A stretch of 32,000 nt of DNA, taken from Methanothermobacter thermautotrophicus str. Delta H (GTDB lineage: Archaea; Methanobacteriota; Methanobacteria; Methanobacteriales; Methanothermobacteraceae). Position 1 is the first letter of the stretch. The number at the start of each line of letters is the position of its first letter. The notes under the pieces were generated by a model that saw nothing but the letters and a program-made list of their open reading frames with translations, searched no databases and was not told the origin of the DNA. The DNA lies in the NCBI RefSeq assembly GCF_000008645.1, contig NC_000916.1, forward strand, positions 60,001 through 92,000, in the 5' to 3' direction. Of this stretch, positions 1 to 32,000 are shown one piece after another. Both the position numbers and the translations under genes were made by a program.

Positions 1-524
1 TTCTATGTTTCCCATGGTGGGGTCTGCTAGTTTAACGGTTTCATTGTTGACTTCCCTGATGAGGGTGTAGTGTCCCACACCATCACTCATTGTATATGCG
101 ATCATGTTCTCGTGGAGTTCTGTGATGTTCAGTTTCATGCCTGTCATGTTAACGCCCTTGGCCTTTGCCGCCTCCAGGAGGCCCTGCATTGTTGTACCCT
201 CTTCTGTGGTGCCGGCGAGGTCTGCGAGTTCATCCTCGGTTGTGTTTATTCCAAGGTTTGGAGTAGTGTGGCGAGTGCTGCCGGTCCGCAGGTGTAGTTC
301 CTGGTCTGCAGGACCACGCCGGTGTTATCTGCTGTGATGTTATCGTCTATAGTGAACTCTGCTGGATCCGTGAAGTTCTCTTCCAAGTTATCTGCTGTGG
401 ATAAGTCCATGGGATTCGTGGAGTTACTGCTGTTATCCCGTGGGGTTTGTGCGGCCGCAGCAGCGTTAAAAGATACTGCGAGTGTTAAGAGGATCAGCAA
501 ACCCAAAAGACACGACTTTCTCAT
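1..524 (-). pseudogene. Secreted C39-like cysteine peptidase domain protein. Frame is broken at 251-252 as sequenced and the 3' end runs off the window.
   Basis: ORF 524->246 has a signal peptide (MRKSCLLGLLILLTLAV..AAAA) and the catalytic-Cys motif NYTCGPAALATLLQTL, then TAA at 246-248. The adjacent minus-strand frame continues GINTTEDELADLAGTTEEGTTMQGLLEAAKAKGVNMTGMKL...GVGHYTLIREV..LADPTMGNIE down to position 1. That is the rest of the same domain, including the His. One extra base in the CC run at 251-252 fuses the two frames. A GGTGA RBS precedes the ATG at 524. Confidence 0.75.
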
Positions 525-1182
525 CCACTATTCACCACATATCAGGTTGATAATAAATCTATAAGAAAAACTCATATATATATTACGGTGCTATGTTAAT
601 GTATTAATCACATAAAAGGAGGCCTTTAAACATCACTCAGCTCGCCTCCGAGGTAATAGTAGCAAATAAGGAAAGATGGAGGGGGAAACAGGAGATTTCA
701 ATGAATTATTGGATGCTTAACACTATTAAAGAATCCATTTGCATGATGCTGTATTTAAGTTGGTATGACCTCCAAAATCAGATATGCCCATTACAAGTGT
801 GGTGACGATTGGCTGCTTTAGCGTTCTTCACGATATTGATGGAGGTTGCCATGAAAAATGGATATGATAGTCAGTACACACACCGAAATGTCGAGTAACC
901 AGGATCTCACCTCCAGGACACCATCCAGTATTGTTCTCATCATTATGAAGATGACGGCTATAATGCCTGGGGATATTTCAAGTTTATGGGATGATTCATA
1001 GAATTACATATACTGCAGCAATTATGCAAGAGTAGCCATAAATATGGTGAATGATTGGGGCTTCTTATTTTTCATTGTCATCATCTTTAGTAGAGTTGAG
1101 GATTATTTTCCCCAGTATCCATCATATATCTCTGATACCTTTTTTATGAGGTAAGAACCTGTGAGCAGGCCTCCTGCAGTGT

Positions 1183-1362
1183 TTAAATGTCATTCCTGCC
1201 TTTAAGAGTGTTATACAAGGTTCCGATGCCACTGATAATCTCCATGCAACCCTCTCTGATTTTGCCACAGTCTGGTTTGGGATTTCTGTCTACTTTATAT
1301 GTGCTTCCATCCATGCACGTATATGGGGTATCCTTTCCCGTCCAATTTATATGTGACTTCAT
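1183..1362 (-). CDS. Possible 59-aa small protein, below the ORF-track cutoff
   Basis: My own translation of the minus strand gives MKSHINWTGKDTPYTCMDGSTYKVDRNPKPDCGKIREGCMEIISGIGTLYNTLKGRNDI. Its composition is more protein-like than the overlapping hydrophobic plus-strand ORF 1187-1462. It lies on the same strand 80 nt downstream of the DUF2769-like gene. I saw no clear RBS. Confidence 0.3.
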   Translation of the reverse strand: MKSHINWTGKDTPYTCMDGSTYKVDRNPKPDCGKIREGCMEIISGIGTLYNTLKGRNDI

Positions 1363-1442
1363 ACTTGTAGAATGTTATTACTCTATTTCCATGTCGTTCG
1401 CTCTATTTTCTGATAAGGCGTTTTTTGATTATCTTGTAGCCT

Positions 1443-1754
1443 TTACCTCGATATCTTTTTGATACAGAAATAGTCAGACACATCACTTTCAGATAATATG
1501 TGCTCCTTCCATACCTCACACCCACTGCAGAGGCACTCTTCATGTGGATCTATATCCCTGCAAATGGCCCTTCCTGTGGAACAGTAGACCCCTGGAACCC
1601 TGTCTGTGTCCATGCGCATGGCGCTGTCAAGGTCCTGCTGGGTTATGAGTAGCATTATCTTCTTCTTATCCCTCACGCACCGACTTTCCCTCTGGACGGG
1701 ACACTCAAGACAGAGGCACCTTCTGATGTTCTCCATGCTGAAGTCAACCTGCAT
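1443..1754 (-). CDS. Cys-rich protein, DUF2769-like
   Basis: 103-aa ORF with the pattern CLCLECPVQ...YCSTGRAIC...CLCSGCEVW...YFC, which matches my recollection of the DUF2769 family. It is divergent from the 1986 gene across an AT-rich promoter region. Confidence 0.7.
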   Translation of the reverse strand: MQVDFSMENIRRCLCLECPVQRESRCVRDKKKIMLLITQQDLDSAMRMDTDRVPGVYCSTGRAICRDIDPHEECLCSGCEVWKEHILSESDVSDYFCIKKISR

Positions 1755-1985
1755 GTCATCACCACAGTGGATATATGTACCTGCAGGTACTTCACATTTG
1801 CCACATGAACAGAAAAATTTTAATTAATAATCATTATAAATTGAAGTTTTTTTAGAAAATAGCTGCTATTTAAAGCTTTTGTCTTGTAACATTTAGAAAC
1901 TGATATTAATGTAGATGACCTATTTAATATTGGTGGAATCTGTGTACCCTTCTAAGGGCAGGGCAGTTCTACCGAAGGTGATCTA

Positions 1986-3485
1986 ATGGCTGAGTTGTAC
2001 GAAAAAATGGTAAAAGAGGCCATGATGGCCCAGAAAGCCGATGTGGAGACCATAAAAAAGAACAGGGGAAAAGAGTTTAAAATAAGGGATACGAAGGCCT
2101 ACCTGGACGTTGTGCAGGAAATGAAGGCTGCAGGAGACCAGAGCGAGGCGGTGATAAACCTGCACAAAAACTCAGTGAAGGCCCACTATGAGATACTTGA
2201 CAGCCTGACAGACACCATAAGACCAGAGGACGACCCATTCGTGGAACACTACCAGACACCTGTGGTCCTTGAAATACTCCGGGATGAGGACAGCGAATTT
2301 GAAAAGAGCCTCCAGGCATTCATAGATGCCATAGAAAAGTCTGAGGCACTTATAGGAAAAGAGGCAATAAGAAGGTACGGTGGATTCTACGGCCCAACAT
2401 GTGTGGTTGACTTCGCCCTCATGCCGGGCAGCACGAGCAACGTGGTGAACAGGATTCTCAGGGAGACCGACATCCCCGAGATGCACAAACAGGCAATACT
2501 ATCAGAAAAATCATGGGGTATGAACACCTCATATGGTATCGGGGAGGTATTTGCAAACGAACTTGAGAGGGGGGCAACCGCCGCAGAGGCAGCCCGGAAG
2601 GAAATCGAAATGGTGAAATACATCTATGAGGAGCCAGTGGAGGCCCAGGCAAAACTCATGGACGACCATGGTCATGAATCATTCGATGTAAGGGAGTACA
2701 TGTCCCGCTACAGGAAGGAGATGGAGGCAACCGTCAGGGCAGCCATGGATGACGGGGTACACTACGGTAACATACTCACTGTACCAGCATACTGTGTTGG
2801 TGACATATCACACCACATAGCCCAGTCCACCTACAACATGTGCAAGGACGACGTTGTCATGGCCATAATAGAGGCAACCACCGAGGTCATGGACAGCACA
2901 CTCAACAGCGCAGTATCATCATTCAAGAGTGAATACGATGTCCTTAGCCTTGCAACAGGGTCATCTGCATGTGCTGTTGAGTACATACTAGAACTTGACG
3001 GCTTCAATGCAATAGGTGTTGTCGACCTCCTCACAAAGAGGTTCCACAACTATGTCCAGCTATACCCCACAAGGGGAGCTGCAGCTGAACTGCACAACAG
3101 CGACTTCATGGACATGATATACCGTGGATGGACACACATAGATAAGGCAAGGAGGATGCTGAACGGAAAAGAGGGGCCACTTGAACCCATGGTCGGCGAC
3201 TACAAGGTTGATCTCTCACCTATACACGAAAATGAAGTCATAATGAACCCACAGCGCTACACATACCCGGCATGTGCAATAACAGTGAGGTTCTCAGCCC
3301 TCATGAGACTTGCTGACTACCCATGCCTCCTTACAAGTGAACCGGTCACCGCAACACTCATGACCAACATAATCGCACTCCACAAGGAGAGCGCTGCATC
3401 ACCTGCAAGGACATGTAAGAACTGCGCAGCAGCAGCCCTAATTGACTTCAGGCACAACCACTGTCAGTGGAGAGAAGCTGTATAG
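1986..3485 (+). CDS. Conserved methanogen protein of unknown function (about 500 aa; I recall this as DUF2193-like, unverified)
   Basis: Uninterrupted 499-aa ORF with a GGTGA RBS (aaggtgatctaATG). All overlapping ORFs are short antisense shadows. I recognised no catalytic motif. Confidence 0.85.
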   Translation: MAELYEKMVKEAMMAQKADVETIKKNRGKEFKIRDTKAYLDVVQEMKAAGDQSEAVINLHKNSVKAHYEILDSLTDTIRPEDDPFVEHYQTPVVLEILRDEDSEFEKSLQAFIDAIEKSEALIGKEAIRRYGGFYGPTCVVDFALMPGSTSNVVNRILRETDIPEMHKQAILSEKSWGMNTSYGIGEVFANELERGATAAEAARKEIEMVKYIYEEPVEAQAKLMDDHGHESFDVREYMSRYRKEMEATVRAAMDDGVHYGNILTVPAYCVGDISHHIAQSTYNMCKDDVVMAIIEATTEVMDSTLNSAVSSFKSEYDVLSLATGSSACAVEYILELDGFNAIGVVDLLTKRFHNYVQLYPTRGAAAELHNSDFMDMIYRGWTHIDKARRMLNGKEGPLEPMVGDYKVDLSPIHENEVIMNPQRYTYPACAITVRFSALMRLADYPCLLTSEPVTATLMTNIIALHKESAASPARTCKNCAAAALIDFRHNHCQWREAV

Positions 3486-3517
3486 CTTCACCCACCCATC
3501 CATTTTTTGGTGATTGT

Positions 3518-3727
3518 ATGAAATGTTATGTCTGCGCCGAACAGGGCAAGGACACCGATGCGGTTGCAATATGTATAGTCTGCGGAATGGGGCTCTGCAC
3601 CGAGCACGCCATAAGGGAGGAAACCGAGATCTGGAGCGGAGGCTACCCCTTCCCGGCAGAGAAGGTTAAGGGTACACTGCCCAGGATACTCTGCCCCTAC
3701 TGCTACAACGTCATGAAGGAGGATTGA
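3518..3727 (+). CDS. Small Cys-rich zinc-finger-like protein (DUF2180-like)
   Basis: MKCYVCAEQGKDTDAVAICIVCGMGLCTEH...LCPYCYNVMKED. I chose the internal ATG at 3518 because ggtgattgtATG supplies an RBS. The ORF-track start at 3467 overlaps the upstream gene. Confidence 0.8.
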   Translation: MKCYVCAEQGKDTDAVAICIVCGMGLCTEHAIREETEIWSGGYPFPAEKVKGTLPRILCPYCYNVMKED

Positions 3728-3728
3728 G

Positions 3729-4469
3729 ATGGTATCCCTTACAAAGAGGTGTATCGCTGAGTTTATAGGCACATTCTTTCTGGTGTTCTTCGGTGCCGGG
3801 GCAGCCGCCATAACCCTGATGATAGCATCTGGGGGCACAGCTCCAAACCCATTTAACATAGGCATAGGTCTCCTGGGTGGCCTTGGTGACTGGGTTGCCA
3901 TAGGTCTCGCATTCGGTTTTGCAATAGCTGCAAGCATATACGCACTGGGAAACATTTCCGGGTGCCATATAAACCCCGCTGTGACCATAGGGCTCTGGTC
4001 TGTTAAGAAGTTCCCGGGGCGCGACGTTGTACCCTATATCATTGCACAGCTCCTGGGAGCCGCCTTCGCAAGCTTCATATTCCTCCAGTGTGCGGGTATA
4101 ACTGCAGCCACCATAGGTGGACTGGGGGCCACAGCACCCTTCCCGGGAATCGGCTACTGGCAGGCCATGCTTGCAGAGACCGTGGGAACATTCCTCCTCA
4201 TGATCACAATCATGGGCATAGCCGTGGACGAGAGGGCCCCGAAGGGCTTCGCAGGGATCATAATCGGCCTCACAGTTGCAGGTATAATCACAACCATAGG
4301 TAACATAACTGGAAGCTCACTTAACCCGGCACGTACCTTCGGCCCATACCTCAATGATATGGTCTTCGCTGGCACCAACCTCTGGAACTACTTCCCCATC
4401 TACGTCATAGGACCGGTTGTGGGAGCTGTCCTTGCAGCCCTCACCTACCAGTACCTCACATCAGAATAA
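3729..4469 (+). CDS. aqpM: Aquaporin AqpM (MIP family)
   Basis: 246 aa with six hydrophobic segments and both NPA boxes (SGCHINPAVT and SSLNPARTFGP). The sequence closely matches my memory of Methanothermobacter AqpM. The ATG is 1 nt after the upstream stop and is preceded by AAGGAGGA. Confidence 0.97.
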   Translation: MVSLTKRCIAEFIGTFFLVFFGAGAAAITLMIASGGTAPNPFNIGIGLLGGLGDWVAIGLAFGFAIAASIYALGNISGCHINPAVTIGLWSVKKFPGRDVVPYIIAQLLGAAFASFIFLQCAGITAATIGGLGATAPFPGIGYWQAMLAETVGTFLLMITIMGIAVDERAPKGFAGIIIGLTVAGIITTIGNITGSSLNPARTFGPYLNDMVFAGTNLWNYFPIYVIGPVVGAVLAALTYQYLTSE

Positions 4470-4483
4470 TCCCCATTAATTTA

Positions 4484-4491
4484 TTTTTTTT
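4484..4491 (+). terminator. Oligo-T (T8) archaeal-type terminator after aqpM
   Basis: ttaTTTTTTTTgag lies 15 nt after the aqpM stop, in a convergent gap. Confidence 0.45.
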
Positions 4492-4520
4492 GAGTCAGTA
4501 ACACCGGATAGTCCTTTCTT

Positions 4521-5900
4521 TTAAATGTTCCTCTTCATTGTCTCAAGCTGTTCCTTTCTTCCCTTGAGACCGGTTGATAGCAGGAAGAGTGTGAATGCAA
4601 CTGCAACAAGGAAGAGGAATGAGAACCTGTAACCCATTACTCCACTACCCATGGACGCTACAATGCCACCGATGAGTGCACCTCCAACAAGCTGCCCTGC
4701 ACTTGATAATATGTTTATCAGGGCCTGTCCAGATGCCCTGTGTTCGGGGGGAGTTTCAGATAGCATTATGTACCTGAGGGGTGCCCCTATGACGGTTATG
4801 AGTCCGAGGGCCATGAGCACCTCAGCAAGTATGAAGAGAGGGGTGGTTGATGAGAGGAGGGCCATGATGGTACACCCAACCATCAGGATAAGGCTCCCTG
4901 AGATCATCACTACCCTTGAACCAACCCTGTCCAGCAGAACACCCACAATGGGGGCCGAGAGGGCCATGGTGGTGACGAAGGGGAGGAGGCTGAAACTGGC
5001 CATGGACTCTGACAGTGAAAGGGCGAGGAGGGCGTAGCTGGGTATGAATACGATTGCAGCCTGGGATAGGCCATTACCAGCAGAGATTGCGGTTGCAATG
5101 CGGACCTCACGGCTGGCCAGCAGGTCAACCTGCACCACGGGATCGGGTGCAGCCCTTTCAACCCTCCAGAGTATGGGTGTGAGTGCCGCTGCCAGGATGA
5201 GAGGTACCACTACGATGGGCCTCATCAAACTCCCTGTGAGGTCAGTGGTATCGATCTGGTTTATCCCGACTGCAAGGGAGGCCACAATGATGGCAAGAAG
5301 AAGGGTCCCTCTGGCATCAAATTCACCATCGTCCGTTTTGCCTGTAACTGGCAGTATAAGGAATCCCCCGACAACTATCGTGGCCGCAATTGGGATGTTG
5401 ATGAGGAAGAGCCACTGCCAGCCATAGGGGAGTATGAAACCCGCCAGGATAGGTCCGGCTATTGATGAGAAACCAAATACGGATCCTATGATACCGAGGG
5501 CTTTCCCACGGCTTTCGGGGGGAAATGTGTCCCCTATGAATGCACTTGCAACAGGGAATATCCCCCCTGCACCGAAGCCCTGTATGGATCTTCCGAGGAT
5601 TAGGAGGGGATATGATGGTGAGATGGCAGTTATGACCGACCCCAAAGCAAAGAGGATGATGTCAAGTATGTAGATGTCCCTGCGCCCGTACCTGTCGGAG
5701 AGCTTCGCCATGAGGGGAGTCCCGACCATGAAGAAGAGTATATAGGATATGAATGTCCAGGATGCAAGCCGGGGATCCACCTTGAAGTAGCCCTCTATGG
5801 CTGGAAGTGCGGGGCCAATGATTCCTATGTCGAGGGCCCCCATGAATACTCCAACAAAGAGCAGAAGCAGTATCCGGTTCCTTTTTTCTGTCTCAATCAT
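4521..5900 (-). CDS. MFS transporter (drug:H+ antiporter-like, about 14 TM segments)
   Basis: 459-aa highly hydrophobic ORF with the MFS-type loop motif LSDRYGRRDIYI and the downstream segment GRSIQGFGAGG. Confidence 0.9.
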   Translation of the reverse strand: MIETEKRNRILLLLFVGVFMGALDIGIIGPALPAIEGYFKVDPRLASWTFISYILFFMVGTPLMAKLSDRYGRRDIYILDIILFALGSVITAISPSYPLLILGRSIQGFGAGGIFPVASAFIGDTFPPESRGKALGIIGSVFGFSSIAGPILAGFILPYGWQWLFLINIPIAATIVVGGFLILPVTGKTDDGEFDARGTLLLAIIVASLAVGINQIDTTDLTGSLMRPIVVVPLILAAALTPILWRVERAAPDPVVQVDLLASREVRIATAISAGNGLSQAAIVFIPSYALLALSLSESMASFSLLPFVTTMALSAPIVGVLLDRVGSRVVMISGSLILMVGCTIMALLSSTTPLFILAEVLMALGLITVIGAPLRYIMLSETPPEHRASGQALINILSSAGQLVGGALIGGIVASMGSGVMGYRFSFLFLVAVAFTLFLLSTGLKGRKEQLETMKRNI

Positions 5901-6041
5901 ATGATTAACTCTGAAGGCATCCTGTTATAAAGGTATGTTCTGACTTTAAAGAGCTGCTGATTGAAGGAATGTTATGGAGTTTTTTCAAAAACTGAAGAAA
6001 AAATGGAGGGCTTTTATTTTGCTATTAGGATGTATAATTCT

Positions 6042-6056
6042 AAAAAACTAAAAAAA
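6042..6056 (-). terminator. Tandem oligo-T runs (T7, T6 on the minus strand) after the glutamate-synthase-like operon
   Basis: The minus strand reads ccaTTTTTTTagTTTTTTag 20-34 nt after the stop at 6076. This is part of a repeated AAAAAATGGA..GGG.TTTATTT motif at 5998-6020 and 6051-6075. Confidence 0.4.
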
Positions 6057-6075
6057 TGGATGAGGGTTTATTTGG

Positions 6076-7935
6076 TCACTGGTTTATGAGTTTCAGCCCG
6101 GTTATAGCTGCGGTGTTGGTGTCCAGGGCCCTGAGGTCCTCTGGACTGAATTTACGTATATCGTCGTGTCCTGCAAGCTGGGCCAGCATCTTGGCCTCCT
6201 CGGTCATGGATTTTATGTAATTGGCAACCCTTCTTGCTGCAAGGTCCACGTCCATCCTCTCCCTCAGGACAGGGTCCTGCGTGGCGACACCAACAGGGCA
6301 CTTACCTGTGTAGCACATGCGACAGGCACGGCATCCCATTGCAATCATTGCACCGGTACCTATGTAAACCGCGTCGGCTCCCATGGCCATGGCCTTGGCA
6401 ACATCGGCACCGCTGCGGATACCCCCTGTTATTATGAGGTCAACCTCGTCCTTCAGCCCTATATCATTGAGACCATTAACTGCCTGCACGAGGGCTGCGA
6501 GGGTTGGCACACCGGTATGTTCTATCACAACCTCTGGGGCTGCCCCGGTTCCGCCCTCCATTCCATCCACTGAGATAACGTCGGCACCGGCCTCCGCTGC
6601 GATCTGCACATCCTCATAGACACGTCCGGGTCCCAGTTTAACGACTATGGGCACCCTCCAGTCGGTGACCTCCCTGAGCAGTTCTATGTGCTTTGCAAGG
6701 TCACCCTCCCTTGTGGCGTCTAGGAAACGGGCAGGGCTGAGGGCGTCAGTACCTTCGGGTATCCCACGGATCTTCGCAACCTCCGGGCTCACCTTCTCTG
6801 CCAGCAGGTGTCCACCCATACCTGGCTTTGCCCCCTGACCTATCTTGACCTCGATTGCATCGGCCACGTTGAGGTAATCTGAGGATACACCGAATCTTCC
6901 ACTTGAGTACTGTACCATGAGGTTATCTGCGAGTTCCCTCTCCTCAGGGAGCATTCCTCCCTCACCGGTGTTGGCGCAGGATCCCACCATGGATGACCCC
7001 TTGGCCATTGCGAGTTTGCTCTCCTTGCTGAGGGCACCGAAGGACATACCTGCAATGAGTACGGGGGTCTGGAGTACCAGTGGTTCCTCTGCAAATCTGT
7101 CACCAAGGACTACGCTGGTGTTGCAGGGCTCCCTGTACTTGTCAACTGGTGGAATTGATGCCTGGGCAGGGAGTATGATTATATCATCAAAGTTTGGCAG
7201 CCTCCTCTCTGTACCGAATCCCCTGAGGACGTACTTACCAGCCTTTGAGGTGTACCTTATATCTGCGATTGTCCTGGGGTCCCATATGCTGCCTGCACCG
7301 GTTGGTATGAGGACCGGGCATGCTGCAAGGCATGAACCGCACATTATGCACTTTGTCTTATCTATCTCGGCATGGTCCTCCACTATCTTTATGGCATCTG
7401 TTGGGCAGACGATTTCACAGGTGCCGCAGAATACGCAGAGCCCCTGGGTTGCTGCTGCAAGGTCTGATGAGGGGGATGATGGTGTTATTGATCCTGTACT
7501 GGGAGTTTTGATCTCAAAGCCCCTCTGGATGTCATTAACGTATTCCATAACGTCCAGGGCCTCAAGACAGCCCTGTTCACAGGCAGCCACACAGGCGGGT
7601 GTGTCTCCGGGCTTTTCAATGCACTGCTGGTCACACTTTACCATACCCTCATCGGTGTAGGTTATGGCACCGATGGGGCACATGAGCATGCAGAGCTTGC
7701 AGCCGACACAGGATTCCTGATCTATTTTAACTGCACCGTTTTCCCTTCTAATGGCGTCCCTGAAGCAGCCCCTTGCACAGGATGGGTCCACGCACTGCTG
7801 ACAGACTATGGCATGGTAACCGGTGTCCATCTTGTTGAGGAAAATCGCACTCCTTCCAAGGACAGATTCACATGCCTCAAGGCACTTGTTACAGCCATCA
7901 CATTTTTCAGGTTCTGTTAAGAGTATCTGCACCAT
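6076..7935 (-). CDS. Glutamate-synthase-like FMN (GltB domain 2) protein fused to an N-terminal polyferredoxin
   Basis: The N-terminal ~210 aa carry several CxxCxxCxxxCP 4Fe-4S motifs (CDGCNKCLEAC, CVGCKLCMLMCP, CVFCGTCEIVCP, CIMCGSCLAACP). The remainder is a GltB-type TIM-barrel (GMSFGALS, GEGG, KIGQGAKPGMGG, CRACRMCYTGKCPVGVATQDP). Start set at ATG 7935 (aggtgatccatATG) rather than GTG 7944. Confidence 0.9.
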   Translation of the reverse strand: MVQILLTEPEKCDGCNKCLEACESVLGRSAIFLNKMDTGYHAIVCQQCVDPSCARGCFRDAIRRENGAVKIDQESCVGCKLCMLMCPIGAITYTDEGMVKCDQQCIEKPGDTPACVAACEQGCLEALDVMEYVNDIQRGFEIKTPSTGSITPSSPSSDLAAATQGLCVFCGTCEIVCPTDAIKIVEDHAEIDKTKCIMCGSCLAACPVLIPTGAGSIWDPRTIADIRYTSKAGKYVLRGFGTERRLPNFDDIIILPAQASIPPVDKYREPCNTSVVLGDRFAEEPLVLQTPVLIAGMSFGALSKESKLAMAKGSSMVGSCANTGEGGMLPEERELADNLMVQYSSGRFGVSSDYLNVADAIEVKIGQGAKPGMGGHLLAEKVSPEVAKIRGIPEGTDALSPARFLDATREGDLAKHIELLREVTDWRVPIVVKLGPGRVYEDVQIAAEAGADVISVDGMEGGTGAAPEVVIEHTGVPTLAALVQAVNGLNDIGLKDEVDLIITGGIRSGADVAKAMAMGADAVYIGTGAMIAMGCRACRMCYTGKCPVGVATQDPVLRERMDVDLAARRVANYIKSMTEEAKMLAQLAGHDDIRKFSPEDLRALDTNTAAITGLKLINQ

Positions 7936-7944
7936 ATGGATCAC

Positions 7945-8613
7945 CTAACCGTAGAATGGACGTATCTCCTTTCTCTGTATTTTCTTAAACTCATCTGGAG
8001 ATGCTTCTATTGAGTAATGCTCAAAGAGGGCTGCTAGCTTCCTTATATCGGAGTCCTCCATCTCAACGATTCTGGTGTTGGTACCGCCATCGAAGTCACC
8101 TCCGACGTATATGTTGCCCCCTATTATCCAGTCACCGGTGTCCTCTCCGCTGTCCCCGGTTATTATGAGGTCACCGCTCAACATGTAGAGTCCTGCAAGG
8201 TCTCCGATGTCTCCATCTATGATTATGATGCCTCCCTTGTTAAGCTGGCCGATACCATCACCTGCATCCCCATGGACAACGATGGTACCGTTGTAGGTTC
8301 CAAAACCCACACCATCATCTGCATCCCCATGGACCACTATCTCGCCGGCTGTCATGTTGTTTCCAACGTATCTTCCGGTTTTGCCATTTATCTCTATTCT
8401 GGGGCCGTGGTTGAGGGCACCTATGAAGTCACCGAATTTACCATTCAGGATAAATTCAGCTTCCTCCCTGATTCCAACAACAATGGAGTCAAGTTCGGCG
8501 TTGCTTTCTATTTCGAAGCGCCTGATTTCATTGTTCAGCCCGTCCTTTATCTTCCTGTTGATGTCCCTTGTTGTGAGGTCATCACCCGCAATTTTCATTT
8601 CCTGAACAGTCAT
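7945..8613 (-). CDS. GXGXG-motif protein (GltB C-terminal domain / FwdC-like)
   Basis: 222 aa with repeated beta-helix motifs (HGDADDGVG, HGDAGDGIG, DGDIGDLAG, TGDSGEDTG). Its stop abuts the RBS and start of the downstream FMN protein. Confidence 0.85.
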   Translation of the reverse strand: MTVQEMKIAGDDLTTRDINRKIKDGLNNEIRRFEIESNAELDSIVVGIREEAEFILNGKFGDFIGALNHGPRIEINGKTGRYVGNNMTAGEIVVHGDADDGVGFGTYNGTIVVHGDAGDGIGQLNKGGIIIIDGDIGDLAGLYMLSGDLIITGDSGEDTGDWIIGGNIYVGGDFDGGTNTRIVEMEDSDIRKLAALFEHYSIEASPDEFKKIQRKEIRPFYG

Positions 8614-8750
8614 CTAACATCCCCTGTTTTAACATGTTTTTTAATGAACAATTTTCCATGCTGTAATTTAAGGTTTCCCATTTCTGGAAAGACCAGGTAG
8701 ATAATTATATATTTTAAGGAGAATATTTTATCATTAAATGAGAATTGTAA

Positions 8751-9311
8751 ATGGATGATGTTATGAAGACCCTTGTGAGCAACCTGCGGGGAAGGTGCCT
8801 CTTTGATGTGGCCATGAAGACCCAGATCGATGGACTGATATCTATTCAGACAGGGGAGGTCAATGACTCCTGCCTTGAAAAATTCGTTAAGGGGGGAATA
8901 GTTAGAATTGACACCCAAGACCCCATTGAGGCGGCCAGGAGGATATCTGAAGTTATAAGGGGGGCCAGAAAGCATGGAGAGGTTTATGTGGCCTCTGATG
9001 GTGACGGACTTGGGGGCATACTTTCATTTGTTGCCCACAGGGAGGGTGTGGATGCCATCTACACATGTTTCGGAGAATCCGCGGTGAGGTTACCACCCCT
9101 TAAAATGGATATCTCTGATACCAAGCTGAGGATACTCGAGGCACTTGAGGAGGAGAGTCTCAATGCGGTTCTCCTCTCAAGGAAGGTGGGGATTTCAAGG
9201 GCAATGGTCTACAAGCACCTCTCAGCCCTGATGGATATGGGTCTCGTGAAGCAGTCCCAGATGTTTGAGAGGTACTCCATAACAGGGGCAGGTAAACTTG
9301 TGATAATCTAG
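8751..9311 (+). CDS. wHTH transcriptional regulator with a Csa3/CARF-like N-terminal domain (N-domain call is tentative)
   Basis: The C-terminus (TKLRILEALEEESLNAVLLSRKVGISRAMVYKHLSALMDMGLVKQ) is an ArsR/MarR-type winged helix. The N-terminal ~115 aa ends in VYVASDGDGLGGILSFVAHREG...VRLPPL. This resembles the Rossmann-like domain of the family I recall as 'CRISPR locus-related DNA-binding protein'. The start could instead be ATG 8763. Confidence 0.7.
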   Translation: MDDVMKTLVSNLRGRCLFDVAMKTQIDGLISIQTGEVNDSCLEKFVKGGIVRIDTQDPIEAARRISEVIRGARKHGEVYVASDGDGLGGILSFVAHREGVDAIYTCFGESAVRLPPLKMDISDTKLRILEALEEESLNAVLLSRKVGISRAMVYKHLSALMDMGLVKQSQMFERYSITGAGKLVII

Positions 9312-9354
9312 TCATGCTGGACTTACAATATAAAAAAACCTTAAAAAAAAGGGG

Positions 9355-9579
9355 TTATTCCATGGGGTAGCCGACCCTCAACCTGTAGGATGCCCTTTCA
9401 CTTATAAGGACAGTTCCCGGTACAAAGAAATCATCAAACTCTTCAACCTTCTTCTTCATGCACGGCTTCAACTCGTCCTTGTTTGCATAGGAAGCGCATT
9501 CGTCCCTTTCCAGAACACCCTTCCTCACAAGTTCAATGTACCTCATCTTCAGTGTTTCATCATCAAGTACGCTCATCAT
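9355..9579 (-). CDS. Hypothetical small protein (74 aa)
   Basis: MSVLDDETLKMRYIELVRKGVLERDECASY... Start chosen at the second ATG after GGTGA (ggtgattatgATG). T8 and T7 runs follow the stop on the minus strand. No family recognised. Confidence 0.5.
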   Translation of the reverse strand: MMSVLDDETLKMRYIELVRKGVLERDECASYANKDELKPCMKKKVEEFDDFFVPGTVLISERASYRLRVGYPME

Positions 9580-9680
9580 AATCACCAATATCTACTATGA
9601 TGCCCCATAATATATATTTTTTGTAGCAATACCTGATTGAGGTATAAGTATTTATACTACTTTCAACTATACTATATACA

Positions 9681-10118
9681 ATGTTCAGAAAACCATTTTC
9701 ATACGGTCAAAATGGAAAAAGATTCAAGGGGCCTGAAATGATTAGGAAATCCTTAAATTACTCCAGAATTGATGAAGAATACTCTTTAATGTTAAGAACA
9801 GCTGTTGAACACCTTAGAACTGCGGGATATAATTTAAAGATAAATAACGGTAAAAGAAAGTTAAGGCCAAGAACTTTAAAGGGTTTTGTCCCGGATATTC
9901 GTGCATTAAATGACTCAGACGAAATTCTGGTCGATATAGCCTCCGATGCACCTGATATCAGGAAATGGAGAAGATTTGCGTACACCGATGGTGTGAGATT
10001 ATGGATCATAGCGCCCCGGAGTTCAGTGGATTCTGTGAAAACCTGTGTTGAGACATTCTCCATACCTGCGGAGGTCTACTCATGTAACGGCACAATGAAG
10101 CTGAGGCGTGTTTTATAG
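9681..10118 (+). CDS. Hypothetical protein, possibly a PD-(D/E)xK-like fold
   Basis: 145-aa ORF in visibly AT-rich DNA. A TATA-like tatttatac lies ~27 nt upstream of the ATG with no SD, so the transcript may be leaderless. The helix EYSLMLRTAVEHLRTAGYNL followed by GFVPDIRAL..EILVDIAS loosely resembles a nuclease core, but the Lys is missing. Confidence 0.5.
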   Translation: MFRKPFSYGQNGKRFKGPEMIRKSLNYSRIDEEYSLMLRTAVEHLRTAGYNLKINNGKRKLRPRTLKGFVPDIRALNDSDEILVDIASDAPDIRKWRRFAYTDGVRLWIIAPRSSVDSVKTCVETFSIPAEVYSCNGTMKLRRVL

Positions 10119-10598
10119 TTTTTTGCAGTGGACTGGCAATGGTTGTCATCACAGGACATCAGTAACTTCATTATCTGCGAGGTCACTGAAACTCATATAT
10201 GGGTCTGTGCTCCCTTCGGCTGCGGCGGATCCCCATTGTGCCCCATTTTTTGGGATTGCAGCGATGAGGAAGGATTAAGACATTTTGTATCCTTTACTGA
10301 ATTCGTTTTTATTTTTTTAATCTTTCTCTCTATATGCACAACCTTTCCAGGAAGTTCTTTATTTGATGTCGGTTGATGCATCCTTTGCAGAATAAAGGTA
10401 TTCGCTGTAATGGCTGAATTAAATGAGACAGGGCGTCTGAAAATAAATATGGCTGGTATAGTCGGCATTTAATTTAAATAAGACACGTTTATAGATGCAT
10501 CCTCCTTTTTCACTGGATTTTTTTGTCTCATAGATAGACGCAAAGGTTTTATACAGGGTCATCCAATCAATTTACAGAACTTTTTATTTGAGGTTAAC

Positions 10599-11165
10599 AT
10601 GAGGACCATCCTTATAATTCTGATTCTGGTTCTTTCAGCAATGCAGGTTCAGGGTGCATCTGCATGGTCAGTGAAGAACCATCATGACATTGCAGAGAAG
10701 GTATACAGTGAAATGCCAGAGGACGTGAGGAACAGGATGAGCCTTGATGAAATGAAGAATGGCGCTGATGATCCTGACACGGTATTCCTTGACTTTAAGT
10801 ACCATGTGTATCCATACAATCTTGAAAAGGCTAATTTCTGGTTGAATCAGGGAAAAATAAGTTACGATGCAGGGAACTACCGCTATGCAAGTTACTGTTA
10901 TGGGGTTGCAAGTCACTACATCTCCGATGGCATCTGCGGTCCCCACACATCCTCAGGATCCAGCAGATACCTCCACACGCTCTACGAGATAAGGGCGATA
11001 CTCCTTGAACCCCACATGGTTGCTGTGGACGGTGACCAGTCACTGGAGGCAGAGAGCCTCTGGAGGGCATGGGTCATTGATGGTGACGACTCCCACATCT
11101 CAGAGGCCATCGACCTGGCCTGCAGTGTATCCTACCAGCAGATTATGACTTCCATCGAGTCCTGA
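10599..11165 (+). CDS. Secreted zinc-dependent phospholipase C / P1-nuclease superfamily protein (short form)
   Basis: The signal peptide ends ASA|W, so Trp becomes the mature N-terminus. WSVKNHHDIA, NGADDPD and SHYISDGICGPH (H, D at +4, H at +10) match the Zn ligands of the Zn-PLC family. GAGGT RBS. Confidence 0.75.
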   Translation: MRTILIILILVLSAMQVQGASAWSVKNHHDIAEKVYSEMPEDVRNRMSLDEMKNGADDPDTVFLDFKYHVYPYNLEKANFWLNQGKISYDAGNYRYASYCYGVASHYISDGICGPHTSSGSSRYLHTLYEIRAILLEPHMVAVDGDQSLEAESLWRAWVIDGDDSHISEAIDLACSVSYQQIMTSIES

Positions 11166-11213
11166 ACCATTGATTGATGGAATCATAGGGACCCCTTCAG
11201 AACAGCATACCCC

Positions 11214-11690
11214 CTAACCAAAGGTTGAGGATATCCAGTCCCCTGCATAGTGTGTTATTACTATGATCATGATGGCTGTTGCAATATGTTCCAGCAGAAC
11301 CCTTCCTGGAGGAACATTCCGGGACCTTGCGATATGAAAACTCAGAACCGTCAGAAGAAGAAGACCCCATATAATGGATACGATAATAGCCAGTGTTAAA
11401 TCGAGAGTAAGAACTGGAACAAGAAAGGTGAGGGCGAATAAAAATTTACTGATGAATGTTGCAAGGGTGGATTCCCAGATCTCTCCCTCTGTGTGAACAT
11501 TCTCTGCCTCCTCAGAGATGTGTATACCCATTGCATCTGAGAAGGCATCAGCTATTGCTATTGTAAGGACTCCGCCAATAACAGCAAGTCTTGAATGGGT
11601 ACCTGAATGCAGTCCAACCATGAGGCCGAGGGTTGTTATTATGGCCGAGGTGAGACCAAAGCTCAGCCCTGTTTTCAGAGAATGTTTCAT
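11214..11690 (-). CDS. VIT1/CCC1-family (iron/manganese transporter-like) membrane protein
   Basis: Hydrophobic ORF with GLSFGLTSAIITTLGLMVGL and AIADAFSDAMGIHISEE typical of the VIT family membrane domain. ATG 11690 is preferred over the GTG at 11708, which overlaps the upstream stop. Confidence 0.75.
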   Translation of the reverse strand: MKHSLKTGLSFGLTSAIITTLGLMVGLHSGTHSRLAVIGGVLTIAIADAFSDAMGIHISEEAENVHTEGEIWESTLATFISKFLFALTFLVPVLTLDLTLAIIVSIIWGLLLLTVLSFHIARSRNVPPGRVLLEHIATAIMIIVITHYAGDWISSTFG

Positions 11691-11707
11691 AATATTCCGG
11701 TAATTCA

Positions 11708-12834
11708 CTACTTCATCATTATATCAAGGACACCGGGCCTTTTAGTCTTCTTATTACCTCCAAGGATTCCGGATTCAAGGAATTCCCTGTTGGCCCTCCT
11801 GTTGATTTCGGCGAAGATCATCTTGTAGGCCTCGCACTGGTGGTCAACACCGTCTATCTCCATTTCACCATCCCTGATGGTGATTGCATTGTAGGGGCAC
11901 CCACCGAGACAGAACCTGTAGAAGTCACAGTCGCCACATTCCTCATCAACAAGTTCCCTCCATTCATAGAGCCTCCTTAGGGCTTCACTCTCCTCAAGAT
12001 CCTCCATTGAGGGCCTTTCAGCCACATTACCCATTATGTAGTCCTTCATACCAACGAAGCGATAGCATGGGTATATATCACCGTAGGGGTCAACTGCGAA
12101 GGTGTTGCCCACACAATCAGCATGTGTACATACAACCCCCTTCTGAGGAATGCGCTCTTTGCAAAGTGGTCTATGTTCTGTATCTCGATCTCACCGAAGT
12201 GCTCAAGGTAGCTGTCAAGGAGATACAGGAGCAGGTCACCGTACTCCTCGGCGGTTATGGCCCACTCCTCAGGGTCTGAACTCTTCAGGGATGGCAGGGC
12301 AGGGTGCAGCTTCAGGTTCATACCGTTCTCCAGGAAGAAGTTGAATATCTCCTCCCTCCTCCTTATCGAATAGGATGTGAAGGTGCTTATGAAGCTCACC
12401 CGAAGCCCATGCTTCCTTGCTATCTCATAGCCCTGCATGGTCCTATCAAAGTACCCATCGCCCCTCTGGTAATCATTTATCTCCCTTGGACCGTCGAGGC
12501 TTGAACCGATGGGTATGCTGTATTCTGCGAAGAGTTCCGCCATTTCATCGGTCATCAACCAGAGGTTCGTCTGGATGGCGAAGGCAGGCTTGAGGAATGA
12601 AAGCCTCTCAGATATTAGCTTGAGGGTGTCGCGGTAGAATTCGTATCCCGCAAGGAGCGGTTCCCCTCCATGGAATGTGAAGGTTGCAGGTTCATTTCTG
12701 AATTCCATAAGCCAGGAGACCATCTCCCTCACGGTTTCCATGTCCATAACCCTGGAGTCCCTGTCAACGCCCCAGCAGTAGCTGCAGTCTGAGGGACAGT
12801 TCATGGATGGTATTATCATGACATGGAATGCCAT
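11708..12834 (-). pseudogene. Radical SAM enzyme with a C-terminal SPASM domain (anSME/AslB-like). Frame is broken at the C5 run 12136-12140 as sequenced.
   Basis: The N-terminal part (12834->) has the CPSDCSYC radical-SAM triad and GGEPLL. After ...AKSAFLRRG the frame decays, while the adjacent frame reads VVCTHADCVGNTFAVDPYGDIYPCYRF...CGDCDFYRFCLGGCPYN...HQCEAYK, which is a SPASM/twitch Cys pattern. Adding one base to the G5 run (plus-strand C5 at 12136-12140) gives one ~375-aa protein. Confidence 0.85.
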
Positions 12835-12842
12835 AAAACCAC

Positions 12843-12995
12843 CTAATCTGCGGTCTCAAAGATGTGGCCGCATTTCTCACAGACTATCTCCTTCATGGAC
12901 GTCCTTGACTTGTGCTCATCCATGAATCTCCTCTTAACTACCTTGTCCCTGCAGCCACAGACAGGACACTTACTTAAAAACTCCTCCATTTTCAT
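12843..12995 (-). CDS. 50-aa Cys-rich mini-protein B (zinc-ribbon-like), not in the ORF track
   Basis: My translation: MKMEEFLSKCPVCGCRDKVVKRRFMDEHKSRTSMKEIVCEKCGHIFETAD. A GAGGT RBS lies 6 nt upstream. The start is 2 nt after the stop of mini-ORF A. The stop overlaps the AGGTGG RBS of the radical SAM gene, 8 nt before its ATG. Confidence 0.55.
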   Translation of the reverse strand: MKMEEFLSKCPVCGCRDKVVKRRFMDEHKSRTSMKEIVCEKCGHIFETAD

Positions 12996-12997
12996 GT

Positions 12998-13150
12998 CTA
13001 GACCTCTATTATCTCCTCAACAACATACTTACCGCCGCAGGGGCACTCCTCTATCCTGTCACCCAGGTGGTAGGGAGGGGTTTTACCCTCAACCTCAAGG
13101 GTTCTCTTTGCCCTGCAGAGGTCACAGTATGCAGTGACTATCCACATCAT
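12998..13150 (-). CDS. 50-aa Cys-rich mini-protein A (zinc-ribbon-like)
   Basis: MMWIVTAYCDLCRAKRTLEVEGKTPPYHLGDRIEECPCGGKYVVEEIIEV. I prefer ATG 13150 over the track start at 13198, because a TTATATAT box (13174-13181) sits ~27 nt upstream of this ATG, in a leaderless-type arrangement. Confidence 0.55.
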   Translation of the reverse strand: MMWIVTAYCDLCRAKRTLEVEGKTPPYHLGDRIEECPCGGKYVVEEIIEV

Positions 13151-13173
13151 GTAAATTAGATATAGAAGCTCCG

Positions 13174-13181
13174 ATATATAA
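13174..13181 (-). promoter_or_regulatory. TATA-box-like element for the mini-ORF / radical SAM operon
   Basis: The minus strand reads TTATATAT, ~27 nt upstream of ATG 13150. It lies in the divergent gap shared with the SOUL gene. Confidence 0.4.
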
Positions 13182-13201
13182 GATATCAGGGGGGTCATAC
13201 C

Positions 13202-13771
13202 TTGGTTGAGAGTCCTGAATACACCGTTGAACTGAAGGATGGTAAATTTGAGATAAGAAGGTACCCTGGCTATATACTTGCACAGGTTGACGTTGAAGCC
13301 AGTTTCAGGGACGCCATGGTCATAGGCTTTTCTATTCTTGCAAACTACATATTTGGTGGTAACCGGCGGAAGGAGGAACTTCCAATGACATCACCTGTAA
13401 CCGGTGTTAACCTGGGCTCCTCTGAGAGGATACCCATGAAGGTCCCTGTGACAGAGGAGGTCCCGGATGATGCTGATTCAGGGAAATACAGAATATCATT
13501 CACGATGCCATCATCATACACCCTTGAAACTCTCCCGGAGCCACTTGATGACAGAATTAGATTTCGCGAAGAGAAGGATCAACGTTTTGCAGCCTACAGG
13601 TTCTCGGGGAGGGTTAACAGTGATATGGCAGCTCAAAGGATAGCTGAACTTAAAGAATGGCTTGAAAGGAATTCAATTGAACCAAGATCAAACTTCATAA
13701 TAGCACAGTACAATCACCCGGCCGTCCCTGGCTTTTTGAGGAAAAATGAGGTTCTTGTGAAGATAGATTGA
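13202..13771 (+). CDS. SOUL heme-binding-protein family protein
   Basis: 189 aa beginning (TTG)VESPEYTVELKDGKFEIRRYPGY, with ...RFAAYRFSG...IAQYNHP..PGFLRKNEVLV typical of SOUL/HBP. TTG start with a GGGGGT RBS 7 nt upstream. Confidence 0.85.
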   Translation: MVESPEYTVELKDGKFEIRRYPGYILAQVDVEASFRDAMVIGFSILANYIFGGNRRKEELPMTSPVTGVNLGSSERIPMKVPVTEEVPDDADSGKYRISFTMPSSYTLETLPEPLDDRIRFREEKDQRFAAYRFSGRVNSDMAAQRIAELKEWLERNSIEPRSNFIIAQYNHPAVPGFLRKNEVLVKID

Positions 13772-13825
13772 ATTTCTATTCGGTGGAAAAACCGGGAACG
13801 ATTTTTTCTGGAGATAGATTGAATT
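13761..13825 (+). repeat. 14-nt exact direct repeat AGATAGATTGAATT (13761-13774 and 13812-13825) flanking a terminator
   Basis: Copy 1 holds the last codons and stop of the SOUL gene (aag ata gat tga). Copy 2 repeats them (gag ata gat tga) just before the RBS of the next gene. The flanks extend the match to 18 nt with 2 mismatches. Confidence 0.8.
13781..13807 (+). terminator. Short hairpin (CGGTggaaaaACCG) plus T6 run after the SOUL gene
   Basis: cggtggaaaaaccgggaacgaTTTTTTc lies between the two repeat copies. Confidence 0.4.
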
Positions 13826-13838
13826 CCATGGTGATCTA

Positions 13839-14582
13839 ATGAATGAAATTGAGAGGAATCGTTACTTCCTCAAGGACAGCATAAGGAAAAGGGTGGATTT
13901 TTCAAGAACACCCCAGAGTATGGGGGTTGAAGCCCCGCCCTTTGAGAAGCCCTGGGATCCTGATTCAGAGAGGTTAAACCTTCCAGTGAGGGACTGGGCA
14001 GAGTTAATCGATGCAAACATTGTAACCTGCATAAGAAACCGCAGGAGCCGCAGGAGCTACCTTGACACACCCCTGGGCCTTGATGAACTTTCATTCCTTC
14101 TATGGGCCACCCAGGGCATAAGGATCATCGCAGGCGACACAGCATTCAGGAATGTGCCATCTGCGGGATGCAGGCACACCTTTGAGACATACCTTGCAGT
14201 CTTCAATGTTGAGGGCCTTGACACAGGACTCTACAGGTACATACCTTCAACCCACCAGCTGATGGTCGAGTACCGTGATGAGAGCCTCCCCCAGAGGATC
14301 ATAGAGGCCACCTTTAACCAGAGATTCACAGGAAATTCTGCAGTGACCTTCATCTGGACAACAGTACCCTACAGGATGGAGTGGAGGTATGGTCTTGCAG
14401 CCCACAGGGTGATCCTCATGGACGCGGGTCATGTCTGCCAGAACCTCTACCTTGCCTGTGAGGCCATAGGAGCAGGTACCTGTGCAGTTGGAGCCTATGA
14501 CCAGGAATACCTTGATGAGGTCCTTGGAGTTGACGGGGTGGATGAATTTGCCATTTACCTGGCCCCGGTGGGTAAGATTTAA
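13839..14582 (+). CDS. SagB/ThcOx-type nitroreductase-fold dehydrogenase
   Basis: 247 aa with RRSRRSY, LSFLLWATQG, an FRNVPSAGxRH-type motif and a C-terminal VGAYDQ..L..VLG typical of standalone SagB-type nitroreductases. GGTGA RBS. Confidence 0.85.
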   Translation: MNEIERNRYFLKDSIRKRVDFSRTPQSMGVEAPPFEKPWDPDSERLNLPVRDWAELIDANIVTCIRNRRSRRSYLDTPLGLDELSFLLWATQGIRIIAGDTAFRNVPSAGCRHTFETYLAVFNVEGLDTGLYRYIPSTHQLMVEYRDESLPQRIIEATFNQRFTGNSAVTFIWTTVPYRMEWRYGLAAHRVILMDAGHVCQNLYLACEAIGAGTCAVGAYDQEYLDEVLGVDGVDEFAIYLAPVGKI

Positions 14583-14610
14583 AAAAATAGGGGGGATGTG
14601 CAGCTGATTT

Positions 14611-15627
14611 CTAGACCTTGACTGATGATGGTAGCTGCATTTTTTTCTTTGAGGTATGTGTCCTTGTAATCTTTGAGTATATCCTGAGCAGATCCCTGTA
14701 TCCTATTATTTTACCCCTGAACCTGATATAATTTGGTGCTTTGAGGTATTTTCTCATGTACCTGTTAACATCTGCTGCCAGGGCCCTGTATTCCTTCCTT
14801 GAGATGTAGCCATGGAATGTGCTCTTCACACCAGCGTTTGATGGCCCCCTGACCTTGATGGGCCTTATGGGGCCGTTCATGTAATCTGTTACCATGAGAA
14901 GGAATCTGGCTGGAGTGTAACCTGAGTAACTACCTTTGAGCTTCCTGCCCCGCAGGATGTCCCTGTAGATTCCATCTGCAGTATATGCCATCCTTGCAGG
15001 GTCAATGCTGTGGTAGGCTATGAGTTTGCTGTTATAGAATCTACCCTTCCTCTGGAGCATCTCAGGGGTTTCATTGAGCATTCGAAGGATCTCTGATGCA
15101 ACGAAGCGACACTTATCCTCCCAGGAACAGCCCGCACAGTCAACGTTTGGCTGTATGATCCTCACACCAGCTGATGTCAGAAATCTGTAGGGGGACACTA
15201 TGCCTGCGAAGTATCTGCTTGAGAAGTTATCATCCCATGCTCTTCTGAGGAATGTGGTCTTTTTGAGGTCAAGGCTGCCTGTGTTAACGAATATCACACC
15301 CTTACCTGTTGATGCAGCCATCCTGGCAACATCCGTCATGGCGCCGGGGCAGGATGCTGCAAGATAGACTGCAACGCCACCCTCACGGGCGCACTTAACA
15401 GCACGATAACCCTCCCCTGGTTTTGGAGCCAGGGGGTCCACTGTAACATTGTGTTCACTCTCATTCTCGATGCAGGTCTTGATAATGTTGAGACTCTCAA
15501 TGTCAGCGGAACGGTTTCCGGATATGCAGTCTGAGGTCAGGAATATGTCCGCTGCAGTGGCATCACCGACACTCACTGAAATAAAAAGTATCACCGCACC
15601 CAGCAGCATAATTCTATTGAATTGCAA
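14611..15627 (-). CDS. Secreted protein with C-terminal pseudomurein-binding-repeat-like segment(s)
   Basis: Signal peptide MQFNRIMLLGAVILFISVSVGDATA. The C-terminal YRALAADVNRYMRKYLKAPNYIRFRGKIIGYRDLLRIYSKI fits the PMBR pattern (A..V..Y......PNYI...G..I). The N-terminal ~200-aa domain is unrecognised. A T7 run follows on the minus strand at 14581-14587. Confidence 0.7.
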   Translation of the reverse strand: MQFNRIMLLGAVILFISVSVGDATAADIFLTSDCISGNRSADIESLNIIKTCIENESEHNVTVDPLAPKPGEGYRAVKCAREGGVAVYLAASCPGAMTDVARMAASTGKGVIFVNTGSLDLKKTTFLRRAWDDNFSSRYFAGIVSPYRFLTSAGVRIIQPNVDCAGCSWEDKCRFVASEILRMLNETPEMLQRKGRFYNSKLIAYHSIDPARMAYTADGIYRDILRGRKLKGSYSGYTPARFLLMVTDYMNGPIRPIKVRGPSNAGVKSTFHGYISRKEYRALAADVNRYMRKYLKAPNYIRFRGKIIGYRDLLRIYSKITRTHTSKKKMQLPSSVKV

Positions 15628-15748
15628 GTTACCACCTGTATAAAGTTTTATCCGGAGCTTTTAAGTATTTTTCTCGGAAGATTTATATAAAATGAAATTC
15701 TACATTCTACTCCCGATTTTTTCTTCATGTGATCTTTAAGGTGATAAT

Positions 15749-15925
15749 TTGGTTCCTGAGATAAAACAGAAGTGTCTGATATGCGGAAAGCCATGGATGG
15801 ATGGAAATGATACCTGTCCCCACTGTGGCAGCAAAAATAAAACCGCAAGCATAGATCCAGCAGATGATCTTGAACTACTGAGGTCTCTTAACAGCATTCT
15901 CAAAAAAGAAAGGGTTTCGGAGTAA
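15749..15925 (+). CDS. 58-aa zinc-ribbon mini-protein, not in the ORF track
   Basis: (TTG)VPEIKQKCLICGKPWMDGNDTCPHCGSKNKTASIDPADDLELLRSLNSILKKERVSE. GGTGA lies just upstream and a TATA-like atttatataa sits at 15681-15690. A hairpin and T-rich tract span the stop. The TTG start and tight RBS spacing lower my confidence. Confidence 0.4.
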   Translation: MVPEIKQKCLICGKPWMDGNDTCPHCGSKNKTASIDPADDLELLRSLNSILKKERVSE

Positions 15926-15953
15926 ATCCGAATACATTTTATCTTTTATTTTA
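15916..15953 (+). terminator. Hairpin TTCGGA-gtaaa-TCCGAA followed by a T-rich tract
   Basis: A perfect 6-bp stem (15916-15921 with 15927-15932) encloses the stop codon of the mini-ORF, followed by tacattttatcttttatttta. Confidence 0.4.
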
Positions 15954-15980
15954 GCAAAGAAAGGGAATTAGATTCTGGAA

Positions 15981-16967
15981 CTATTCTATATACTGTTTGA
16001 CGTTTTCCCTCACTATGGCTGAAGCACCAAAGCCCTTTATTTCCTCGAGCATTTCAGGGAATCTGCTCTTATCTATGAGGACGTTCACCTGTGAAAATTC
16101 CCTTCCACGCACCACGGTTGGTTCATCTGAACAGTACTTCATCCTCACCAGAAACTCAACCACATCATCTGCACGGTGGTTGGCTATGTTGAACTTGACA
16201 TCAAAGTAGTTCCTTGCCTTGGTGGCACCGTAAAGCTGCTTGAATATCATTTCAGCCTTCTCAAGTTTCTCACCTGTGCAGGATGGACCAGCGTAGAGCC
16301 CTGCACTTGATTCCATGATGGTGTCAATTATTTTAAGGCCGGCCTTCCTGAGGCTGCTGCCGGTCTGGGTGTTGTCCACTATGAGGTCGGCGCCCTTGGC
16401 GATGTACACCTCTGTGGCCCCATCAGAGTTTATTATCTGGACCATCTCATTGTCACCGTCACGCAGCCCCCTTATCTGGACCACGGGTTTGCTGTCCCCG
16501 AAGAGTTCCCTGTAGCCAGGATTCTTCATGAAAAAGTCCCTTGTGAGGTTCGGGTACTCTGTGAAGCACAGCAATGGTCTTTCCCTGCCGGAATTTTTGA
16601 GGAAAAAGTCCTCAAGGGACCGGTATGGCTCCTCCTGGGGTACTGCGACTATCAGCCTCGTCTGACCGTAATCGAGGTCGCCTATCTTCTTTATGGATCC
16701 ATTGCCACTGTTTATGGATTCCTCACGGACCCAGTCCTCTCCTATTATGGCTATATCAAGCATCTCACGGTTCAGTTCGACGGGGGCACTCTGGGGCCTT
16801 GTGAGGTATGCCTTTATTTCAGGATCATTTGTTATCTCTATTTCATTCTCTTCGCGTCCTGGTTCGTATCCCTTAACCTCATAACCTGCATCCCTGAATA
16901 GTCTGTATGTGTTTCCACGGTTAACATTATTTAAACTACCCTTGGGTAATCCAAGAACTATCTTCAT
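15981..16967 (-). CDS. hisG: ATP phosphoribosyltransferase, long form with HisG_C domain
   Basis: [66 protein letters not shown] and the C-terminal EPTVVRG...[26 protein letters not shown] all match HisG landmarks. Start set at ATG 16967 (tGGAGGTGaaagctATG). The track's TTG start at 17054 overlaps the upstream gene. Confidence 0.75.
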
Positions 16968-17019
16968 AGCTTTCACCTCCAGTATGATGGTTGATTGAGT
17001 CCTAAATCCCTTCCGGAGC

Positions 17020-17529
17020 CTACCATTTTTCCAGGTGTATCCTGTCCGGGTCAAAGAGGTCCCTTGTGCCGGGGTTTTCAGCAGGGTAGCCCAGAGGTAT
17101 CACTGAGAAGGGGATCACGTGTTCCGGGATACTGAAGAGCCTCCTTATACCCTCAACACGATCTTCGAGGGGGTAAACCCCTGTCCATACAGCACCTAGA
17201 CCAAGGGAGTGGGCTGCAAGGAGTATGTTCTGTGATGCGATGGAGCAGTCCTGCACCCAGAATCCAGGGATCTTTTCCAGGCTGCTATCGCAGCATACTA
17301 TGATTGCTACGGGGGCGTCCTTCACCATTGCCCCGTAGGGGTGGACCTCAGGTATCTTCTCAAGCATCTCCCTGTTCCTCACAACTATGAAATGCCATGG
17401 TCTCTCGTCGACGGCTGAGGGGCCACACATGGCTGCATCGAGTATCTTATCTATGAGCTCTTCTGGCACCTCTCTGTCCTGGTACTTTCTTATGCTCCGC
17501 CTTGTTTTGATTGCTTCGAGGACATCCAT
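17020..17529 (-). CDS. Nitroreductase-family flavoprotein
   Basis: [22 protein letters not shown]...[14 protein letters not shown]...GLGAVWTG are classic nitroreductase motifs. Start at ATG 17529 after GGTGAGTAAA. Confidence 0.88.
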
Positions 17530-17616
17530 TTTACTCACCTTACCATCTATATGGACCGTGACCTTTATATGTTGGGAGGTCCATAATAGTTTCATAGACT
17601 ACGAACGAGTGATCGT

Positions 17617-17841
17617 ATGAAGGTTGAGGATCTGAAAAAGCCATGCCCGGAATGTGGAGAGGTCGATAAGGACGTTTCAACAGTGAGAAATCCCCAGAAC
17701 AGGGATAAACTCAGGGAGGCAGGCATCCCTGAGGACCAGGAGATTGTGGGGGCAATAAAATGCAGCAGATGTGGATATGTCTTTGAATACTGTGAGGGGG
17801 GAAGCTGCAAAATAGAGGTCAAAAAGATTTCAATTGATTGA
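17617..17841 (+). CDS. Small zinc-ribbon protein (74 aa)
   Basis: CPECGEV...CSRCGYVFEYCEGGSC. Compact ORF in a divergent/convergent gap. No family recognised. Confidence 0.6.
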   Translation: MKVEDLKKPCPECGEVDKDVSTVRNPQNRDKLREAGIPEDQEIVGAIKCSRCGYVFEYCEGGSCKIEVKKISID

Positions 17842-17844
17842 GGG

Positions 17845-18312
17845 TTAAAGGTACACTCCCCTCATGAATCTGAGTATTCCCCCTAAGGGAGAATCCTCCT
17901 TATCCTCCTCTATCTTCAGTTTCATGACAAAGTCTGAGAGCCAGTCTGCAAGTCTGTATCTTCTGAGGTCTGAGGGCTCAACCCAGGCAAAGCCCTCATG
18001 TTCATGGCTGAGTTTCACACTGCCCTCTGCCCTGCACCTGATTATGATATGGGCCGCGTTGATCACCGGAAATTTCTGTTCAACAACACCCATAACCTCT
18101 TCAGGGATAATTTCAAGGTTTGTTTCTTCCTTAACTTCCCTTTTAAGGGCTTCTTCCAGTGATTCGCCTGTACCGATCTTTCCACCGGGAAGCTCCCACC
18201 TGGAGGCGTTGGTCTTTGAATCAGAGGCTCTCTTGATCAGGAGGACCCTTCCATCATCGTCTTCAATGAAGGCCCTCACAGCAAGGATATAAACACTTCC
18301 GACCATAGGCAT
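17845..18312 (-). CDS. NUDIX hydrolase (MutT-like)
   Basis: Nudix box GGKIGTGESLEEALKREVKEETNLEI (GX5EX7REUXEEXGU). Confidence 0.9.
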   Translation of the reverse strand: MPMVGSVYILAVRAFIEDDDGRVLLIKRASDSKTNASRWELPGGKIGTGESLEEALKREVKEETNLEIIPEEVMGVVEQKFPVINAAHIIIRCRAEGSVKLSHEHEGFAWVEPSDLRRYRLADWLSDFVMKLKIEEDKEDSPLGGILRFMRGVYL

Positions 18313-18335
18313 TCCTCATCCATGATTGGGGTTCA

Positions 18336-18425
18336 GGACATATAAATGGATCAGTGGTTCAATTCTGGGAGGTGGTCTATTTCCACAGCCAGAGAGTCCT
18401 GGAGATATAATGGACCAGCACTTCA
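18336..18425. repeat. Two copies of a TATA-containing ~25-nt motif, 65 nt apart, related to the pair at 21889-21974
   Basis: GGACATATAAATGGATCAGTGGTTCA (18336-18361) and GGAGATATAATGGACCAGCACTTCA (18401-18425). On the minus strand copy 1 reads TTTATATG ~25-30 nt upstream of the NUDIX ATG, so it is a plausible promoter. Confidence 0.6.
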
Positions 18426-18439
18426 GGTGAACGGACCGC

Positions 18440-19510
18440 TTAATGGTTCCAGTCTCTGAATTCAATGGAGACCCTAGTTCCACCATGAGATTCGATTTTC
18501 AGATCCCCGTTCATCTGCTCTGAGAGACTTCTGATAAGCTGCATCCCCATTGTTGAAGTACTCATGGGGTCAAAATCTTCTGGAAGGCCCACACCATTGT
18601 CAAATATCTCAAGAAGATAGCCATCATCACTCCTTTTAAATGAAACCCTTATAATCCCCCCTCTTCCCTCAGGGAATCCATGTTTGATGGCGTTGGTGAA
18701 CACCTCATTCACTATGAGTGCCAGCGGCACAACGGTGTTTATGTCCAGTTCAGCGTCATCTATATCTGTTTCAAGGCCTATACGCCCGGAGTCCTGGATG
18801 AATGAATGGTAAAGGTCCCTCACAAGGCCCCTGAGATACTCTCCAAAATCAACCCTCCTCTCTTTGCCGGAGGTGTATAGCCTCTCATGAAGCATGGCCA
18901 TTGCTCTGGCCTTTGACTGGGCCTCCCTGAATAGCATCAGGTCGTCCCGGTCCTTCACGTACCTTGACTGGATGTTCAGGATGCTTGAGATTATCATGAG
19001 GTTGTTCTTGACCCTGTGGTTTATCTCCCGCAGCAGCATCTCCTTCTCCTCAAGGGCGCGCTGGAGTTCAAGGTTCTTCTTCAGAAGTTCTCTCTGGGCT
19101 GCGGATAGCTCATTGTTTAGCCGTGTGAGTTCATTGAAGAGTTCTTTTTCGACTTCAGCATGCTCAGGGATCTCTATTTCGGGTGCTGGGGGTATGTATT
19201 GTTCTGCAAGGTGATAGATCTTTATCATATCCTCCCTTGATGGTGAACCCACAACGTAAATCCTGTCAGAATCGAGGAATCCTGAGAAGTGGTAGGTTTT
19301 AAGATTACGCAGGTTCATCTCCCAGTTATATGCAGCCCCATTTTTCCGGATCTTATCAAGAAAGTTTGAAGCCTTCTCCTGGCTGCCATGGTCCATGAGA
19401 CCGGCAAAGGAGCCCATCCCATGGGGAATGTCAGCACCGTAGCCTGTTATCTTCTCTATGGTTCCATCCCTTTTCAGGATCAGGAACACGCCTTCAATTT
19501 CATCGGCCAT
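18440..19510 (-). CDS. Soluble sensor histidine kinase, HisKA_2 (HWE-like) type
   Basis: Small PAS-like N-domain, a coiled coil ([28 protein letters not shown]), the H-box [21 protein letters not shown], and HATPase_c ([24 protein letters not shown]). No TM segments. Confidence 0.9.
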
Positions 19511-19601
19511 GATTGTTCACTCCAGTAAGGAGGTTGTACTGGACCTCATTTATTGGGTCAAGAGGGACCCTCCTACAAGGTGTTACCATTGGTTCACCTC
19601 T

Positions 19602-20546
19602 TTAAATGTCAAGGAATTCTTCTGCGACCTTCACAGCACCGGATGCATCTGCAGCATGGAGGTCCGCACCAACCTTCTTCCAGAGTTTTATGTCAACGTT
19701 GAAGGGGTACCCTCCGACCATAACCGGTGGTCGGTCCTCCAGTTCATCCAGGAGCTCTATGATATGCCTTACATGACTGACGTTGAAGGTCATGGTGGCT
19801 GACAGGGCCACAAGATCCGGTTTGAGGTCAGAAACTATGCCACTGAAGTCCTCCGGGGGAGTGTTCGCTCCAAGGTAAATTGATTCCCAGCCATTCATCT
19901 CAAAGAAGTCACTCACCATCCTTATCCCTATCTCATGGAGCTCATTGTTAACGCATGCCGCCACCAGCTTGAGGTTTCGCCTCTCTGAGGCGCTGTAGAT
20001 GTAGGGGTAGAGCTCTGACATTATGCTCTGGGTGACAGATGTTGCATAGTGTTCATGGGCCACCGATATCTGGTTGGTCTGCCACAGCCTCCCTATCTCG
20101 TGCTGAACAGGCTCGAAGACCTGGAGGTATATATCCTCCACCCGGATACCGGATTCCAGGGATGATACTATGAGTTCCCGGGCTTCCCGGGCCTCTGTAT
20201 TCAGAACTAGTCTGAGGTACTCCTCTGCAAGTTCACGGAGGGGTTGGTCCCCCAGGTGGCTTGATGATGGATGTGAAGTTTCAAGGATTTTGAGTGCGCC
20301 TGAAATGTACTCTGATGCCTTATCAGCAACTTCATCATCGGCTAATTTCATAATGGCCCTTTCTATACTTTTAATAGAACCTCTGAGACATTCTTCAGGC
20401 AGACCCAGATTCTTAAGGAGAACATCTGCCCATAGCACATAGTCACTGAAGAGCTCCGGACTGGAGTTGAGGATTGCCTCCTCAAGGTAATCCAGGTGGT
20501 AGTTTATATCCTGCAGGCAGAGCTCCTCATCTGACACAAGGCCCAT
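19602..20546 (-). CDS. Cobalamin-binding protein with a CarH-like four-helix-bundle + Rossmann module
   Basis: W155-x9-E165-H166 (IGRLWQTNQISVAHEHY), E202-L-H204-E-I-G207, LSATMT and VMVGG. The N-terminal ~100 aa are unrecognised. The 5' end is uncertain (see findings). Confidence 0.88.
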   Translation of the reverse strand: MGLVSDEELCLQDINYHLDYLEEAILNSSPELFSDYVLWADVLLKNLGLPEECLRGSIKSIERAIMKLADDEVADKASEYISGALKILETSHPSSSHLGDQPLRELAEEYLRLVLNTEAREARELIVSSLESGIRVEDIYLQVFEPVQHEIGRLWQTNQISVAHEHYATSVTQSIMSELYPYIYSASERRNLKLVAACVNNELHEIGIRMVSDFFEMNGWESIYLGANTPPEDFSGIVSDLKPDLVALSATMTFNVSHVRHIIELLDELEDRPPVMVGGYPFNVDIKLWKKVGADLHAADASGAVKVAEEFLDI

Positions 20547-20675
20547 CTCATCAAGATCTCTGTAAACCTCCCTACAACTGCATTCCTGTCCATTACAGTT
20601 CGCATCAAGCCCCCTCCAAATAGTATTTAAGATGAAACCAAGATAAGAGATTTATCATTTTCACAGGAGATCTTG

Positions 20676-20861
20676 ATGAAGTCGGCGGAAGGTTTCAGAA
20701 TAATATCTGCAACAGGGGAATGTCCATTATGTGTCTACCGGTGTGAGGTGGTGGTTGAGGATTTGAAGGAGGTTAAGGTGTACTGCAGACACCCCAGGGG
20801 TCCGGGTAACCCGTCACACTGCATATACTTCCGGAGGGACAGGAAAGTGGATGGGTATTAA
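20676..20861 (+). CDS. Small Cys/His-rich hypothetical protein (61 aa)
   Basis: MKSAEGFRIISATGECPLCVYRCEVVVEDLKEVKVYCRHPRGPGNPSHCIYF... AGGAGA RBS. Divergent from the B12-binding gene. Confidence 0.5.
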   Translation: MKSAEGFRIISATGECPLCVYRCEVVVEDLKEVKVYCRHPRGPGNPSHCIYFRRDRKVDGY

Positions 20862-20976
20862 GAGATGCTATGTGGATAACATTTATATCTTGCTTTGAAT
20901 AAAAAGACATATTAATTAAAAATAATTATAATTATTATTCATAATAGATTTGCATAATGGATCTGCAGGTGTTAAG

Positions 20977-21858
20977 ATGCTTACCTCTGTTCAGAAGGAG
21001 ATACTTCAGACACTCATTAACCTTTACCGGAACTCAAATGGCAAGTCAATCAAGGGGGAGGAGATAGCCGCCATAATGAACCGGAACCCCGGCACAATAA
21101 GGAACCAGATGCAGTCCCTCAGAAGTCTGGGTCTTGTTAAGGGGGTGCCTGGACCCCGGGGGGGCTACAAGCCAACAATAAAGGCCTACCACCAGCTGAA
21201 CATATCCTCAACAGGCAGGGAGACCGCTGTACCGATTTACAGGGACGGGGAGCAGATTGAGGACCTATCAGTGGCTAAAATTGAATTCACCAGCATACCT
21301 GATCCCGGTGAGTGCGAAGCCGCCATAAAACTTGTTGGAAGTATAAGGAAACTTGACCTCGGTGACAGGGTGCGGATAGGTCCAACCCCTGTTAACAAGC
21401 TTGTGGTTGATGGTGTGGTTGTCGGAAGAGACGATATGGATAACATCATCCTCCTCGATACAACCGCTATAAGAAGCATACCCAAGAAGACCGTTGCTGA
21501 GGTCGCAACCCGTGATCTTGTAACACTCGCACCTGATATAACTGTGAAGGAGGCTGCAGCCCGCCTATCATCCCTTGGAATCGAGGGCGCCCCCATAGTG
21601 GAGGACGATGAGGTTAAGGGTATAGTGACGCTCAGTGATATAACGGCATCCATAGCCGCAGGCACAGAGTTCATGCAGGTTTCAGATATCATGTCAAAGA
21701 ATATAATAACGGTTAAACAGGATACGATGATAGCCGATGCCATTGAGGTTATGAATAAACACAATATTGGCCGGCTGATAGTCACAGACAGTGAGGGGAG
21801 GCCCACAGGCATAATAACCAGGACAGACATTCTTGACAGCATCGCCGGACTTGAATGA
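20977..21858 (+). CDS. Transcriptional regulator: N-terminal HTH plus a C-terminal CBS pair
   Basis: MLTSVQKEILQTLINLYRNSNGKSIKGEEIAAIMNRNPGTIRNQMQSLRSLGLVKGVPGPRGGYKPT is the archaeal HTH-CBS regulator N-domain. Two CBS motifs follow (GAPIVEDDEVKGIVTLSDI and GRLIVTDSEGRPTGIITRTDIL). Start at ATG 20977 after AGGTG. Confidence 0.85.
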   Translation: MLTSVQKEILQTLINLYRNSNGKSIKGEEIAAIMNRNPGTIRNQMQSLRSLGLVKGVPGPRGGYKPTIKAYHQLNISSTGRETAVPIYRDGEQIEDLSVAKIEFTSIPDPGECEAAIKLVGSIRKLDLGDRVRIGPTPVNKLVVDGVVVGRDDMDNIILLDTTAIRSIPKKTVAEVATRDLVTLAPDITVKEAAARLSSLGIEGAPIVEDDEVKGIVTLSDITASIAAGTEFMQVSDIMSKNIITVKQDTMIADAIEVMNKHNIGRLIVTDSEGRPTGIITRTDILDSIAGLE

Positions 21859-21888
21859 ACTCTTTATTTTTAACATCAAACACCTGAG

Positions 21889-21974
21889 GGATATTAATTG
21901 CACCAGCTTTCATATCACCCCTCCACGAAAAGATTTTAGGAGTCCTGGACAAGGATATATAATTGCACCAGCTT
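21889..21974. repeat. 21/22-nt direct repeat GGATAT(AT)TAATTGCACCAGCTT, two copies 64 nt apart
   Basis: GGATATTAATTGCACCAGCTT (21889-21909) and GGATATATAATTGCACCAGCTT (21953-21974). They are identical apart from a 1-nt indel in the AT tract. They lie in the 199-nt gap between the HTH-CBS regulator and dys. Confidence 0.85.
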
Positions 21975-22057
21975 AACAGGATCCAGTACATACCGGCTAA
22001 GGCATGCACTCGAGATCTGTTATTTAATTAAATCTTTACAGTTATCAATCCAGGGAA

Positions 22058-22981
22058 GTGTTAATTTTGAATGTGAATCACATGAATATAACCCAGGGTA
22101 TGGGTGTGGCAGAGCTCATAGAGGAGATGGGACGTTCAGGGGTCCTGGGAGCTGGCAGGGTCCACAGGGCAACGAAGCTCCTGCGTGGGATGATTGATGA
22201 CCTGGAAATGGCCATCTTCATGAGCGTGGCCGGGCCCCTGGTTCCAGGCGGCATGAGGAGGATAATAAGGGACCTCATAGATGATGGAACCATAAGCGCC
22301 CTGATAACAAGTGGCGCAAACCTTACCCATGACCTCCTGGAGGCCTTCGGGGGCGCCCATTACAGGGACTATGGCTTTGACGATGAGAAACTGCACCAGG
22401 AGGGTATAGGCCGTATTGGTGATGTCTATACAAGGTCAGAGGACTTTGAGGTATTTGAATCAGAGAACCAGGAAATATTTTCATCCATATTCTCAGCAAA
22501 ACCCCACATATCCATCCAGGAACTCATACATGAGATAGGAGGCCATCTGGATGATGATATGTCAATAATAAGAACAGCACATCTTCGCGGAGTCCCCATA
22601 TACGCCCCTGGACTCATTGACAGCATGCTGGGCCTCCAGCTATGGATGTACACCCAGGATAACAGGATCTGCCTGGATGCTGTGAAGGATATGCACAGTC
22701 TCTCGGACCTTGTTTTCAGCCATGAGCGCATAGGCGCCATAATACTTGGAGGAGGACTCCCCAAACACTACACCCTCGCATCAACCCTCCTCAGGGGAGG
22801 GGTGGATGCCGCGGTCCAGATAACCATGGACCGTAGTGAGACCGGGAGCCTCAGCGGGGCACCCCTGGAGGAGGCAAAGTCATGGGCGAAGGCCCAGGCA
22901 GGTTCAAACCTTGTAACTGTGGTGGGTGATGCAACAGCACTCTTCCCGGTCATACTGGCGGGGGCATTATCTGAGCTTTAG
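22058..22981 (+). CDS. dys: Deoxyhypusine synthase
   Basis: Family landmarks include AGPLVPGGMRRIIRDLIDDG, ITSGANLTHDL, GIGRIGDVY and IILGGGLPKHY. The start is ambiguous (GTG 22058 or ATG 22082). Confidence 0.9.
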   Translation: MLILNVNHMNITQGMGVAELIEEMGRSGVLGAGRVHRATKLLRGMIDDLEMAIFMSVAGPLVPGGMRRIIRDLIDDGTISALITSGANLTHDLLEAFGGAHYRDYGFDDEKLHQEGIGRIGDVYTRSEDFEVFESENQEIFSSIFSAKPHISIQELIHEIGGHLDDDMSIIRTAHLRGVPIYAPGLIDSMLGLQLWMYTQDNRICLDAVKDMHSLSDLVFSHERIGAIILGGGLPKHYTLASTLLRGGVDAAVQITMDRSETGSLSGAPLEEAKSWAKAQAGSNLVTVVGDATALFPVILAGALSEL

Positions 22982-23026
22982 GGCGAGGTTGGAGATTAGA
23001 CGGGATTATCATTACTGAGGGTCTGT

Positions 23027-23551
23027 ATGATTGAGTTTCTATACCCTGTTTCAGGTTTTCTCATGAAGATTGCCGATGAGTGTGAGGATGAGTGGGGGAG
23101 GCCCCGCACCGGTATGGTGGCAGGTGCCCTCTGCGGGGTATCAGCAGGTTTTCTATCGGTTAGTGATCCTGCAGCAGCATGCATATTCATTGGCATATTC
23201 GCCGGCACAATCCTCTCACTGAAGGTTGACTGCCTGAGCCATGCTGTCGCAGCCCTCGTATTCATCCTGATCATCCTCTCCGGGGGATTACCTGTTATAA
23301 GCATTCCCGCCACGTTACTGTGCACCATGGGGGCCTACATAGATGAGTACGGGAACGACAACCCTGTGGTCTATAGAAGAAGCAGGATTTTAAGGATTTT
23401 CTTTGATTACAGGTTCTCACTTAAGATGGTGGTAGTTCTCCTCGCCGTCCTGTCATTCGCGGGCTTTATGACGGGCTTCGGACCCCTGACCGTCCTGCTG
23501 TTCCTGCTTTTTGAGGCTGCCTATGAGGTTGGAGGCAGAATAGGGCATTAA
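23027..23551 (+). CDS. Hypothetical integral membrane protein
   Basis: 174-aa ORF with ~5 hydrophobic segments. No family recognised. Confidence 0.6.
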   Translation: MIEFLYPVSGFLMKIADECEDEWGRPRTGMVAGALCGVSAGFLSVSDPAAACIFIGIFAGTILSLKVDCLSHAVAALVFILIILSGGLPVISIPATLLCTMGAYIDEYGNDNPVVYRRSRILRIFFDYRFSLKMVVVLLAVLSFAGFMTGFGPLTVLLFLLFEAAYEVGGRIGH

Positions 23552-23588
23552 TGGGCTGAATGGATATTCATTCAGAGGAAACAGGGTT

Positions 23589-24290
<702 letters not shown>

Positions 24291-24446
24291 CTACTGAACT
24301 TTATGTCCTTACATATCTTACATATATTATCCTTTCAGAGGCCCCCGCAACCATCAAGGAAACTTTAATTTAGATCAGAATTTATAGAAAACATTATATA
24401 CCTCAATTTTAAAGTTTACTTTAGAAGGATTCAAGAAGGTGATAAA

Positions 24447-25115
24447 TTGCATATCATGGAAGGATTTCTCCCCTGGCAGTGGTGCCTCCTCTGGTATCTG
24501 CTCTCAGCCCCGGTCATAGTCTATGGCCTCATCAGGATAATAAGGATTGCAGATGAGAAACCCGAGGCAAAACCACTCCTTGCAGTTAGCGGTGCATTCA
24601 TGTTCGTTCTCTCATCCCTTAAACTGCCATCTGTAACCGGCAGCTGCTCACACCCCACGGGTAATGGTCTTGGCGCTGTACTCTTCGGACCGGCAGTTAC
24701 CTCGGTGATGGCACTGATTGTTCTGATCTTCCAGGCGATACTTCTGGCCCATGGAGGACTCACAACCCTTGGAGCCAACGTTTTCTCAATGGGTATAGTG
24801 GGACCCTTCTGTGCCTGGGGAATCTACAGGCTCACCAGGTCCTCACTTTCCACATCAGTTTCAGTTTTCCTTGCAGCCTTCCTCGGGGACCTGATGACCT
24901 ACGTGACAACCTCGGTGCAGCTGGCCCTGGCGTTCCCGATTCCCGGATTTTCAGAGGCCCTGATGAAGTTCATGATCATATTCGCCTACACCCAGCTACC
25001 CCTTGCAGTGGCAGAGGGCCTCCTGACGGTGGTGATATTTGAGAACATACTCAAACTCAAACCTGACATAATGGAAAAGCTTCAGATAATCAGTAAAAAG
25101 GCTACGGAGGCCTGA
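24447..25115 (+). CDS. cbiM: Cobalt/nickel ECF-type transporter substrate component CbiM
   Basis: (TTG)HIMEGFLP... N-terminus and 6-7 TM segments. A GGTGA RBS lies 5 nt upstream of the TTG. Followed by cbiN, cbiQ and cbiO. Confidence 0.93.
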
Positions 25116-25118
25116 AAA

Positions 25119-25405
25119 ATGGATAAAAGACATATTTTAATGCTCCTTGCTGTTATAATAATCAGCGTGGCACCCCTGATAATCTACAGTGGCCATGGAG
25201 AGGATGATGGCTATTTTGGTGGTGCTGATGACAGTGCAGGTGATGCGATAACTGAGACCGGCTACAAACCATGGTTCCAGCCACTATGGGAGCCTCCAAG
25301 CGGTGAGATAGAGAGCCTCCTTTTCGCCTGCAGGCAGCAATAGGAGCCCTCATAATAGGCTACGTCTTCGGCTACTACAGGGGCAGGGGTGAATCATCAG
25401 AATAA
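25119..25405 (+). pseudogene. cbiN: CbiN small membrane component. Frame is broken at 25327-25328 as sequenced.
   Basis: Frame 1 gives MDKRHILMLLAVIIISVAPLIIYSG...WEPPSGEIESLLFA then CRQQ*. The adjacent frame continues LQAAIGALIIGYVFGYYRGRGESSE*, which is the expected second TM helix of CbiN. One extra C in gCCtg (25327-25328) restores a ~95-aa protein. Confidence 0.85.
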
Positions 25406-25438
25406 TCCTTTGAGGTACGATGGCATCAGGTGAGGATA

Positions 25439-26200
25439 ATGAACATCTCAGTTGACTACTATGCACATAACAACAGCCTGAGGGAAAGCAGCACGGGCTT
25501 CAAGATGTCCCTCTGCATAATTACAATGATAATATCAGTGATATCACCCACACCGCTAATCCCTGCCATCGTGGCGGTTTTAATGACCCTCACCATCCTC
25601 TTCGTGGCGGATATACCTGCATCATACTACCTGAGGTTTGCAGCGGTCCCTGCAGGTTTCGGGCTTTTAACCCTTGTCCTCATGACCCTCTTCTTCGGTG
25701 TGAACCCTGCAGCAACCATAATGGGGCTCAGGGTGTACAGTGATGGTCTTCAGACAGGCCTGCTTGTGTTCTCAAGGATCATGGGAGGATTCTCCTGCCT
25801 GGCATTCCTTGCCCTCACAACGCCGGTGAATGAGATATTCCATGAACTTGGAAGGCTCGGAGTGCCGCCAGCCCTAACCGAGATAGCCCTCCTCATGTAC
25901 AGGTCAATCTTTGTCTTCATTGAGGAGGCCTCGGTCATGTACCATGCCCAGGATACAAGGCTCGGATACAGCGGCCTCAGAAACTCCTACAGGTCCCTGG
26001 GCCTCCTTGCAGGCAACCTATTTATAAGATCATGGCTCAGGGGCGAGACCGTCTACCGTTCCATGGAGTCACGGTGCTACACAGGATCCATGCCATCACT
26101 GAGGAAGCAGTCCATGGGGTTCAGGGGCATGGCCATGATCATCCTCTTTGACGGTCTCCTTGTGACAGGTCTTCTTTTCACGTCAGGGGTCTGGTTATGA
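25439..26200 (+). CDS. cbiQ: ECF transporter transmembrane (T) component CbiQ
   Basis: Hydrophobic 253-aa ORF in the cbi context. Start at ATG 25439, directly after AGGTGAGGA. Confidence 0.9.
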   Translation: MNISVDYYAHNNSLRESSTGFKMSLCIITMIISVISPTPLIPAIVAVLMTLTILFVADIPASYYLRFAAVPAGFGLLTLVLMTLFFGVNPAATIMGLRVYSDGLQTGLLVFSRIMGGFSCLAFLALTTPVNEIFHELGRLGVPPALTEIALLMYRSIFVFIEEASVMYHAQDTRLGYSGLRNSYRSLGLLAGNLFIRSWLRGETVYRSMESRCYTGSMPSLRKQSMGFRGMAMIILFDGLLVTGLLFTSGVWL

Positions 26201-26232
26201 TCCTCTGAGATCTGCTGATATCCTCACATCGG

Positions 26233-26238
26233 TTTTTT
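26233..26238 (+). terminator. T6 run 33 nt after the cbiQ stop
   Basis: cggTTTTTTga lies inside an unusual 173-nt gap between cbiQ and cbiO. Confidence 0.3.
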
Positions 26239-26318
26239 GATTTCTGATACCTCCAGATGGTGGGCTATGAATTTATCCATTCATGATCTGTTTCATCGAT
26301 CCGATAGGATTAAGCAGA

Positions 26319-26328
26319 CTTAAATATA
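26319..26328 (+). promoter_or_regulatory. TATA-like box upstream of cbiO
   Basis: cTTAAATATAg lies ~46-55 nt upstream of ATG 26374. This spacing fits a TATA box, a transcription start ~25 nt downstream, and a short leader carrying GGTG. Confidence 0.35.
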
Positions 26329-26373
26329 GAATACACATTATTATCATAACGTTTAAGGGATCACGGTGTGAAC

Positions 26374-27680
<1,307 letters not shown>

Positions 27681-27703
27681 TGAAACAGAAGGAGGTTGAT
27701 TTC

Positions 27704-28288
27704 ATGGTTAAGGTTATTGGAATCTGTGGAAGTCCAAGAAAGAATGGTAACACCGAGATACTCCTCAGGGAGGCTCTTGATGCCGCTGAGGAGGCCGGTG
27801 CAGAGACTGAACTCGTGAGACTCGCAGGTCTTGATATAAATCCATGCAGGGCGTGTGACTCATGCAAGAAGACAGGTGAATGCGCCATCGAAGATGACCT
27901 CAACAGGGTGGTTGAACTGGCAGCATCCGCCCATGGAATAATAATAGGGAGTCCGGTCTACTTTGGTTCCGTGACAGCCCAGACCAAGATGTTCATGGAC
28001 AGGACAAGGCCTCTCCGTAGTGAATTCAGGCTGGCAAACAGGGTCGGCGGTGCTGTGACCGTGGGGGGGTCACGAAACGGTGGCCAGGAAACAGCCTGCA
28101 GGGACATTCACAGCTTCTTCCTTATACATGAGGCAGCTGTTGTGGGCAACGCCTCACCCACTGCACACTACGGAGGAACCGGTGTCGGCGGTGCAAAGGG
28201 CGAATCAGCCGATGACATGACAGGTATCGAAACAGCAAGGAACCTTGGAAGGAGGGTCGCCCTCCTTGCAGCAAGGATCCATGGCTGA
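27704..28288 (+). CDS. Iron-sulfur flavoprotein (Isf) / NADPH-dependent FMN reductase family
   Basis: ICGSPRKNGNTE flavodoxin-like start, the compact CRACDSCKKTGEC (CX2CX2CX5C) cluster motif, and GSPVYFGS. Start at ATG 27704 after AAGGAGG. Confidence 0.85.
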   Translation: MVKVIGICGSPRKNGNTEILLREALDAAEEAGAETELVRLAGLDINPCRACDSCKKTGECAIEDDLNRVVELAASAHGIIIGSPVYFGSVTAQTKMFMDRTRPLRSEFRLANRVGGAVTVGGSRNGGQETACRDIHSFFLIHEAAVVGNASPTAHYGGTGVGGAKGESADDMTGIETARNLGRRVALLAARIHG

Positions 28289-28313
28289 ATCCAGAACTAT
28301 CTGAGTGGAATTC

Positions 28314-29044
28314 ATGGCTGAACACAGGCAAGAGGACGTTGCGGTTGTTGTACCTGTATACAATGAGGAGAAGACCGTGGCGGGTGTCATAGAATCCCTC
28401 CTTGATAGGGGCTACAGGGTCATAGCCGTTGATGACGGCTCAAGGGATTCAACCCCTGAGATACTTGCAGGAATAGCATCTGAAAGGGATGGATTATCTG
28501 TTTACACCCACGTCATAAACAGGGGTCTCGGAACGGCCCTGAGGACTGGTCTGAGGGCGGCTGTGGATGAGGGGGCCTCCTGCATCGTCACCTTTGATGC
28601 GGATGGGCAGCATGACCCTGATGATATTGAGGGGGTCATCGAGCCCCTCCTGAAGGGGGAGGCCGATGTGGTGATAGGTAGCCGGGACTTCTCTGAGATG
28701 CCCCTTTCAAGGAGCCTCGGGAACACCCTAATGAACCTGCTGACCCTCCTGTTCTATGGTTGCAGGGTTTCAGATTCCCAGTCTGGTCTGAGGGCATTCA
28801 CAGCCAGGGCAGCATCAGTCATTGATATAAAGAGCAGAGGTTACGGTGTTTCATCCGAGATAATAGGTGAGATACACAGAAATGGTCTCAGGATGAGGGA
28901 GGTTACAATAAAGACGATATACACTCCCGAGACAATATCCAAGGGACCAGCACCTCAGTGGGTATAAGGATACTTCTGAGGCTGATCCTGAACATGCTTA
29001 GAAGGTTTAAACAGGAGATCAGCTGTGAGATCCAGTGTTGGTGA
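28314..29044 (+). pseudogene. Family-2 glycosyltransferase (polyprenyl-phosphate sugar synthase-like). Frame is broken near 28943-28945 as sequenced.
   Basis: VVVPVYNEE, VDDGSRD and FDADGQHDP (the DxD region) fit GT2. Frame 1 ends ...TIYTPETISKGPAPQWV*. The adjacent frame reads TSTSVGIRILLRLILNMLRRFKQEISCEIQCW* to 29044, which is the amphipathic C-terminal helix usual in this subfamily. One extra G in aaGGGac would join them. Confidence 0.78.
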
Positions 29045-29048
29045 GTTT

Positions 29049-29375
29049 ATGATATATCAGGTTATTGGAACTGTTATTGGAATTGCAGGTATAATTGTAT
29101 CCTTTGCGAGGTTCAGGGAGTCAAGGACGTCGCCGGGGGGTCTTCTTCTCTGGCTGATACTCTGGGTTTCGGTCATACTCTTCTCACTTAACCCCCCGTT
29201 CTCAACCAGGATCGCCAACCTTCTTGGCATCGGCAGGGGACTTGACTTTCTACTCATAATAGGCATACTCGGAGCCTATTACCTCCTTTTCAGGATATAC
29301 CTCATGGTCGACAGGATCCAGCAGGACATAACCGAGCTTGTCCATGAAATCGCCCTCAGGGAACATGATGATTGA
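29049..29375 (+). CDS. Small membrane protein, DUF2304-like, typically partnered with GT2
   Basis: MIYQVIGTVIGIAGIIVSFARFRE... with 3-4 TM segments and a C-terminal charged tail, in GT2/GT4 context. Confidence 0.72.
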   Translation: MIYQVIGTVIGIAGIIVSFARFRESRTSPGGLLLWLILWVSVILFSLNPPFSTRIANLLGIGRGLDFLLIIGILGAYYLLFRIYLMVDRIQQDITELVHEIALREHDD

Positions 29376-29392
29376 GGAAACAGGGGGTTCAT

Positions 29393-30526
29393 ATGAGGAT
29401 ATGCATCGTTACGGAGTACTTCCCTGGAGGCGAGGAGCTGAACATCCGGGGCGGTGCAGAGGCCTGTGCCTTCAACGAGGCCCTTAAACTGTCAGAGAAA
29501 CATGAGGTCACGGTACTGACATCAAGGACCCCTGAAAACCCTGAGAACTACAGATGCGGGAACATGGAGGTTATCTGCTGTGGCCCTGTGAGGTCCTATG
29601 TCCAGGCGGGTTCAATCACAGGGAGACTCTCCTTCATGTTATCAGCATACCGTGAGGGATTAAAACTTGACCCTGACGCGGTGATTGGCTACAACTTCAT
29701 AACACACCCCGTTGCCTGGATGATCGCAGGAAAAAGGAATGCTGCGGCACTGGCCCGCTACCATGACGTCTGGATCGGGGAGTGGGTGAGGAACATAGGG
29801 GTTTCAGGCATCCTCGGTGAGCTGCTTGAGAGGTACACACTCTCACGGAGATTCGACAGGATAGTGGCGGTATCTGAGTACACAGCAGGCAAGATCCTTG
29901 AGAGGTATCCCTGGCAGCAGGTCTCTGTTGTTCATAACATGGTCGACTTCAGGACACCTCCTGTCCGGAAAACCAGCACACCATCAATTGCATGTGTATC
30001 ACGCCTTGTTGAATACAAGAGGATCCAGGACCTCATAAGGGCGGTTTCGGTGATAAGGGAGAAGTTCCCTGATATAAGGTGCCGGATAATCGGCACAGGT
30101 CCCCTTGAGGAGCGTTTAAGGGGTCTTGCACGTGAACTTGCTGTTGAGGATAACGTTGAGTTCATGGGCTTCGTTGAGAAACACGCAGATGTACTGGAGG
30201 TTATAGCAGAGTCCTGGGTCTTCTGCCTTCCAAGCGTGGTTGAAGGCTTTGGAATAGTTGTTGTGGAGGCCATGGGCTGCGGGACACCCTTCGTGGCTGC
30301 CAGGATACCCCCTGTAATGGAGTCAAGCCAGGAGAAGGGAGGACTTTTCTTTGAACCCGGAAACTGGCGTGACCTTGCAGAGAAGCTTGAACTTTTGCTC
30401 TCCAGCGGAGAGCTCCATGAAAGGTTAAGCTCTGAGGCTGCAGATGTTTTCAGGGACTACAGTGCAGATTCCATAGGTAGAAAGCTGGAGAGAGTGCTGA
30501 CGGAGGTCACAGGCAGGGATGAATGA
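29393..30526 (+). CDS. Family-4 (GT-B) glycosyltransferase
   Basis: MRICIVTEYFPGG..GGAE at the N-terminus and FCLPSVVEGFGIVVVEAMGCGTPFVA (EX7E region). Confidence 0.88.
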   Translation: MRICIVTEYFPGGEELNIRGGAEACAFNEALKLSEKHEVTVLTSRTPENPENYRCGNMEVICCGPVRSYVQAGSITGRLSFMLSAYREGLKLDPDAVIGYNFITHPVAWMIAGKRNAAALARYHDVWIGEWVRNIGVSGILGELLERYTLSRRFDRIVAVSEYTAGKILERYPWQQVSVVHNMVDFRTPPVRKTSTPSIACVSRLVEYKRIQDLIRAVSVIREKFPDIRCRIIGTGPLEERLRGLARELAVEDNVEFMGFVEKHADVLEVIAESWVFCLPSVVEGFGIVVVEAMGCGTPFVAARIPPVMESSQEKGGLFFEPGNWRDLAEKLELLLSSGELHERLSSEAADVFRDYSADSIGRKLERVLTEVTGRDE

Positions 30527-30606
30527 TTCCCCCCATGGGTGTATTCGTGGTTCTTTTTCTCAGGGCTGCTGACAACTATTAATAGTCAGGGAACATAACT
30601 GATATT

Positions 30607-31289
30607 ATGGTTATCTACTTCAGAGGATGTCTTGCAAGGGAGAGACTGCACGGGATATCCAGGGCCACAGAGAAGATACTCAGAGCCGCAGGACTGGAAT
30701 ACAGAGTCCTTGATGAAGAGTCATGCTGTGGTTCGGTCCTTCTGAGGACAGGGTTCCTTGAAGAGGCAGAGATTCAGATAAGCAGGACAGGAAGCATGCT
30801 TGATGGGGAGGAGGTTGTTGTATCATGTGCTGGCTGCTACAGGACTCTCAGCAGGGATTACAGGGAGAGAGGTTATAATATAGCCGTTAAGCACATATCT
30901 CAGCTCATAGAGGAACTGATGGCAGAGGGTAGGATTGAATTTGAGAAAACAGACCTGAAGGTGACCTACCATGACCCCTGTCACCTCTCACGCCACAGCG
31001 ATGAAAGGGACACATCCAGGGCTATTCTGATGGAATTAACAGATTTCAGGGAAATGGAACATCATGGCAGGGACTCCAGATGCTGCGGTGCCGGAGGGGG
31101 CTGCGTTCAGCCCAACCTGATGTATCGTCTGCTGTGGCATCTTCACGGATACAAGAGGCTGCAAGGACCGGGGCAGACATCCTGTGCACCTCCTGTCCAT
31201 TCTGCAGCCTCAACCTCGGAGCAAGATCCATGAGGGTCATGGACATTACAGATGCTCCTATCGGAACTTATCAGGAGGAGAAACGTTGA
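30607..31289 (+). pseudogene. LutA/GlpC-like (Fe-S) oxidoreductase with two CCG domains. Frame is broken at the G5 run 31096-31100 as sequenced.
   Basis: First CCG domain: FRGC...SCCGSVL...SCAGCY. Second: HDPCHL...RCCGAGGG, after which the frame decays. The adjacent frame gives LRSAQPDVSSAVASSRIQEAARTGADILCTSCPFCSLNLG... to 31289. One extra G in the run restores a ~227-aa protein. Confidence 0.8.
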
Positions 31290-32000
31290 ATGACAGTGAA
31301 ATCCGCCAGTATGAGGATTTCTTCAGCGAAATCAATGAAAGACGCCTTGAACTTCTGGATAGGCCAGAGGTGGCTGAACTGGCAGACAGGGTCAGGACGA
31401 TACGTGAATCATCCATTGAGAACCTCAACGAACTCATAGCAGGGGCATCTGAACGCTTCACGGAAAACGGCGTCGAGTTCCATCTTGCAGCTGACGCTGA
31501 TGATGCCTGCAGGATAATATATGAGAGCCTCGAAGGTGACACCATTGCAAAGTCAAAGTCCAACACCCTCTCCGAGATAGGGCTCGCAGATTACCTCAGG
31601 AGGAGGGGGGTGGAGGTAATTGAGACGGACCTGGGGGACCGTATACTCCAGCTTGCAGGTATAGGAAAACCTGCGCACCCTGTTGGACCGGCTCTCCACC
31701 TGGGTGTATCTGAAATAGCGGCCATAGTAAGGGATAAACTCGAAGCTGACATCAGGGATGATCCCCATGAGATAATGGAGGCGGTGAGATCCGATATACT
31801 GCAGTCCATAGCTGAATGCAGTGCAGGGATAACCGGTGCCAATTCTGTGGCAGCCTCTGATGGATCAGCTGTTATAGTCCATAACGAGGGAAACGTGGCC
31901 AGGCTCTCACTCATGGACACACACATCATGGTCTTTGGTGTGGATAAACTGGTCCCTCAGATCGAGGATGCTGTATCGGTGGTTAAACTGGAGACCGCCT
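31286..32000 (+). CDS. LutB-like LUD-domain iron-sulfur protein, 5' part (continues beyond the window)
   Basis: Not in the ORF track because it is open at the window edge. My translation: (TTG)NDSEIRQYEDFF...AKSKSNTLSEIGLADYLRRRGVEVIETDLGDRILQL...HPVGPALHL...AGITGANSVAASDGSAVIVHNEGNVARL...HIMVFGVDKLVP, which carries LutB landmarks. AGGAGGAG RBS 5 nt upstream. The TTG overlaps the upstream TGA (cgTTGAat). Confidence 0.8.
   Translation, partial: MNDSEIRQYEDFFSEINERRLELLDRPEVAELADRVRTIRESSIENLNELIAGASERFTENGVEFHLAADADDACRIIYESLEGDTIAKSKSNTLSEIGLADYLRRRGVEVIETDLGDRILQLAGIGKPAHPVGPALHLGVSEIAAIVRDKLEADIRDDPHEIMEAVRSDILQSIAECSAGITGANSVAASDGSAVIVHNEGNVARLSLMDTHIMVFGVDKLVPQIEDAVSVVKLETA

What the first reader, a model, noticed from the sequence alone, without database searches (positions are those of the whole stretch)
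11708..13181. Two tandem 50-codon Cys4 mini-ORFs translationally packed in front of a radical-SAM/SPASM enzyme: a candidate peptide-maturase (RiPP-like) unit
A TATA-like box at 13174-13181 is followed by mini-ORF A (12998-13150), a 2-nt gap, mini-ORF B (12843-12995, absent from the ORF track), and then the radical SAM gene, whose RBS overlaps B's stop. A and B are both exactly 50 codons. Each has one Cys pair near residue 10 and another near residue 38-42 (A: C9,C12,C36,C38; B: C10,C13,C15,C39,C42). SPASM-domain radical SAM enzymes (anSME, AlbA, SCIFF maturase, PqqE, QhpD) typically act on Cys-containing peptides or proteins encoded next door. The alternative is that A and B are ordinary structural zinc ribbons (CPxCG / CxxCG knuckles). 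The VIT1-like gene directly downstream may belong to the same transcript.
Basis: partly seen in the sequence, partly recalled or inferred. Interest (0 to 1): 0.6.

Follow-up and report, generated by a model that had tools for sequence, protein, structure and literature searches.

The report
Methanogen radical-SAM enzyme, likely MCR maturase
The second mini-gene and the radical SAM gene are a database-listed but untested pair, and comparative genomics here suggests that the enzyme, which is broken in this laboratory strain, is the long-missing maker of the didehydroaspartate residue in the methane-forming enzyme MCR, not a peptide-antibiotic maturase.

Summary
Two 50-codon four-Cys ORFs sit in front of a frame-shifted radical SAM/SPASM gene in Methanothermobacter thermautotrophicus.

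- **Known pair:** ORF B and the enzyme are the NCBIfam pair TIGR04165/TIGR04083. This scan met it three times before on other DNA. It is near-universal and mostly adjacent in Methanobacteriales.
- **ORF A:** a real but unrelated zinc-ribbon mini-protein. In other genera it follows chorismate synthase.
- **VIT1-like gene:** a neighbour in this genus only.
- **Frameshift:** real (G5 instead of G6) and shared with strain Z-245.

New here: the same enzyme, 56-60% identical with all 11 Cys kept, occurs in 196 of 268 Methanosarcinia genomes, and the nine of them checked lack peptide B. In at least nine species it lies directly after mcrA (mmp10 | mcrBDCGA | rSAM).

Its presence matches the known distribution of didehydroaspartate in McrA in 9 of 9 lineages tested:
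- Present: M. marburgensis, M. acetivorans, ANME-2c, ANME-2d.
- Absent or truncated: M. wolfeii, Methermicoccus, Ethanoperedens, ANME-1, M. jannaschii as proxy.

No enzyme for this modification was found reported.

Best reading (about 0.5): an anSME-like McrA Asp desaturase, with B as a zinc-ribbon partner. This is untested biochemically.

The parts
13174..13181 (-). TATA-like box (TTATATAT) about 27 nt upstream of ORF A's ATG. It is the likely promoter of a leaderless A-B-rSAM transcript.
   Evidence: Read directly from the sequence. The motif region is conserved in other Methanothermobacter loci (alignment). No transcript data were available.
12998..13150 (-). Mini-ORF A: a 50-aa CxxC...CxC zinc-ribbon mini-protein. 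It is a real gene but most likely not part of the enzyme system.
   Evidence: dN/dS is 0.07. Full-length homologues at 52-72% identity occur in 7 of 27 genera. Elsewhere it lies directly downstream of chorismate synthase. It has no Pfam or NCBIfam family and only two real representative clusters among 1.8 billion proteins. The AF2 model has pLDDT 95.5 and a four-stranded zinc-ribbon-like fold. In M. wolfeii it is destroyed by a 28-nt deletion.
12843..12995 (-). Mini-ORF B: a 50-aa member of TIGR04165 ('methano_modCys'), with CPxCG...CxxCG knuckles. It is the conserved companion of the enzyme in Methanobacteriales.
   Evidence: It scores 86 bits against a cut-off of 60. It was found in 149 of 151 genomes of the order. 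dN/dS is 0.05. Invariant residues are M1, C10, P11, C13, G14, D17, K18, C39, C42, G43 and F46; the third Cys (C15) varies between C, S, G, D and E. The AF2 model has pLDDT 68 and its best, weak, matches are zinc ribbons: Rpb9, Trm112, Brf1 and VdcD.
12046..12834 (-). Radical SAM core of the TIGR04083 enzyme (frame 1). It carries the CxxxCxxC motif NCPSDCSYC and runs into a stop after the frameshift.
   Evidence: It scores 375 bits against TIGR04083 over HMM positions 1-231 and matches Pfam Radical_SAM.
12136..12140 (-). G5 homopolymer where the reading frame breaks. Intact relatives have G6. The shift removes the first two auxiliary-cluster cysteines (VVCTHADC).
   Evidence: The window, Z-245 and two Logan assemblies have G5. 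ENA contig L073, 99.0% identical, has G6 and a 375-aa ORF. All other Methanothermobacter species except M. wolfeii have intact genes. C236 and C241 are invariant in the family.
11708..12112 (-). SPASM-domain part of the same enzyme in the second frame (HMM positions 239-376).
   Evidence: It scores 172.8 bits against TIGR04083, and matches the SPASM domain models PF13186 and TIGR04085.
11214..11690 (-). VIT1-like membrane protein immediately downstream. It is probably co-transcribed here but is not a conserved member of the system.
   Evidence: It gives a weak Pfam VIT1 match. It did not appear among the conserved neighbour clusters in 38 loci across the order.
17617..17841 (+). Second, longer TIGR04165 family member (74 aa, here called 'B2'), about 4.6 kb away on the other strand. 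It has an insert between the two Cys knuckles and an extra C-terminal CxxxxC.
   Evidence: It scores 78.7 bits, over the cut-off. All nine Methanothermobacter genomes score two family matches, and a copy at this relative position is listed for eight of them. Similar long paralogues occur in other genera, close to the enzyme in some and hundreds of kb away in others.

Best explanation
**Shown**
- The locus encodes (i) ORF A, an independent zinc-ribbon mini-protein; (ii) ORF B, a TIGR04165 zinc-ribbon-like mini-protein; and (iii) a TIGR04083 radical SAM/SPASM enzyme.
- The enzyme has three Cys sets: CxxxCxxC plus eight SPASM-region cysteines.
- In M. thermautotrophicus DeltaH and Z-245 the enzyme is inactivated by a one-base deletion in a G run.

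**Inferred: what the enzyme does**
- It is not a RiPP maturase. It is the missing maturase that converts the active-site aspartate of McrA (Asp450 in M. marburgensis, Asp470 in M. acetivorans) into didehydroaspartate.

**Inferred: how it would work** (by analogy with its closest characterised relative, the anaerobic sulfatase-maturing enzyme)
- The 5'-deoxyadenosyl radical removes a C-beta hydrogen of the aspartate.
- The auxiliary [4Fe-4S] clusters take up the electron.

**Inferred: the role of B**
- B would be a Methanobacteria-specific zinc-ribbon partner, acting as an adaptor or small subunit in the way Trm112 and VdcD do. It would not be the substrate.

**Prediction**
- MCR from DeltaH and Z-245 should lack didehydroaspartate, as M. 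wolfeii MCR does.
For: **1. Gene context**
- In six fetched loci the order is mmp10 (divergent) | mcrB-D-C-G-A | TIGR04083.
- Coordinates show the same adjacency, with a 170-490 bp gap on the same strand, in nine genomes.
- Sister species have mcrA followed directly by the next gene. This is a clean presence/absence of the radical SAM gene.

**2. Distribution against published didehydroaspartate status** (PMC9081873 Table 1; PMC12413448)
- Modification present, gene intact:
  - M. marburgensis (G001; its McrA best matches 1MRO/5A0Y)
  - M. acetivorans (named control)
  - ANME-2d (Mnv1; McrA 1212 bits to 9QQT)
  - ANME-2c (G170; 1213 bits to 9QM5)
- Modification absent, gene absent or truncated:
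  - M. wolfeii (G008; identified by 100% identity to the psiM100 region and a best McrA match to 5A8K; TAG stop after residue 336 removes six invariant residues)
  - Methermicoccus shengliensis (G157, McrA matches 7NKG; best radical SAM hit 85 bits against a cut-off of 300)
  - Ca. Ethanoperedens (G159, matches 7B1S; best hit 62 bits)
  - ANME-1 (five genomes, one matching 3SQG)
  - M. jannaschii (control)

**3. The substrate sequence does not explain the pattern**
- The McrA motif GF(Y/F)GYDLQDQCGA carries the same DLQDQCG core in species with and without the modification. Presence must therefore depend on a trans-acting enzyme.

**4. The enzyme is strongly conserved across two phyla without B**
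- It is 56-60% identical between Methanobacteria and Methanosarcinia, with all 11 Cys conserved.
- It occurs in 196 of 268 Methanosarcinia genomes.
- The nine Methanosarcinia-side genomes checked have no TIGR04165 peptide, and none lay within 4 kb of the enzyme in those loci.

**5. Closest characterised family**
- The anaerobic sulfatase maturase is the closest characterised family (187 bits on an intact homologue). It is a protein-modifying two-electron oxidase without an RRE.

**6. No enzyme for the modification was found in the literature**
- Reviews state that none is known, and no enzyme for it turned up in the titles, abstracts and passages checked in the later searches.
Against: - There is no biochemical or genetic evidence at all.
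- In most genomes, including this one, the gene is not near mcr.
- The nine mcr-linked genomes are close relatives (enzymes 90-92% identical). The linkage may therefore count as one evolutionary event.
- The lineages in the correlation are few and phylogenetically non-independent. Two negatives, Methermicoccus and Ethanoperedens, have small genomes that lack many genes.
- The M. wolfeii protein keeps all its cysteines and might still work.
- The near-universal, tightly linked peptide B in Methanobacteriales is left without a demonstrated role. Its linkage is what a substrate would show.
- M. kandleri, M. formicicus, M. thermolithotrophicus and M. barkeri itself were not individually tested.
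Confidence: 0.5

Rival explanations
1. The database reading: peptide B (TIGR04165) is the substrate. The enzyme modifies it post-translationally, for example with a thioether cross-link or another change at a Cys, or at the invariant Asp17/Lys18. This would give a lineage-wide modified mini-protein, comparable to SCIFF/ScfB in Clostridia or CrpA/CrpC in Methanococcus voltae. The Methanosarcinia enzymes would act on a different, unrecognised substrate.
For: - B and the enzyme co-occur in 149-150 of 151 Methanobacteriales genomes.
- They stay adjacent on the same strand even though the order flips: B is upstream in some genera and downstream in others.
- The enzyme's relatives are mostly peptide maturases.
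- An archaeal SPASM enzyme was recently shown to cross-link a Cys-rich protein (PMC13692751).
Against: - The enzyme is equally conserved in 196 of 268 Methanosarcinia genomes, and the nine checked have no B anywhere in the genome.
- In one Methanobacteriales genus (g10, 13 genomes) B and the enzyme are unlinked.
- B's four invariant cysteines sit in canonical zinc knuckles, and the fifth is not conserved.
- The enzyme has no RRE.
- This reading does not explain the placement in the mcr operon or the match with didehydroaspartate.
Confidence: 0.25
2. The enzyme acts on MCR or another methanogen-specific protein but installs something other than didehydroaspartate. Alternatively, the match with didehydroaspartate is a coincidence of shared phylogeny.
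For: The mcr-operon context points to MCR but not to a particular residue. Only about nine lineages have known modification status.
Against: - Among the MCR modifications listed in the papers read, the others have assigned enzymes or distributions that do not fit.
- S-methyl-Cys is present in M. wolfeii and Ethanoperedens.
- 2-methyl-Gln is absent from Methanosarcina.
- Hydroxy-Trp is absent from M. marburgensis.
- N1-methyl-His is universal.
Confidence: 0.15
3. One reading: A and B are two tandem precursor peptides of a RiPP-like natural product, matured by the radical SAM enzyme and perhaps exported or handled by the VIT1-like protein.
For: The three genes are packed tightly enough for translational coupling in Methanothermobacter. 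In M. wolfeii both A and the enzyme are damaged while B is intact, which could hint at a link between A and the enzyme.
Against: - A is unrelated to B.
- A is undetected in 20 of 27 genera and elsewhere follows chorismate synthase.
- A is a rigid, confidently folded zinc ribbon.
- The VIT1-like gene is a neighbour only in this genus.
- There is no leader/core architecture, no hypervariability, no RRE, and no protease or transporter conserved with the pair.
Confidence: 0.03
4. The split gene is still functional in DeltaH, either through ribosomal or transcriptional slippage at the G run or as two associating polypeptides.
For: The break lies in a homopolymer. The downstream frame has a GTG at 12112. 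The surrounding sequence shows no further decay.
Against: - G5 is short for slippage, and there is no X XXY YYZ heptamer.
- Neither frame encodes the invariant C236 and C241.
- The lack of further decay is expected for a recent mutation: a relative only 1% divergent still has the intact G6 allele, and the locus is identical between DeltaH and Z-245.
Confidence: 0.05

Closest known systems
NCBIfam/TIGRFAMs pair TIGR04083 (rSAM_pep_methan) and TIGR04165 (methano_modCys)
   Same: The window's enzyme and ORF B are members by HMM score. The adjacency that motivated the curated pairing is reproduced across the order.
   Different: - Both models are 'hypothetical equivalogs' with no experimental basis, and no paper citing them was found.
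- The names presume that B is the modified substrate.
- Here the enzyme is shown to be widespread without B and linked to mcr.
- In this strain the enzyme gene is frame-shifted.
Anaerobic sulfatase-maturing enzymes (anSME/AtsB, TIGR03942)
   Same: This is the closest characterised family (108 + 54 bits here, 187 bits on an intact homologue). The shared features rest on established knowledge of anSME: a radical SAM core plus a SPASM domain with two auxiliary clusters, no RRE, action on a protein, and a two-electron oxidation started by C-beta hydrogen abstraction.
   Different: Scores are far below the anSME cut-off of 349, so this is not a member. There is no sulfatase or C/S-x-P-x-R motif partner. 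The proposed product is an alpha,beta-dehydro residue, not formylglycine.
Mmp10 (McrA Arg methyltransferase) and MgmA/QCMT (McrA Gln methyltransferase)
   Same: These are radical SAM enzymes dedicated to McrA active-site modifications. Mmp10 flanks the same mcr operons that carry TIGR04083 at the other end. Their distribution among methanogens is also patchy (PMC11796369, PMC9401015).
   Different: They are cobalamin-dependent methyltransferases, whereas TIGR04083 is a SPASM-type enzyme with no B12 domain. Their roles are proven genetically and biochemically. The role of TIGR04083 is inferred only.
CrpC/CrpA of Methanococcus voltae (PMC13692751, 2026)
   Same: An archaeal radical SAM/SPASM enzyme with three [4Fe-4S] clusters that modifies a neighbouring Cys-rich protein by ranthionine thioether links. 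It is the only experimentally tested methanogen analogue of the 'B is the substrate' reading.
   Different: CrpC has an RRE and N-terminal substrate-binding domains, and it comes from a different order. Its substrate is a larger Cys-rich protein, not a 50-aa two-knuckle zinc ribbon.
SCIFF peptide / ScfB maturase of Clostridia (TIGR03973/TIGR03974)
   Same: A small Cys-rich peptide and a SPASM radical SAM enzyme kept together as a lineage-wide core pair, not a sporadic biosynthetic cluster. This comparison rests on my own knowledge.
   Different: The enzyme is not a member (52 bits against a cut-off of 425). The SCIFF cysteines are not arranged as zinc knuckles.
Small zinc-ribbon partner subunits (Trm112, VdcD)
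   Same: The B model's best structural matches include A. fulgidus Trm112 and the VdcD subunit of vanillate decarboxylase. Both are mini zinc ribbons that bind and stabilise or activate an enzyme.
   Different: The matches are weak (E >= 0.18, model pLDDT 68). There is no sequence relationship, and no interaction has been tested.

Membership tests
TIGR04165 (methano_modCys Cys-rich peptide) | HMM score over the curated cut-off (60 bits) | tested here: met
   ORF B scores 86.0 bits over the full length, positions 1-50. ORF A gives no hit. The second copy at 17617-17841 scores 78.7 bits.
TIGR04165 (methano_modCys Cys-rich peptide) | Encoded next to a TIGR04083 radical SAM gene | tested here: met
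   There are 8 nt between B's stop and the enzyme's ATG. The same-strand neighbourhood holds in nearly all sampled genera except g10.
TIGR04083 (peptide-modifying radical SAM enzyme) | HMM score over the curated cut-off (300 bits) across the full 376 positions | tested here: inconclusive
   The N-terminal frame alone scores 375 bits (positions 1-231) and the C-terminal frame 173 bits (239-376). The gene is split by a frameshift, so no single product spans the model.
TIGR04083 (peptide-modifying radical SAM enzyme) | CxxxCxxC radical SAM motif plus the complete SPASM cysteine set | tested here: not met
   CxxxCxxC is present (C13, C17, C20). The frameshift removes invariant C236 and C241 from both reading frames in this strain. 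The feature is met in the G6 allele and in seven other Methanothermobacter species.
RiPP precursor/maturase system | Maturase carries, or is accompanied by, a RiPP recognition element (PqqD-like) | tested here: not met
   There is no PqqD/RRE match in the enzyme, in A or in B.
RiPP precursor/maturase system | Precursor with a conserved leader and a variable core; sporadic distribution | tested here: not met
   B is conserved along its whole length. Its 11 invariant positions are spread over residues 1-46, and dN/dS is 0.05. The pair occurs in 149-150 of 151 genomes, with the enzyme in single copy.
Zinc ribbon (two CxxC knuckles on beta-hairpins) | Two Cys knuckles and a three- or four-stranded ribbon fold | tested here: inconclusive
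   A has CxxC...CxC, pLDDT 95.5 and four strands; its best matches are zinc-ribbon inserts of aRF1 and MCM, but with E >= 0.09. B has CPxCG...CxxCG, pLDDT 68 and three strands; its best matches are the zinc ribbons of Rpb9, Trm112 and Brf1, with E >= 0.18. Metal binding is not testable here.
Anaerobic sulfatase maturase (TIGR03942) | HMM score over the cut-off (349 bits) | tested here: not met
   The two fragments score 108.6 and 53.7 bits. An intact homologue scores 187 bits. This is a related family, not a member.
MCR post-translational modification enzyme | Genomic association with the mcr operon | tested here: met
   The order mmp10 | mcrBDCGA | TIGR04083 holds in six fetched loci and in nine genomes by coordinates. 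It does not hold in this window's genome, where mcrA lies about 1 Mb away.
MCR post-translational modification enzyme | Presence of the gene tracks presence of the modification | tested here: met
   9 of 9 lineages with published didehydroaspartate status agree. M. kandleri, M. formicicus, M. thermolithotrophicus and M. barkeri itself were not tested.
MCR post-translational modification enzyme | Loss of the modification on gene deletion, or in vitro activity on McrA | not testable with these tools
   This needs genetics in M. acetivorans or M. thermautotrophicus, or enzyme reconstitution.

The most novel reading that the evidence does not exclude
TIGR04083 is the long-sought didehydroaspartate synthase of methyl-coenzyme M reductase. 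It would be an anSME-like radical SAM/SPASM enzyme that desaturates the active-site Asp of McrA.

- M. wolfeii (nonsense codon) and the laboratory strains M. thermautotrophicus DeltaH and Z-245 (G-run frameshift) would be natural knock-outs.
- The TIGR04165 'Cys-rich peptide' would be a zinc-ribbon partner subunit used only in Methanobacteria, not a modified peptide.
Probability: 0.5. Interest if true: 0.85.

Novelty: new variant of a known kind. Interest (0 to 1): 0.75.

Why it matters
MCR is the enzyme responsible for essentially all biological methane formation and for anaerobic methane oxidation. Its active-site modifications are a major obstacle to understanding it and to expressing it heterologously.

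Didehydroaspartate was described in 2016. Reviews up to 2021 state that no enzyme or mechanism is known for it (PMC7581889, PMC8070964), and no enzyme for it turned up in the later searches of the held library.

A concrete, well-conserved candidate gene makes the question directly testable in genetically tractable methanogens:
- A natural frameshift exists in the model strain DeltaH.
- A nonsense allele exists in M. wolfeii.
- The gene shows clean presence/absence at the end of the mcr operon between sister species.

The work also corrects a database-propagated assumption, 'peptide-modifying enzyme with Cys-rich peptide substrate'. If confirmed, it would add protein Asp desaturation to the chemistry of SPASM radical SAM enzymes.

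If the hypothesis fails, the locus is still a catalogued, uncharacterised pair of modest interest.

Tried and rejected
- **Word-indexed homologue searches** with the 50-aa proteins A and B returned only their own clusters, plus one close relative of A. The exhaustive representative search for A found just two real clusters.
- **The phylum-level search around the window's genome** only re-sampled Methanobacteria. It did not reach Methanococcales or Methanopyrales, so those lineages rest on the M. jannaschii control alone.
- **Literature searches** for the TIGR accessions found nothing. Guessed MTH locus tags gave irrelevant word-start matches. Supplementary expression tables of the Methanothermobacter systems-biology paper are not held.
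- **A as a paralogue of B:** rejected, no similarity.
- **VIT1-like gene as a system member:** rejected, not a conserved neighbour.
- **A hidden substrate peptide next to the enzyme in Methanosarcinia:** no small ORF is conserved across those loci. An AbrB-like 53-aa ORF follows it in only six Methanoperedens loci, and the flanking genes are unrelated housekeeping genes.
- **Programmed frameshifting at the G run:** considered and judged unsupported, because the run is short and has no slippery heptamer.
- **B as a mimic of the McrA DLQDQCG segment:** no convincing similarity by eye.
- **The 1997 sequencing-error explanation for the frameshift:** rejected, because the allele is identical in Z-245 and in two independent assemblies.
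Full report
**1. What is in the window**

The window is positions 60001-92000 of a single-contig genome of 1,751,377 bp.

- a TTATATAT box at 13174-13181;
- ORF A at 12998-13150, 50 codons;
- a 2-nt gap;
- ORF B at 12843-12995, 50 codons;
- a GGTG ribosome-binding site overlapping B's stop;
- a radical SAM gene starting at 12834;
- a VIT1-like gene at 11214-11690.

The radical SAM gene is split. Frame 1 (12046-12834) matches Pfam Radical_SAM. Frame 2 (11708-12112) matches SPASM.

**2. Identity of the parts**

- NCBIfam places ORF B in TIGR04165 'methano_modCys' (86 bits, cut-off 60).
- It places both halves of the enzyme in TIGR04083 'peptide-modifying radical SAM enzyme' (375 bits for positions 1-231 and 173 bits for 239-376).
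- The B-enzyme pairing is therefore already catalogued, as hypothetical equivalogs. No paper mentioning either accession was found.
- Three earlier findings of this scan met the same pair in other genomes.
- ORF A has no family and no similarity to B.
- A second, longer TIGR04165 member lies at 17617-17841 on the plus strand.

**3. The frameshift is real**

- The frame breaks at a G5 run at 12136-12140. With G6 the frames join to give ...FLRRGVVCTHADCVGNTF...
- An ENA metagenome contig that is 99.0% identical over 2.6 kb has G6 and an intact 375-aa gene.
- The G5 allele is 100% identical in CP064337.1 and in two Logan assemblies.
- PMC10579436 identifies CP064337 as part of the strain Z-245 reference.
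- The deletion removes C236 and C241. Both are invariant in the family and belong to the auxiliary-cluster motif.
- Seven other Methanothermobacter species have intact genes.

**4. Distribution in Methanobacteriales**

- TIGR04083 was found in 150 of 151 sampled genomes, as a single copy. TIGR04165 was found in 149 of 151.
- I compared the two coordinate lists by eye. The best peptide match is on the same strand within about 7 kb, and mostly 20-700 bp from the enzyme, in all genera but one.
- The peptide is upstream in some genera and downstream in others.
- In genus g10 (13 genomes) the two are at least 0.49 Mb apart or on different contigs.
- B is under strong purifying selection (dN/dS 0.05).
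- B has 11 invariant positions, including CPxCG, DK and CxxCG...F. The third Cys of the window's B is not conserved.
- The VIT1-like gene is not a conserved neighbour.

**5. ORF A is a separate gene**

- A is a real protein (dN/dS 0.07).
- Full-length homologues were found in only 38 of 151 genomes and 7 of 27 genera.
- Outside Methanothermobacter and genus g17, A is far from the enzyme. It lies directly downstream of chorismate synthase in 8 of 8 such loci examined.
- In g17 a heliorhodopsin gene separates A from B.
- In the next-closest named lineage, B is adjacent to the enzyme but A is not within 4 kb.
- AF2 gives a very confident four-stranded model (pLDDT 95.5). It resembles the zinc-ribbon inserts of aRF1 and MCM.
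- One observation points the other way. In M. wolfeii both A (28-nt deletion) and the enzyme (TAG stop) are damaged while B is intact.

**6. The enzyme exists widely without B**

- A scan of species-representative genomes found TIGR04083 homologues at 57-63% identity in Ca. Methanoperedens, Methanosarcina and other Methanosarcinales.
- None of those loci has a TIGR04165-type ORF within 4 kb.
- Whole-genome searches of nine such genomes found no family member.
- In the class Methanosarcinia, 196 of 268 genomes carry the enzyme.
- All 11 cysteines are conserved between the two lineages.
- An enzyme this conserved across two phyla should have a substrate common to both.

**7. Link to MCR**

- I compared the enzyme coordinates with the mcrA coordinates. 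In nine Methanosarcinia genomes the enzyme gene lies 170-490 bp downstream of mcrA on the same strand.
- Six of these loci were fetched. All read mmp10 (divergent) | mcrB | mcrD | mcrC | mcrG | mcrA | TIGR04083.
- Closely related species that lack the enzyme (McrA 92-96% identical) have mcrA followed directly by the hydantoinase-like gene that otherwise follows the enzyme. This is a clean presence/absence.

**8. Match to didehydroaspartate**

The enzyme for the didehydroaspartate of McrA is stated to be unknown (PMC7581889, PMC8070964). No enzyme for it turned up in the later searches. Published status comes from PMC9081873 Table 1 and PMC12413448.

The results:

| Lineage | Didehydroaspartate | TIGR04083 gene | Calls |
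|---|---|---|---|
| M. marburgensis | present | intact | 11, 77 |
| M. acetivorans | present | present | control in 6, 11, 13, 64 |
| ANME-2d | present | present | 45, 64, 72, 73 |
| ANME-2c | present | present | 64, 109, 110 |
| M. wolfeii | absent | TAG after residue 336, losing six invariant residues | 11, 29, 44, 53, 78, 117 |
| Methermicoccus shengliensis | absent | absent | 65, 66, 69 |
| Ca. Ethanoperedens | absent | absent | 65, 69, 70 |
| ANME-1 | absent | absent in five genomes | 100-102 |
| Methanococcales | absent | absent in the M. jannaschii control only | controls |

- That is nine of nine. A naive Fisher test on four against five gives about 0.008, but it ignores relatedness.
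- The McrA motif around the target Asp has the same DLQDQCG core in species with and without the modification.

**9. Mechanism and the role of B (inferred)**

- The closest characterised family is the anaerobic sulfatase maturase. That enzyme oxidises a protein side chain after C-beta hydrogen abstraction and passes the electron to its SPASM clusters.
- The B model is of moderate confidence (pLDDT 68). It resembles zinc ribbons, including the partner subunits Trm112 and VdcD.
- I therefore read B as a partner, not a substrate. This is the weakest link. The database reading, in which B is the substrate, remains a serious rival.
- The only tested archaeal analogue, CrpC/CrpA, belongs to a different family that has an RRE.

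**10. Limits**

- There are no expression data.
- The mcr-linked genomes are kin.
- Four reference organisms were not individually checked.
- Nothing here is biochemical.

Noticed in passing
L058:556-1380 (-) and L059:1770-2594 (+): A heliorhodopsin gene (Pfam PF18761, E = 7e-96) sits between the ORF A homologue and the B-rSAM pair in two genomes of Methanobacteriales genus g17. A light-sensing rhodopsin in a methanogen lineage is unusual.
   Followed up: no
L017 (M. wolfeii), locus positions about 2790-2910 on the reverse strand: In M. wolfeii the ORF A homologue carries a 28-nt deletion, and the radical SAM gene in the same locus has a premature TAG. ORF B stays intact. This is the only hint that A might be functionally tied to the enzyme.
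   Followed up: partly
L105:252-1970 (+): In Ca. Methanoperedens nitroreducens, a B12-binding radical SAM protein with a C-terminal PqqD-like domain lies about 2 kb upstream of the TIGR04083 gene. ANME-2d MCR carries an unexplained 3(S)-methylhistidine (PMC12413448), so this could be a candidate methyltransferase.
   Followed up: no
window 15749-15925 (+): A 58-aa ORF with two CxxC pairs (KCLICG...CPHCG) gives a weak TIGR04165 hit (16.9 bits). It is probably another small zinc-ribbon gene.
   Followed up: no
The SOUL gene is also ORF A's divergent neighbour in genus g17.
   Followed up: partly
L106, L118, L132, L143, L145, L149 (e.g. L132:5196-5357 +): A conserved 53-aa ORF that looks AbrB/SpoVT-like by eye lies downstream of the TIGR04083 gene in six Methanoperedens-type loci, directly behind it in four of them. 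It is not Cys-rich.
   Followed up: no
L029:1273-1449 (+), L082:5337-5507 (-), L093:5197-5370 (-), L103:5204-5377 (-): In several Methanobacterium-type genomes a long-insert TIGR04165 paralogue (like the window's 17617-17841 copy) lies between the enzyme and the short B, on the opposite strand. Many genomes thus carry two or three family members.
   Followed up: partly

Follow-up and report, generated by a model that had tools for sequence, protein, structure and literature searches.

Known cobalamin photoreceptors and the MTH124-MTH123 locus

The cobalamin photoreceptors demonstrated so far act either as repressors that bind DNA, as in the case of CarH, or by controlling a diguanylate cyclase to which they are fused. 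CarH/LitR proteins of Thermus thermophilus, Myxococcus xanthus and Bacillus megaterium are adenosylcobalamin (AdoCbl)-dependent, light-regulated repressors of the MerR type, in which a four-helix bundle and a Rossmann domain provide the Wx9EH motif and the E/DxHxxG motif of His-on cobalt ligation. Wx9EH forms the pocket of the adenosyl group both in CarH and in photocobilins. The latter proteins, SasPcob and AbDPcob (8J2W/8J2X/8J2Y; PMC10979010), together with the photoglobins (PMC8717448), join a CarH-like bundle and Rossmann B12 module to a phycobiliprotein-like globin, are devoid of a DNA-binding domain and conserve W-Q...EH, the His ligand, GxxxP and the Asp and Trp in contact with biliverdin. 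In photocobilins, light raises the activity of a fused diguanylate cyclase more than 10-fold, and the cyclase is regulated in trans as well (PMC10979010); stand-alone sensors of this kind are thought to act by protein-protein contacts, and their targets were left open by the 2024 paper (Zhang et al. 2024, PMC10979010). Two other groups of proteins are relevant for comparison. The corrinoid methyl carriers MtaC, MtbC, MtmC, MttC and MtgC share two Pfam domains, a His-on motif and a similar cobalamin domain (CBD) fold with the protein described here, and the blue-light histidine kinases EL346 of Erythrobacter litoralis and LOV-HK of Brucella are soluble proteins composed of a PAS-like sensor, a long helix, a HisKA_2 DHp domain and a CA domain.

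The locus described here lies in a window of 32,000 nucleotides of Methanothermobacter thermautotrophicus str. Delta H (deltaH; contig NC_000916.1, positions 60,001 to 92,000) and is encoded on the minus strand. It consists of MTH124 (AAB84630.1 / O26227; 19602..20605), with a photoglobin, a four-helix bundle and a Rossmann B12 domain in this order, and of the histidine kinase gene MTH123 immediately downstream. MTH124 probably belongs to the photoglobin/photocobilin sensors, as a stand-alone protein with two chromophores, and MTH123 is probably its cognate kinase, whose autophosphorylation would be reset by light-driven AdoCbl photolysis. With respect to CarH/LitR, MTH124 has no MerR DNA-binding domain, carries an additional globin and has a separate kinase as its likely output; moreover, His132 of TtCarH, which forms the bis-His adduct of the light state, corresponds to Gln in MTH124. 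Unlike in the photocobilins, the globin comes first, at the N-terminus, in a permuted domain order that is listed from predicted structures only (PMC8717448, PMC10979010). Further differences are the retention of a phycobiliprotein-type Cys, in contrast to SasPcob and AbPcob, the shortening of helices A/B in the Methanothermobacter sensors, a defined partner, namely a histidine kinase equipped with its own dedicated N-domain, and an anaerobic archaeal host for which no source of biliverdin is evident.

The predicted sensor protein MTH124

The open reading frame 19602-20546(-), coding for 314 amino acids, was taken by the earlier note as the sensor gene. Both this frame and that of the kinase, 18440-19510(-), do exist on the same strand and 91 nt apart; the former, however, is truncated at its 5' end by a frameshift that had been overlooked. 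Specifically, the orthologue of sister strains, for example WP_269899395.1, is full length at 334 amino acids, while in deltaH the frame is broken after codon 12, at 20570..20572(-), where GGG replaces the GGGG of the sister strains with the loss of one G. The true start is the ATG at 20605-20603, located behind GGAGGGGG and opening MRTVMDRNAVVG, in agreement with the 334-aa orthologue, so that the frameshift stands between this codon and the 314-aa frame beginning at 20546. The same one-base deletion occurs identically in five independent assemblies, which rules out a sequencing error and establishes it as a real allele of the deltaH lineage.

The N-terminal region of about 100 amino acids, previously assigned to no family, matches the described photoglobin family, and profile comparisons predict it to be a phycobiliprotein-like globin able to bind a bilin. 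Its in-frame part lies at 20286..20546, and the domain is modeled as five helices. When the profile of this domain alone was compared with the PDB, allophycocyanins were retrieved (E 7e-9 for allophycocyanin beta), as were the C-terminal domain of 8J2W (2e-5) and 8J2Y (1.6e-4), and the KCLQD sequence of MTH124 was aligned on the ACLRD bilin site of phycobiliproteins. In particular, the CLQD motif (20508-20519) includes C10, at the position of the bilin-attachment Cys of phycobiliproteins, and D13, equivalent to photoglobin D49 and SasPcob Asp270; the VLWADV motif (20421-20438) includes W39, equivalent to SasPcob Trp296. In SasPcob these Asp and Trp residues contact biliverdin (PMC10979010). 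Both D13 and W39 are invariant in 108/108 homologues, and the phycobiliprotein-type Cys is kept in 76 of the 108. The Pfam Phycobilisome model is recorded for many relatives of MTH124, and for the window protein it remains below threshold (18.8 vs 22.2 bits).

Following the globin, Pfam recognizes B12-binding_2 (PF02607; residues 106-179, E 3e-17) in the four-helix bundle (19995..20237) and B12-binding (PF02310; residues 193-296, E 1e-24) in the Rossmann domain (19611..19973), both above the gathering score. The bundle carries G152-x-x-W155-Q156 ... E165-H166, that is, Wx9EH, with W155-H166 encoded by 20084-20049; the Rossmann domain carries N-E202-L-H204-E-I-G207, G226-A-N-T-P230, S-A-T (249-251) and VMVGG. 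W155, E165, H166, E202, H204, G207, LSATMT (248-253) and VMVGG (275-279) are all found exactly where the earlier note had placed them, and its statement that the protein has no DNA-binding domain holds as well: no HTH or MerR domain is detected in MTH124 by Pfam, and the N-terminus is the globin.

Compared with the published signature of light-responsive CBDs, GxxW / EH / GxxH / GxxxP (PMC11796333), three elements are fully present and invariant in the family (G152-R-L-W155, E165-H166 and G226-A-N-T-P230). In the fourth, the His is there (H204) and the Gly is replaced by Asn (N-E-L-H) in the Methanothermobacter proteins; across the family this first position is G in 83, N in 10 and D in 7 of 108 sequences. 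The residue directly after the Trp is Q156, a Gln invariant in the family and shared with SasPcob. The Trp, the Gln, the E-H pair (W and E-H in 108/108), the cobalt-ligand His, GxxxP and the bilin Asp and Trp are unchanged in all 108 homologues at about 44% mean identity, and the motif is therefore more than a chance resemblance.

Among solved structures, MTH124 matches best in sequence the photocobilins 8J2W/8J2X (E 7e-24) and 8J2Y, along with 8JBS, the CBD of the light-responsive CtMerR; corrinoid methyl carriers and TtCarH rank behind them. The AF2 model of MTH124 (pLDDT 94.6) superposes on 8J2W/X/Y at 2.0-2.2 Å by Foldseek, in an alignment spanning the CBD only. Since the methyl carrier MtmC (3EZX) is structurally close to the CBD too, with a TM-score of 0.84 normalized to the target, photoreceptor CBDs and methyl carriers are not told apart by the fold alone. 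At the pocket positions, in contrast, F and L-I of the solved corrinoid protein 4JGI stand against W and E-H in MTH124 and in three proteins shown by experiment to respond to light, in support of the earlier claim of a photoreceptor-type rather than methyl-carrier signature. The designation of a CarH-type module is supported for the cobalamin-domain signature and not for a bare CarH deprived of its DNA-binding domain, as the protein appears to be a photocobilin-type B12 and bilin sensor.

The kinase MTH123 and its pairing with the sensor

MTH123 (AAB84629.1; 18440..19510) is a soluble histidine kinase of 356 amino acids. Open reading frames and Pfam confirm a HisKA_2 kinase 91 nt downstream of the sensor gene on the same strand. 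The spacer (19511..19601) contains a GGAGTGA ribosome-binding site 6 nt ahead of the kinase ATG and, on direct reading, neither a T-run terminator nor a TATA box is obvious in it; one relative (L028) shows a 4-nt overlap between the genes. The dimerization/phospho-acceptor domain (18803..19027; PF07568 HisKA_2, residues 162-236, E 3e-26, 91.7 bits vs 22.3) includes the H-box EINHRVKNN with H165, and the HATPase_c catalytic domain (18455..18727; PF02518, residues 262-352, E 2e-13, 51.1 bits vs 26.4) an N-box, the G1 box DNGVG and the G2 box GMQL. The three families that the earlier note named, B12-binding_2, B12-binding and HisKA_2, are thus all recovered, with HATPase_c in addition.

Preceding these domains, a signaling helix (residues 118-158; 19037..19159) displays a near-invariant motif, ELTRLNNEL at 19106-19132, and runs continuously into the first DHp helix in the structure model. 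The N-terminal partner domain (residues 7-102; 19205..19492) is common to the bacterial partners of the sensor homologues and matches no Pfam model, with coiled-coil noise only at E up to 10. Its order of secondary-structure elements (beta-beta-alpha-alpha-beta-beta-beta-alpha) and full-length Foldseek matches to LOV/PAS kinases, at large rmsd, suggest that it is PAS-like. Among solved structures, MTH123 is closest over its full length to EL346, a blue-light kinase of the LOV-HisKA_2 type (4R3A, E 4e-15; core 4R39 at 3.9 Å and 25% identity). When the partner-domain alignment was compared by hhalign with a PAS kinase annotated by Pfam (L024), only the helix motif aligned, and the PAS domain did not. 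Unlike the LOV kinases, MTH123 shows in its N-domain neither a LOV sequence recognizable as flavin-binding nor a PAS match in Pfam, and the light-absorbing cofactors are predicted on a separate protein; the PAS-like domain would then be a docking or relay element rather than the photosensor.

The association of the two genes extends well beyond this organism. A signaling protein with the partner domain and the invariant TRLNNEL helix adjoins the sensor homologue in 15 of 18 informative genome loci, and, reciprocally, the sensor gene is directly upstream in 58/60 loci retrieved through the kinase N-domain, which supports sensor and kinase as a functional pair, as had been proposed. Relatives of the N-domain were collected by an exhaustive HMMER search and a profile query, yielding about 500 cluster representatives, while a word-index search with the domain alone gave no matches. 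The domain fronts HisKA kinases or GGDEF cyclases, or stands alone, and the one GGDEF and the one stand-alone case looked up both adjoin a sensor as well. An apparent natural fusion of sensor and kinase (L009) was discarded, because its junction is a masked run of N translated as X. The pairing is not a peculiarity of methanogens, being widespread in bacteria, mostly with HisKA rather than HisKA_2 kinases. That the system had not been characterized in methanogens is true of experiments only: archaeal members of the family and a general association of photoglobins with histidine kinases were described bioinformatically in 2021 (PMC8717448). The photoglobin/photocobilin family was already known, and the sensor-kinase pairing is conserved across bacteria and archaea. 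This pairing would provide a natural photocobilin target, which may be a kinase, a cyclase or an adaptor and is marked by a specific N-domain and helix motif.

Signal, mechanism and alternative explanations

By homology, cofactor binding, a response to light and regulation via protein-protein contact would be expected of the pair. In the mechanism that we propose, the globin of MTH124 would hold a linear tetrapyrrole, packed against a CarH-type module holding adenosylcobamide in a base-off/His-on state via H204, and MTH123 would be co-transcribed just downstream. In the dark, the holo-sensor would touch the PAS-like N-domain and/or the invariant TRLNNEL helix of the kinase. Green or blue light would break the bond between Co and C, W155/E165/H166 would release the adenosyl group, and the resulting shift in sensor conformation or oligomeric state might be relayed by the continuous helix to the HisKA_2 DHp, altering autophosphorylation at H165 and, in turn, phosphotransfer toward a receiver encoded elsewhere. 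As the earlier note had stated, no receiver domain is present in the window, according to Pfam on the substantial ORFs and to a local REC profile run against every ORF of 60 aa or more, and Methanothermobacter-type loci contain no REC domain. The HrcA-type wHTH and CBS regulator identified by Pfam at 20950-21858(+) was considered as an output and set aside: only genus-level gene order ties it to the pair, this order is kept in Methanobacteriales alongside unrelated housekeeping genes (pyrF, deoxyhypusine synthase), and the regulator is not among the annotated neighbors in the bacterial loci examined. The lack of a receiver nearby counts against the explanation proposed, as do the Gly to Asn change in GxxH, the frameshift loss of the first globin helix and the non-discriminating fold (3EZX) combined with methyl-carrier models scoring slightly above the CarH model.

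The nature of the signal is the point at which the most serious alternative arises. M. thermautotrophicus is a strict anaerobe of mostly dark habitats, thought to be without haem, and biliverdin synthesis requires both haem and O2. No ABM/haem-oxygenase gene is present at any archaeal locus, whereas an ABM gene lies upstream in 22 of 73 loci overall. Both the dark anaerobic lifestyle and the missing bilin-making genes count against a bilin-loaded light sensor. It is conceivable, though on balance rather unlikely, that the same two proteins respond to cobamide loading (apo/holo state or upper ligand), cobalt redox state or O2, in the manner of AerR/PpaA, with the kinase adjusting corrinoid, cobalt or stress metabolism. 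AdoCbl binding alone lowers the enzyme activity of AbDPcob relative to the apo form (PMC10979010), which would fit such a role, as would the cobalt importer: cbiMNQ and an ABC ATPase begin about 3.8 kb away, as shown by Pfam on a collinear sister contig (L001) and by ORFs of matching size in the window. This agrees with the distance of 4 kb given in the earlier note. The importer lends no support to a cobalt/corrinoid regulon: L028, itself from the Methanobacteriales, does not keep it near the pair, for which reason cbiMNQO was discarded as a component, and no corrinoid-pathway genes flank the pair in those bacterial loci that were annotated in detail (L030, L031, L112). Moreover, the conserved W/EH pocket together with the bilin Asp/Trp/Cys is most simply read as retained photochemistry, even if compatible with ligand sensing.

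A more speculative and less probable variant keeps light as the signal, with the Methanothermobacter photoglobin loaded with an anaerobically made tetrapyrrole other than biliverdin, for example anaerobilin-like or derived from the corrinoid/F430 pathway. The argument is that the Cys/Asp/Trp pocket is kept under purifying selection in a host expected to lack haem and O2-dependent haem cleavage. MTH124 and MTH123 would then be a true photoreceptor-kinase pair, the N-domain and TRLNNEL helix would represent an unnamed module dedicated to receiving photocobilins on HisKA, HisKA_2, GGDEF and Kai-linked outputs, and light would give a strict anaerobe advance notice of oxic, photic surroundings. The locus also raises the question of which tetrapyrrole fills the bilin pocket in an organism thought to be without haem. 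The deltaH strain is a genetically tractable model methanogen. MTH124/MTH123 constitute a two-protein system open to direct reconstitution and offer, in deltaH, a way to ask whether methanogens perceive light.

That the deltaH system is crippled, a decaying or partly functional copy of a functional module, is improbable. The frameshift does remove the start-codon context and the first globin helix, and a second Methanothermobacter-like contig (L032) carries both genes in fragments. On the other hand, the deletion allele is fixed, its exact 314-aa product is present in many sequence collections (207 index blocks), the new start precedes every residue in contact with a chromophore, no break affects the remaining 314 codons, whose dN/dS relative to the intact allele is 0.16, and the kinase is intact. 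Both genes, with dN/dS values of 0.10-0.16, are under purifying selection.

Least of all can MTH124 be regarded as a corrinoid methyl carrier of the MtaC/MtbC type, including the proposal by Schroeder and Thauer, as relayed in PMC7005905, of a methyl donor for the archaeal methylcobalamin:homocysteine methyltransferase: despite the closeness of 3EZX, automated annotations naming some relatives "methanogenic corrinoid protein MtbC1" and top NCBIfam matches to methyl-carrier models (MtgC 71.7 bits against a cut-off of 370, pyl_corrinoid 63.4/215, MtbC 62.5/350, MtaC 37/420), slightly above CarH (58.8/400), all scores are far under their own cut-offs, methyl carriers have no globin and, as seen in 4JGI, no adenosyl-pocket W and EH, and they carry methyl- rather than adenosyl-cobamide and are encoded beside methyltransferases, whereas the conserved neighbor of MTH124 is a kinase and Pfam revealed no MtaB/MtbB/MtaA-like gene in the window ORFs to which it was applied. 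The family is, in addition, abundant in Adhaeribacter, Rufibacter and Acidobacteriota, lineages that are not known for methylotrophic methanogenesis. Taken together, the evidence argues against the old idea of MTH124 as a corrinoid methyl donor in methionine synthesis.

A NUDIX hydrolase gene (17845..18312, minus strand) is located beyond the kinase, after a 127-nt gap holding a TTTATAT box. Its membership of the system is uncertain; it comes after the kinase in the annotated Methanobacteriales loci (L001-L006, L028, L029) and in L032, and directly abuts it in L028.

Gene structure and a lineage-specific frameshift

The sensor gene MTH124 (19602-20546, minus strand, 314 aa) and the histidine kinase gene that follows it on the same strand after 91 nt (18440-19510, 356 aa) are organised as claimed in the earlier note, and the residues and motifs on which that note relied (W155, E165, H166, E202, H204, G207, LSATMT and VMVGG) all lie at the positions it gave. 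Exact-sequence matches assign the window to Methanothermobacter thermautotrophicus deltaH, with AAB84630.1/O26227 (annotated "conserved protein") as the sensor and AAB84629.1 (annotated "sensory transduction histidine kinase") as the kinase; the locus name MTH123 is given to the latter by adjacency only. Automated annotation gives close relatives names as different as "MtbC1 corrinoid protein" and "MerR family light-induced regulator". Pfam searches bear out the expected domain content, with matches above gathering score for B12-binding_2 (residues 106-179) and B12-binding (193-296) in the sensor, and for HisKA_2 (162-236) and HATPase_c (262-352) in the kinase; they detect no DNA-binding domain in either ORF, in keeping with the reported lack of a MerR-type one. 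The kinase retains the H-box histidine (H165) as well as the N, G1 and G2 boxes. Within the genus, both genes show dN/dS values of 0.10-0.16.

The earlier coordinates of the sensor ORF are correct, but they overlook a frameshift at its 5' end. Specifically, an upstream ATG at 20605-20603, preceded by the ribosome-binding site GGAGGGGG, opens MRTVMDRNAVVG, which matches the N-terminus of the 98%-identical, 334-aa orthologue P0001, and DNA alignment places GGG at 20570-20572 where sister contigs have GGGG. Sequencing error was rejected as the cause, since the one-G deletion recurs in five independent environmental assemblies; the deltaH lineage thus genuinely carries the GGG allele. The frameshift removes 20 residues that correspond in the model to N-terminal helix A, and leaves the remainder of the gene intact. 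It may impair the function of the deltaH copy of the sensor.

Photoglobin and cobalamin-binding domains

The N-terminal region of about 100 residues, previously attributed to no recognisable family, is assigned on profile evidence to the photoglobins, that is, phycobiliprotein-like bilin-binding globins. This family was defined computationally in bacteria and archaea, mostly fused before or after B12-binding_2 plus B12-binding and associated with signalling genes (PMC8717448), and two members characterised as photocobilins, SasPcob and AbDPcob (PMC10979010), have the opposite domain order, the globin being C-terminal there and N-terminal here. When the sensor is compared with PDB sequences by phmmer, the top-ranking entries are photocobilins (8J2W/8J2X at E 7e-24, together with 8J2Y), next comes the light-responsive cobalamin-binding module (CBD) of Chloracidobacterium CtMerR (8JBS), and methyl-carrier corrinoid proteins and TtCarH rank lower; a second, weak alignment pairs residues 10-64 with the C-terminal globin of photocobilins. 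A profile of the N-terminal 118 residues alone matches allophycocyanin and phycocyanin chains (best E 7e-9), smURFP, 8J2W (2e-5) and 8J2Y (1.6e-4), and aligns the KCLQD of the sensor family with the phycobiliprotein ACLRD, the motif whose Cys attaches the bilin and whose Asp coordinates the pyrrole. Once a 6-residue offset between chain index and published numbering is corrected, the SasPcob biliverdin contacts Asp270 and Trp296 (PMC10979010) have their counterparts in D13 and W39, respectively, of the window ORF.

As far as its sequence indicates, the cobalamin domain is of photoreceptor rather than methyl-carrier type, as the earlier note held. The W...EH positions are shared with SasPcob, AbPcob and CtMerR, whereas the Desulfitobacterium corrinoid protein 4JGI has F...LI. 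Across 108 homologues (average identity about 44%) the bilin Asp and Trp, G-x-x-W-Q, E-H, GxxxP, S-x-T and the His ligand with the following E-x-G are invariant, which includes the W and E-H whose conservation was in question. The light-CBD signature (GxxW, EH, GxxH, GxxxP), reported for only 1,561 of 128,000 CBD sequences (PMC11796333), is matched apart from Gly to Asn in GxxH, a position occupied in the 108 homologues by G (83), N (10) or D (7). NCBIfam methyl-carrier and CarH models all score far below their own cut-offs. The AF2 model (pLDDT 94.6, pTM 0.89) has five helices at the N-terminus, then a four-helix bundle and a Rossmann fold, and its CBD superposes on photocobilins at 2.0-2.2 A; as MtmC (3EZX) is also close, fold alone does not rule out methyl carriers.

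A dedicated partner domain

In Methanothermobacter the HrcA-CBS gene is followed, in a conserved order, by sensor, HisKA_2 kinase and NUDIX genes encoded on the other strand, and in L028, the locus of a 54%-identical relative, the last three are co-directional and overlap or abut. Far from being a methanogen peculiarity, the pair is a conserved module well beyond this group. A protein with the N-terminal domain of the kinase is directly adjacent to the sensor homologue in 15 of 21 genome loci, downstream in 14 of them, with Chloroflexota, Bacteroidota, Acidobacteriota, Desulfobacterota, Polyangiales and Methanomassiliicoccales among the lineages represented; the remaining six comprise three that stop at a contig edge and three with no partner-domain neighbour. 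Reciprocally, among 80 metagenomic loci collected from the partner-domain alignment alone, 60 have at least 1 kb of upstream DNA, and in 58 of these a photoglobin/CBD ORF ends just 5' of the partner on the same strand.

Bacterial partners carry HisKA instead of HisKA_2, and what they share with MTH123 is an N-domain of about 110 residues, for which Pfam has no model, and a strongly conserved helix (DELSRLNNELxxxQRELxKKNxEL; 23 residues in the window). An exhaustive HMMER search finds the N-domain in 498 cluster representatives, always N-terminal. Among its architectures are combinations with HisKA/HATPase_c, GGDEF, PAS or, in Methanothermobacter, HisKA_2, and stand-alone proteins of 165-190 aa; one GGDEF and one stand-alone partner were looked up, and both adjoin a sensor gene. 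In the AF2 model of the kinase (pLDDT 81) residues 7-102 form a confident beta-beta-alpha-alpha-beta-beta-beta-alpha domain, followed by a disordered linker and a single helix (118-183) that begins with the conserved motif and continues without a break into the DHp. The best structural match, over the whole length, is the LOV-HisKA_2 blue-light kinase EL346, followed by other PAS/LOV kinases. Against a bona fide PAS kinase, the profile matches only at the helix motif, and the N-domain is therefore termed PAS-like by topological inference.

Other loci show variations. In a Methanomassiliicoccales MAG (L024:6902-8447) the N-domain is a separate small ORF directly after the sensor gene, and the next ORF joins a TRLNNE helix and a canonical PAS domain to a HisKA kinase; this wiring differs from that of Methanothermobacter. 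A bacterial 3.9-Mb contig (L030:5689-9830) encodes, in this order, an ABM monooxygenase, a photoglobin-B12 sensor, a 178-aa protein made of N-domain and TRLNNEL helix only, a KaiC-like double ATPase and KaiB, an arrangement that could feed light signals into a Kai-type clock. A metagenome contig resembling Methanothermobacter (L032:2502-4839) has a sensor gene interrupted at a brief duplication (SIMSELY) and a kinase whose middle portion is missing, owing either to assembly or to decay of the pair. An 824-aa sensor-kinase "fusion" (L009:3269-5740) was discarded as an artefact of masked N bases joining two genes.

Proposed signalling model and genomic neighbourhood

By analogy with CarH and photocobilins, the sensor is predicted to bind adenosylcobamide base-off/His-on through H204, with W155, E165 and H166 holding the adenosyl group, and to respond to light; its globin would carry a linear tetrapyrrole, as in photocobilins. 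In the latter, light-induced Co-C cleavage alters conformation or quaternary structure, raises the activity of a fused diguanylate cyclase by more than 10-fold and also acts in trans by protein-protein contact (PMC10979010). The N-domain and helix would receive the signal, which would reach the output by way of the continuous helix, as argued by a near-obligate adjacency kept while the output is swapped (HisKA, HisKA_2, GGDEF, none). It is also plausible, given the lifestyle of the organism and the lack of a bilin source, that the pair responds in the dark to cobamide status, redox state or oxygen. The historical proposal that MTH124 is a corrinoid methyl carrier for methionine synthesis is disfavoured by the light-CBD signature, globin domain, kinase partner and taxonomic spread.

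Published work already covers the sensor family, with archaeal examples, and its association in general with two-component genes, so that the earlier note's view of the system as uncharacterised holds only for experiments. The available portions of PMC8717448, PMC10979010 and PMC11796333 do not describe this domain and helix with their reciprocal, near-obligate pairing, the phycobiliprotein Cys retained in the N-globin subgroup, or the conserved predicted bilin pocket in a methanogen, a puzzle because neither haem synthesis nor oxygen for haem cleavage is expected there.

Receiver domains match in 44 of 106 surveyed loci; none occurs in Methanothermobacter-type loci or, as previously stated, in the window. 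ABM monooxygenases have the IsdG/MhuD haem-degrading fold and are a possible bilin source: in 22 of 73 loci (including L031:5649-5975 and L030:5689-5985) such a gene immediately precedes the sensor gene on its strand, but all archaeal loci lack it, as does the window. The cobalt importer cbiMNQO is indeed close here (about 3.8 kb, noted earlier as 4 kb), but not in L028. The host is generally regarded as haem-free; about 6 kb from the sensor, the window encodes a tetrapyrrole-binding SOUL haem-binding family protein (13202-13771, plus strand; PF04832, E 3e-46).

The NUDIX hydrolase gene (17845-18312, minus strand) follows the kinase in annotated Methanobacteriales loci and in L028 (8135-8524) begins at the last base of the kinase. 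In the window a 127-nt gap with a TTTATAT box separates the two, so that the gene either belongs to the operon as a possible third member or is transcribed independently. Between the HrcA-CBS gene and the sensor start lies a 62-aa Cys-rich ORF (20673-20861, plus strand; CPLC...C...C..H.C) with no Pfam match, called as a gene in sister contigs, conserved in L032 and absent from the more distant L028. Finally, at 11708-12834 (minus strand) a SPASM-domain ORF (11708-12112) overlaps a Radical_SAM ORF (12046-12834) on the same strand, an arrangement that suggests a single radical-SAM/SPASM gene broken by a frameshift.
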